Part shown: piece after piece, positions 1 to 64,000 of the stretch
Layout: the number at the start of each line of letters is the position of its first letter
Numbering within the stretch: the first letter of the stretch is position 1
Assembly (NCBI GenBank): GCA_030390025.1
Contig: JASTWF010000033.1
Span: forward strand, 4,652,001 to 4,716,000
Source of the DNA: Squalus acanthias
Lineage: Eukaryota
Reading direction: 5' to 3'
DNA length: 64,000 nucleotides
Made by a program: the position numbers and the translations under genes
Notes under the pieces: model-generated
Seen by the model: only the letters and a program-made list of their open reading frames with translations
Databases searched by the model: none
Told to the model about the DNA's origin: nothing

Positions 1-53
1 CAGTGAGATGATTTGGAATGACCTCTCCGAAAGGTTGTTGGTGCAGATTCAAT

Positions 54-1461
54 GGGCTCAGTTGGTAGAAAACTCACCTCTGAGTCAGAAGGTTGTGTAT
101 TCAATTCCACTCCAACGACGTGAGTACAAAAATCAAGGATGACACTCCAGTCCAGCATTTAGGGAGCGCGGCACTGTCAGAGGGTCAGTACTGGAAGGGA
201 GCGCCGCACTGTCGGAGGGGCAGTACTGATGGAGCGCTGCACTGTCGGAGGGTCCGTACTGGAGGGAGCGCTGCACTGTCGGAGGGGCAGTATTGAGGGA
301 GCCCGCACTGTCGGAGGGCAGTACTGATGGAGCGCTGCACTGTCGGAGGGGCAGTACTGAGGGAGCGCTGCACTGTCGGAGGGGCAGTACTGATGGAGCG
401 CTGCACTGTCGGAGGGACAGTACTGAGGGAGCGCTGCACTGTCGGAGGGGCAGTATTGAGGGAGCCCCTCACTGTCGAGGGCAGTACTGATGGAGCACTT
501 GCACTGTCAGGAGGGGCAGTACTGAGGGAGCGCTGCACTGTCGGAGGGGCAGTACTGATGGAGCGCTGCACTGTCGGAGGGTCAGTACTGAGGGAGCGCT
601 GCACTGTCGGAGGGACATTACTTGAGGGAGTGCTGCACTGTCGGAGGGGCAGTAATGAGGGAGTGCAGCACTGTCGGATGGGCAGTAATGAGGGATCGCT
701 GTACTGTTGGAGGGTGAGTACTGAGGGAGCGCTGCACTGTCGGAGGGGCAGGAATGTGGGAGTGCAGCACTGTCGGGTGGGCAGTAACTGAGGGTGAACT
801 GCACTGTCGGAGGGACAGTAATGAGGATGCGCTCTGCTGTTGGAGGGACAGGGGAGCAATGCATTGTCGGAGGGACAGTATTGACGGAGCGCTGCACTGT
901 CAGAGTAAAAGTACTGAGGGAGCGCTCTACTGTTGCCGAGGCAGTACTGAGGGAGCGATGCACTGTCGGAGGGGCAGTACTGAGGGAGAGCTGCTCTGTC
1001 GGAGGGCTGTACTGAGGGAGCGATGCACTGCCGGATGGTCAGTACTGAGGGAGCACTGTATTCGCAGAGGGGCATTACTGAGTTAGCGCTGCGCTGTTGT
1101 AGGTGCATTACTGAGGAGACTGTCCTTTCGGAGGGATCTGATTTAGGATGCGACGTTAAACCGAGGCCTGTTTGCTCTCTCTCAGGTGAATGTAAAAGAT
1201 CCCATGGCAATATTCGAAGAAGAGCAGTAGAGTTATCCTTAGTGTTCTGGTCAATATTTATCTCAATCAACATCACTAAAACAGATGACTTGGTCGTAAT
1301 TGCCATGCTGTTTGTGGGAACTTTCTATTTTACAAACTGCCTGCCGTGTTTCCTGGAGTGCAACACAGACTTCACTTCACCAGTACTTCTTTGGCTCTAA
1401 AGTGCTTTGCGTCATCCCAAGGTCGTTAAAGGCGCTCTATAAATGCAAGTTTTTCTTTCTT
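54..1461 (+). mobile_element. tRNA-derived Deu-type SINE (SacSINE1-like) with an internally expanded minisatellite
   Basis: A-box-like GGCTCAGTTGG at ~55 and degenerate B box at ~98-108. The body resumes at ~1115 (GACGTTAAACCGAGGCC...TAAAAGATCCCATGGCA...GAAGAAGAGCAG). The 3' tail is AAAGGCGCTCTATAAATGCAAGT followed by T/C-rich repeats. Confidence 0.8.
158..1110. repeat. 33-bp minisatellite (AGTACTGAGGGAGCGCTGCACTGTCGGAGGGGC)n inside the SINE
   Basis: Directly visible tandem units; explains the 11-aa periodic ORFs in the track. Confidence 0.95.
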
Positions 1462-1579
1462 AATAGAAACATTCAAAAGGTAATTCGATATTACTTGAAA
1501 AGGCAGAATTTTTCAGGACTATGGGGAAACGGCTTAATTGTTCACTACCATTCACGAAAGGATATGACAGCTTTGAAAT

Positions 1580-2265
1580 AATCTGATCTGTTGCTTGTGG
1601 GATCGCTTGAATCTGTCTAATTTCATCCCTCTGAGCACGATGGTAGTGGCACATGATACGATGGATGGTGTCCTCAGTGTGAAGGCGAGAATTATTCTCC
1701 ACAAATATTGTGTAGTCCTACCAATAGCGTCATGGACAGATGCATATGCGATAAGTAGATTGGTGAGGACGGGGTCATGCAGGCTATATTCTCATGTTGG
1801 TTCTCCCACCACCTGCCGCCATCCTAGACTGGCAGCTCTGTTCTTTAAGGCTCGGTTTATGATGGTGCTTCTGAACCAGTCTTGCTAATGGACATTGACA
1901 TCTCACCCTCCCCACCCAGAGAATACATGTTGTGCCCTTTCTGCTCTCGGTGCTCCATCAACTGGAGTTCAGCATGAAGATGTGCTGATTCATCAGCTGA
2001 ATGATGGCGGTAGGTGGTAATCAGCTGGAAGTGACCATGCTCATGTCTGACTGGAACCATGAGAATTCGTTATGCCCTTAGGCAATGTTGAGGACTCGCA
2101 GGATCTCTCCTAGTCGACTGTATACACCTGTGCAACCGCCTCTGGTGAGTCTGTCCTGCCGCTGGAACAGTATATACATTGGGATGATGATGGAGGACTC
2201 GGGAATGTTGACTGATTGTATTGGTTCTGTGACAGAGACTGTAGGTCCGCATTGGACTCATCAGT
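1580..2265 (-). mobile_element. Degenerate non-LTR retrotransposon APE endonuclease fragment (CR1/L2 group, second LINE family)
   Basis: Minus-strand peptides LITTYRHHSADES and SRLHTEDTIHRIMCHYHRA resemble the LINE endonuclease YRPP region and the post-endonuclease segment; broken by frameshifts. Confidence 0.65.
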
Positions 2266-2459
2266 CACCTGTGAACTCATTTTTAGTGCAGAGGCAAGTT
2301 ATCCTCGGTTCCGAGGGAGTGCCTAAGAAGAGAAACCACGTTACACTCTAATATTATTCTTGTTATTTACCGTGGAATACTATGTTATTAATGGTATTCT
2401 GTGTTTTAAGTTCTTGCATCTTTGTTAATGCAAGAGTTGTTGTTTAAAAAGACTGACAC

Positions 2460-4498
2460 ATCCTCGCTGCTGTTGGTGTTCCTGGTAAGTTTCTGTATCT
2501 AGCTATTAATTCTATAAATCAATGTTTAACTGTATTTCTCTCCTTATCATTCCCCATCCCATCCGCACTGCTGTCGGCTGTTGATTCTGAAGGTGAGCAG
2601 CGTTAACAAGATTCAATTGTTCTATATTCAACACAAGAAAATATATTGGACGGGAATCTTTGCTCAACGAATTCCATTCTGCTATCAACACTGAACATGT
2701 GTAACAGATGAGAAGAATATTGTCTTGGTTGAGGAGATTTTCACCTAATGACGAAAGATCATCGACCTGAATCGTTAACTCCCTCTCTCTCTGCAGATGC
2801 TGCCTGACCTGCTGAATAATTAAAACATTTTCTGTTCTTATTTCAGATTTTCAGCATCCGCAGTAATTTGCTTTTTGTTTTCACCGAATGCTCGGCATGG
2901 TTACTGACACAGAGACACAGGAAACAAATCCAGGCAGATCACAAACACATCTTTAAATGTCTGAAATATCAGCGAATCATTCAGTTCAAGTCAATGTCTC
3001 CTTTCCCACCATCTCCAGTTTTGCATTAGTGACCCTGCTTCTGATGGTTAAATTAGGATTACAAGGATAATTTACATTCTCAAAAAACGTTCAGTCAGCC
3101 AGATTTCAATGCGTTTATTTCCAATCTTTATTTTTGAATTTACAATTGGATCCCGTGCCCGTCTGTCACTGTTCAGTGGATCTCTCAGTAAGTCCCAGAG
3201 TGAATCTCTAATGCCTCCTGAGGTACTGCAGGATAAACAATCCCAGCTGATTGTAACTGAAGTACTGAGGATAATAAAATCCTTTCATATTTTCTCGACT
3301 AAAGTTCTCTGCACATGTTAGAAACCAAAAGGTGAAAATGTACAAAGATAAATCTCTTCCATTTGTGTTCAGATACTTTACAAAAGCGTTCGGCGGCTCG
3401 TTGCCTGTGGGATAAGTCGCGTGATTATGATGCTAATGAATGCATTTAGTGGGCTATATACCTTATAATGATAACTATTTATTTTAATTCAGAATCCATT
3501 CTTTTCAATGTTATTTGGAAAATCTTCCTTTCAATGAGCTACAATTTGTGTATTTTTAAAAAAAACTGCTGCTCTTGCTCCCAGCCTGATTTCTAACTTC
3601 CCTGTTTATTCCCCTTGCTCTCAGTGAACTTAGTGACGATTATGATCCTGTCTCGGGGAAAGTGCGGTCTCTCCAAATGTGTCACTCGCTACCTGCTGGC
3701 CATGGCAGCGGCGGATCTACTGGTCGTTATCCTCGACCTGATACTGAGGCAAATTCCGATTGTTTATTACCATCATTTTCATTTCGTGCGGTCCATCCCC
3801 GTGTGTATATCCATGGCCGTCCTGCTTTATGCAGCCACAGACTGCTCTGTCTGGTTCACCGTCACGTTCACCTTTGATCGATTTGTGGCTATTTGTCGCC
3901 AGAAGCTGAAAACGAAATATTGCACCGAGAAAACGGCGGCTGTAGTTCTGGGAACAGTGACTGTACTGAGCAGTTTAAAGAACATTTCCTGGTATTTCAT
4001 GTTCACAGATCGGTATGGGCTTTGGAACATGCCCTGGTTTTGTGATGTAAACAGTCGCTGTTATGAAATCGCGTGCCTGGGCAGCAATCGAGCTCCTCAT
4101 TATACTCTCACCCCCGGTGGTCCCATTTGTGGTGATTCTGCTGCTCAATGCTCTACCGTCAGACACATTTTAGGTGTCCAGCAGAGCCCGCAGGAGACTC
4201 CGGGGTCCCAGCAGTGGGGAGAGTCCCAGAGACCCAGAGATGGAGAGCCGCAAGAAATCCATCATTTTACTGCTTGTTATCTCGGGGCAATTTCATCCTG
4301 TTATGGGCAGTGTTTATGGTGGTTTATATGTGGAGTCGGATAGGTTCGATCAGGTATATGTCTGCAAATTCTCCTCCTTTTTTACTGGAATTGGGAATGA
4401 TGCTGCAGATGCTGAGTTGCTGCACAAACACTGGGATTTATGCCGTGACCCAGACTAAGTTCAGAGAGCAGTTGAAGAATATGGGGAAATCCCTTTAG
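2460..4498 (+). pseudogene. GPR139/GPR142-like class A GPCR, copy 1 (exon 1 remnant 2460-2484, phase-1 intron 2485-3624, exon 2 3625-4498), frameshifted in this assembly
   Basis: Exon 1 end ILAAVGVP-G|GTAAGT and acceptor CTCAG|TGAAC give VNLVTIMILSRGKCGLSKC. TM3 FTFDRFVAIC, TM6 SGNFILLW and TM7 LSCCTNTGIY lie in different frames. In-frame TGA at 2454-2456. Confidence 0.85.
2745..2880 (+). mobile_element. Penelope-like element terminal-repeat fragment in the GPCR intron
   Basis: Matches the 3' end of the Penelope at 17420-17550 (GACCTGAA.CGTTAACTC...GATGCTGCCTGACCTGCTGA...CAGCATCCGCAGTA). Confidence 0.8.
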
Positions 4499-4584
4499 TC
4501 TGATTGTAAAATTAATTAAAGGATGATGTAAAGCGGAGACTTTGCAGCCTGACAGCTCCCTTGGTGTGACTTGATTTTAAAATG

Positions 4585-4831
4585 TTTTTAATCGTGTCCG
4601 GGATCTGGGCGTCGCTGGCAATGCCAGCATTTATTGCCAATCCCTAGTTGTCCTTGAACAGGTGGTGATGAGCCGCCTTCTGGAACTGCTGCCGTCCCTC
4701 CCGTGTGGTGAAGGTGCTCCCACAGTGCGTTAGGTAAGGATTTCCAGGATTTTTGATCCCGCGACGATAAGGATCGGCGATAAACGTCTAAGTCAAGATG
4801 TTTGTGTGACTTGGAGGGGAACTTGGAGGTG
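4585..4831 (-). mobile_element. 3' end of a LINE (probably the same family as 1580-2265 and 47790-48912), cut by the gap
   Basis: GGGCGTCGCTGGCAATGCCAGCATTTATTGCC is the reverse complement of a LINE-type 3' UTR/tail; family link is inferred. Confidence 0.55.
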
Positions 4832-5331
4832 NNNNNNNNNNNNNNNNNNNNNNNNNNNNNNNNNNNNNNNNNNNNNNNNNNNNNNNNNNNNNNNNNNNNN
4901 NNNNNNNNNNNNNNNNNNNNNNNNNNNNNNNNNNNNNNNNNNNNNNNNNNNNNNNNNNNNNNNNNNNNNNNNNNNNNNNNNNNNNNNNNNNNNNNNNNNN
5001 NNNNNNNNNNNNNNNNNNNNNNNNNNNNNNNNNNNNNNNNNNNNNNNNNNNNNNNNNNNNNNNNNNNNNNNNNNNNNNNNNNNNNNNNNNNNNNNNNNNN
5101 NNNNNNNNNNNNNNNNNNNNNNNNNNNNNNNNNNNNNNNNNNNNNNNNNNNNNNNNNNNNNNNNNNNNNNNNNNNNNNNNNNNNNNNNNNNNNNNNNNNN
5201 NNNNNNNNNNNNNNNNNNNNNNNNNNNNNNNNNNNNNNNNNNNNNNNNNNNNNNNNNNNNNNNNNNNNNNNNNNNNNNNNNNNNNNNNNNNNNNNNNNNN
5301 NNNNNNNNNNNNNNNNNNNNNNNNNNNNNNN
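4832..5331. other. Assembly gap (500 N)
   Basis: Run of N with a round length, so the true size is unknown. Confidence 1.
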
Positions 5332-7395
5332 CCCGGAGGTTTGAACAGTTCAGGGAATTTGACTGGTCCCGAGGGATTGAACAGTTCCGGGGGTTTGACC
5401 TGTCCCGGGGGTTTGACCGGTCCCGGGGGGTTTGACCGGTCCCGGGGGTTTGACCGGTCCCGAGGGTTTGACTGGTTCCGGATGGTTGACCAGTCCCGGG
5501 GTTTGACCGGTCCCGGGGGTTTGACCAGTCCCGGGGGTTTCACCGGTCCCGCGGGTTTCACCGGTCCCGGGGGTTTGTCCGGTCCCGGGGGGGTGACCAG
5601 TCCTGGGGGTTAGACCAGTCCCGGGGGTTTGACCAGTCCCGGGGGTTTTGACCTGTCCTGGGTGTTTGACCGGTCCCAGGGGTGTGACCGGTCCCGGGTG
5701 TGTGACCGGACCCGGTGGTTTGACCGGTCTCGGTGGTTTTACCGGTACCAGGGGGTTTGACCAGTCACGGGGGTTTGACCAGTCCTGGGGGTTAGACCAG
5801 TCCCGGGGGGCTTGACCGGTCCCGGGGGTTTGACCAGTCCTGGGGGTTTGACCGGTCCCGGGGGTTTGACCAGTCCCGGGGGTTTTGACTAGTCCAGGGG
5901 TTTGACCAGTCCCGGGAATTTGACCATTCCCGGGGGTTTGACCAGTCCTTGGGGTTAGACCAGTCCCGGGGGTTTGACCGGTCCCTTGGTGGCTTAGACC
6001 AGTCCCGGGGGTTTGACCAGTCCCGGGGGTTTGACCAATCCCGGGGGTTTGACCAGTCCCGGGGGTTTGTCCGGTCCCGGGGGTTAGACCAGTCCCGGGG
6101 GTTTGACCAATCCCGGGGGTTTGACCAATCCCGGGGGTGTGACCAGTCCCGGGGGTGTGACCAGTCCCGGGGGTTTGACCAGTCCAGGGAGGGTGACCGG
6201 TCCTGGGGGTTAGACCGGTCCCGGGGGTTTGACCTGTCCCGGGGGTTTGACCGGTCCCGGGGGTTTGACCAGTCCCGGGGGTTTGACCAGTCCCGGGGGT
6301 TTGACCAGTCCCGGGGGTGTGACCAGTCCCGGGGGTTTGACCAGTCCCGGGGGTTTGACCACTCCCGGGGGTTTGACCAGTCCCGGGGGTGACCGGTCCT
6401 GGGGATTAGACCGGTCCCGGGGGTTTGACCTGTCCCGGGGGTTTGACCAGTCCCGGGGGTTTGACCATTCCCGGGGGTTTTAGCAGTCCCGGGGGTTTGA
6501 CCAGTCCTGGGGGTTTGACCGGTCCCTGGGGTTTGACCAGCCCTGGGGTTTTGACCAGTCCCGGGGGTTTGACCAGTCCCGGGGGTTAGACCGGTCCCGG
6601 GGGTTAGACCGGTCCCGGGGGTTTGACCAGTCCCGGGGGTTTGACCGGTCCAGTGGGTTTGACCAGTCCCGGGGGTTTGACCTGTCCCTGGGTTTTGACC
6701 AGTCCCGGGGGTTAGACCGGTCCCGGGTGGGTGAACAGCCCCGGGGGTTTGACCAGTCCTGGGGGTTTGACCGGTCCTGGGGGTTTGACCAGGCCCGGTG
6801 GTTTCACCAGTCCCGGTGGGGTGACCGGTCCCGGGGATTTGACCTGTCCAGGGGTTCTGACCAGTCCAGGGGTTTGACCAGTCCCGGGGGTTAGTCCGGT
6901 CCCGGGGGTTTGACCAGTCCCGGGGTTTTTAACAGTCCGGGGGGTGTGACCTGTCCCGGGGTTTAGACCAGTCCCGGGGGTTGACCAGTCCCGGGGTTTT
7001 TGACCATTTCAGGGGTTTGACCGATCCCTGGGGGGTGACCAGTCCCGGGGGGTTGACCTTTCCCGAGAGTTTGACCAGTCCCTGGGGGCTGACCAGTATT
7101 GGGGCTTTGACCTGTCCCGGGGGTTTGACCTGTCCCGGGGGTTAGACCAGCCCCGGGGTTTTGACCAGTCCTGGGAGTTTCACCAGTCCCGGAGGGGTTA
7201 GAGCAGTCCCGGGGGTTTGACCAGTCCTGGGGGTGTGACCTGTCCCTGGGGTTTGACCAGTCCAGGGGGTTTGAACAGTCCCTGGGGGTTGTATGGTTCC
7301 GGGGCTTTGACCGGTCCTGGGGTGTGTGGCCGCACCCGGGGGTTTGACCGGTCCCGGGGGTTTGACCGGTCTCGGGGGCGTGACCAATCCCCAGT
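5332..7395. repeat. 18-bp GC-rich minisatellite (GGGGGTTTGACCAGTCCC)n abutting the gap
   Basis: Directly visible; gives the 6-aa periodic ORFs SRGFDQ and PGGLTS. Confidence 0.95.
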
Positions 7396-7613
7396 CTTGG
7401 AGATGTCCGATCTGGACACAGAAACATAGAAACATAGAAGATAGGAGCAGTCAGTCTGTGCTGGTGTTTATCCTCCACATCAGTCACCTCTCATTGCATC
7501 TACCTCATCTCAGTCTCTCAGAATATCTTTCTATTCCCCTTTCTTGCATCTACTGGTTTAGTTTCATTCTGAAATAATCTAAACTATTTTCCTCAAGCAC
7601 TTCCTGTGGTAGT

Positions 7614-8817
7614 AACATAGAAGATAGGAGCAGTAGTAGGCCATTCGCCCTCTCGAGCCTGCTCCGCCATTCGATGAGATCATGGCTGATCATACAAATT
7701 CAGTACCCTGTCCCTGCCTTCTCCCCATATCCCTTGATACCTTTAGCTTTAAGAAATATATCTAACTCATTCTTGAATATATTTAATGACTTGGCATCAA
7801 CTACCTTCTGTGGTAAAGAATTCCACAGGTTCACCCCTCTCTGGGTGAAGAAATTCTTCCTCATTTCTGTCCTAAATGGCTTACCCCTTATCCTTAGATT
7901 ATGACCCCTGGTTCTGGACTCTCCGACCATCGGGAACATTCTTCCTGCATCTGGTTTGACCAGACCTGTCAGAATTTTATATGTTTCGATGAGATCCCCT
8001 CTCATTCTTCTATACTCCAGCGAGTATAAGCACAATCGACCCAATCTCTCCTCATATGTCATTCCTGCCATCCCAGGTATCAGCCTTGTGAATCTTCGCT
8101 GAACTCCTTCCATGGCAAGAACATCCTTCCTCAGATAAGGCGACCAAAACTGCACACAGTACTCAAGGTGTTGTCTCACCAAGGCCCTGTACAACTGCAG
8201 CAGGACATCCCTGTTCCTATACTCAAACCCTTTCGCTATGAAGGCCAACATACCATTTGCCTTCTTCACCGCCTGCTGCACCTGCATGCTCATCTTCAGC
8301 GACTGGTGCACAAGGACACCCAGACCTCGTTGCACTTCCCCTTCTCCCAATCTATTGCCATTCAGATAATAGTCTGCCTTTCTGTTTTTGACACCAAAGT
8401 GGACAACCTCGCATTTATCCACGTTATATTGCATCTGCCACGCTTCTGCCCACTCACCCAACCTGTCCAAATCATGCTGGAGTTTCTCAGTATCCTCCTC
8501 GGAGCACACTCGCCCACCCAGCTTTGTGTCATCTGCAAACTTGGAGATATTACATTTAGTTCCCTTATCCAGATCATTAATGTATATTGTGAATAGCTGG
8601 GGTCCAAGGACCGATCACTGCGGCACCCCATTAGTCACTGCCTGCCACTCGGAAAAAGACCCATTAATTCCTACTCTCTGCTTTCTGTCCCCCAACCTGT
8701 TCTCAATCCAAGTCAATACCTTGCCCCCAATCCCATGTGCCTTAACTTTACACGCTAATCTCTTATGCGGGACCTTATCAAAAGCCTTTTGAAATTCCAA
8801 ATACACCACATCCACTT
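7614..8817 (-). mobile_element. CR1 LINE, 3' part (RT C-terminal half plus tail)
   Basis: Minus ORF 7700-8509 (WQMQYNVDKC, LEYCVQFWSP, RRMRGDLIETYKI); CR1 tail at ~7614-7690. Confidence 0.95.
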
Positions 8818-8819
8818 GA

Positions 8820-9144
8820 CCCCAGGTTGCTATACATGGGGGGTTTCGGGCGATGGGTAGAGTTTGGGGGGTGGGGGGCGAAATCATTCCCTAGGCTCAG
8901 GAAGCCCGGCCAGCCATAGTTAAACCAGTAAAACAATTCAAATCAGAGGCTGCCCGCCTCATTAAAATATTTAACTTGCCAACCCGCCTCCTGGGAGTGG
9001 TTCGCTGCCCGCCCCGCTGTCCCGTCTCCGTTAAACTCGGAAGCGGGCGGGTTGGAGGCTGGTTGGGGTCGGGAGGATATTGTTCAATTTTCACCTCTGA
9101 CCCGACCCCAACCCGCCGTTTTTTGGGGTGTTAAAATCCAGCCC
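8820..9144. mobile_element. Right end of a probable PIF/Harbinger-type non-autonomous DNA transposon
   Basis: GC-rich segment ending AAAATCCAGCCC followed by TTA; the matching left end is not visible. Confidence 0.45.
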
Positions 9145-9217
9145 TTACTGTCTGAGCTCAGAAACGGAGAATGTGTGATAGTAATTTCCAGTCTCTTTTC
9201 CCTTCTGTGTTTTACAG

Positions 9218-10119
9218 TGAATTTGCTGGCGATTGTGATCCTGTCCCGGGGAAAGTGCGGGCTCTCCACCTGCACCACTCGCTACCTGGTGGGCATGGCA
9301 GCGGCGGATCTCCTGCTCATTGTCACTGAGGTCATACTGGGGCGGATCAGAGGGTATTATTTCCCAGTGTCTTTCCTGGACATCACTCCTGTGTGTACTG
9401 TTCTCACTGTCCTGTCCAGTGCAGCCACAGACTGTTCTGTCTGGTTCACCGTCACTTTCACCTTTGATCGATTTGTGGCCATTTGTTGCCAGAAGCTGAA
9501 AACTAAATATTGCACCGGGAAAACTGCGGCTGTGGTTCTGGGAACAACCGGCATTCTGCTCTGTTTCAAAAACGTTCCCTACTACTTTACATTTCAAGCC
9601 GCGGAGATAATCAGCAATGTGCCGTGGGGCTCTCCTACAATCATAAACTATTTTACTGAGCCCGGGTGGGTGGGATTTGCCTGGTTTGACACGGTTTTAA
9701 CCCGATTGCTCCCATTCGCTTTAATTCTGTTGCTCAACTCTCTGACAGTCAGACACATTTTAGTGGCCAGTCGGGTCCGTAAGGGACTGAGGGGTGAGAG
9801 CAAGGGAGAGAATGGCGGAGACCCAGAGATGGAGAGCAGAAGGAAGTCTATGATTTTACTCTTCACCATATCCGGCAGCTTCATACTGCTGTGGCTGCCC
9901 TCTGTTATAAATTTCTTATATTATACCATTACAGGAACCATTTATTACACTGATTCTTTAGTAATCTTGCAACAAGTCGGAATTATGCTGCGGAATTTAA
10001 GTTGCTGCACGAACACATTTATTTATGGGGTGACCCAGTCCAAGTTCAGAGAGCAGGTGAAGAGGGCGGTGAAATATCCGCTTACCTCAATTATTCAATT
10101 AATTAATAATCAGAAATAA
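9218..10119 (+). CDS. GPR139/GPR142-like class A GPCR, copy 2, intact exon 2 (end of TM1 to C-terminus); exon 1 not visible
   Basis: Polypyrimidine tract and TTTACAG acceptor at the same phase-1 position as copy 1. Open frame to TAA at 10117-10119 with MAAADLL, FTFDRFVAICC, SGSFILLWLP and LSCCTNTFIY. Confidence 0.9.
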
Positions 10120-10662
10120 CTGAGCGCAGCCCAGAGGCGGCTCCCAGTGTTTCCAGCCCAGGAATGTAAGATTCAGCCCCAGACTGCCATCCACTGAATT
10201 ACACCAGTAATCGCTGGAGATCTGAAGATACAGCCAGCGGCGGGGCGAGCACTGTGTTTAGGACTCGGCGCTGTTTCTGACTGACATTTCCCACATTGTC
10301 TTTCGGGACAGGACCACTAGTTTGCTGCTTTCACTCTGAGCTCTTCTGTAAAGTGTCCCTTCTGCGATTGAGGACAGCAATTCATTCGCAGCTTCCAGAG
10401 TAAGAGCCTGGTCAATAGGTAGGCAGACAGAAATGAGCTGTAGTTCAGAGGATTATATTACCTGGAATATACAGCACACAAACAGGCCATTCGGCCCAAT
10501 CAGTCTGTGCTGGTGTTTTTGCTCCACGTCAGTCTCCTCTCATTGCATCTACCTCATCTCAGTCTCTCAGATTATCTTTCTATTCCCCTTTCTTGCATTT
10601 ACTGGTTTAGTTTCATTCTGAAATAATCTAAACTATTTTCCTCAAGCACTTCCTGTGGTAGT

Positions 10663-12149
10663 AACATAGAAGATAGGAGCAGGAGTAGGCCATTCGGCCT
10701 ATCGAGCCTGCTCCGCCATTCGATGAGATCATGGCTGATCATCCAAATCAGTACCCTGTCCCTGCCTTCTCCCCATATCCCTTGATACCTTTAGCTTTAA
10801 GAAATATATCTAACTCATTCTTGAATATATTTAATGACTTGGCCTCAACTACCTTCTGTGGTAGAGAATTCCACAGGTTCACCACTCTCTGGGTGAAGAA
10901 ATTCCTCCTCATTTCTGTCCTAAATGGCTTACCCGTTATCCTTAGATTATGACCCCTGGTTCTGGACTCTCCGACCACCGGGAACATTCTTCCTGCATCT
11001 AGTTTGTCCAGACCTGTCAGAATTTTATATGTTTCGATGAGATCCCCTCTCATTCTTCTATACTCCAGCGAGTATAAGCCCAATCGACCCAATCTCTCCT
11101 CATATGTCATTTCTTACATCCCAGGTATCAGTAAGTGAATCTTCGCTGAACTCCTTCCATGGCAAGAACATCGTTCCTCAAATAAGGCGACCAAAACTGC
11201 ACACATTACTCAAGGTGTGGTCTCACCAAGGCCCTGTACAACTGCAGCACGACATCCCTGTTCCTATACTCAAACCCTTTCGCTATGAAGGCCAACATAC
11301 CATTTGCCTTCTTCATCGCCTGCTGCACCTGCATGCTTACTTTCAAAGACTGGTGCACAAGGGCACCCAGGTCTCGTTGCACTTAGCCTTCTCCCAATCT
11401 ATTGCCATTCAGATAATAGTCTGCCTTTCTGTTTTTGACACCAAAGTAGATAACCTCGCACTTATTTTCGTTATATTGCATCTGCCACGCTTCTGCCCAC
11501 TCACCCAACCTGTCCAAATCATCCTGGAGTTTCTCGGTATCCTCCTCGCAGCACACACTCCCACCCAGCTTTGTTTCATCTGCAAACTTGGACATATTAC
11601 ATTTAGTTCCCTTATCTAGATCATTAATGTATATTATGAATAGCTGGGATCCAAGGACCGATGCCTGCGGTACCCCACTAGTCACTGCTTGCCACTTGGA
11701 AAAAGACCCGTTTATTACAACTCTCTGCTTTCTGTCCGCCAATCAGTTCTCTATCCGAGTCAATACCTTGCCCCCAATCTCATGTGCCTTAACTTTACAC
11801 GCTAATCTCTTATGCGGGACCTTATCAAAAGCCTTTTGAAAGTCCAAATACACCACCTCTACTGGTTCTCCCCTATCTATTTTACCATTTACATCCTCAA
11901 AAAATTCCAGTAGATTAGTCAAGGACGATTTACCTTTTGTAAATCCATGTTGACTTTGTCCGATCCTGTCACTGTTTTTCAAGTGCTCAGCTATTACATC
12001 CTTTATAATGGACTCTAGCATTTTCCCTAATACCGATGTCAGGCTTACCGGTCTGTAATTCCCCGCTTTCTCTCTACCACCCTTTTTGAATAGTGGGGTA
12101 ACATTAGCTACCCTCCAATCCATGGGTACAGTTCCAGATTCCATCGAAT
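10663..12149 (-). mobile_element. Young 5'-truncated CR1 inserted into an older CR1 3' fragment (~10470-12430)
   Basis: RT peptides in minus ORFs 10748-11110, 11383-11742 and 11743-12174. GTAGT is duplicated at 10658-10662 and 12150-12154, and the host element reads through across the insertion. Confidence 0.9.
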
Positions 12150-12439
12150 GTAGTGAGGTCCACATTCTAGCCACTCTGAGTACAGCAATTGCTCCTTATT
12201 TCCCAATTGAATTTATTAGTAAATATCTTGTATTTATGACCCCAAGTGTTGCATTCTCCCACAAGTGTAAACATTCTCTCCACATCTTCCCTGTCCAACC
12301 CATTCATAATTTTCAAGATCTCTATCAGGCCTCAGCAAAGTCCTCTCTCTTCTATAGCAGAAAGGCCCAACCTGTTCAATCTTTCCCGATAGCTGCAATC
12401 TTTCAGTTCTGGTGCCATCCACCTAATTATTTGTAAGAA

Positions 12440-13247
12440 CGAAGCTATTGGCCCACTTCACAAACTCCGTTCCCTAAACACCGACTCCATCCCTCTCCTT
12501 TGCACCAAAAAATGCTGTTTGTAACCTTGGTGTCGTATTTGACCACGGGATGATCTTCCGACCGGATATTCACTCCATCACCAGGACGGCTTCCTTCCAC
12601 CTCGGTTACATCGCCGAAATTCGCCCCTGCCTCAGCTCATCTGCTGCTCAAACCATCATCCATGCCTTTGCTAGCTCTAGACTTGATAACACCAACTCTC
12701 TCCTTGCTGGCTTACCAACACACACCCTCCATAACTTGAGCTCATCCAAAGCTGTGCTGCCCGTAACCTAACCCACACCAAATCCCGGTAAACCACAACC
12801 CCTGTGCTCGCTGAGCGACAGTGACTCCCGTTCCGGCAATGCCTCCATTTTAAAATGATCATCCTTGCTTTCAAATCCTTCCATCACCTCACCCTCCCTA
12901 CCTCTGCAAGCTCCACCAGCCACACAACACTCCCTAGATCTCTGTGTTCCTCTAATTCTGGCCTCTTTCACATCCCCGATTGAAACCGCTCCACCATTGG
13001 CGGCTGTGCTTTCAGCTGCCTGGGCCCTAAGCTCAGGAATCCCCTCCCTAAACCTCTCTGCTTCTCTAAATCTCCCTCCTACATTAGATGCTGCTTAAAA
13101 CTTACCTCTTTTTCTAAGGTTTTAGTCATCTTTCCTAATGTCTCCTTCTGTGTCTCAGGGTCAGGTTTTGTTCAATATCGCTCACGTGAATCGCGTGGGT
13201 CATGTTACTATGTTAAAGGCGCTATATAAATACAAGTTGTTGTTGTG
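12440..13247 (+). mobile_element. L2 LINE 3' fragment
   Basis: FHLGYIAEIRPCLSSSAAQTIIHAFASSRLD is the L2 post-RT motif; tail AAAGGCGCTATATAAATACAAGTTGTTGTTGT. Confidence 0.85.
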
Positions 13248-13296
13248 AGTATTTTTTGCACTGTCTCCAGTTCTTCTATGTCCTTTTTATATTATG

Positions 13297-14970
13297 ATGT
13301 GGAGATGCCGGCGTTGGACTGGGGTGGACAAAAATGAGAAGTCGCACAACACCAGGTTATAGTCCAACAGATTTATTTAATTTTACAAGCTTTCGAAGCA
13401 GTTCGCTCCTTCGTCAGGTAAGTTAGCAATGAGAGAATCTCCCAGAATTCACAATTTAAACCCAGACAAAATCTATTCACATTATTCCCTACAACAAATA
13501 GCACAGCCAAGACAATGAGATGTGTCCCAGGGGGTCCAACATGTCAAACCACCTGCTGGCTGCATATCCTGACAATTTGTGTTCTTGTGTTAGTCTCTTT
13601 AAAAAAAAAAAAAACCCCTGGGAAGACCGGCCATGATGTCAAGTCACATTCTGTATCGTGACATGAACCCGATATCGCGATTGAGGCCATCCTCATGAGT
13701 GCGGAACTTGGCTATCAGTTTCTGCTCTATGATTTTGCGCTGTCGTGTATCTCGAAGGCCGCCTTGGAGAACGCTTACCCGCAGATCCGAGGCTGAATGC
13801 CCCTGGCTGCTGAAGTGTTCCCCGACTGGGAGGCAACCCTCCTGCCTAGCGATTGTTGCGTGGTGTCCGTTCATACGTTGTCTCAGTGTCTGCATGGTCT
13901 CGCCGATGTACCATGCTCTGGAGCATCCTTTACTGCAATGTATCAGGTAGACAACGTTGGCCGAGTCACATGAGTATGTACCGTGTACCTGGTGGGTAGT
14001 GTCCTCACGTGTAATGATGGTATCTGTGTCCATGATTTGGCATGTCTTGCAGAGGTTGCCGTGGCAGGGTTGTGTGGTGTCTTCGTTGCTGTTCTCCTGA
14101 AAGATGGGTAATCTGCTGCGAACGATGGTACTTTTGAGGTTAGGCGGCTGCTTGAAGGCGAGTAGTGGAGGCGTGGGGATGGCCTTAGCAAGGTGTTCGT
14201 CATCATCGATGACATGTTGAAGGCTGCGAAGAACATGGCGTAGTTATTCCGCTCCGGGGAAGTACTGGACGACGTAGGGTACTCTGTTGGTTGTGTCCCG
14301 TGTTCGTCTTCTGAGGAGGTCTATGCGGTTTTTCGCTGTGGCCCGTCGGAACTGTCGATCGACGAGTCGAGCGTCATATCCCGTTCTTACGAGGGCGTCT
14401 TTCAGTGTCCGTAGGTGTCCATCGCGTCCCTCCTCGTCTGAGCAGATCCTGTGTATTCGCAGGGCTTGTCCATAGGGGATGGCTTCTTTAACGTGGTTAG
14501 GGTGGAAGCTGGAGAAGTGGAGCATCGTGAGGTTGTCCGTGGGCTTGCGGTAAAGTGAAGTGCTGAGGCGTCCGTCTTTGATGGAGATTCGTGTGTCCAA
14601 GAATGAAACCGATTCTGAGGAGTAGTCCATGGTGAGTTTGATGGTGGGATGGAACCTGTTGATGCTATCGTGTAGTCCTTTCAGTGATCCTTCGCCGTGG
14701 GTCCAAAGGAAGAAGATGTCGGCGATGTAGCTGGTGTACAGCGTTGGTTGGAGGTCCTGTGAGTCCTTTCAGTGATCCTTCGCCGTGGGTCCAAAGGAAG
14801 AAGATGTCGTCGATGTCGGGAATAATGTGAATAGATTTTGTCTGGGATTAAATTGTGAATTCTGGGAGATTCTCTCATTGCTAACTTACCTGACGAAGGA
14901 GCGAACTGCTTCGAAAGCTTGTAAAATGAAATAAATCTATTGGACTATAACCTGGTGTTGTGCGACTTCT
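13297..14970 (-). mobile_element. Penelope-like element, family A (RT thumb plus GIY-YIG endonuclease) with inverted terminal repeat
   Basis: Peptides FLDTRISIKDGRLSTSLYRKPTD and NVVYLIHC...WYIGET. 14818-14970 is the reverse complement of ~13336-13489. CTTTTTATATTATG is duplicated at 13283-13296 and 14971-14984. Confidence 0.92.
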
Positions 14971-15039
14971 CTTTTTATATTATGGAGACCATAACTCTGC
15001 ACAGTTCTCTAAGTGTGACGTGACCCGGGTCCTATACAT

Positions 15040-16210
15040 GTTTAATACAATTTACAAAGTATTACAGGACAGAGACAGGCCATTCGACTCAAAATGTCCA
15101 TGTTGGTGTCCATACTCCACACGACCCTCCACCCACCCTCCTTCATCTAACCCAGTAAAAATATCGTTCTATTCCTTTCCCCTTTAAATGTGTCTGTGCT
15201 ATTCGCATCAACTGCTCCTTGTGGTAGCGAGTTCCACTTTCTGACCACTCATTTGGTAAAAAGTTTTCTCCTGAATTCCCTATTAGATTTATTAATGACT
15301 ATCTTAAATCTATGGCCCCGAGTTCTAGTCTCTCCTGAAAGTGGAAAATCCTTCTCTAATCTACCCTATGAAACCCTTTCATAATCTCAAAGAACACTAT
15401 CTGATCATCCCTCAGTCTCCACTTCCCTAAAGAAAATAGCCCCAGCCTGTTCAGTCTTTCCTGACAGGTATAACCTCTCAGTTCTGGTATCATTCTAGTA
15501 AATACTGTTTGTACCTTCGCCAGTCCCTCTATGTCCTTTTTATAAGATGGAGACCATGTTCGCAGTACACAAAGTGTGGTCGAACCAAGGCTCCATACAG
15601 GTTCAACATAACTTCTATTCTTTACAATTCTATCCCTCTAGAAATGAACCCCAGTGCTTTCTTTGTTTTTACGGCCTTATCAACCTGCATTGCAACTTTT
15701 AGTGATTTATGTAACTGTATCCTCACATCGCTCTGTCCCTCAACCCCGTTTAGAACTTATTCTCCAAGGAGACTGTGACCTCCGTATTCTTCCTATTAAA
15801 ATGCACTACCTCGCATTTCTCTATATTGAGGTTAATTTGCCAGTTACACACCCATTCTGCAAGTTTATTAACGTCCTCCTGTATTTTGTCGCAGACCTCC
15901 TCAATATTAAGTATAAACCCCCATTTGGGTGGCAACCACAATGTTTGAAATTGCACTTCCGATTCCTGAGTCCTAATTGTTGAAGTAAATGGTGAACAAA
16001 AGTGTTGCCAGCACCGTTCCTTGTGAAACACCACTTCCCAGCACTGGCCAACTTCACTTCTTTTGAATTCTATTGCCTTAGAAATAAACCCCAATTCATT
16101 GTTAACATTTTAATTGCTCTGCTGTCCAGTGATACTGCTTTTAATTATTTGTTCACCTTTATCCCGAGAGCCCTTTTCTCTTTTGCCACGTTCAGTTTCT
16201 TATTTTTAAG
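15040..16210 (-). mobile_element. Old degenerate CR1 fragments
   Basis: KIQEDVNKLAEWVCNWQINLNIEKCEVVHF in ORF 15750-16094; decayed tail near 15060-15100. Confidence 0.75.
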
Positions 16211-16214
16211 GTAT

Positions 16215-19035
16215 CGGTGATTGTAGAATCATGGAATGATACAGCACAGAAGGAGGCCACTCGGCCCACCGTACCTGTGCCGGCTCTTTGGACTACACTT
16301 CCTCCCACCCCGCCTCCTGTAAGGACTCTATTCCATTCTCCCAGTTTCTCCATCTCCACCGCATCTGCTCTGATGATGCCACCTTCCATACCAGTGCTTC
16401 CGACATGTCTTCCTTTTTCCTCAACCGAGGATTCCCCTCTACCGTGGTCGACACGGCCCTCGACCGTGTCCGTTCTATCTCCCGCACATCTGCCCTCACC
16501 CCTGCCCCTCCCTCCCGGAACCACGATAGGGTTCCCCTTGTCCTCACCTTTCACCCCACCAGCCTCCACATTCAACGGATCATCCTCCGCCATTTCCGCC
16601 ACCTCCAGCGTGATCCCACCACCAAACACATCTTCCCCTCACCTCCCCTTTCAGCATTCCGTAGGGACCGATCCCTCCGCGACACCCTAGTCCACTCCTC
16701 TACCACCCCCAGCACCCCTTCCCCTTCGCCCGGCACCTTCTCGTGCATGCGCAGGAGATGCAACACATGCCCTTATACCTCCCCTCTTCCCACTGTCCAG
16801 GGCCCCAAACACCCCTTCCAGGTGAAACAGCGATTCACTTGTACTTCCTGCAATTTAGTATACTGTATTCGCTGCTCACGATGTGGACTCCTCTACATTG
16901 GGGAGACCAAACGCAGATTGGGTGACCGCTTTGCGGAACACCTCCGTTCAGTCCGTAAGCGGGACCCCGAGCTCCCGGTGGCCTGTCACTTTAATTCACC
17001 GCTTCACTCCCACTCTGACCTCCCCGTCCTCGGCCTATTACACTGTTCCACGGAAGCTCAGCGTAAGCTCGAGGAACAGCACCTCATCCTTCGTTTAGGC
17101 ACGCTACAGCCCTCTGGACTCAATATCGAGTTCAACAATTTTAGATCATAACCTCAGCTCCAATCACATTTATATTTTATTTTATCCACCCTTTTATTTG
17201 TCCCCCCCACCTTTTTTTGCCTCCTAGAAGCTGGCAGCTGTCCTTCATTCTGCCAGTGGATTTCACACTTCATTCAGCCTTAATCTGTCACATTAACACC
17301 ACCTCTAGCCTTGCATGTCTCTTAATGTCTCTTCATCTCCCCCTTTGTTCCTTTATCCCCTCCCCCTTTTCCCAGCTTTACCCTGGCCTTAAATCTATTT
17401 GATTTCCGGCTCTTCCCAGTTCTGATGAAAGGTCATCGACCTGAAACGTTAACTCTCTTTCTCTCTCCACGGATGCTGCCTGGCCTGCTGAGTTTTCCAG
17501 CGTTTTCTGTTGTTATTTCGGATTTCCAGCATCCGCAGTATTTTGCTATCGTTCTTTGGTAGAGCTGTCCAATTAATCCCACTCCTCTGCTCTTTCCACA
17601 GTATTTTATTTTATCTCAAGTATTTTTTTCCAAATCCCCCTTGAAAGTTACTATTGAATCTGCTTCCACCGCCCTTTCAGGCAGCACATTCCAGATCACA
17701 ACAACTCGCTGTGTAAAACAAAGGCTTCCTCATGTTGTCTCGGGTTCTTTTGCCAATCATATTAAATCTGTGTCATCTGGTTACCGACCCCACTTCCACT
17801 GGAAACAGTTGCTCCTTAATTACCCTATTAAATCTATGTAGTCTTTAGAACACCTCTATCAAATCTCCTCTTAACCTTCTCTGCTGTAATCAGAACATCC
17901 CCAGCTTCTCCAGTCTCTCCACATAACTGAAGTCCCTTGTCTCTGGTACAATTCTAGTAAATCTCTTCTGCACGCGCTCGAAGGCCTTGACATTTTCCTA
18001 AAGTGTGGTGTCCAGAATTGGACACAATGCTCCAGTTGAAGCCTAATCAGTGCTTTCTAATGTTTTCGCATAACTTCATTGCTTTTGTACTCTACTGCTT
18101 ATTAATAAAGCGAATGATCCCGCATGCTTTATTAACATACTTCTCAAATTGTCCGGTCGCATTCAAAGATTAGTGTACATACATGCCTAGGTCACTCTGT
18201 TCCTGCACTCCCTTTATAGTTACACCATTGAGATCACATTGCCTCTTCTCATTTTTCACTTCACAATTCTCTGTGATCAATAGAATCTGCCCAGTGTCTG
18301 CCTAATTGAATCAGAGTTCGGGCTATGCTGCAAGCAAAGGGATTGGATTCCGAAAGAAACGCCATCAGAGAAGTGTAAGATCATGCCAGGGACGTCTCTG
18401 AAGCTCTCAATCCCTCCAGCCTGAGGAACAGTTTATAAGGGTAAAGACCCAGACAAATGTTATTGGCATTTAGTGTCTTGATTTCGGCTACAATTATATT
18501 TTAATCTGCTAATGGAAAATATGCCAGTAAACTGAGTAAGGAGATAACTTTATATGCAGGAATGAGGGTCAGTTAGAAGGTGTTGCATGAATGACTTTTA
18601 AACCGAAGGTCAGCCAGCAGCGTATTGAATGGTGGAGTAGGCTTGAAGGGCCGAATGGCCTACTCCCGCTCCTATTGCTTCTGTTCTCTTGTTGACCAGT
18701 CAGTCTACGTCCTTCTGAAGTCTGTTACTATCCTCCTCATTGTGTGCTACATTTCCGAGTTTTGATGCCCTGTATACCCAACTCTAGGTCATTAAAATAT
18801 ATCAAAGAGAGCACTGGTCCTAATAGCGACCCCTGGGGAACACCTCTGTATAATTCCCTCCAGACTGAAAAACAACCGGCCACCACTGCTCTCTGCTTTC
18901 AGACCCTTAGCCAATTTGGTATCCATGCTGGCCTGTCCTATTAATCGCATGGACTACAATTTTATGAACAGTTATGTCATGTGGTACTTTGTCAAACGCC
19001 TTTTGAAAGTCCATATACACAACATCAACCGCACT
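16215..19035 (-). mobile_element. Old CR1 split by a Penelope (16291-17552) and by a short insert (18310-18690)
   Basis: CR1 tail at 16215-16290 continues at 17560; RT remnants (reverse complement of the GVPQGS and DFQKAFD motifs) at 18800-19030. Confidence 0.8.
16291..17552 (+). mobile_element. Penelope-like element, family B, 5'-truncated, with an open RT-thumb/GIY-YIG ORF (16288-17151)
   Basis: NLVYCIRCSRCGLLYIGETKRRLGDRFAEH and GLNIEF; TCTTTGG duplicated on both flanks; hammerhead-like motif at 17422-17450. Confidence 0.93.
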
Positions 19036-19436
19036 ACCCTCATGATGTTATATTTTCCTATCAAAGTGCATCACCTCGCGTTCATCTCTGTTATTGGTCA
19101 CTTGACACTTAACTGCGCAGTCTGTATGTTTTCAAATGTCTTTTGTGGGATGAAATGTAGATAAATGTCTTTTCAATTTTGGAAGCAAAGCATCAGTGTA
19201 TTGAATAAAAAGCAATAATAATTAATAAAGGCAGCCATCTAAAACTGTGTGTGGTTTTGGAATTTTATCAGGAAATTTGAGGATTTATTGCAAAATAAAC
19301 TCTTGACTTCTCACATTGCACCACTGCTTTTAGAAGAAGTTGGTGAAGATATTATTTATTTCATATAACACAACTGCTCTCCTGTTTGCTTCAGGGTCTC
19401 TTTGTGACGTCCGATATATGCATCGAACATCGTAAA

Positions 19437-22400
19437 CTCCTCCCCACCACATCTAATATCCTCCGCTCCTCCCCACCCCAACTAATATCCTCAGCTCCTC
19501 CCCACCTAATGTCCTCAGCTCCTCCCCACCCCAACTAATATCCTCAGCTCCTCCCCACCCCACCTAATATCCTCAGCTCCTCCCCACCCCACCTAATATC
19601 CTCAGCCCCTCCCCACCCCACCTAATATCCTCAGCTCCTCCCCACCCCACCTAATATCCTCAGCTCCTCCCTACCCCACCTAATATCCTCAGCTCCTCCT
19701 GAACACACCTAATATCCTCAGCTCCTCCCTACCCCACCTAATATCCTCAGCTCCTCCCCACCTCACCTAATATCCTCAGCTCCTCCCCACCCCACCTAGT
19801 AACCTCAGCTCCTCCCCACCCTACCTAATATCCTCAGCTCTTCCACACCCCACCTAATATCCTCAGCTCCTCCCCATCCCACCTGATATCCTCAGCTTCT
19901 CTCCACCCCATCTAATATCATCAGCTCCCCCCCACCTCACCTAATATCATCAGCTCCTCCTCACCCCACCTAATAACCTCAGCTCCTCCCCACCCTACCT
20001 AATATCCTCAGCTCCTCCCCACCCCACCTAATATCCTCAGCTCCTCCACACCCCACCTAATATCCTCAGCTCCTCCCCATCCCACCTGATATCCTCAGCT
20101 TCTCTGCACCCCATCTAATATCATCAGCTCCCCCCCACCCCACCTAATATCCTCAGCTCCTCCTGAACCCACCTAATATCCTCAGCTCCTCCTCACTCAA
20201 CCTAATATCCTCAGCTCCCCCTGAACCCACCTAATATCCTCAGCTCCTCCCCACACAACCTAATATCATCAGCTCCTCCCCACCCAACCTAATATCCTCA
20301 GCTCCCCCTGAACCCACCTAATATCCTCAGCTCCTCCCCACCCCACCTAATATCCTCAGCACCTCCCCACCCCACCTAATAACCTCAGCCTTTCCTCACC
20401 CCACCAAATATCCTCAGCTCCTCCCCACCCCACCTAATATCCTCAGCTTCTCCCCACCCCACCTAATATTCCCAGCTCCTCCCCACCCAACCTAATATCC
20501 TCAGCTCACCCCACCCCAACTAATATCCTCAGCTCCTCTCCACCCCATTTAATATCGTCAGCTCCTCCCCCCCACCTAATATCCTCAGCTCCTCCCCCCC
20601 ACCTAATATCCTCAGCTCCTCTCCACCCCATTTAATATCGTCAGCTCCTCCCCCCCACCTAATGCTCTCAGCTCCTCCTCACCCCACCTGATAGCCACAG
20701 CTCCTCCACACCCCAACTAATATCCTCAGCTCCTCCCCACCCCACCTAATATCCTCAGCTCCTCCTGAACCCACCTAATATCCTCAGCTCCTCCCCACCC
20801 CACCTAATATCCTCAGCTCCTCCCCACACCACCTAATATCCTCAGCTCCTCCCCACCCCACCTAATATCCTCAGCTCCTCCCCACCCCACCTAATATCCT
20901 CAGGTCCCCCCACACCCCACCTAATATCCTTAGCTCCTCCCCACCCCACCTAATATCCTCAGCTCCTCCCCACCCCAAATAATATCCTCAGCTCCTCCAC
21001 ACCCCACCTAATATCCTCAGCTCCTCCCCATCCCACCTGATATCCTCAGCTTCTCTCCACCCCATCTAATATCATCAGCTCCCCCCCACCTCACCTAATA
21101 TCATCAGCTCCTCCTCACCCCACCTAATAACCTCAGCTCCTCCCCACCCTACCTAATATCCTCAGCTCCTCCCCACCCCACCTAATATCCTCAGCTCCTC
21201 CACACCCCACCTAATATCCTCAGCTCCTCCCCATCCCACCTGATATCCTCAGCTTCTCTGCACCCCATCTAATATCATCAGCTCCCCCCCACCCCACCTA
21301 ATATCCTCAGCTCCTCCTGAACCCACCTAATATCCTCAGCTCCTCCTCACTCAACCTAATATCCTCAGCTCCCCCTGAACCCACCTAATATCCTCAGCTC
21401 CTCCCCACACAACCTAATATCATCAGCTCCTCCCCACCCAACCTAATATCCTCAGCTCCCCCTGAACCCACCTAATATCCTCAGCTCCTCCCCACCCCAC
21501 CTAATATCCTCAGCACCTCCCCACCCCACCTAATAACCTCAGCCTTTCCTCACCCCACCAAATATCCTCAGCTCCTCCCCACCCCACCTAATATCCTCAG
21601 CTTCTCCCCACCCCACCTAATATTCCCAGCTCCTCCCCACCCAACCTAATATCCTCAGCTCACCCCACCCCAACTAATATCCTCAGCTCCTCTCCACCCC
21701 ATTTAATATCGTCAGCTCCTCCCCCCCACCTAATATCCTCAGCTCCTCCCCCCCACCTAATATCCTCAGCTCCTCTCCACCCCATTTAATATCGTCAGCT
21801 CCTCCCCCCCACCTAATGCTCTCAGCTCCTCCTCACCCCACCTGATAGCCACAGCTCCTCCACACCCCAACTAATATCCTCAGCTCCTCCCCACCCCACC
21901 TAATATCCTCAGCTCCTCCTGAACCCACCTAATATCCTCAGCTCCTCCCCACCCCACCTAATATCCTCAGCTCCTCCCCACACCACCTAATATCCTCAGC
22001 TCCTCCCCACCCCACCTAATATCCTCAGCTCCTCCCCACCCCACCTAATATCCTCAGGTCCCCCCACACCCCACCTAATATCCTTAGCTCCTCCCCACCC
22101 CACCTAATATCCTCAGCTCCTCCCCACCCCAAATAATATCCTCAGCTCCTCCACACCCCACCTAATATCCTCAGCTCCTCCCCATCCCACCTGATATCCT
22201 CAGCTTCTCTCCACCCCATCTAATATCATCAGCTCCCCCCCACCTCACCTAATATCATCAGCTCCTCCTCACCCCACCTAATAACCTCAGCTCCTCCCCA
22301 CCCTACCTAATATCCTCAGCTCCTCCCCACCCCACCTAATATCCTCAGCTCCTCCACACCCCACCTAATATCCTCAGCTCCTCCCCATCCCACCTGATAT

Positions 22401-24057
22401 CCTCAGCTTCTCTGCACCCCATCTAATATCATCAGCTCCCCCCCACCCCACCTAATATCCTCAGCTCCTCCTGAACCCACCTAATATCCTCAGCTCCTCC
22501 TCACTCAACCTAATATCCTCAGCTCCCCCTGAACCCACCTAATATCCTCAGCTCCTCCCCACACAACCTAATATCATCAGCTCCTCCCCACCCAACCTAA
22601 TATCCTCAGCTCCCCCTGAACCCACCTAATATCCTCAGCTCCTCCCCACCCCACCTAATATCCTCAGCACCTCCCCACCCCACCTAATAACCTCAGCCTT
22701 TCCTCACCCCACCAAATATCCTCAGCTCCTCCCCACCCCACCTAATATCCTCAGCTTCTCCCCACCCCACCTAATATTCCCAGCTCCTCCCCACCCAACC
22801 TAATATCCTCAGCTCACCCCACCCCAACTAATATCCTCAGCTCCTCTCCACCCCATTTAATATCGTCAGCTCCTCCCCCCCACCTAATATCCTCAGCTCC
22901 TCCCCCCCAACCTAATATCCTCAGCTCCTCTCCACCCCATTTAATATCGTCAGCTCCTCCCCCCCACCTAATGCTCTCAGCTCCTCCTCACCCCACCTGA
23001 TAGCCACAGCTCCTCCACACCCCAACTAATATCCTCAGCTCCTCCCCACCCCACCTAATATCCTCAGCTCCTCCCCACACCACCTAATATCCTCAGCTCC
23101 TCCCCACCCCACCTAATATCCTCAGCTCCTCCCCACCCCACCTAATATCCTCAGGTCCCCCCACACCCCACCTAATATCCTTAGCTCCTCCCCACCCCAC
23201 CTAATATCCTCAGCTCCTCCCCACCCCAAATAATATCCTCAGCTCCGCCCCACCCCACCTAATATCCTCAGCTCCTCCTGAACCCACCTAATATCCTCAG
23301 CTCCTCCCCACCCCACCTAATATCCTCAGCTCCTCCCCACCCCACCTAATATCCTCAGCTCCCCCCATCCCACTAAATATCCTCAGCTCCCCCCCACCCC
23401 ACCTAATATCCTCAGCTGCTCCCCACCCCACCTAATATCCTCAGTACCCCCCAACGACACCTAATATCCTCAGCTCCTCCCCACCCCACCTAATATCCTC
23501 AGTTCCCCCGCACCCCACCTAATATCCTCAGCTCCTCCCCACCACACCTAATATCCTCAGCTCCTCCCCACCTCACCTAATATCTTCAGCTCCTCCTTAC
23601 CCCCCAAATAACCGCAGCTCCTCCCCACCTCACCTAATATCCTCCGCTCCTCCACACCCCACCTAATATCCTCAGCTCCTCACCACCCCATCGAATATCC
23701 TCAGCTCCACACCCCCCACCTAATATTTTCAGCCCTCCAAACCCCACCTAATATCCTCAGCTCCTCCCCACCCCACCTAATATCCTCAGCTCCTCCCCAC
23801 CCCACCTAATATCCTCAGCACCTCCCCACCTCACCTAATATCCTTAGCTCCTCTCCACCCCACCTAATATCTTCAGCTCCTCCACACCCCACCTAATATC
23901 CTCAGATCCTCCCCACCCCACCTAATATCCTCAGGTCCTCCCCACCCCACCTAATATCCTCAGCTCATCCCCACCCCACCTAATATCCTCAGCTCCTCCC
24001 ACCCCACCTAATATCCTCAGCTCCTCCCCACCTAATATCCTCAGCTCCTCCCCACCA
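19437..24057. repeat. 29-bp C-rich satellite (CCTAATATCCTCAGCTCCTCCCCACCCCA)n with a 1154-bp higher-order repeat
   Basis: Monomer spacing 19563 to 19592. Diagnostic variants recur at 19875/21029/22183 and 20691/21845/23000. Confidence 0.95.
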
Positions 24058-25611
24058 ATGTTGCCTCGAATTTTTTTGCACAGAGTGGCCATGGACTCCT
24101 TTGAGCGACCTTTTCGTCCGTGGGCAAATTTTACAACAACAAATTTTAGGACAACCTTTAGAAAAGCAACTTTTACAACAACGACAGCAACAACAAGCAG
24201 TTAAAATCATATACACAGTAATGAGATATTCTCACCCCACCGTCTCAATTCAATGGACAATCAGACAAGATTCTGCAAGTTTAACATAACTTCCCTTCTT
24301 TTGAAATCTATTCCTCTAGAAATGAACCCGTGCTTTATTTCCACTTTTATGGCATTTTAACCGGCGTTGCTACTTCTGATGATTCATGAATCTGTACCCC
24401 GAGATCCCTTTGCAAATCTACCCCATTTAGACTCTTATGTTCCAAGGAGTAGCTGGGGTCCTTTTTCCTGCCAACAAAATGCACCACCTCACACGTACCC
24501 ATATTGAAATTCATTTGTCATTTACATGCCCATTCTGCAAGTTTGATTACGGTAGAATTAATTAAAAGCTTTTAGTTCGTCATGTACAAACTCTATTTAA
24601 ATAAATCCTTGTCAGAAATGAATAGGAGAGAAAAGAACTGCAGAATAATAAATTAACACTTCAGAAACGTCACTCAGTTACACATCGACAAATAATCCAA
24701 AAGCCCAAGTTGAGCTGAATGAGGCAGATCTATTCGTGCAATTTGTATTAATTTTAAGGTTTTCAACGTATTAGAAAATCCCTCATGTCACTGTAGCAAT
24801 GGCAGCTCAAGCAGCAGGAGCAGCGGCATTCCTATGGCGCTGACGTGCTGTACGTCCAGATATGTAATCAGAATATTAATCACAATGCAACCAGACAAAC
24901 AACAAATATAAAGTGCTGTAGTTCTTTAGTTCACAGTATTAAAAAGAATTGAACAAAAACGGGTATCCGTATTTCCAACTTCAGTCACTTCCATTAATAA
25001 CCGCGGTCTTATTGAACCAGAATACACTCCATGTAACATGTCACAAATGCAGCACTTATTCACAAGTGCAGAAAAACACACCCACAATTTCCGTCACTGA
25101 ATTAAATCAAAAAGCAGGAAAAACTACGATTTAGCACAAATAAATATTCATCATTCTTCCTGGACAAGAGAACCAATCAGACTGAATTGGAAATGTTTAC
25201 TAATATGTTGATGTAAAGATGTTAATTTACAAATTTCGCTTCCAATATATTTTCTCTCAAACATTCTCCACAATATTGATCCCTGCTCTTGTCACGAAAA
25301 GTGTTGAATTATTTTAGGTACTTCCAATTAAATAGCAGGAAACAAACTTCATTGTGCTCTCAATTTTCAATCTCCTAATTTATACCAAATAGAAATTGTA
25401 CATTATCAGTTTAATCAAAGTATTTTGTGTGTCTTTCTCAATAAACAAATAATGTTTTCTTCTAAAGTAGCTTCCTGCATGTTTCATACATCAGTACAGA
25501 ACTCTTGTTTCTGTCAACACTCCACTAAACATTTAAGAAGAAATCTGTAGTTACGTTCTTCCTGGGACTTGTTCAGACTATAACAACAGGCAAAATAAAA
25601 CCTTTCACAAT

Positions 25612-25960
25612 CGCAAAATACAGCGGATGCTGGAATCTGAAATATAAACAGAAAATGCTGGAAATACTCAGCAGGTCAGGCAGCATCTGTGGAGAGCGAG
25701 AGAGAAACAAAGTTAACGTTTCAGGTCTGTGAACTTTCGTCCGAACTGAAAAAAGTTAGAGATGTAACAGATTTTAACCAGGTGCAGAGGCCAGGTTTAA
25801 CAACTCCTGCCCTCCACCATATCACAGACCATCCCTTGTGTTCCTTCCTCCCCGCCCGCCTTTCCCTGCCTCTGCACACGTTAAAACTGTTTTTCTCTCT
25901 CTCTCCCCCACAGATGCTGCCTGGTCTGCTGAGTATTTCCAGCATTTTATGTTTTCAAAT
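25612..25960. mobile_element. Mini Penelope family B remnant consisting of two inverted terminal-repeat pieces
   Basis: 25612-25790 is the minus-strand terminal repeat and 25800-25960 the plus-strand one (CAGATGCTGCCTGGTCTGCTGAGTATTTCCAGC). Confidence 0.8.
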
Positions 25961-26050
25961 TATGTAAAATAAAACGGTTTGTGTTTTCCAGTTTTTTGTT
26001 TCTCTTCCTAAACATTTAAATGAAATTTTAAAAGGTCAATTAAAAGCAAT

Positions 26051-26789
26051 GGCCCAAAAATTTGTGTTGATACGCAAGAGTACACACTGTGTACTCTCGC
26101 GTATTCTGTCTCCAATTGCCAGTTTTCTGCATGCACTGCGCATGCGCTGAAAACCGGCACTTGGTTGATGCAAAAGGGGGCGGTTCCTAAGTGAACCGCG
26201 TGCGTACTACAGGCTGCGCGCACGCAGTGCACTTAGTGCTTTCAACGCGCAGGTAAGTATGGAAGATTTTACACACAAAGAAAGGAGGTGTAATACCCTC
26301 TTTTAACAAGGTAAGTAGTTAATTAAGTATTATTTTGAATTTTTTTTAACAGGTATTTCTTTTTTAGAGACTTTAAAGACAGGTAAGTTTATTTTTATAA
26401 CTTTTTAAAAGATTTTAAATGTTTTCAAAAATTAAATTTTTTGTTTAAAATGGTTAATTTATTTAACTATACTTATTTTATTAATGTGATGGATTTTTTA
26501 AGTTTAATTGAGCTTTGGCGGTTCTTTGGGGGGTATAGTATTCATAGCTTTCACAGCACTTCTGTGAAACCTATGAATGGAAGATGGTGTGCTGCCATTG
26601 GCTCCAACTGAGTCACGTAATCCCACAGCTCGCACGAATTAACTACGGCGGTTGGATACGCAAGCCCAGCACAGCAGCTGTCCAGAACATCAAGTTCGTG
26701 AGAGCTGGAACTGAAAAAGCCAACGCGCAGTGAGAGATTGCGGGGAAGCCTTACCCTCGCACGAAGGCTTCCTCACGAATTTTTGGGCC
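26051..26789. mobile_element. MITE (PIF/Harbinger-group-like), copy 1
   Basis: TIRs GGCCCAAAAATTTGTG / CACGAATTTTTGGGCC; AAT on both flanks; homologous to 42921-43679 and 62957-63720 in the opposite orientation. Confidence 0.85.
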
Positions 26790-27345
26790 AATATGTAACT
26801 CCTCCATATCCTCCCCTGCCCACCCCCATTTCAAAAGCATGATTGAATCTTTGTGTGCAACTACCCACTTCAGTCGATCGTTCTAAATCAAATACTGAGA
26901 AATTTAAGTTTTAAAATGTTTTAAGCAATTCAAAGGCTCCTTAAAAGCGTTCGGCCTTCAAGACCTGCTTTAAACTTGTTGAGATAAGAGCAAAATGGAT
27001 TTTTCCTTGTTGTTTCTTCGAAAATCGTACCAGACACTTAGGGTGAAAAAAGTGTTTTTAACGTTCATTCTTTCTAGTCTCATTGCAGCTTTGAAAAAAG
27101 AAATTGATCTAAGTTTCTCTTTCCATCTTCCATGTTGTCGTTAAACATGCAACAATAAAATTAAATAAACTCTAACTCCAAACGGAGCTCAAATAAGAAA
27201 GTGAATAAAGTGATTAAACTTCCTAAGTAGTCGGTTAGGTTATCTCTCCCCAGTACGATAGTAAAATACTGCGGATGCGGGAAATCTGAAATAACAACAG
27301 AAAATGCTGGAAATACTCAGCAGGCCAGGCAGCATCCATGGAGAG

Positions 27346-27547
27346 AGAAACATAGAAACATAGAAGATAGGAGCAGGAGTAGGCCATTCGGCCGCTCGAG
27401 CCTGCTCCGCCATTCGATGAGATCATGGCTGATCATCTAAACTCAGTACCCTGTACCTGCCTTCTCCCCATATCCCTTGATACCTTTAGCTTTAAGAAAT
27501 ATATCTAACTCATCCTTGAATATATTTAATGACCACGCCTCAACTAC
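27346..27547 (-). mobile_element. CR1 3' tail fragment inside the Penelope terminal repeat
   Basis: GAAACATAGAAACATAGAAGATAGGAGCAGGAGTAGGCCATTCGG, same as the other young CR1 tails. Confidence 0.9.
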
Positions 27548-27679
27548 AGAGTTAAAGTTTCAGTTCTGTAACCCGTCATCAGATCTGGTAAAAGTAATAG
27601 GTTTTAAGCAGTACCAGAGGCAGGGAAAGAGGGTGGGGGAGAGGAAGGAACTAAAGGGAAAGTTTGTGCTAGGATTAGG

Positions 27680-28342
27680 AAAGAAAATGGTATGCTGGCC
27701 TTCATTACAAGAGGATTTAAGTACAGGGGTAAAGAAGTCTTACTTCAATTATATTGGGCCTTGGTCAGACCACACCTGGAGTACTGTGTACATTTTTGGT
27801 CTCCTTACATAAGGAAGGATATACTTGCCATAGAGTGAGTGCAACGAAGGTTCACCAGATTTATTCCTGGGATGGCGGGACTGTCGTATGAGAAGAGATT
27901 GAGTAAACTCTGCCTGTATTCTCTTAAATTCAGAAGAACGAGAGGGGATCTCATTGAAGCATACAAAATGATTACAGGACTAGATAGGGTGGATCCTGGG
28001 AAAATGTTTCCCTTTGCTGCAGAGTCTAGAACCAGGGGCCACAGCCTCTACATGAAGGGTAGTCCATTCAGGAATAAGATGACAAGACATTTCTTCACAC
28101 AGAGGGTGGTGAATCTTTGGAATTCTCTACCCCAGAGGTCAGTGGAGGCTCAGTCATTGGGTATATTCAAAACAGAAGTCGATAGATTTTTGACTAGTAA
28201 GAGCATCAAGGGATATGGCGATAGGGCAGGTGAATGGAGTTGAGGCAGAAGATCAGCCCTGATTTCATTAAATGGCGGAGCAGGTTCGATGGGCCGAATG
28301 GCCTACACCTGCTCCTATTTCTTATGTTCTTATGTTTCTATG
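27680..28342 (+). mobile_element. CR1 3' fragment
   Basis: ORF 27839-28243 (QRRFTRFIPGM, RGDLIEAYK) followed by the GGGCCGAATGGCCTAC tail. Confidence 0.9.
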
Positions 28343-31301
28343 ATTGAAGGCAGGATAGATTAAATGTTGCAAATGGGAATCGCAGAATCATCAACAACAG
28401 CCACATGAAAAAATAGGAGCAGGGGTTATCGTCTGAAATTTTTGAACTCTTAGTTGAGCCCAGAAGGCTGTAAAGTGCCTAATCGAAAGATGAGGTGCTG
28501 TTCCTCGAGCTTACGTTGAGCTTCATTGGAACAGTGTAAGAGGCCATGGATGGAGAGGTCAGAGTGGGAGTGGAGCAGAGAATTAAAGTGAGAGGTGACC
28601 GGAAGCTCTGGGTCACAATTACGGACTGAATGGAGGTGTTCCGCAAAGCAGTCACTCAATCTGCGTTTGGTCTCCCCAATGTACAGGAGACCGCATCGTG
28701 AGCAGCGAATACAGTATAATACATTGCAAGAAGTACAAGTAAATCGCTGTTTCCCTCGGAAGGAGAGTTTGAGGCCCTGGACTTTGGGAAGGGAGGAACT
28801 AAAAGGGCATTGGTTTCATCTCCTGCGCTTGCACAGGAAGGTGCCGGGCGAAGGGGTAGGCGTGTTGGGGGTGGTAGAGGAGTGGACCAGGGTGTCGCAG
28901 AGAGAGCGTTCCCTTCGGAATGCTGAAAGGGGAGATGAGGGGAAGATGTGTTTGGTGGTAGGATCACACTGGAGGTGGCGGAAATGGTGGAGGATGATCC
29001 GTTGAATGTGGAGGCTGGTGGGGTGAAAGGTGAGAACTAGGGGAACCCTATCGTGTTTCCAGGAGCGAGGGGGTGGGAAGACAGCGGAAATGCGGGAAAT
29101 GAAACAGACACGGTCAAGGGCCATGCCAACTACAGTAGAGGGGAATCCTCAGTTGAGGAAAAAGGAAGACATGTCGGAAGCACTGGTATGGAACATGGCA
29201 TCGTCAGAGCAGATGCGGTGGAGATGAAGAAAGTGGGAGAATGGTATAGCGTCCTTACAGGAACCGGGGTGGGAGGAAGTATAGTCCAGCTAGCTGTGAG
29301 AGTCAGTGGGCTTTCAGTGGATGTTTGTCAATAGCCGATCGCCAGAAATGGAGACAGAGAAGTCGAGGAAGGGAAGGGAAGAGTCGGAGATGGACCATGT
29401 GAAGGTGAGGGCAGGGTGGAAATTGGAAGCAAAGTGAATGAAATGTTTTAGTTCAGGGCGAGAGCCGGAACCAGCACAGATGCAGTCATCAATGTACCGG
29501 AAAAAGAGGCGAGGGAGGGGACCTGAGTAGGAATGGAACAAAGAATGTTCCACATATCCCACGAAAAGGTAGGCATAGCTAGGAGACATGCGGGTTCCCA
29601 TAGCAACACCTTTAATTTGGAGGACGTGTGTGGAGTCAAAAGGGAAGTTGTTCAATGTGAGAACAAGTTCAGCCAGGCGGAGGAGGGTGGTGGTGGATGG
29701 GGACTGGTTGAGCCTCTGTTCAAGGAAGAAAAGGAGCGCCCTCAGGCCATCCTGGTGGGGGATGCAGGTGTAGAGGGATTGGACGTCCATAATGAAAAGG
29801 AGAAGGTTGGGGCCGGGAAACTTGAATGTGTTAAAGTGACGGAGGGCGTCAGAAGAGTCGCAGATATAGGTTGTAAGGACTGCACAAGGGGAGATAAAAT
29901 AGAGTCGAGGTAGGATGAGATAAGTTCCGTGGGGCAAGAGCAGGCTGAAACGATGGTTCTACCGGGGCAGTCCTGTTTGTGGATCTTGGGAAGGAGGTTG
30001 AAGCGGGCTGTGCGGGGTTGGGGTACTATGAGGTTGGCTGCCATGAAAGAAAGATCTCCAGAGGAGATGATGTCAGTGACGATCTTGGAAACGGTGGCTT
30101 GATGTTCGGTAGTAGGGTCAGGGTCCAGGCGGAGGTCGGATGAGGTGTCGGAGAGTTGGCTTCTAGCCTCTGCTAGGTAGAAGTAGGTTCGCCAAAACAA
30201 CAACAGCACCACCCTTGTCAGCAGGTTTAATGACAATGTTTGGGTTCGATCTGAGAGAATGGAGTGCGGCAAGTTCAGTGGGAGGTAGGTTGGTGTGAGA
30301 GAGGGGAGCAGAGAAATTGAGACGGCCAATGTCACGCTGGCAGTTTGCAATGAAAAGATCTAGAGAGGTTAAGATGCTAGAGGGAGCGGTCCAGTTAGAA
30401 CGAGAATTCTGAAAACGGGAGAAAGGGTAACCCGTGCGGGGGGGAAGACTCTTGGACAAAGAAGTTGGCACGGAAAGGAAGGCGGCGGAGAAAGAGCTCA
30501 GCATCGTGCCGAGCTCGAAATTCATTGAGGTGTGGTTGTAAGGGAATGAAGCTCAGGCCTTTGCTGAGTACTGATCGTTTGGGGTCAGAGAGGGGAAAGT
30601 CAGAGGGGATAGTGAAAACACGGCAGAGGGTGAGATTGGGAGAAGGGATGGGGTCAGAGGAAAGTGATGGGGTGGAAGGTCCCGGAGGTTGGTGTCCAAG
30701 AGTTGTTGAAGCTTGCGATCCTTGACAGCTGAAAGGAAGAAACAAAGTTTGTTGTTAAAGCGCCGGATGAGGCGAAGGCTGAACTGGAACTGCGGACCAG
30801 GACAGTTTTGAGATAGAATGAGTCGGTGCTGCTGAAGAGAGAGGTCGAGAGTGTTCATGTGGTGGCGCATGGCATTCAGCGTGGATCTCAGGATACGGCG
30901 AGAGCAGTGGTTCGAGGAACGCTGAATATATTGGAGATATCTGCAGTCCAGGGTGGACCCAAAACATGAGGGGTGGAATTTCAGTTGGAATCCACGTGGA
31001 GTAAGTCAGAGCCGGATACAATTGCTGAGGAAACATCTCTTAATGTCTCTTAATCTCTCTTGCCTTCCATCCTATCACAAACCTTGCCTTTTCTTCTTCC
31101 CTATCTACCCCACTTTCCCTGCCACTGCACTTGCTTAAAAACCTGTTCGATCTACAACTTTTTCCAGTTCTAACGAAGGGTCATCGATGTGAAACGATAA
31201 CTCTGTTTCTCTCTCCACAGGTGCAGCCTGACCTGCTGAATATTTCCAGCATTTTTTGTTTTTATTTCAGATTTCCAGCATCTGCAGTATTTTGCTTCTG
31301 T

Positions 31302-32173
31302 ACAAGTGTGAGGAGCTCATTGATATCTTTGTCTCTAAGATTGAGACCATTCTAGCAGCTGCCTCTGCCACTTCCTTCCCTTCCCCTGACCCTCCTTGAA
31401 GGTTAAACCTTGCCCTAGTCCTGAACTCGCTCTCTCTCCAGTTTCTGTCCAATCTCCCCTCATGCTCTCTCCGAGCAGAGCTCATCTTGTTCACGAGACC
31501 CACTTGCTGCTCGCTCGACCCTACTCCCACTAAACTGCTGACCACCCAACCTCCTTTCCTGACTCCCATGTTAGTTGATATTGTTAACGGTTCCATCTCC
31601 TCTGGTACTGTCCCCCTCTCCTTCAAATCTGCCGTCATCACCCATCTCCTGAAAAAAAAACAACCCTTGACCCCTCCGTCCTCGCAAACTACTGCCCCAT
31701 CTCCAACCTCCTATTCCTCTCCAAAGTCCTTGAACATCCCAAATTCGTACCCATCTTTCCTGGACCAACACGTTTGAATCCCTTTAATCAGGTTTCCGCC
31801 CCGCCACAGTCCCAAAACGGCACTTATCAACGTCAAAAATTGCATCGTATGTGACTACGATAGAGGTAAACTATCCCTTCTCGGCCTTGTCAACCTGTCT
31901 GCAGCCTTTGACACGGTTGACCACACCATCCTTCTCCAACCCCTCTCCACCGTCATGCAGCTGGCTTGGTCTGCACTTGCCTGGCTCTATTATTATCTAT
32001 CGAGTCGCAGACAGAGAATCACCTGAAATGGCTTCTCTTCCTGCTCCTGCACAGTTACATATGGTGTCCGCCAAGGATCTAGCCTTGGCCCCTCCTATTT
32101 CTCATCTACATGCTGGCCCTCAGCGACATCATATGAAAACAGCCAGTTTCAACATGCACGTTGACGACACCCA
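31302..32173 (+). mobile_element. L2 LINE RT fragment
   Basis: SLDPTPTKLL, GTVPLSFKSAVITHLLKK, (S)AAFDTVDH and NMHVDDT (YADD site), after which it is cut. Confidence 0.85.
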
Positions 32174-33391
32174 TGTAGGGTTTGGCCAGTGCCAACATCA
32201 GTGGGTGCATGTGCCTGAAGGATCTTTGGACTTTTAAAACGGATATGTACCCTTTTACAATGGAGTCACACTTGGGCTGCGTTTCATAATAGAGTTTGGA
32301 CTTTTGCACTTTAAAAAGGGAACTGATCTTTGTTTTCTGTGAAGATAGCAGGAACTGTCAGTCTTTTGGGTTGCCATGGGAACAGTTTCAACGTTGACGT
32401 CATGAAAGGCAGGGCCCTTTTCATATTCGAAATTGTGTGATTTCTGGAAAACCACCTTTTGTCCAATTAACCGGGATGTCTGGTTGGACAATGAGGTTTG
32501 CAGGCCAAAAGTAACGTCTCTGGACTCTTTCAAGGAAGGAGCAGTCAAGAACTTAACAAACAGTTAGCAAGTCGAGAGCTGCTACAGTAATGGACTTCCA
32601 TTGTTTTCATCAAGATGACCAATCCAGGACAGAGACATCACCAGGAAGGCCAACTAGCATCTCTGCGACTACAGTAACCAGGATCGCCCAGCCGGATTTG
32701 TGTATTATACGGGGTATAAATATGCTGAACTTTGGGGATACAGTGCTTGCTTTTCTCTAACATCTGGGACGGGCTTCTCCGCGTAGCCCCGCGTCCGTCA
32801 ACTCTCCAGGAACTCCCGAAGTGATTGCCTCGCCGTACCGCCTGAACGTAACTCTCTAGGCCTCATCGCATGCCTCTGTTAGGCACGGTACTGTCTCTGG
32901 ATTCGAACAGAGCCGGGACCGCGTGAATCAACGACAAGGGCGGGTAATTATATCCAGCATACACCTCTAGAAATCCCCAGGACCGCCTGCGTGTTTGGCT
33001 GCTGAGGAACTGCAAGGATCCAAGATGCAGTCTAACATGTGTATGTGTGTGAGGAGGCCTTCAAGTGTGGGTTCTGACCAAACCGGCTAAGATTCTGGGA
33101 AGGGGTTGGTTCGGCATTACAAACACAGTAGGTATTTTCGTCAAAAGTTATAAGCTAGTGTCCACGGTCACCTCCTCGTTATGCCATAAGTGAGAGGCGT
33201 AGGGATTGTCGTTTTGTGAGTGTAATAAAAGGAATCGATCTTTCACCAACCTGAACCGTTTCGTTTTGTCTGAGTCAATTATAATCCATCCATAGTAACT
33301 CCTTGGGTCCGAAATGGGGGTTGTGGGACTTGTTGTTTGCGGTATAAGTCGGAAGACCAACCGGGTGGCATCCGGTCATGGCCGGGTTACA
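32174..33391 (+). mobile_element. Putative LTR, unrelated in sequence to the 3' LTR at 43716
   Basis: Starts TGTAG exactly where the L2 breaks and ends GTTACA; TATAAA at ~32715 and AATAAA at ~33223. No TSD, PBS or PPT is visible. Confidence 0.5.
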
Positions 33392-33616
33392 CACTAATCC
33401 CGCTGGGGACGTTGCGCATCGGGCATAGGAGAAGACCTATCTGGCCACGGACTCTCTCTCTGTGTGGGATTACCCGCTAATCGACGAGCTAGACAGGGAC
33501 TTTTGGCAACAGCTGCTGCCGTCCAAGGGAAATGACGAAAACCGGGGAGTTTTTGAGGCACAGGTCGACACAAGGGAGAGTCACAGAAACACGGGGCACG
33601 CAAAATCACCCCACAC

Positions 33617-36600
33617 TGGCGAATCCGGGATTAGTGTCTTTGCATCAGGTGCTGGCGATTCTGGGATTAGTGTCTATGCATCAGGTGCTGGCGAGTCTGG
33701 GATCAGTCTCTTTGCATCAGGTGCTGGCGAGTCCGGGATTAGTGTTTTTGAATCAGGTGCAGGCGAGTCCGGGATTAGTGTCTATGCCTCAGGTGCTGGC
33801 GAGTCCGGGATTAGTGTTTTTGCATCAGGTGCTGGCGAGTCCAGGATTACTGTGTATGCATCAGGTGCTGGCGAGTCCGGGATCAGTCTCTTTGCATCAG
33901 TTGCTGGCGAGTCCGGGATTAGTGCCTATGCATCAGATACTGGCGATTGCGGGATTCCTGTCTTTGCATCAGGTGCTGGCAAGTCCGGGATTAGTGTCTG
34001 TGCATCAGGTGCTGGCGAGTCCGGGATTAGTGTCTTTGCTTCAGGTGGTGGCGAGTCCGGGATTAGTGTCTATGCATCAAGTGCTCGCGAGTCCGGGATT
34101 AGTGTCTTTGCATCAGGTGCTGGCGAGTCCGGTATTAGTGTCTTTGCATCAGGTGCTGGCGAGTCCGGGATTAGTGTCTTTCCATCAGGTGCTGGCGAGT
34201 CCGGGATTAGTGTCTATGCATCAGGTGCTGGCGAGTCCGGGATTAGTCTCTTTGCATCAGGTGCTGGCGAGTCCAGATTAGTGTCTTTGCTTCAGTTGCT
34301 TTCGAGACCGGGATTAGTGTCTTTCCATCAGGTGCTGGCGAGTCCGGGATTAGTGTTTTTGAATCAGGTGTAGGCGAGCCCGCGATTAGTGTTTTTGCAT
34401 CAGGTGCTGGCGAGTCCGGGATTAGTGTCTTTGCATCAGGTGCTGGCGAGTCCGGGATTAGTGTCTTTGCATCATGTGCTGGCGAGTCCGGTATTAGTGT
34501 CTATGCATCCGGTGCTGGCGTGTCCGGGATTAGTCTCTTTGCATCAGCTGCTGGCGATTCCTGGATTACTGACTTTGCATCAGGAGCTGGCAAGTCCGGG
34601 ATTAGTGTCTTTGCATTAGGTGCTGGCGAGTCCGGGATTAGTGTATTTGCATCAGGTGCTGTCGAGTCCGGGATTAGTGTCTTTGCATCAGTTGCTGGCG
34701 AATCCGGTATTAGTGTCGATGCATCAGATGCTGGCGAGTCCGGGATTAGACTCTTTGCATCAGGTGCTGGCGAGTCCGAGATTAGTGTCTTTGCATCAGG
34801 TGCTGGCGAGTCCGGGATTAGTGCATTTGCATCAGGTGCTGGCGAGTCCGGGATTATTCTCTTTGCATCTGGTGCTGGCGAGTCCGGGCTTAGTGTATTT
34901 GCTTCAGTTGCTGGCGAGTCCGGGATTAGTCTCTTTGCCGCAGGTGCTGGCGAGTCCGGGATAAGTGTTTTTGCATCAGGTGCTGGCGTGTCCGGGATTA
35001 GTGTTTTTGCATCAGGTACAGGCGATTCCGGGATCAGTGTCTATGCATCAGGTGCTGTCGAGTCCGGGATTAGTGTCTATGCATCAGGTGCTGGCGAGTC
35101 CGGGATTAATGTATTTGCATCAGGTGCTGGCGAGACCGGGATTAGTGTCTTTGCTTCAATTGCTGGCGAGCCCGGGATTAGTGTCTTTGCATCAGGTGCT
35201 GGCATGGCCGGGATTAGTGTATTTCCATCAGGTGCTGGCGAATCCTGGATTAGTGTCTTTGCATCAGGTGCTGGCATGGCCGGGATTAGTGTATTTCCAT
35301 CAGGTGCTGGCGAGTCCGGGATTAGTGTCTTTGCATCAGGTGCTGGCATGGCCGGGATTAGTGTATTTCCATCAGGTGCTGGCGAGTCCGGGGTTAGTGT
35401 CTTTGCATCAGGTGCTGGCGTGTCCGGGATTAGTTTTTTATGCATCAGGTGCAGGCGAGTCCGGTTTAGTGTCTTTGCATCAGGTGCTGGTGAGTCCGGG
35501 ATTAGTGTCTTTGCATCAGGTGCTGTCGAGTCCGGGATTAGTGTCTTTGCATCAGGTGCTGGCATGGCCGGGATTAGTGTATTTCCCTCAGGTGCTGGCG
35601 AGTCCGCGATTAGTTTTTTTGCATCAGGTGCTGCCGAGTCCGGGGTTAGTGTCTATGCATCAGGTGCTGGCGAATCCGGGGTTAGTGTCTTTGCATCAGG
35701 TGCCGGGCTGTCCGGGATTAGTTTTTTATGCATCAGGTGCTGGCGAGTCCGGGATTAGTGTCATTGCATCAGGTGCTGGCGATCTGGGATTAGTGTCTTT
35801 GCATCAGGTACAGGCAAGTCCGGGATTAGTGTCTTGGCATCAGGTGCTGGCGAGTCCGGGATTAGTGTCATTGCATCAGGTACAGGCGAGTCCGGGATTA
35901 GTGTCTTGGCATCAGGTGCTGGCGAGTCCGGGATTAGTGTCATTGCATCAGGTACAGGCGAGTCCAGGATTAGTGTCTTGGCATTAAGTGCTGGCGAGTC
36001 CGGAATTAGTGTCTTTGCATCCGGTGCTGGCGAGTCCGGGATTAGTGTCTTCACATCAGGTGCTGGCGAGACCGGGATTAGTGTATTGGCATCAGGTGCT
36101 GGCGAGTCCGGGATTACTGTCTTTCCATCAGGTGCTGTTGAGTTCGGGAATAGTGTCTATGCTTAAGTTGCTGGCGAGTCCGGGATTAGTGCGTTTGCCT
36201 CAGGGGCTGGCGAGTCCGGGATTCGTGTCTATCCATCAGGTGCTCGCGAGACCGGGATTAGTGTATTGGCATCAGGTGCTGGCGAGTCCGGGATTACTGT
36301 CTTTCCATCAGGTGCTGGCGAGTCCGGGATTACTGTCTTTCCATCAGGTGCTGGCGAGTCCGGGATTAGTTTCTTTCCATCAATTGCTGGCGAGACCGGG
36401 ATTTGTGTCTATGCATCAGGAGCTGGCGTGTCCGGGATTAGTGTTTGTGCATCAGTTGCTGGCGAGACCAGGATTAGTGTCTTTTCATCAGGTGCTGGCG
36501 AGTCCGGGATTACTGTCTTTCCATCAGGTGCTGGCGAGTCCGGGATTACTGACCTTGCGTCAGGTGCTGGCGAGTCCGGGATTAGTGTTTTTGCATCAGG

Positions 36601-37125
36601 TGCTGGCGAGTCCGGGATTAGTGTCTATGCATCAGGTAATGGCGAATCCGTCATTACTGACCTTGAATCAGTTACAGGCGAGTCCGGGATTAGTGTCCTT
36701 GCATCAGGTGCTGGCGAAATCGGGATTAGTGGCGTTGCATCAGGTTCTGGCGAGTCCGGGATGAGTGTATATGCATCAGGTGCTGACGAGTCCGGGATTG
36801 GTGTCCTTGCATCAGGTGCTGTCGAGTCCGGGATTAGTGTCTATGCATCAGGTGCTGGCGAGTCCGGGATTAGTGTCTATGCATCAGGTGCTGGCGAGTC
36901 CGGCATTAGTGTCTCTGCATGAGGAGCTGGCGAGTCCAGGATTAGTGTCAATGCATGAGGAGCTGGCGAGTCGGGGATTAGTGTCTTTGCATCAGGTGCT
37001 GGCGAGTCCGGGATTAATGTCTATGCATCAGGTGCTGGCGATTCCGGGATTAGTGTCCATGCATCAGGTGCTGGCGAGTCCGGGATTAGTGTCTATATTC
37101 AGGTGCTTGCGAGTCCGGGATTATT
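33617..37125. repeat. 36-bp minisatellite (GGCGAGTCCGGGATTAGTGTCTTTGCATCAGGTGCT)n
   Basis: Directly visible ~3.5-kb array; gives the GESGISVFASGA and LHQVLASPGLVS periodic ORFs. Confidence 0.97.
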
Positions 37126-37127
37126 GA

Positions 37128-39760
37128 AATCGCAGAGGACCACGGGCCACTACTGGACGAGCTACTAATGCTGTTGGGGGAGCCAGGGCTTAAGGCAAAC
37201 ACTAAGAAAGCACAAATAGAACAGGAGGAGGTGAAATTATTAGGATTGACGATGAGGGCAGGGGTAAGGGTTTAAGACGAGGCGAAGAGGAGGGCAGTAC
37301 AGGAATTACCCGCTCCAAAGAGTGTAACTGGGGTGAGATCTTTTCTTGGTATGACAGGGTATTGCAGGGATTTTATTGAAGGCTATGCAGCTACGGCAGC
37401 CCCTTTGCTTAGGCTCCTTAGGAAAGGAGTCGGATGGGAATGGGATGAGTGTTGTAAGGAGGCATTTACTCGCCTAAAGGAAAATTTACAAACTGCACCC
37501 GCACGAGGAGCAATAAACGGAAACGAAGATTTTTAACTGTTGGTAGCAGCTACTTGGAATAGTTTGAGTGCAGTGTTGCTCCAAGAACGACATGACAAGT
37601 TGAGGCCAGTGGCTTATGTCTCCCGAGTCCTGACAGATGTAGAGAGGGGTTACTCGAACTGTGAAATAACCTTTTGGCGATCTATTGGGCCGTCAAACGT
37701 TTCCAATTATTTACGGGGTCATTTTTAGTAACCTTAGTGACATGTCATAACCCGACATAGATGCTATTGGACGGGAGGATAAAAGATGGGACAGTGAGTA
37801 GCAGTCGTATTGCCGGCTGGACATTGCTAGTCTCCCAGATGAACCTGAGGGTGGAAATATTGGCGGAACCTAAGCTGGCCTTGAACATGATTTATCCAGG
37901 GACGAATCACGTGTGCACGGTCGAAGGGGTATGGGATGTAGACGTGGGATTCCGGGCCGGGCAGCATCCTGCAGGGACAGATATATACGTGGATGGGTCC
38001 AGCTCGGTGAGAGGGTAGGTCAGGGTGTGGAATTTATGACCCAGGGGCTGGTATAGAGAAAGCCATCAAACTCCCCTGCACACTGAGCGCACAGCAGGCC
38101 GAGCTGGCGGCTGTAGCTTATGTGGTCACGCATCCCGAGGAACTCTCAAACACCTACACATTATGCTCAGACTCGATGTGTTTCCGTGCAATTCTTGCAC
38201 TGAATATATGGCAAATATGGGCTGAACGAGTAATCAAGTCCACTGACAGGAAACCATTAATATTCTCCGCAATGCTGAACACAGTCCTGGGCATTACGGG
38301 CAATTAAGTGGAGTATTACATTCAAAAAGTAAAGGCGCACTCAAAAACCGAGCCTAAATGGAAAAGCCGACGAGTTGGCAAAAAAGGGGGCCTGGGAGGG
38401 AGTACTTTGTGAATCGTACATATCTGGACCGATCGCGGCCATAAGGGATATGGAGGGCCCACAGGAGGTGAAGTTGCCCCCAGACCTGACCCAGGTTCAA
38501 GCACAAGATAAGGTTTTAAAAACCGTGATTAAGAATAGGATACAAGCGGAACCAATTGATGGTCCTTTTGGAGCAGCAGATATAGTGCTCAAAGAGGGCA
38601 TGCTGTTTAAAGGGGAAAGGTGGATCGTGCCCACACAGTACCGGGAGGAATTTATGCAGCTAGCTCGCGGGGGTCCGGGAGCTGGACATCCAGAGCCTAA
38701 ACTACCTGGAAGAAAGTGGAGGAGGTGGGTTGGTGGCCTCATCTCAGGGAAGAGGTGAAGGAATATTGCAGTGAGTGCCTAGTGTGCGCTGCGAATAATC
38801 CAGACCCCCAACGTAGAAAGGCACCGTTGGGACACGTTAGCAGTTTTAGAGGGATCATGGCGTTCTACATAAATAGACTTCATTGGGCCCGTGCCCACCA
38901 CAAAAGCTGGCAACAATTATTGTCTGGTGTTGGTGGACGTTTTCTCTAAGTGGGTTGAGGCCTTCCCTTGTCGAACAGCCACAGCGTTAAACACGGCTAA
39001 GATCCTAGTAAGGGATGTGTTCTCCCGATGGGGATTGCCCCAGGTAGTGGAATCAGATCAGGGGAGCCATTTCACAAGACAAGTCATGTGCACCACTCTG
39101 AAACTTTTAGGGATACGGGGAAAATGGCATGTGGCCCACAACCCCCAATCATCGGGAATAGTGGAAAGGATGAACTGGACCTTAAAGGTAAGGCTTAGGA
39201 AGGAGATAGGGGGGTACCCGAAGAAATGGGACAAGGTCCTGCCTCTAGTTCTCATGAATATCAGGGCCAGCCTCTCCAAAAGCACAGGACACTCTCCGTA
39301 TGAACTGATTATCGTTTGGGCGATGAGGACCCCGTCTCATGTGTTGGTACCGGTCCTGACCGAAGTTCAAATGAGGGAGGTCAACCGGGATACATTCGTA
39401 AAAGATCTGTATGAGACCTTGAGGAAAGTACAATGGGAAGCTGCAAATAACATGGGAAGCCAGCACCAGAAGAATAGAATGCTGTTAGAGCCACATAAAG
39501 TACATGAGTGGAAGTTAGGGGACCAGGTCATGGTGAGAAATTATGCCCGGGTAGGGGCTTTCGAGCCACTGTACATGGGGCCGTACAGTATAGTGGACAA
39601 GGCAGGCCCTTTGGTTTACGCAGTGCAGCTCCAAAACGGAAAAAGTGGTTTCACATTAATCAATGTAAACGCTATGACCCCGGGAAGAGGGGAATAAAAC
39701 GAACCAGAGCCCAGGGAACGATCATGAGTTTGACCAATGTAAGTATATCTCCCATGTTGT
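37128..39760 (+). pseudogene. pol: Endogenous retroviral pol remnant: RT C-terminal part, tether, RNase H, integrase
   Basis: VRSFLGMTGYCRDFI; tether LLQERHDKLRPVAYVSR; RNase H IYVDGS, AQQAEL, CSDS, KVKAHS, KADELAK; zinc finger GH...WWP...CSECLVC; integrase LVDVFSKWVEAFP, SDQGSHF, PQSSGIVER and YMGPY. Several stops and frameshifts. Confidence 0.93.
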
Positions 39761-39984
39761 GAGATGATGACGAAAACCCAGAGAGCGGAGCGGTGAGAAG
39801 GAGTAGTCGAACACCCCGACCTAGGGTGCCTTGGACGCCTCCTCACACACCGACCCCGAGCTGCAAGAGGTCCCAACCGGACAGTAAGGAAAAAGGGACG
39901 TGGCGATTGCAGCAATCACAGCATGTATAATATGTATATAAGCTAAGTTTGAACTGTGCAGGGAAGACCTCTCACAGAGCGTTG

Positions 39985-40010
39985 CTATTTTTCTTTTCCT
40001 TTATTTGCAG
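39985..40010 (+). promoter_or_regulatory. Putative env splice acceptor
   Basis: CTATTTTTCTTTTCCTTTATTTGCAG, 25 nt upstream of the env ATG at 40036. Confidence 0.65.
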
Positions 40011-40035
40011 AGGCGAGTCGAACTTAGGGCGCAGG

Positions 40036-42811
40036 ATGGAATGCACTCTGTGGCTGGGCCTGTTGGTAATCCTGGTCAGATCAGGACAGATGGAGCGAGG
40101 CGACATCGAGATGTCATTTACTTACGGGTGTATGGGAGGAGCCGGGCTCACCGTAACACAGGCAGGTAGAGCACGGGGCACTGACGGTAGAGCTACATAC
40201 TTCCATGAAGGAGTATGGCCAGGTTGGTCGGGGTCAAATTCCACTAAATATTCCAATTACACTGGTTAAAAATTCGGTGAAGCATCAGTGCCCTGCCCAA
40301 ATTAAATATCCCCACCAAAAAGGTACTGGTGAACGAGGGAAGGCAAGTGTGCCTAGAATGCTAGGGAAGTATCTCCTTGGGATGGTGGTAGTGGCTACGG
40401 AAAACAGACAAGGCAAAGGGTAATGAATCCACGGATTGGGAAAGATTGGGGAACGACTCCTACAGATCGATTGTGGGGACAAAGGGGGGTGTAAAATTAT
40501 GTTGGGACAAGTGGTGGAAGGAGGAACAAGGGATTTATGTGTGTGTGGGAGGATCGAAACGTAAATGCCAGAAGGGCGTGTCCATCGCTTTTAAACGGCA
40601 ATGGCAAGATTTCGGGTCTGGAATAGGCTGGACTCAGAGTTTCGATGCGTGTGTGGTCCCAGATCCTCCAAACGCTGTCAATGCTACCGAACTAGTAGCA
40701 CACGATAAGAAGCCCATACCATCAGCCCCAAAGACACGGGATAAAGAGCTTAAGTGCCACATAATGACACCCGGACCGAGGAATGGGTTAGTACTGATTC
40801 CAACAGGGAAGGTGCTGTACCATGACGTGCATTACAAGGTAGCATCCGTTATCCTTAATTTGACAAAGGTACGGCTACGCCAGTGGTGCCCACCTGAAAC
40901 GAAAAATTTTTACGAGAAAATATTAAAAGAAATGTTCCGGCAATTGGAAACATAGAAACATAGAAACATAGAAGATAGGAGCAGGAGTAGGCCATTCAGC
41001 CTATCGAGCCTGCTCCGCCATTCGATGAGATCATGGCTGATCATCCAAACTCAGTACCCTGTCCCTGCCTTCTCTCCATATCCCTTGATACCTTTAGCTT
41101 TAAGAAATATATCTAACTCCTTCTTGAATATATTTAATGAATTGGCCTCTACTGCCTTCTGTGGTAGAGAATTCCATAGGTTCACCACTCTTCAGGTGAA
41201 GAAATTCCTCCTCACTCAGTCCTAAATGGGTTACACATTATCCTTAGACTGTGACCCCTGGTTCTGGACTCCCCAGCCATCGGGAACGTCCTTCCTGCAT
41301 CTAGTCTGTCTAGTCCTGTTAGAATTTTATAAGTTTCAATGAGATCCCCTCTCATTCTTCTAAACTCCAGTGAGTATAAGCCCAATCGACCCACTCTCTC
41401 CTCATACGCCATTCCTGCCATCCCGGGTATCAGCCTGGTGAATCTTCGCAGCACTCTCTCCATGGCAAGAACCGCATTCCTCAGATAAGGCGACCAAAAC
41501 TGCACACAATACTCAAGATGTGGTTTCACCAAGGCCCTGTACAACTGCAGCAAGACATCTTTGTTCCTGCAGTCGAACCCTTTCGCTACGAAGGCCAAAA
41601 TACCATTTGCCTTCTTAACCGCCTGCTGCACCTGCATACTTACCTTCAGCGACTGGTGCACAACGACACCCAGGTCTCGTTGCACTTCCCCTTCTCCCAA
41701 TCTATTGCCATTCAGATAATAATCTGCCTTCCTGTTTTTGACACCAAAGTGGATAACCTCGCCCTTATCCACATTATATTGCATCTGCCATGCTTCTGCC
41801 CAATCACCCAACCTGTCCAAATCATACTGGAGTTTCTCGGCATCCTCCTCACGGCACACACTCCCACCCAGCTTTGTGTCGTCAGCAAGAGATATTACAT
41901 CCAATGCCATCGTCCAGATCATTAATATATATTGTGAATAGCTGGGGTCCTAAGACCGATCCCTGCGGCACCCCACTAGTCACTGCCTGCCACTCGGAAA
42001 AAAAACATTTATTCCAACTCTTTGCTTTCTGTCTGCCAACCAGTTCTCGATCCAAGTCAATACCTTGCCCCCAAACCCATGTGCATTAAATTTACACGCT
42101 AATCTCTTAAGCGGGACCTTATCAAAAGCCTTCAGAATGTCCAAAAACACAACATCCACTGGTTCTCCCTTATCCATTTTCCCAGTTACATCCTCAAAAA
42201 ATTCCAGTAGATTAGTCAAGCACGATTTGCCTTTTGTAAATCCATGTTCACTTTGTCCGATCCTGTCACTGTTTTCCAAGTGCTCTGCTATTACATCTTT
42301 TATATTGGACTCTGGCATTTCCCCCACTACGGATGTCAGGCTTACTGGTCTATAATTCACCGTTTTCTCTCTACCACCTTTTTTGAATAGTGGGGTAACA
42401 CTACGAGTTGAACTATGGGGAAGAAAGTCGGAAGGATTTGTATAAACGAGCTGACAGCGGTCACACCGCTTTGGGGAGACGGAAGAGGACATTGATCAGT
42501 GACGCTGCCAAGGTGTTTAATACAGGGACGGCACTGGTCAATAGTATAGATGATACGCAGCTGCAAAGGAAGGTCAATACCTAAGGGATCAGATAAAGAG
42601 GGTACTGGGGGAGGAAAACAGAGAAACGTGAGAGAGATCAGGGAAATGATCACCTTGGTGGGACATTGAGTTTAATATTGAAATTCCTTCCTGGATCTGA
42701 ATTGCCTCATATATATTGATAATTGTGCAATTAATTATGGTGTTCTATCTGCTCAGGCTATCATCTAAAACGAAACGAAGGGTAAAAGGGGAAAAACAGG
42801 AAAGACTGTAG
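40036..42811 (+). pseudogene. env: Envelope glycoprotein remnant (class I fusion type), split by the CR1 at 40948-42400 and internally deleted
   Basis: Signal peptide MECTLWLGLLVILVRSG and N-glycosylation sequons. The halves join as EMFRQF|YELNYGEE. RRKR at 42477-42488 precedes TLISDAAKVFNTGTALVNSID; TM IASYILIIVQLIMVFYLL at 42701-42754 is followed by a basic tail. Confidence 0.8.
40948..42400 (-). mobile_element. Young CR1, 5'-truncated, inserted in env
   Basis: Minus ORFs 41212-41922 and 41980-42400 encode RT; (CATAGAAA)n tail at 40948. Confidence 0.95.
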
Positions 42812-42920
42812 AAAGGGGATTTGGGATTTTAGAATCAAATGTATAGACTGTGTAAAAAATCTGAGATTTGTCTGCGACCGACAATGCACCTTCCACGGCA
42901 GAAGAATGGACAGAAGTAAT

Positions 42921-43679
42921 GGGCCAGAAATTCGGCTCTCCGGCTTCCCGCGGGTGCAAGAATCGCTCACATACTTACCTACCGCGCCTGCAGTTGTGCT
43001 TCGGGCCCGCTTGGAATTCGGCTCCTGGGCCTCCTGCAGCTGCCGGCGCGCAGTGCTTGCGTATTCCAGCGTCGCAACTAGTTCCAAGCGTCCCCTGGGA
43101 TAAGTGGGCCATGGAGAGCCAATCAGAGCAGGGAATCTTCAATCATAGATTTTGACAGGAAGACCTGTCAAATCTATGAATAGAGATCGGACCCAAAACC
43201 TCACTAAAACTTCAAATAAATAAAAAAAAAATCACATCTTTAAAAAACTATAAATTACATAAATTAAATACATTAAATAAAAGTTTAAATTTTTTACAAA
43301 TTTAATTACTCTTTTTAACGGTGTTAAAAATATACTTACCTTTCTTTAAAGAATGTAAAAAAGATAAACCTGTTGAAAAAATGTTTAAATTGCACTTAAT
43401 TCACCAATTACCTTGTTAAAAGCAGTCATTTTGCCTCATTTTTTCCGCGCAGCTTCACCGTACTTACACTCACGGAGAAACCTGGAAAAAAAACGAAGTT
43501 TGCTGCGTGTGCACTGACTCTCCGGTGCACGCGTTCGACTTCTGAACCCCTTCCTTCAGGGGAACAGAATTTCCGTTTTCCAGCGCATGCGCAGTGCATG
43601 CGCGAAACCGGCACTTTCGTTGGGTCTACGGGTGAGTACCCAGCGTGTACTCACCCGTGGAGACCCGAGTTTCTGTCCC
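42921..43679. mobile_element. MITE copy 2, inserted between env and the PPT
   Basis: TIRs GGGCCAGAAATTCGG / CCGAGTTTCTGTCCC; flanks AAT/ATT. Confidence 0.85.
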
Positions 43680-44036
43680 ATTCACTCTAATATAAGAGAT
43701 ATTAAAGGGGGGAGATGTAGGATCCATTCCTCCACCCCACGGTAAAAATATTGCACTATGAAATATAAAAATCCAGAAGTGCACAGCCCGCAAAAAGATC
43801 TGGGCAATAAAGGATTAATTCAAACATTGCAGCCGAAACTAAGAACCTTCAAGAGACTGGATCACAGACAATCCAGTATCTGAATGAGAACATCCGCATA
43901 TTCATTTACCTTAAGGCGTTACATTGTCCAGCTTAGACCATGGCCCCCGAATAACGAGTTTCAGTGCAGGCCTAGAAAATGGGCCGGGCCTTGAACCTTT
44001 TGAATACGAATGCCAACAGAAACCAACAACTACGCA

Positions 44037-44957
44037 CATAGAAACATAGAAATATAGAAGATAGGAGCAGGAGTAGACCATTCGGACCCTCGAGCCTGTT
44101 CCGCCATTTAATGCGATCATGGCTGATCATCCAAATTCAGTAACCTGTCCCTGCTTTCTTCCCATAGCCCTTGATCGCTTTGGCCTTAAGACATATATCT
44201 AACTCCTTCTTGAATATATTTAATTAATTGGCCTCAACTGCGTTCTGTGGTAGAGAATTTCACAGGTTCACCACTCTCTGGGTGAAAAAATTCCTCTCAT
44301 CTCAGTCCTAAATGGCTTACACCTTATCCTCAATCGCGATATCGGGTTCATGTCACGATACAGAACGTGACTTGACATCATGGCCGGTCTTCCCAGGTGT
44401 TTTTTTTTTTTGTTTTGTTTTTTAAAAAGGCTAACACAAGAACACAAATTGAAAGGATATGCAGCCAGCAGGTGGTTTGACACGTTGGACCCCCTGGGAC
44501 ACATCTCATTGTCATGGTTGTGCTCTTTGTTGTAGCGAATAATGTGAATAGATTTTGTCTGGGTTTAAATTGTGAATTCTGGGAGATTCTCTCATTGCTA
44601 ACTTACCTGACGAAGGAGCGACAGCTCCGAAAGCTTGTAAAATTAAATAATTCTGTTGGACTATAACCTGGTGTTGTGCGACTTCTCATTTTTGTCCACC
44701 CCAGTCCAACGCCGGCATCTCCACATCATGACCTTATCCTTAGACTGTGACCCCTGGTTCTGGACTCCCCCACCATCGGGAACATCATTCCTGCATCTAG
44801 TCTGTCTAGTTTGTTAGAATTTTATAAGTTTCAATGAGATCCCCTCTCATTCTTCTAAACTCTAGCGAATACAAGCCCAATCGACCCAATCTCTCTTCAT
44901 ACGTCATTCCTGCCATCCCAGGTATCAGTCTGGTGAATCTTCGCTGCACTCCCTCCC
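44037..44957 (-). mobile_element. CR1 3' fragment inside the LTR
   Basis: CR1 tail and 3' ORF2 sequence, itself split by a Penelope fragment. Confidence 0.9.
44331..44730 (+). mobile_element. Penelope family A 3' terminal fragment
   Basis: Reverse complement of ~13294-13685; perfect 10-bp duplication ACCTTATCCT at 44321-44330 and 44731-44740; hammerhead-like motif at ~44607-44636. Confidence 0.92.
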
Positions 44958-45579
44958 TACATGCAGTCACTTGGGGAAGATTGCTTTGTAAGAAAGATAT
45001 CTCAAATCAATGGACGATACCAGGAACACTTCACACAATTTGATATGGTCATCGCATGCTCAGAGGGGGCCCGGAAATAATGAAGATTGATTTTGGTTTA
45101 AAATAAGATCACTTCGAAGATGATGGGTGGGAAGCCGACGGCAAAAGAGCGAACAGAAAGATTCAGGCCTACAATTAACTCCAAGAGACAGCCAATCTGG
45201 AGTGGTAATTGTATGTTTCAGTCAAATCATAGAGAGGGTTTTTATGATTGAGTCTGGGTAGGTTTGCGAGTTTCAGTCAGATCACAATAAGGGTTTTGTG
45301 ATTGAGTCTGGGTAACTTTATATGTAACAGTCAAATCATGTACGGGTCATATTGTATCGATGCAAATGACCCTTGAGTAGGGGTGTGTATTTTGGGGTTG
45401 TCAGCCTGATATAAATCGTAGGGATTTATACTGGGGTAGTAATTGTGTGTGTGTGTTAAATAAATGAACTAATCAAAGATTGAGCCAAAACCCTGTGCCG
45501 TGTGTATTTTGTTCTTAGAAATCTTGACGTCCAAGAACTGTGTGTAACGGGGGACCGGTATCGGAGGAAACCACGTACA

Positions 45580-47782
45580 CCTGAGATCTTCCTGCTCTGA
45601 GTGTTCTGCTCAGTACCACACCGGGTGAGAGAGGCCAGCTCACTCAGCACAGGCCAAGCATCGAGACTGGGATCTTCCTGCTCTGTACGTGGGGCTCAGT
45701 AGCACACCGGCTGAGAGAGGACAGCTCACTCAGCAGAGGCCGGGGATGGAGCCTGGGATCTTCTTGCTCTGGGTGTGGTGCTCAGTACCATACCCGGTTG
45801 AGAGCAGCTCACACAGCACAGGGCGGGGATGTAGCCTTGGATATTCCTGCTCTGTGTGTGGGGCTCAGTACCAAACCGGGTGAGAGAGGTCAGCTCAATC
45901 AGCACAGGCCGGGATGGAGCCTGGGATCTTAAGGCTCTCTGGGGCTCAGCACCACACCGGGCGAGAGAGGTCAGCTCACTGTGCAGAGGCCGGTCATGGA
46001 GCCTGGGATCTTACTGTTCTGTGTATTTCTCAGTACCACACCGGGTGAGAGAGGGCAGCTCACTCAGCACAGTTCGAGCATGGAGACTGGGATATTCCTG
46101 TGCTCTGTGTGTGTTGGGCTCAGCACACAATGCATGAGAAAGGCAGCTCACTGTGTACAGGCCGGTCATGGAGCCTGGGATCTTCCTGCTCAATGTGTGT
46201 CTCAGTAACACACCCGGTGAAAGAGGGCCGCTCACTAAGCACAGGTCGAGCATGGAGACTGGGATCTTCCTGTCCTCTGTGTGTGGGGCTCAGTAGCACA
46301 ACGAGTGAGAGAGGGCCGCTCACTCAGCACAGGTCGAGCATGGAGACTGGGATCTTCCTGTCCTCTGTCTGTGGGGCTCAGTAGCACAACGGGCGAGAGA
46401 GGGCAGCTCACCGAGCACAGGTCGAGCAAGGAGACTGTGTTCTTCCTGTGTTCTGTGTGTGTGGTGCTCAGTACGACGCCGGCTAAGGAAGGGCAGCTAA
46501 CCGAGCACAGACCAGGCATGTAGCCTGTGATCTTCCTGCTCTGTGTGTGGGGCTCAGTACCACACCGGGTGCGAGAGGTCAGCTCACTTTGCACAGGCCG
46601 GGCATTGAGCCTGGGATCTTCCTTTCCTCTGTGGGTGTGGCTCAGTACCACACCTGGGTGAGAGCAGCTCACACAGCACAGGCTGATAATAGAGCATGGG
46701 ATCTTCCTACTCTGTGTGTGGAGCTCAGTACCTAAGGTGGTGAGAGAGGGCAGCTCACTCAGCGCAGGCCGGGAATGGAACATGGAATCTTCCTGCTCTG
46801 TGTGTGTGATGCTCAGTTCCACACGGGGTGAGAGAGGGCAGCTCACTCAGCACATGTCGAACAAGGCGACTGGGTTCTTCCTGTGCTCTGTGTAAGTGGT
46901 GCTCAGTACCACACCGGTTGAGAGAGGGTTGCTCACCGAGCACAGGCCAGGCATGCAGCTTGGGATCTTCCTGCTCTGCGTGTGGAGCTGAGTACCACGC
47001 CGGGTGAGATAGGGCAGCTCAATTTGCAAGAGGCTAGGCATGGAGCCTGGGATCTTCCTTTCCTGTGTGTGTGTGGCTCAGTACTACACCTGGGTGAGAG
47101 CAGCTCAAACAGCACATGCCGATAATAGAGCATGGGTTCTTCCTACTCTGTGTGTGGAACTCAGTACCTCAGGTGGTGAGAGAGGGCAGCTCTCTCAGCA
47201 CAGGCCGGGGATGGAACCTGGAATCTTCCTCCTTTCTGTGTCTGGTGCTCAGTACCACACAGGGTGAGAGAGGGCAGGTCACTCAACACGGGCCAGGCAT
47301 GGAGCCTGGGATCTTCCTGCTCTGTGTGTGGGGCTCAGCACACAGTGGGTTAGAGAGGTCAGCTCACTGTGCACAGGCCGGGCATGGAGCCTGGGATCAT
47401 CCTGCTCTGTGTGTGGGGCTCAGTACCACACCGGGTGAGAGAGGTCAGCTCACTGTGCACGGGCCGGGCATGGAGCCTGGGATCATCCTGCTCTGGGTGT
47501 GGTGCTCAGTACTACACCGGGTGAGAGAGGGCTGCTCACTCAGCACATGTCGAGCATGGAGACTGGGATCTTCCTGTCTTCTGTGCGTGTGGTGCTCAGT
47601 ACCACACTGGGTGAGAGAGGGCAGCTCACTCAGCAGAGGTCGAACAAGGAGATTGGGATCTTCCTGTGTTCTGTGTGTGTGGTGCTCAGTGCCACACTGG
47701 GTGAGAGAGGGCAACTCACACAGCGCAGTCCGGGGATGGAGTCTGGGATCTTCCTGCTCTGTGTGTGCGGCTCAGTTCCACA
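45580..47782. repeat. ~85-bp diverged tandem repeat, possibly derived from a tRNA-SINE head
   Basis: Unit CCTGGGATCTTCCTGCTCTGTGTGTGGGGCTCAGTACCACACCGGGTGAGAGAGGGCAGCTCACTCAGCACAGGCCGGGCATGGAG. Confidence 0.9.
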
Positions 47783-47789
47783 ATCATTG

Positions 47790-48912
47790 AGAGAGATAAT
47801 CATTGACTGGCACTTCTGTGGTGCGAATGTAACCTGCCACTTACCAGCCCAAGCTTGAAATTCGACCAGGTCTTGTTGCCTGCGGGCATGGATTGCTTGC
47901 ATATCTGAGGAGTTGAGAATGGAACTGAACACAGCGCAGTAATCAGCGAACATCCCCACTTCTGACCTTATGATGTAGTGAAGGTCATTGATGAAGCAGC
48001 TGAAGATGGTTGGCCCTCGGACTTTGCCCTGAGGAACTCCTGCAGCGATGTCCTGGGCCTGAGATGATTGACCTCCATCAACCACAACCATCTTGCTTTG
48101 TGCTAGTTATGACTCCAGCCAGTGGAGAGTTTCCCCCCTGATTCCCATTAACTTCAATTTTGCTAGGGCTCCTTGATGCCACACTCGGTCAAATTCTGTC
48201 ACTCTCACCTCACCTCTGGAATTCAGCTCTTTCGTCTAAGTTTGGACCCGGGCTGTAATGGGGTCTGGAGCCGATTGGTCCTGGCAGAACCTGAACTGAT
48301 CATTGGTGAGCAGCTTATTGCTGAGTAAGTGCCGCTTGATAGCACTGTCGATGACACCTTGCATCACTTTGCTGATGATTGAGAGTAGACTGATGGGGCG
48401 AAAATTGGTCGGATTGGATTTGTCCTGCTTTTTGTGGACATGACATATCTGGGCAGTTTTCCACATTGTCGGGTTGATGCCAGTGTTGTAGCTATACTGG
48501 AGCAGCTAGACTGGAGTCGCGGCTAGTTCTGGAGCACACTTCTTCAGCACGACAGCCGGGATGTTGTCGGAGCCCATAGCCTTTGCTGTATCCAGTGCGC
48601 TCAGCCTTTTCTTGTTATCACGAGGAGTGAATGGAATTGGCTGAAGACTGGCTTCTGTGATGGTGAGACCTCAGGAGGAGGCCGATATGGATGCTCGACT
48701 TGGCACTTCTGGCTGAAGATGGTTGCAAACGTTTCAGTCTTCTCTTTTGTATTCATTGAGGATGGGGATATTACTGGAGCCTCCTCCTCCCGTTAGTGGT
48801 TTAATGTTCCTCCACCATTCACGACTGGATGTGATAGGACTGCAGAGCTTTGATCTGATCCGTTGATTGTGGGATCGCTTAGCCCTGTCTATAGCATGCT
48901 GCTTCCGCTGGT
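47790..48912 (-). mobile_element. LINE RT fragment, second family (CR1/L2 group)
   Basis: WKTAQICHVHKKQDKSNPTNFRPISLLS; GVPQG...FSCFINDL...GMFADYC. Confidence 0.85.
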
Positions 48913-50384
48913 TAGCATGTTTGCTTCTCTATATCTTTCCCATTAGTTGCTGGTCTATAAAATATACCTAGCAGTGTAATGGCACCTCTATTATTTCTTA
49001 ACTCTAACCAAATAGATTTTGTCCTTAACCCCTCCAGGACATCCTCTCTCTCCAGCACTGTCACATTCTCATTAATCAACACTGCCACACTACCTCCTTT
49101 CTTTCCTTCGCTTTCTTGCCTGAACACTTTCTCCCAAGGAATATTTAGTACCAAATCCTGCGCTTTTTTGAGCCATGTTTCCGTTATCACCACGACATCA
49201 TATTCCCATGTGGCTATTTACGCCTGCAGCTCACCAACCTAATTAACCACACTTCATGCATTTACCCACATGCACTGTAAACCTGTCTTGTATTCTCTTA
49301 CTCTGACCCAACATAGGACCTTATTATTTATTACTCTTGTGCTATCCATCTCTCCCAATCCTTTGTGGACCTTGTTTCTACTTTCTAATGCTACAGCCTG
49401 GTGCCCACCCACTGCCAAATTAGTTTAAACCTCCCCAACACTACGAGCAACCCACCCCCTCCCAGTCGAGGCTATTGGTTGCGGCCCTGTTGAGGTGCAA
49501 ACTTTCCGGCCTGTACAGGCCCCACCTCCCCGAGAACCGGTCACAATGTCCCAGGAATCTAAAGCCCTCCCTCCTGCACCGTCTCTCCAGCCACACATTC
49601 ATCTGCTCTATCTTTCTATTTCTATACTCACCAGCACAGGCACAGGGAGTAATCCGAAGATGACTACCTTTGAGATCCTGATTTTAATCTCTTTCCTAGC
49701 TCCCTAAAATCTGCCTGCAGATCATCATCCCTCTTTCTACATATGTCATTGGTACCGATATGGACCATGACATCTGGCTGTTCAACCTCCCCTCTCAGAA
49801 TGTTCTTCAGCCGCTCAGTGACATCCTTTACCCTGGCACCAAGGAGGCAACATACTATCCTGGTTTCACGTCTGCATCCGCAGAAACGCTTGTCTATTCC
49901 CCTAACTATTGAATCCACTATCACTATTGCTTTCCTGATCTTTCTCCTCCCCCATAGCCCCCCCCCCCCCTCCCCTCACACACCCTCAATGTACAGCTGA
50001 GCCACCCGTGGTGCTCTGGACTTGGCTCTGGCTGTACTCGCCAGATGAACCATGGCCCTCTCCAGTATTTAGAAATGAATACCGGTTAGAGAGTGAGATG
50101 CACTCAGGGGACACCTGCACTACCTGCCTGGTCCTCCTTGTCTGTCTGGCAGTCACCCATTCCCTCTCTGCCTGCACACGCTTAAGCTGCGGGGTGACGT
50201 AGCTCTCAGCCTCACGGTTCCACCGCATTGACGCCAGTTGCTGCTCAAGCTCCGAAACCCGGAGTTCGAGCTCCTCCAGCTGACGACACCTCCTGCACAT
50301 GTGGTTGTCCAGGACACGGGAAGTGTACTGGAGTTCCCACATGGCACCAGATGTGCATTCCACGGGAATGACGTGCCCTGCCAT
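48913..50384 (-). mobile_element. CR1 5' region: ORF1 (Cys/leucine-zipper N-terminus plus SGNH esterase) and start of the ORF2 endonuclease
   Basis: CRRCRQLEELELRVSELEQQL; DSIVRG...GARVKDV...VHIGTND; ITETWL...GIFYRP. Confidence 0.9.
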
Positions 50385-50612
50385 GTCTTTATTTAACAGA
50401 CTATTACTAACTTAACAGAAATAAACTCAAGACTTTAAAAAATATATTTAGAATTCTCATCATTAAACTGTTCAAATAATCTGTACAATCAGTTCTTGTT
50501 AGCCTGGTAACGACCTCATGGTATCTGGCAAGTGAGATCCCATGCACTGTGAGTTTGTGGGAACATCAGATGACAGGGCTTTGGACCAGAGAGTTGCTGG
50601 GCGGGTCTGACT

Positions 50613-53572
50613 ACTAGTTTGAGGAGCTGTAATAGTTTGAGGTATTGTATTAATTGGAGGTGCTGTATTAGTTTGAGGTGCTGTATTAGTTTGAGGTGCT
50701 GTATTAGTTTGAGGGGCTGTACTAGTTTGAGGTGCTGTATTACCTTGAGGTACTGTATTCGTTTGAGGTGCTGTATTAGTTTGAGGTACTGTTTTATTTG
50801 GAGGGGCTGTATTAGTTTGAGGTATTGTTTTAGTTTGAGGAGCTGTATTAATTTGAGGGGCTGTATTAGATCGAGGTACCGTATTAGTTTGGTCATAGTG
50901 TCATAGAGTTATACAGCACAGAAAGAGGCACTTCGGCCCATCGTGTAGCGCCGGCCATCAAGCCCTGTCTATTCTAATCCTATTTTCCAGCACTTGATCC
51001 GTAGCCTTGTATGCTATGGCGTTTGAATTGTTCATCTAAATGCTTCTTGACTGTTGTTCCTGCCTCTACCACCCTTTCAGGCAGTGAGTTCCAGATTCCA
51101 ACCACCCCCTGTGTGATTTTTTTTCCCCCTCAAATTCCCTCTAAACCTCCTGCCCCTTAACTTGAAACTATGCCCCTGGTTATTGATCACTCTACTAAGG
51201 GGAAACGTTCCTTTCTATCTACCCTATCTATGCCCCTCATAATTTTGTACACCTCAATCAGGTCCCCCCTCAGCCTTCTCTGCTCTAAGGAAAACAACCC
51301 CAGCCTGTCCAGTCTCTCTTCATAGCTTAAGCGCTCCAGTCCAGGTAACATTCTGGTGAATCTCCTCTGCACCCTCTCCAATGCAATCACATAACTCCTA
51401 TAGTGTGGCGATCAGAACTGCACACATTATTCCAGCTGTGGCCTAACTTGCGTTTTGTACAGCTCCATCATAACTTCCCTGCTCTTGTATTCTATGCCTC
51501 AGCTAATGAAGACAAGTATCCCATATGACTTTTTAACCACCTTATCGACCTGTCCTGCTGCCTTCAGGGATCTATGTACATGCACACCAAGGTCGCTCTG
51601 ATCCTCGGTCGTTCCTAGGGACCTACCATTCATTGTGTACCCTTGCCTTGTTAGTCCTCCCAAAATGCATTACCTCACACTTTTCAGGGTTAAATTCCAT
51701 TTGCCACTGTTCTGCCCATCTGACCAACCCGTCTATACCGTCCTATAGCCTGAGGCTTCCCTCCTCTTCTATTTACCACTCCACCAATTTTCGTTTCATC
51801 TGCGAACTTACTGATCATACCTCCTACATTCATATCTAAATCATTAATGTACACTACAAACAGCAAAGGACCCAGAACCGATCCCTGCGGTACACCACTG
51901 GACACAGGCTTCCAGTCATAAAAACATCACCCTCTGCCTCCTGCCACGAAGCCAATTTTGGATCCAATGTGCCAAATTGCCCTGGATCCCATGGCTCTTA
52001 CTTTCTTGACCAGTCTCCCAAGCGGGACTTTGTCAAAAGCCTTACTGAAGTCCATGTAGACTACATCCACTGCACTACCCTCGTCCACACACGAAGTCAA
52101 CCTCTCCAAAAATGCAATCAAATTGTTCAGACATGATCTCCCCCTGACAAAGCCATGGTGACTATCGCTGATTAATCTCGGCTTCTCCAAGTGGAGACTA
52201 ATTCTGTCCCTCAGAAGTTTTTCCAATAATTTCTCTACCACTGATGTTAGGCTTACTGGCCTGTAATTCCCTGGTTTATCCCTACTACCCTTCTTGAACA
52301 ATGGTACTACGTTAGCTGTTCTCCAGTCCTCTGGCACCTCCCCTGTGGCCAGAGAGGATCTGGAAATTTGTGTCAGAGCCCCTGCAATCTCCTCCCTTGC
52401 CTCACACAGCAGCCTGGGATACATCCCGTCAGGGCCTGGGGAATTATCCACTTTTAAGCCCGCTAAAATCGCTAGTAGCTCCTCCCTCACAATACTAATT
52501 TGTTCAAATATATCACACTCCCCCTGCCTGATTTCTATGCCTACATCATCCTTCTCCTGAATGAACACAGATGCAAAATATTCATTTAAAACCTCACCTA
52601 CATCTTCTGGCTCTACACACTCTGCCACTTTAGTCCCTAATGGGTCCTACTCTTTCCCTGGTTATCCTCTTGCCCTTAATATACTTATAAAACACCTTGG
52701 GAGTTTCCTTTATTCTGCCCGCCAGTGTTATTTCATGCCCCCTCTTCGCTCTTCTAATTTATTTTTTAAGTGCCCCCCTGCACTTTCTATACTCCTCTGG
52801 GGATCCACTGTTTTTGTCCTTTGTATCTGCTAAAAGCCTCCCTTTTTTCCCTAATCCATTCTTGTATATCCCTTGACATCCAGGGTTCCCTGAGTTTGTT
52901 GGTCCCACCCTTGATCTTTACGGGAACATGTTGGCGTTGTACTCTCTCCATTTCCTTTCTGAAAGACTCCCAATTTGAGGGTCTGTATTAGTTTGAGGGC
53001 CTGTATTAGTTTGAGGGGCTGTATTAGTTTGAGGGGCTGTATTGGTTTGAGGTACTGTATTAGTTTTAGGGGCTGTATTAGTTTGAGTGGCTGTATTAGT
53101 TTGAGGGTCTGTATTAGTTTGAGGGGCTGTATTAGTTTGAGGAGCTCTATTAGTTTGAGGTGCTGTATTAGTTTGAGGTGCTGTATTAGTTTGAGGAGCT
53201 GTATTAGTTTGAGGGGCTGTATTAGTTTGAGGTGCTGTATTAGTTTGAGGGTCTGTTTTAGTTTGAGGGGCTGTATTAGTTTGACGGGCTGTATTAATTT
53301 GAGGGGCTGTATTAGTTTGAGGGGCTGTATTACTTTGAGGAACTCTATTAGTTTGAGGGGCTGTATTAGTTTCAGGGGCTGTATTAGTTTGAGGGGCTGT
53401 ATTAGTTTGAGGGGCTGTATTAGTTTGAAGGGCTGTATTAGTTTGAGGGTCTGTATTAGTTTGAGGTGCTGCATTAGTTTGAGGGGCTGTATTAGTTTGA
53501 GGGTCTGTATTAGTTTGAGGAGCTGTATTAGTTTGAAGGTCTGTATTAGTTTGAGGAACTGTTTAGGTTGAG
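50613..53572. repeat. 18-bp minisatellite (TGTATTAGTTTGAGGGGC)n in two arms (50613-50892 and 52973-53572) split by a CR1
   Basis: Same unit and orientation on both sides of the CR1; gives the LKLIQP periodic ORFs. Confidence 0.93.
50893..52972 (-). mobile_element. CR1 LINE (different subfamily), 5'-truncated
   Basis: Minus ORFs 51927-52628 (SPGPDG, YRPVSLTS, YMDFSKAFD), 51690-51905 ([16 protein letters not shown]) and 51187-51390. Confidence 0.95.
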
Positions 53573-53993
53573 GATCCATCGACACAAATTCAATTGTTTT
53601 ACTGAATGGCCACAGTTAAGGCGGAGAGCCCCATCCAAGAGTGCAGCAGAGCAGCCCTGAGCGGACACTCTAACATTGGGAATTTAGTTACTGAATGGCC
53701 ACAGCAGAGTGAAGGACATCACCAAAACAATATTAGGTCTCGAGATGGGCCTGGTGGTGTTTGCAACAACAACCCCATTGCTGGGAGAATACAGCTGGCA
53801 ATTTTCATTATTTAATTCATGGGATGAGAATGCTCCGGTCTTTGGGGTTTTCAATTTCAATTTCAGCACTAAATATATTCCATCACAACAGGGAATTAAC
53901 TCGGCTGTCATCATCTGTTTGTTCCAATGTTTTTTTAAAACAGTATGTTCAGCGATGTTGCAACCTCAATGCCCCCGTGGAGATCCCGCAGGG

Positions 53994-53999
53994 TATAAA
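53994..53999 (+). promoter_or_regulatory. Candidate TATA box of GPCR copy 3
   Basis: GGG-TATAAA-TG, 92 nt upstream of the exon 1 ATG in non-repetitive sequence. Confidence 0.5.
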
Positions 54000-54085
54000 T
54001 GAAAGGCTCTGGGAATGTTCCGCCTCAGAGTTTAATTCAGAAAGATTGCCTGCAGCACGAAGGGACACATCGCTTCACACAGAAA

Positions 54086-54152
54086 ATGCGTGACACATAT
54101 CACAGTGTGGAGAAAATATACTACATGATCATTGCCGTCATTGGTGTTCCTG
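54086..54152 (+). CDS. GPR139/GPR142-like GPCR copy 3, coding exon 1 (exon 2 presumably lies beyond the window)
   Basis: ATG-initiated MRDTYHSVEKIYYMIIAVIGVP-G|GTAAGT, with the same GGTGTTCCTG|GTAAGT phase-1 donor as copy 1; too short for the ORF track. Confidence 0.85.
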
Positions 54153-54474
54153 GTAAGTGAGTATAACCATTGAATTTGTGGAAATCTGTGTGTGAGCTGG
54201 TCTCTGGTTTTGCTCTGTGACTGATAATGTTACATCCTGATCTAGTGGTCACCTTTGTACAGCGACCCGATCAGTGATAACATTTCGTTTAGTCAAATGA
54301 CCTGAATTATTTCTGAGGTTTTTTTCCATTGCCTCAACTGAAAGTAAAACTCTGTTTGTAACTCACGGGCTCGCTGTGTTATGATGTTATTGACTTTCGT
54401 GTAATATTGTGTACTGTTGAATCAGACCTCAGTGTAAGGAACGCTCTGAGAGAAGGTATTAGTGGAAGGGACTC

Positions 54475-55190
54475 TCACTGTAGAACTGTACTGAGTGTGG
54501 GTCACTAACCGGAGTAGAACACCTGACCCAGTGGCCATCTTTTACTGGGAGTATCTGTCACTGTAAAACTGTACTGAGAGTGGGTCACTAACCGGAGTGG
54601 ATCACCTGACCCCAGTGGCCATGTATTACTGGGATTATCTGTCACTGTAGAATTACTGAGTGTGGGTCACTAACTGGAGTGGAACACCTGACCACAGTGG
54701 CCATGTATTACTGGGAGTATCTTTCGCTGTAGAATTGTACAGAGTGTGGGTCACTAACCGGAGTGGAACACCAGACCCCAGTGGCCATGTATTACTGGGA
54801 TTATCTGTCACTGTAGAATTACTGAGTGTGGGTCACTAACTGGAGTGGAACACCTGACCCCAGTGGCCATGTATTACTGGGATTATCTGTCACTGTAGAA
54901 TTACTGAGTGTGGGTCACTAACTGGAGTGGAACACCTGACCCCAGTGGCCATGTATTACTGGGAGTATCTTTCGCTGTAGAATTGTACTGAGTGTGGGTC
55001 ACTAACCGGAGTGGAACACCTGACCCCAGTAGCCACGTATTACTGGGAGTATCTGTCACTGTAGAACTGTACTGAGAGTGGGTCACTAACCGGAGTGGAA
55101 CACCTGACCCTAGTAGCCATGTGATACTGGGACTATCTGTCACTGTAGAATTGCACTGAGTGTAGGTCACTAACCGGAGTGAAACACCTA
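54475..55190. repeat. 82-84-bp minisatellite, about 9 copies, in the GPCR copy 3 intron
   Basis: GGTCACTAA recurs at ~54499, 54582, 54664, 54748, 54830, 54912, 54996, 55080 and 55164. Confidence 0.93.
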
Positions 55191-56800
55191 TAGACTCTGG
55201 AACAGTTCCCATGGATTGGAGGGTAGCTAATGTAACCCCACTATTATAAAAAATGGTAGAGAGAAAATGGGGAATTATAGACCGGTAAGCCTGACATCGG
55301 TAGTGGGGAAAATGTTAGAGTCCATTATAAAAGATGTAATAGCAGAGCACTTGGAAAACAGTGACAGGATTGGAAAAAAGTCAGCATGGATTTACAAAAG
55401 TTAAATCATGCTTGACTAATCTACTGGAATTTTTTGAGGATGTAACTATTAGAATAGATTAGGGAGAACCAGTGGATGTAGAGTATTTGGAATTTCAGAA
55501 GGCTTTCGATAAGGTCCCGCATAAGAGATTAGCGTGCAAAGTTAAAGCACATGGGATTGGGGGTAAGGTACTGTCTTGGATAGAAAACTGGTTGGCAGGC
55601 AGGAAGCAAAGAGTTGAAATAAACGGGACTTTTTCCGAGTGGCAGGCAGTGACCAGTGGGGTACCGCAGGGAGCGGTGCTAGGACCCCAGTTATTCACAA
55701 TATTTATCAATGATCTAGACGAGGAAACTAGATGTAATATCTCCAAGTTTGCAGATGACACAAAACTGGGTGGGCGTGTGTGCTGTGAGGAGGATGCAGA
55801 GAAACTCAAGTATGATTTGGACAGGTTCGGTGATTGGGCAGATGCATGGCAGATGCAGTATAATGTGGATAAATGCGAGGTTATCCATTTTGGTGGCAAA
55901 AACAGGAAGGCAGATTATTATCTAAACGGCAATAGATTGGGAAAAGGCGAAATGCAACGAGACCTGGGTGTCCCTGTGCACAAGTCGCTGAAGGTAAGCA
56001 TGCTGGTGCAGCAGGCGGTTAAGAAGGGAAATGGTATGTTGTCCTTCATAGCGAGAGGATTCGAGTACAGGAGCAAGGATGTCTTGCTGCAGTTGTACAG
56101 GGCCTTGGTGAGACCACACATTGAATATTTTGTGCAGTTTTGGTCGCCTTATCAAAGGAAATATGTTCTTGCCATGGAGGGAGTGCAGCGAAGATTCACC
56201 AGATTGATACCCGGGATGGCAGGAATGACGTATGAAGAGAGATTGGGTCGATTGAGCTTGTATTCGCTAGAGTTTAGAAGAATGAGAGGGGATCTCATTG
56301 AAACTTATAAAATTCTAACAGGACTAGACAGACTAGATGCAGGAAGGATGTTCCCGATGGTGGGGGAGTCCAGAACCAGGGTTAACAATCTAAGGATAAG
56401 GGGTAAGCCATTTAGGACTGAGATGAGGAGGAATTTCTTCACCCAGAGAGTGGTGAACCTGTGGAATTCTCTACCACAGAAGACAGTTTAGTCCAATTCA
56501 TTAAATATATTCAAGAAGAAGTTAGTTATATTTCTTAAGGCTAAGGTGATCAAGGGATATGGGGAGAAAGCAGGGACAGGGTACTGAATTTGGATGATCA
56601 GCCATGATCGCATTGAATGGCGGAGCAGGCTCGAGGGGCCGAATGGCCTACTCCTGCTCCTATTTTCTATGTTTCTATCCCAGTGGCAGGAAACGGCTAT
56701 TGAGGTCGATGATCAGCCATGATTTTATTGAATGGCGGAGCTGGTTCGAGGGGCCGAATGGGCTACTCCTGCTCCTATTTCTTATGTTCTTATGTTCATA
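55190..56800 (+). mobile_element. Young CR1 (RT ORF 55472-56491) followed by a second CR1 tail
   Basis: FQKAFDKVPH, GVPQG and KFADDTK; tails end at ~56678 and ~56800. Confidence 0.95.
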
Positions 56801-57052
56801 TATAAGTTGAAATGCATTGATAATGCTTTGTTTCCTACTGAACTGCACCAACAGGAACAGATGTTAACTAATTACTGACAGGTAAACAGCAGGACAGCAG
56901 TGTCAAAGTATTCAAATCCTATGTATATTGACTTATTCTTACTCTATGTAGAAATATTGTAAACACTTTAATTGTTTTGGTGCTGATTAATCACCTTCCC
57001 CCAACACTGACCTGAGAATCTGTTGGTCATGAGCGCTGAATTTCATTATGTT

Positions 57053-58680
57053 ACATAGAAGCATAGAAGATAGGAGCAGGAGTCGGTCATTCGGCCCCTC
57101 GAGCCTGCACCGCCAATTAATGAGATCATGGCTGACCATCCAAATTTAGTACGCTGTCCCTGCTTTCTCCCCATATACCTTGATCTCTTTAGCCTTAAGA
57201 AATATATCTATCTCCTTCTTGAATATATTTGCTGAGTTGGCCTCAACTGCCTTCTGTGGTAGAGAATTCCACAGGTTCACCACTCTCTGGGTGAAGAAAT
57301 TCCTCCTCATCTCAGACCGAAATGGCTTACCCCTTATCCTTAGACTGTGACCCCTGGTTCTGGACTCCCTCGCCTTCGGGAAAATCGTTCCTGCATCTAG
57401 TCTGCCTAGTCCTGTTGGAATTTTATAAGTTTCAATGAGATCCCCTCTCCTTCTTCGAAACTCTAGCGAATATAAGCCTAATCGACCCAATCTATCTTCA
57501 TACGTCATTCCTGCCATCCCAGGTATCAGTCTGGTAAATCTTCGCTGCACTCCCTCCATGGCAAGAACATCCTTCCTTGGATAAGGCGACCAAAACTGCA
57601 CGCAATACTCAAGGTATGACTCACCAAGGCCTTGTACAACTGCAGCAAGACATCCTTGCTCCTGTACTCGATTCCTCTCGCTATGAAGGCCTACATACCA
57701 TTTGCCTTCTTATGCGCCTGCTGCACCTGCATGCTTACCTTCAGCGACTGATGCACAAGGACTCCCAGATAACGTTGCACTTCCCCTTTTCCCAATCTAT
57801 CGCCGTTCAGATAATAATCTGTCTTCCTGTTTTTGCAACCAAAGTGGATAACCTCGCATTTATCCACATTATACTGCATCGGCATGCATCTGCCCAATCA
57901 CCCAAATTGTCAAAATCATACTGGAGTTTATCTGCATCCTCCTCATAGCACATATGCCAACCCAGCTTTGTGTCGTCTGCAAACTTAGAGATATTACATC
58001 TAGTACCCTCGTCTGGATCATTAATATATATTGTGAATAGCTGGGGTCCTAGCACCGATCCCTGCGGTACCCCACTAGTCACTGTCTGCCACTCGGAAAA
58101 ATATCCGTTTATTCCAACTCTTTGCTTCCTCTCTGCCAACCAGTTCTCTTTCCAAATCAGTACCTTACCCCCAACCCCATGTGCTTTAACTATGCACGCT
58201 AATCTCTTATGCGGGACATTATGGAAAGCCTTCTGAAAGTCCAAATACACCACATCCACTGGTTCTCCCTTATCTATTCTACCAGTTACATCCTCAAAAA
58301 ATTCCAGTGGATTAGTCAAGCACGATTTACCTTTTGTAAATCCATGTTGACTTTGTCCGATCCTGTCACTGTTTTCCAAGGGCTCTGCTGTTACATCTTT
58401 TATAATGGACTCTAGCATTTTCCTCAATACCGATGTCAGTCTTACCTGTCTATAGTGCCCCGTATTTTCTCTACCACCTTTTTTAAATAGTAGGGTTATA
58501 TTAGCTACCCTCCAATCCATGGGAACTGTTCCAGAATCTTTAGAATTTTGAAAGATGACCAGCAATGCATCTACTATTTCTAGGCCCACTTCCTTAAGTA
58601 CCCTGGGATGTAGATTATCAGGCCCTGGGGATTTATCGGCCTTCAATCCCGTCAATTTCCCTACAAATTCTGATTTCATT
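57053..58680 (-). mobile_element. Young CR1 facing the previous copy tail-to-tail
   Basis: Minus ORFs 57807-58679 and 57146-57601. Confidence 0.95.
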
Positions 58681-59044
58681 CAATTCCTCCCTCTCATTAG
58701 ACAGAATGTGGTTATTGATTATTCCACTTCTGTAACTGATTAAGGTTTGACGAACCAGTTCTTACCTCTGATTCAGAGGTTCTGCACAGGTAAACTGCAA
58801 CGATCTCTGGCCTTAGCTCAGTGAGGTGAGTCCCTGCGAGGAGAGACATGCTTAACTGAAGAACATGTATATCAGGTTTTCATAATACACATATCAGTCC
58901 CGAGGGCAGTAAATAATAGCATTAATAAATTGATAAAGATTTAATATATAGGACAATGCCTCAATAAATAAAACACTTCAATATCCGCAATGATTAAATT
59001 AACTGATGAATGTGATTAATTTGTACTGACGTTACGGAGAACGC

Positions 59045-61165
59045 CTTAGAATTTACAGCACAAAACAGGCCATTCGGCCACACTAGGTTATACCAGTGTT
59101 TATGCTCCACAGGAGCCTCATCCCACCCCTCTTCATCTCACCCGATCAGCATAACCTTCTACTGCTTTCTACCTCGTGTACTTGTCTCGCTTTCCCTTCA
59201 ATGCTTCTCTGCTATTCGCCTCAAGTACTCCAAGTTGTAGGGAGTTCCACATTCTAACCAATCTCTGAGTAAAGACATTTCTCCTCAATTCCGTATTGGA
59301 TTTATTAGTGACTCTCTTTTATCGATAATCTCCAATTTTGCACTCACGTCACAAGTATAAACATCTACCCTATGTTACCCCTTCAAAATTTAAAGGCCTC
59401 TATTAGGCCACCCCTCAGCCTTCTTTTTTGTAAAGAAAGGAGCCCCAGCCTGTTCAATCTTTCCTGATGGTTATAATGTCTCAGTTCTGGTGTCATCCTT
59501 GTAAAAATATTGCACTTTCTCCTGAGCCTTAATATCCTTTATGTAATATCGAGATCAGAACTGCACACAGTACACTCAGTGTGGTATAACCAAGGTTCAA
59601 TATAAGTTTAAGCTAACCACTTTGCTTTACGATTCTATTCTTCTAGAAATGAACTCCAGTGCTTTGTTTCCATGTTTATGGCCTTGTTAACATGCGTTGC
59701 TACTTTAAATGATTTGTTAATCGGTGCCCCTCTACCCCATTCCCACTCTGATTTCCAAGGGCTTTTTGGGAACCTTATTCTTCCTAGCAAAATGCAGTAC
59801 CTCTCACTTAGCTATATTGAAATTAATTTGCCATTTAAACGCCCTTTCTGCAAGTTTATTAATGTCTTCAGGTATTGTGTTGCATTCTTCCTCTGTATTA
59901 ACTGTACTTCCAATTTGGATTCATCTGCAAATTTTGAATTTGTTCTTCTGCTTCCCGATTCAATATCGTTTATGTAAATGGTGAACATCAATGATTGCAA
60001 CGCCGATCCTTGTGGAACATCACATCTCACCATCCACCTATCTGAGTAAATAGCTTTATCCACAACTCCCTATTTTCTGTTCTTGCAGCCATCTTGCTAT
60101 CCATTCTGCTGCTTGTCTCCTAACTCCACTTGCTCTGTGATTCAGTCTGCTATGTGGTACCTTATCGAATGGCTTTAAAAAATCAAATATATCTCCTGCA
60201 TAACCCTTATCTAATCTTTCTGATACTTATTCAAAGAATTCACTAAGGTTACTTAAGCAAGACATTCCAAAGTGGGTGCAGGAACAGAGGGACCTCGGGT
60301 ATATGTACAAAAATCGTGGAAGGTGGCAGGGCAGGTTGAGAAATGCTTACTGGAATCTGAGCTTTATAAATAGAGGCATAGAGTACAAAAGCAAAGAAGT
60401 TATGATAAACATTTATGAAACATTGGTTCGGTCACAACTGGAGTATTGTGTCCAATTCTGGGCACCGCACTTTAGGAAGGGGCATGAAGGCTTTAGAGAG
60501 GGTGCAGAAAAGATTGACAAGAATGTTTCCAGGGGTGAGAGACTTCAGTTATGTAGATATGCTAGAGAAACTGGGAGTGTTCTCATTAGAGCAGAGAAGA
60601 TTGAGAGGAGATTTGATAGAGGTTATCAAAATCATGAGGGGTCTAGACAGAGTAGACAGAGTAGACAGAGAGAAGCTGTTCCCATTGGTGGAACGGTCAA
60701 GAACCAGAGGACCCAGGTTTTAGGTGATGTGCTGAAGATCCAAAGGTGACATGAGGAAAAACTTTTTAAGGCAACGTTGGGTTATGATCTGGAATGCACT
60801 GCCTGAAAGGGTGATGCAGGCAGATTCAATCGTGGCTTTCAAAAAGGAATGGGATAAGTACCTGAAGGAAAATAATTGCAGGGCTACGGTGAAAGGGCGG
60901 GGGATTGGGATTAGCTGCATGGCATGTGCAGAGAATGAGCACGGGCTCGACAGGCCGAATGGCCTCCTTCTGTGCTGTAACCATTCTATGATTTCCTTTT
61001 GGAATACCTGCTGACTACTCGTTATTATATTTTGTGTTTCTAGATGTTTTTCTGTTACATCTTTGAGTAAGGATTCCATTAACTTTCCTACCATCGACGT
61101 TATGCTTACTGGTCTGCAGATCTTTGGAATTGTTCTATCTTCCATTTTATATACAGGAATAACAT
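59045..61165 (-). mobile_element. Old CR1 (minus) with a nested plus-strand CR1 3' fragment at ~60270-60990
   Basis: DVPQGSALQSLMFTIYIND...KFADES on minus; LEYCVQFWAP and RLRGDLIEV on plus. Confidence 0.8.
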
Positions 61166-61182
61166 TTAAATGGTGAACCCCA

Positions 61183-62570
61183 GTGATCTTCCATTCCCTT
61201 CCTCGACTTCTCGATCTTCATTTCAGGGTCTAGGCCATCCACCAATATCTGCTATAATCCCACGAACTCCCAGGAATCTTGAGTAGACTTCCTCCCACCC
61301 GGCTTCCTGGAAGGACTATATTCTATTCTCAAAGTTTCTCTGCCACCGTTGCATATATTCTGACGATGCCACCTTTCACACCAGTGCTTCCGAAATGTCT
61401 TCATATTTCCTCAGCCGAGTATTCACCTCCATTGTGAATGACAGGGCCCTCGACCGTGTCAATCTGCATTGCTCCCATCACCCCTTGTCCTCAGCTTCCA
61501 CTGCACCAGACTTCAGATTCAACGGATCATCCTCTGCCGTTTCCATCATGTCCAGCTAAGGCCAACAACAAACATATCTTCCCCTGCACTCCCATCCCCC
61601 CGGCCCTCGCAACACCCTGGTCCACTCTTCCATCACCACTAACATCTGCTCCCCTTCCCCGGCACCTTTCTATGCAAGCGCAGGAGATGCAACAGCTGCC
61701 CTTTCCCATCTTTCCTTCCCACCAGCCAAGGCCTCATACATTCCATCCACGTGAAAGACTAATTTACTTGTACTTCCACCGATGTAGTAAATCATACTCG
61801 CTGCCCACGATCCAGTCTCCTGTACATTGGGTGGAATAAGCACAGATTGGGTGATTGATTTGCTGAACGCCTCCGTTCAGTCCACAAGTGTGATCCAGAG
61901 CTTCAGCTCACTTCCCACTTTAATTCTACATCCCACTCCCACTCTGAACTCTCTTTTCTCGGCCTCCTGCACTGTACCCATTTTAAACTCAATGAGGAAC
62001 AGCACCTTATTTTTCGATTCGGCATTTTATTGCCTGCCGGATTCAACACTAAGTTTAAAAACTTCAGATCATAACCTCCGCTCCCGTTTTCTCGGACGAC
62101 ATGTGCTGGTAATGGAGGATGGCTCCACCAGAGCCACTGGGAGTGGAGGAGGTTTGGGCTGGGGCTTGGGGTGGCGATCCCGGTACACGGTCAGCGGGCT
62201 GGCCCAAACACCTGGGGTCTACCCAACTTTGTCCGCCACATGTGCCCTACTACCCCTCCCCCTTGTTATTCTGCTGTAACCATTTACACCTCCTCTAGAC
62301 CCATCTTCTGTTTCTTTAATTCTCCTATTCGCCTTGCACCATCATCCCTTTAGTCATTGAATCACTCCTGCCCTCCAACCAATCACAGAGATTCCTATTT
62401 TTTCTATCCTTATGCTAAAGCACTTTTCTGTGACTCTATCATTGCTTTAATACCGATAATATCTGGAATCGTCCAGTTCTGATGAAAGGTCATGGACCTG
62501 AAATGTTAACTCTGTTTCTCTCTGCACAGATGCTGCCTGTCCCGCTGAGTGTTTTCAGCATTGTATTTTT
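61183..62570 (+). mobile_element. Old degenerate Penelope family B element
   Basis: Colinear with 16291-17552; hammerhead-like CTGATGAAAGGTCATGGACCTGAAA at ~62479. Confidence 0.8.
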
Positions 62571-62599
62571 TAATAAATTAAAGCTAGTATTAAGTAAAA

Positions 62600-64000
62600 G
62601 GAGGAAGCTTGTAAAGTTGCCAGAAAACACGGTCAGCCTGAGGATTGGGATCTTTTAGAAATCAGCAAAGGGGGACCAAGAAATGGATAAAGAAAGGGAA
62701 ACTGGAATATGAGCACAAATTAGCGAAAAATATAAAAACGGATTGTAAAAGCTTCCATAGGTATGTGAAAAGGAAAAGACTGGCGAAGGTAAATGTAGGT
62801 CCTTTACACTCAGAGATAGGATCATTTATATTGGGGAATGAGGAAATGTCCGGGAAATTAAATAAATACTTTGTTTCTGTCTTCACGGAGGAAGACACAA
62901 AAAACCTCCCAGAAATACGAGAAAACCAAGGGTGTGGCGTGAATGAAGAACATAATGGCCCAGAAATTGGAGTTCGATGGTTTCCGCGGGGGTAAGGATC
63001 CCCCGCGATATCGCACTCCTCGCCTACCTTTATGGTTTTGTCCCACACGAGCTTCAGTTCCTGGGCCTCTCCCTGGTGCCGGCGCGCAGTGTGTGCGTGT
63101 CCCAGAGGCGCAGTTAATTCGATGCGACCTCTGGGATCACGTGGGCCAGATAGAGCCAAAGGCAGCACACCATCTTTTATTCATTGTTTTGACGGCAAGA
63201 GCTGTCAAAACTATGAATACAACAAGCCCCCAAAAGAACAGCTAAACCTCAATTAAATTTAAAAAAAAGCCATCACATTAATAAAATAACTATAGTTAAA
63301 TAAATTAACCACTTTAAACAAAAATTTAAATTTTTGAAAAAATTTAAATTCTTTTTAAAAGTTATAAAAATGAACTTACCTTTCTTTAAAGTCTCTAAAA
63401 ATGATAAACCTGTTGAAAATTTTTTAAAATAATACTTAATTAACTACTTACCTTGTTAAAAGGGGGTCTTACGCCTGCTTTCTTTATGTGTAAAATCTTC
63501 AACACTTCCCTGCACTTTCAAACCTGAAAAAAAACTAAGTGCGCTGCGTCCGCACAACCTGTAGCGCGCACGTTGCTCACTTAGGAACCGCCCCCTTCGC
63601 AATACCCGAAGTATCGGTTTCCCACGCATGCGCAGTGCATGCAGGAAACCGGCACTTCGGGACCTCATACGCGAGAGTACACAGTTTGTACTCTCCCGTA
63701 TTCAGTCTAATTTTAGGGCCAATGAAATTATTATTCGTAAAAAAGCAGTACTAGCAAAATTAATGGGACTAAAAGTCGATAAATCACAAGGACCGGATGA
63801 CCGACATCCTCGAGTGTTGTAAGAGGTGGCCATTGGGATAGTGGACGCATTGGTTGTCATCTTCCAAAAATCTATAGATTCTAGAATGGTTCCTGCAGAT
63901 TGGAGGATAGCAAATGTAACCTGCTTTTTAAGAAAAGATGGAGTGAGAAAAGGGGATCTACAGACCTCTTAGTCTCACATCAGTCGTTGGGAAAATGCTA
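62600..64000 (+). mobile_element. CR1 ORF2 middle fragment, split by MITE copy 3
   Basis: KLAKNIKTDCKSF...NKYFVSVFTEED...NEEHN joins EIIIRKKAVLAKLMGLKVDKSQGPD after the MITE. Confidence 0.9.
62957..63720. mobile_element. MITE copy 3
   Basis: TIRs GGCCCAGAAATTGGA / TCTAATTTTAGGGCC; AAT duplicated; cleanly interrupts a CR1 reading frame. Confidence 0.9.

Follow-up and report, generated by a model that had tools for sequence, protein, structure and literature searches.

A 5'-truncated endogenous retrovirus in Squalus acanthias, probably a dead member of a high-copy family with an F-type envelope

The window analysed here, a stretch of 64,000 nucleotides from contig JASTWF010000033.1 of Squalus acanthias, carries a retroviral fragment on the forward strand at 37126–45579, as delimited by blastn against fuller copies of the same family in the same genome. 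These limits are nearly identical to the 37128–45579 of a preliminary description made from the letters alone. Read across its insertions, the fragment starts with the C-terminus of reverse transcriptase (RT) and continues through tether, RNase H, and integrase to env, a polypurine tract, and an LTR (Table 1). Apart from its proposed splice acceptor before env, that description had given the same order, which Pfam, blastn, and tblastn confirmed.

Table 1 Features of the provirus, its insertions, and its flanks (window positions).
Feature	Position	Strand	Basis
36-bp satellite, 97.5 copies, adjoins 5' truncation point	33616..37123		Tandem Repeats Finder
RT C-terminus (end of palm, thumb, connection)	37126..37536	+	blastn vs fuller copy L001; tblastn with L001 pol residues 160-339
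Tether (degenerate Ty3-type RNase H-like domain)	37537..38009	+	RT_RNaseH_2 E 8.3e-8 at 37537-37728; RT_RNaseH E 8.4e-7; tblastn
Second (added) RNase H, two frames	38011..38450	+	PF00075 E 0.0072 at 38011-38307; tblastn
Integrase and pol tail	38701..39903	+	Integrase_H2C2 E 1.7e-8; rve E 3.1e-13; tblastn
env, N-terminal part	40036..40945	+	ORF 39931-40269; tblastn vs L010/L001 env
Insertion A: 5'-truncated LINE, (CATAGAAA)n-type 3' tail	40946..42400	-	RVT_1 E 9.3e-12; breakpoints vs empty site in L001
env: RRKR putative cleavage site, fusion peptide, start of heptad repeat A	42401..42614	+	ORF, blastn, tblastn
env, C-terminus: heptad repeat B, membrane anchor, short tail	42615..42832	+	tblastn with L001 env residues 580-657; family Env alignment
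Insertion B: 762-bp non-coding interspersed repeat	42921..43684	+	genome copies 89-100% identical
Polypurine tract AAAGGGGGGAGA	43704..43715	+	read from sequence; directly 5' of LTR
3' LTR, first part, begins TGTAGG	43716..44030	+	matches both LTRs of C6 copy
Insertion C: fragment of same LINE family as A	44031..44962	-	blastn and breakpoint analysis
Insertion D, 400 bp, nested in C	44331..44730		10-bp target duplication ACCTTATCCT; absent from paralogue
3' LTR, second part, ends ...TACA at 45579	44963..45579	+	blastn; read from sequence
86-bp satellite, 25.5 copies, adjoins LTR end	45580..47782		Tandem Repeats Finder

The provirus begins just 3' of the YVDD position of the fuller copies, with positions 162–204 of the RVT_1 profile matching window 37090–37275. 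In-frame stops lie within the RT part at 37273–37275 and 37534–37536, where the ORF ends, and the tether carries a further stop at 37726–37728 and a frame change near 37670. The two RNase H-related domains of the preliminary description are both present; the added one is weak in the window, compared with E 9.4e-18 for RNase_H in the fuller copy L001 (RT_RNaseH_2 E 1e-23). The integrase retains an H2C2 zinc domain (WWP...CSECLVC), a DDE core, and an SH3-like C-terminus with GPY, and the previously noted WWP and GPY motifs were found in window ORFs. Its longest open piece spans 38873–39697 (274 aa), with frame changes near 38701, 38904, and 39556–39688, and in the integrase tree it grouped with its own family at a support of 100. 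With at least three in-frame stops and about six frame changes in pol, the window copy is dead.

The N-terminal part of env has a start codon, a signal peptide MECTLWLGLLVILV, and a cysteine-rich surface region, with a frame change near 40296. After 42614, ~987 bp of env are deleted (corresponding to L001 3891–2905). The polypurine tract is conserved in the fuller copies L001 and L003, and the LTR (TG...CA) is split into two pieces by an insertion.

Four nested insertions interrupt the provirus, two of which are fragments of one LINE family with a tail of 8-bp repeat units. The genome search with insertion B scored 40 of 5825 candidates and listed 42 rows; almost every row covered the full query length, and those at 100% and 99% represented the window copy itself and the paralogous one. 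Insertion B had no Pfam match. The nested insertions of the preliminary description are real, but its MITE and Penelope labels are unsupported, since no terminal inverted repeats were found in the insertions examined, including insertion B, and the Pfam search found no Penelope-type domain in them. A paralogous copy with 98.4–98.6% identity lies 166 kb upstream, and the entire provirus block is a segmental duplicate. The env deletion, the stops and frame changes in pol, and the duplication were not part of the preliminary description.

Fuller copies in the same genome are organized as LTR-gag-(in-frame TGA)-pol-env-LTR over ~9.5 kb. They encode a Gag with a CCHC knuckle (zf-CCHC E 2.1e-5) and a Pol with protease, RT, tether, added RNase H, and integrase. 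At all 12 gag-pol junctions matched by the search (11 elements), pol kept to the reading frame of gag and was separated from it by a single TGA followed by CTG, CTA, or TTA, so readthrough is presumed. The LTR pair of one fuller copy was 95.2% identical over 965 bp and was flanked by a CCTT target duplication. Gag, PR-RT, RH-IN, and env occurred in order at eight of 12 env-anchored loci, and there were 17 adjacent pairs between the integrase and env match lists; the co-occurrence of env and pol, on which the preliminary description had staked its reading, was therefore found. Genome searches scored 141 of 16,842 candidates for integrase and 67 of 12,953 for env (56–100% identity), and the family is an abundant, high-copy endogenous retrovirus (ERV). 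In L001, no ORF of at least 150 aa was found between env and the LTR, a gap of only ~120 bp.

In the family Env, the signal peptide is followed by a large N-terminal part at the surface and an RQRR or RRKR site (by alignment and motif scan, the L010 Env has RQRR at residue 327 and the window copy RRKR); beyond this site come the fusion peptide, both heptad repeats (A and B), and the membrane anchor. The gamma-type CX6CC motif was absent from all five env ORFs tested, in agreement with the preliminary description. We modelled the Env as a monomer from 49 sequences (mean pLDDT 72). Foldseek returned 238 matches at E ≤0.001, the best being hPIV3 F (E 6.9e-11), with TM-scores to the best match of only 0.39/0.49; the best 50 of the 238 were all paramyxo- or pneumovirus F proteins. 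The 16 best VIA rows were all F proteins or foamy Env, with Z-scores of 11.8 for NDV F over 367 residues and 8.3 and 7.8 for foamy Env, and Atlas gave PF00523 clusters at a score of 0.93. As the earlier reading of the locus had supposed, the model thus predicts an F-type class I fusion glycoprotein fold and not a gamma-type one.

The likeness to the F proteins and foamy gp130 extends over the predicted ectodomain fold (Foldseek probability 1.00; VIA Z 7.8–11.8 over 275–367 residues) and the succession of putative furin site, fusion peptide, and long heptad repeat A. However, sequence identity is only 7–15%, there is no Pfam match, and the F2 part of F proteins is smaller than the surface part of the shark Env. 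PF00523 gave no sequence match for any of 12 family Envs (E up to 10) or 20 Env homologues (E up to 0.1). The only PDB sequence match of the Env profile was the foamy-virus gp130 (8rm1_D, E 0.0095), and this weak link is the sole one at sequence level for the shark Env family. Of the 20 homologues examined, out of 56 matches, 18 had a named source: 12 were from cartilaginous fishes, four from frogs, and two from coelacanth. Frogs hold both this type of Env and the lokiretrovirus Env.

To place the family, we built pol trees by 'quick' searches with SH-aLRT as the only support; they contained no snakehead retrovirus (SnRV), foamy, ERV-L, alpha, beta, delta, or lenti Pol sequences. Two Pols (P0013 and P0015) served as verified lokiretrovirus references; their 11–15-residue peptides occur 25–41 times in the supplement of PMC7947760, where all the passages displayed belong to lokiretrovirus Pol consensuses. 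In the RT, integrase, and concatenated trees, a branch with SH-aLRT 98–99 divided the shark family, on its canonical-retrovirus side, from both lokiretrovirus Pols. The clade containing the family (SH-aLRT 98–99) also included frog, coelacanth, bird, and gamma/epsilon-like ERVs. RT identity was 50–54% to frog and coelacanth sequences, 35–36% to lokiretroviruses, and 33–39.5% to gamma/epsilon-like sequences, and the closest pol relatives of the family are frog, coelacanth, and bird ERVs.

The preliminary description had proposed a lokiretrovirus, possibly of an uncharacterised shark lineage. The family does share with lokiretroviruses (Wang and Han 2020) the LTR-gag-pol-env-LTR plan, the tether with added RNase H, an H2C2 integrase, and an F-type Env in which a signal peptide, an RX(K/R)R site, a fusion peptide, a coiled coil, and a membrane anchor are all present. 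Lokiretrovirus Pols were also the second-best scoring group after the frog and coelacanth sequences (510–543 bits, 32% identity, 93–94% of query), and in the integrase tree, which had no sequence for NYNRIN, with CGIN1 the nearest relative expected of a lokiretrovirus integrase, their integrase stood beside the frog/coelacanth group (SH-aLRT 85), with the shark integrase in another clade (95). A tether plus second RNase H is, in addition, a feature of canonical retroviruses. Against these likenesses stand the separating branches and the AU test, which rejected a joint shark and lokiretrovirus clade (p 0.0395 for RT alone, p 1.55e-7 for 988 columns). The RT motifs differ as well: the shark family has LDISNGFWSIPL and LPQGFHNSPSIF, the same as SnRV, whereas lokiretroviruses have SGFWT and PFGY.NSPAEF. 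The Env is likewise different in lacking a PF00523 sequence match and in its much longer N-terminal part, with ~330 residues before RQRR, in contrast to the short N-terminal part and RPKR|FLGA... junction of the printed frog lokiretrovirus Env consensuses. None of six cartilaginous-fish genomes was lokiretrovirus-positive in the lokiretrovirus paper (supplement Fig. S1), Chiloscyllium punctatum among them, yet this species carries a homologue of the shark Env. We therefore reject the lokiretrovirus assignment, which does not survive the refuting condition set in the preliminary description, on the pol tree position, AU test, and RT motifs, and regard a shark lokiretrovirus lineage as hardly credible. 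A foamy-like ERV related to Spumaretrovirinae (FLERV type), a kind described for cartilaginous fish and frogs, would account for the gp130 sequence match, the Z-scores to foamy Env, the PFV integrase as best solved integrase match (100 bits), and the NGFW motif common to foamy and foamy-like RTs. Foamy-virus Gag, however, has no Cys-His knuckle (PMC2717909), and the shark Gag has one. No family protein matched Gag_spuma, Spuma_A9PTase, or Foamy_virus_ENV in Pfam. Foamy viruses are not known to have pol in frame with gag after a lone stop codon; the shark gag-pol arrangement, like its Gag, is not foamy-like. RT-RNase H scores were about equal for MLV (215–219 bits) and foamy virus (187–212 bits), and a hand-counted RT block was closer to SnRV (38/59 identical) than to feline foamy virus (26/55). 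We regard a foamy-like ERV as very improbable.

The closest named virus appears to be SnRV (clade 'Huo', Xu et al. 2018; CmiERV lineage I, Han 2015; bird OVEX1), an affinity suggested by motifs and hand counts. The two share the RT blocks LDISNGFWSI, QYTW..LPQGFH.SP.IFH, and LQYVDD, a Gag zinc knuckle, and gag and pol in one frame with a stop codon between them; RT identity was ~46% by hand count on published supplementary alignments. Of the reference RTs shown there, only SnRV, ZFERV-2, and CoEFV had the NGFWS word (9/9 places). SnRV differs in its stop, a UAG that is read through according to a passage of PMC13517186, as against TGA in the shark family, and in its complex genome with accessory ORFs, for which the shark family has no room. 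That simple genome, the narrow set of named Env sources, and the presumed SnRV-like sequences forming a grade rather than a clade in our trees would also fit a distinct, deep-branching lineage among the canonical-side retroviruses, common to sharks, frogs, and coelacanth, with its own F-type Env and no special tie to SnRV. We consider this unlikely, as the RT blocks matched SnRV best among the named viruses with printed sequences compared, and the trees of PMC4422223 group SnRV with chimaera ERVs that are about as long as the shark family (9.56 kb). The same source describes SnRV-like ERVs in the elephant shark, and a passage of PMC6001957 reports the SnRV-related clade from all vertebrate classes. 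Cartilaginous-fish hosts are common to the SnRV-related ERVs and the shark family; the pol relatives found for the latter come from frogs, coelacanth, and one bird.

Taken together, the region is probably a dead copy, truncated at its 5' end, from a high-copy ERV family with an F-type Env and a canonical-side pol, SnRV being the closest named virus. The family would belong to an SnRV-related lineage already reported in a chimaera. Its working form, as judged from the fuller copies, would have been an LTR provirus whose Pol was presumably made by stop-codon readthrough at the single TGA, and whose separate env, probably expressed by splicing, would have encoded a class I fusion glycoprotein that may have been cleaved by furin and fusogenic. 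The window copy would have been stripped of gag, protease, and the greater part of RT, received insertions of LINEs and other repeats, lost ~1 kb of env, and decayed by stops and frameshifts; as the last step, the damaged provirus would have been copied with its satellite flanks by segmental duplication.

An F-type Env on the SnRV-related lineage seems to be unreported so far. The SnRV-related group of sharks, skates, coelacanth, and frogs may constitute a third retroviral lineage with an F-type envelope besides lokiretroviruses and foamy viruses, its Env family being distinct from the lokiretrovirus Env, a tentative proposal on which we are almost evenly divided. If true, common descent across a large part of Retroviridae would be a likelier origin for the F-type fusogen than a single capture, which would bear on the question raised by the link between foamy Env and F proteins and on the four scenarios of Wang and Han.

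The retroviral fragment in the window is best read as a decayed copy of an endogenous retrovirus (ERV) family that would be related to snakehead retrovirus (SnRV) and carries an F-type envelope. A stop-to-stop scan of 35–48 kb of the window found retroviral pol pieces on the forward strand, and the limits and damage of the copy were set by blastn against fuller copies from the same genome, among them the C3 copy, L001. Its LTR starts with TGTAGG at 43716 and ends with TACA at 45579. The blastn limits of 37126 and 45579, together with the LTR ends, therefore make the coordinates of the preliminary description (37128–45579) correct to two bases, and both the Pfam domains and the blastn matches confirmed its observation of a retroviral fragment.

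Features of the truncated provirus and its flanks in the window
Feature	Position	Strand	Evidence or remark
36-bp satellite, 97.5 copies	33616-37123		brackets provirus fragment, 5' side
RVT_1, last 40 profile positions	37090-37275	+	Pfam
RT C-terminus into env	37126-40945	+	blastn, 92.8% to L001
RT_RNaseH_2 and RT_RNaseH	37537-37728	+	Pfam, E 8.3e-8 and 8.4e-7
RNase_H, weak match	38011-38307	+	Pfam, E 0.0072
Integrase_H2C2	38701-38949	+	Pfam, E 1.7e-8
rve	38873-39697	+	Pfam, E 3.1e-13
Foreign DNA (insertion A)	40946-42400	-	blastn break against L001
env, continued	42401-42614	+	blastn
env end and 3' untranslated part	42612-42920	+	blastn
Foreign DNA (insertion B)	42921-43684		blastn
Polypurine region and LTR	43685-44030 and 44963-45579	+	blastn; foreign DNA (insertion C, 44031-44962) between
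Polypurine tract AAAGGGGGGAGA	43704-43715	+	immediately 5' of LTR
86-bp satellite, 25.5 copies	45580-47782		brackets provirus fragment, 3' side

The window copy begins at L001 pol residue 160, shortly past the YVDD motif (residues 151–154), and has lost gag and protease together with the catalytic core of RT. Its pol is interrupted by in-frame stops at 37273–37275, 37534–37536 and 37726–37728 and by about six frame changes, the longest open piece being a 274-aa integrase core. At its N-terminal end, the env retains the start codon and signal peptide (from 40036) together with a part rich in cysteines. Also preserved are the fusion peptide with an RRKR site and, at the C-terminus, heptad repeat B, the anchor and the tail. 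The middle of env, corresponding to about residues 256–579 of the L001 Env, is gone; in blastn, ~987 bp of env (L001 3891–2905) were absent after 42614. A separate in-frame env deletion was seen in the C6 copy (L003 4134–4264), where heptad repeat A is joined to the region preceding heptad repeat B; it differs from the deletion in the window, so the family acquired env deletions on at least two occasions.

Insertions A and C belong to one LINE family in minus-strand orientation; they match RVT_1 (E 9.3e-12) and have a tail of 8-bp repeats, a type of tail from which we take the LINE to be CR1-like. Insertion B is a 762-bp non-coding repeat. A genome search with it gave at least 42 rows (5825 candidates, 40 of them scored); identity was 89–100%, and almost every row covered the full query. 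The copy in the window itself and its paralogue occupy the two top rows. A perfect target duplication of 10 bp, ACCTTATCCT, flanks insertion D (44331–44730), which is 400 bp long, lies inside C and has a T-rich run close to one of its ends. The insertion resembles a SINE and is left unclassified. No terminal inverted repeats were found in the insertions checked, and no Penelope-type domain was found in the insertions by Pfam. The two bracketing satellites are open in several phases over long frames, and a six-frame scan could take them for genes. Positions 36641–46996 of the window recur 166 kb upstream on the same contig (L005/L006 on C2561) with 98.4–98.6% identity, including the truncated provirus, insertions A–C and the satellite flanks, and are thus part of a segmental duplication. 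Since the paralogue shares the satellites and insertions A–C, the block was duplicated after the provirus had decayed; insertion D is absent from the paralogue.

Within the 3.7-Gb assembly, an integrase ORF search scored at least 141 matches (16,842 candidates; 67–100% identity) and an Env ORF search at least 67 (12,953 candidates; 56–100% identity); both lists are lower bounds, not copy numbers. By our own count, 17 of the Env matches listed adjoin an integrase match on the same strand. Twelve loci were chosen by the presence of env, and eight of them carried gag, protease-RT-tether, RNase H-integrase and env in that order, while three had gag and env with pol deleted and one had env alone. 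The pol-deleted loci, L007 (C8:43754801-43764800), L008 (C20:50025701-50035700) and L009 (C3020:80501-90500), showed 0% coverage of protease-RT, retained 7–24% of RNase H-integrase, and had open gag frames of 396–614 aa and open env frames of 822–832 aa. They look like a subfamily that lacks pol and spread by means of functions supplied in trans.

In the fuller copies, Gag has a CCHC knuckle (Pfam) and pol comprises RVT_1, RT_RNaseH_2, RNase_H, Integrase_H2C2, rve and an SH3-like end. At 12/12 junctions from 11 elements, counting those matched by the motif search in the fetched loci, gag is parted from pol by one in-frame TGA, the next codon being CTG, CTA or TTA. In the C6 copy the two LTRs, each of ~960 bp, share 95.2% identity; the copy also shows CCTT as target duplication and, 5 nt past its 5' LTR, a putative primer-binding site, to whose pattern no tRNA gene was matched. 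No 5' LTR of the C3 copy was found inside its fetched locus. Beside this provirus, a 288-aa open frame on the minus strand (L001 62–928) resembles, on visual inspection, a PIF/Harbinger-type transposase. Contigs from four runs guessed to be RNA covered env and gag of one copy with no env splice joint, and are uninformative on expression or splicing.

The preliminary description had proposed the element as a candidate lokiretrovirus. The paper that defines this group (PMC7947760) bases it on RT sequences forming the sister clade of all retroviruses; the accompanying traits are a tether in addition to RNase H, an integrase like that of CGIN1 and an Env similar to PF00523. As lokiretrovirus references we used two Pol proteins, P0013 and P0015, which carry lokiretrovirus RT words and whose 11–15-residue peptides occurred 25–41 times in the supplement of PMC7947760, the passages displayed all being lokiretrovirus Pol consensus; Ty3/gypsy served as the tree outgroup. 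Rows entered the trees only if at least 150 (RT) or 180 (integrase) columns were filled. The RT tree, of 52 rows and 264 columns, placed the lokiretroviruses (support 100) outside a clade (98) containing the shark family, sequences from frogs, coelacanth and birds, and gamma/epsilon-like ERVs. The same split was recovered, at 100 and 99, in an RT-tether-RNase H-integrase tree (988 columns) built from 31 hand-picked rows of the 52. The AU test rejected a clade uniting the shark family with the lokiretroviruses for RT (p 0.0395) and for the 988 columns (p 1.55e-7, log-likelihood loss 56.95). On pol, membership in the lokiretroviruses is thus contradicted by the two trees and the AU tests. RT of a family member was 50–54% identical to frog and coelacanth sequences, 35–36% to lokiretroviruses, 33–39.5% to gamma/epsilon-like ERVs and 27–31% to gypsy elements, and the window copy's own integrase nested within the family at 100 in the integrase tree. 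The portions of the PMC7947760 supplement consulted contained no exact peptide of the coelacanth or frog Pol, and none of six cartilaginous fishes was lokiretrovirus-positive in its Fig. S1 (fishes/positives: Carcharhiniformes 1/0, Orectolobiformes 3/0, Rajiformes 1/0, Chimaeriformes 1/0).

Among the named viruses whose printed RT sequences were compared, SnRV came closest. In the RT alignments printed in the PMC7947760 supplement, NGFWS was found in nine places, all SnRV, ZFERV-2 or CoEFV, and SnRV, the shark family and the coelacanth protein P0005 share LDISNGFWSI, QQYTW..LPQGFH.SP.IFH and LQYVDD. SnRV and the family member L010 had 115 identities over 252 aligned RT positions (~46%, counted by eye and not a tool result), and a hand count over the central RT block gave 38/59 for SnRV versus 26/55 for feline foamy virus. 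A foamy-like ERV is disfavoured, as the family's Gag has the CCHC knuckle, its gag-pol frame arrangement speaks against one, and no foamy Pfam families were matched; the sequences of the foamy-like elements CmiFLERV and XtrFLERV are not printed in the part of the PMC7947760 supplement available. Word-index protein searches listed no named SnRV Pol, and two candidates, P0207 and P0007, were excluded by their RT sequence. The SnRV-related reading fits published work on SnRV-like ERVs, as far as the accessible text of each paper goes: lineage I of the elephant-shark CmiERVs groups with SnRV, one copy being 9.56 kb (PMC4422223); members of "Huo", a clade related to SnRV, infect every major lineage of vertebrates (PMC6001957); and the bird ERV OVEX1, compared with SnRV throughout, has a putative Env without CWLC, CKS17 or CX6CC (PMC2717909). 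The shark family differs from SnRV, whose Pol is made through UAG readthrough (PMC13517186, in part), in having TGA as its gag-pol stop and no room for accessory ORFs.

A single Env gave no match in Pfam, PDB or word-index searches, and none of 12 family Envs matched any Pfam viral Env family at E up to 10. The 12 frames align well. All have a signal peptide and ~330 residues in which cysteines are conserved, then RQRR and a stretch resembling a fusion peptide. Two heptad regions, of which the first is long, enclose a beta part rich in cysteines and are followed by an anchor. CX6CC was absent from the five frames tested. When 1.84 billion representatives were searched with an Env profile, 56 proteins reached E ≤ 0.001, of which 20 were considered by host (cartilaginous fishes 12, frogs 4, coelacanth 2, unnamed 2). 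Some public gene models, P0151 (Heterodontus francisci), P0130, P0128 and P0124, have Env pieces fused to host genes (F-box, cadherin, zinc-finger and Niban-like) and probably reflect chimeric annotation across pieces of ERVs; the Env part of P0151 had a weak Baculo_F match (E 0.0011).

A first Env model from 12 close copies (pLDDT 29) was discarded and replaced by one from a 49-sequence alignment, which was usable (pLDDT 72, pTM 0.54). Against the PDB, the best 50 of the Foldseek list were all paramyxo- or pneumovirus F proteins, led by hPIV3 F (E 6.9e-11), with 238 matches at E ≤ 0.001. An independent structure search gave NDV F (Z 11.8, 367 residues), PIV5 F (Z 9.4), hMPV F (Z 9.2, rmsd 5.8 over 283) and foamy-virus Env (Z 8.3 and 7.8), with unrelated structures from Z 5.2 downwards. 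The only PDB sequence match of the Env profile was foamy Env (E 0.0095), and PF00523 and Baculo_F clusters at 0.92–0.94 in a language-model atlas were taken as a lead only. By the structure matches of its predicted model, the family Env is an F-type class I fusogen, and in this respect the preliminary description's assignment of an F-type Env holds.

On its own, the window copy is ordinary genomic debris, and both SnRV-like ERVs in cartilaginous fish and dead, insertion-riddled ERV copies were already known. We found no statement of an F-type Env on an SnRV-related lineage in the literature outside subscription journals and bioRxiv supplements, nor in the accessible parts of PMC11468914 (foamy Env), PMC12583693 (Viro3D), PMC12193657 (SnRV clone) and PMC13709493 (2026 review). 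An F-type envelope is not a lokiretrovirus marker, as one may occur in an element whose pol is of the canonical type; ERVs sorted solely on Env fold will therefore be mislabelled. If the association is truly unreported, three deep retroviral lineages (lokiretroviruses, foamy viruses and the SnRV-related lineage) share an F-type fusogen, which, if true, would make the origin of retroviral envelopes directly testable by Env and pol co-phylogenies.
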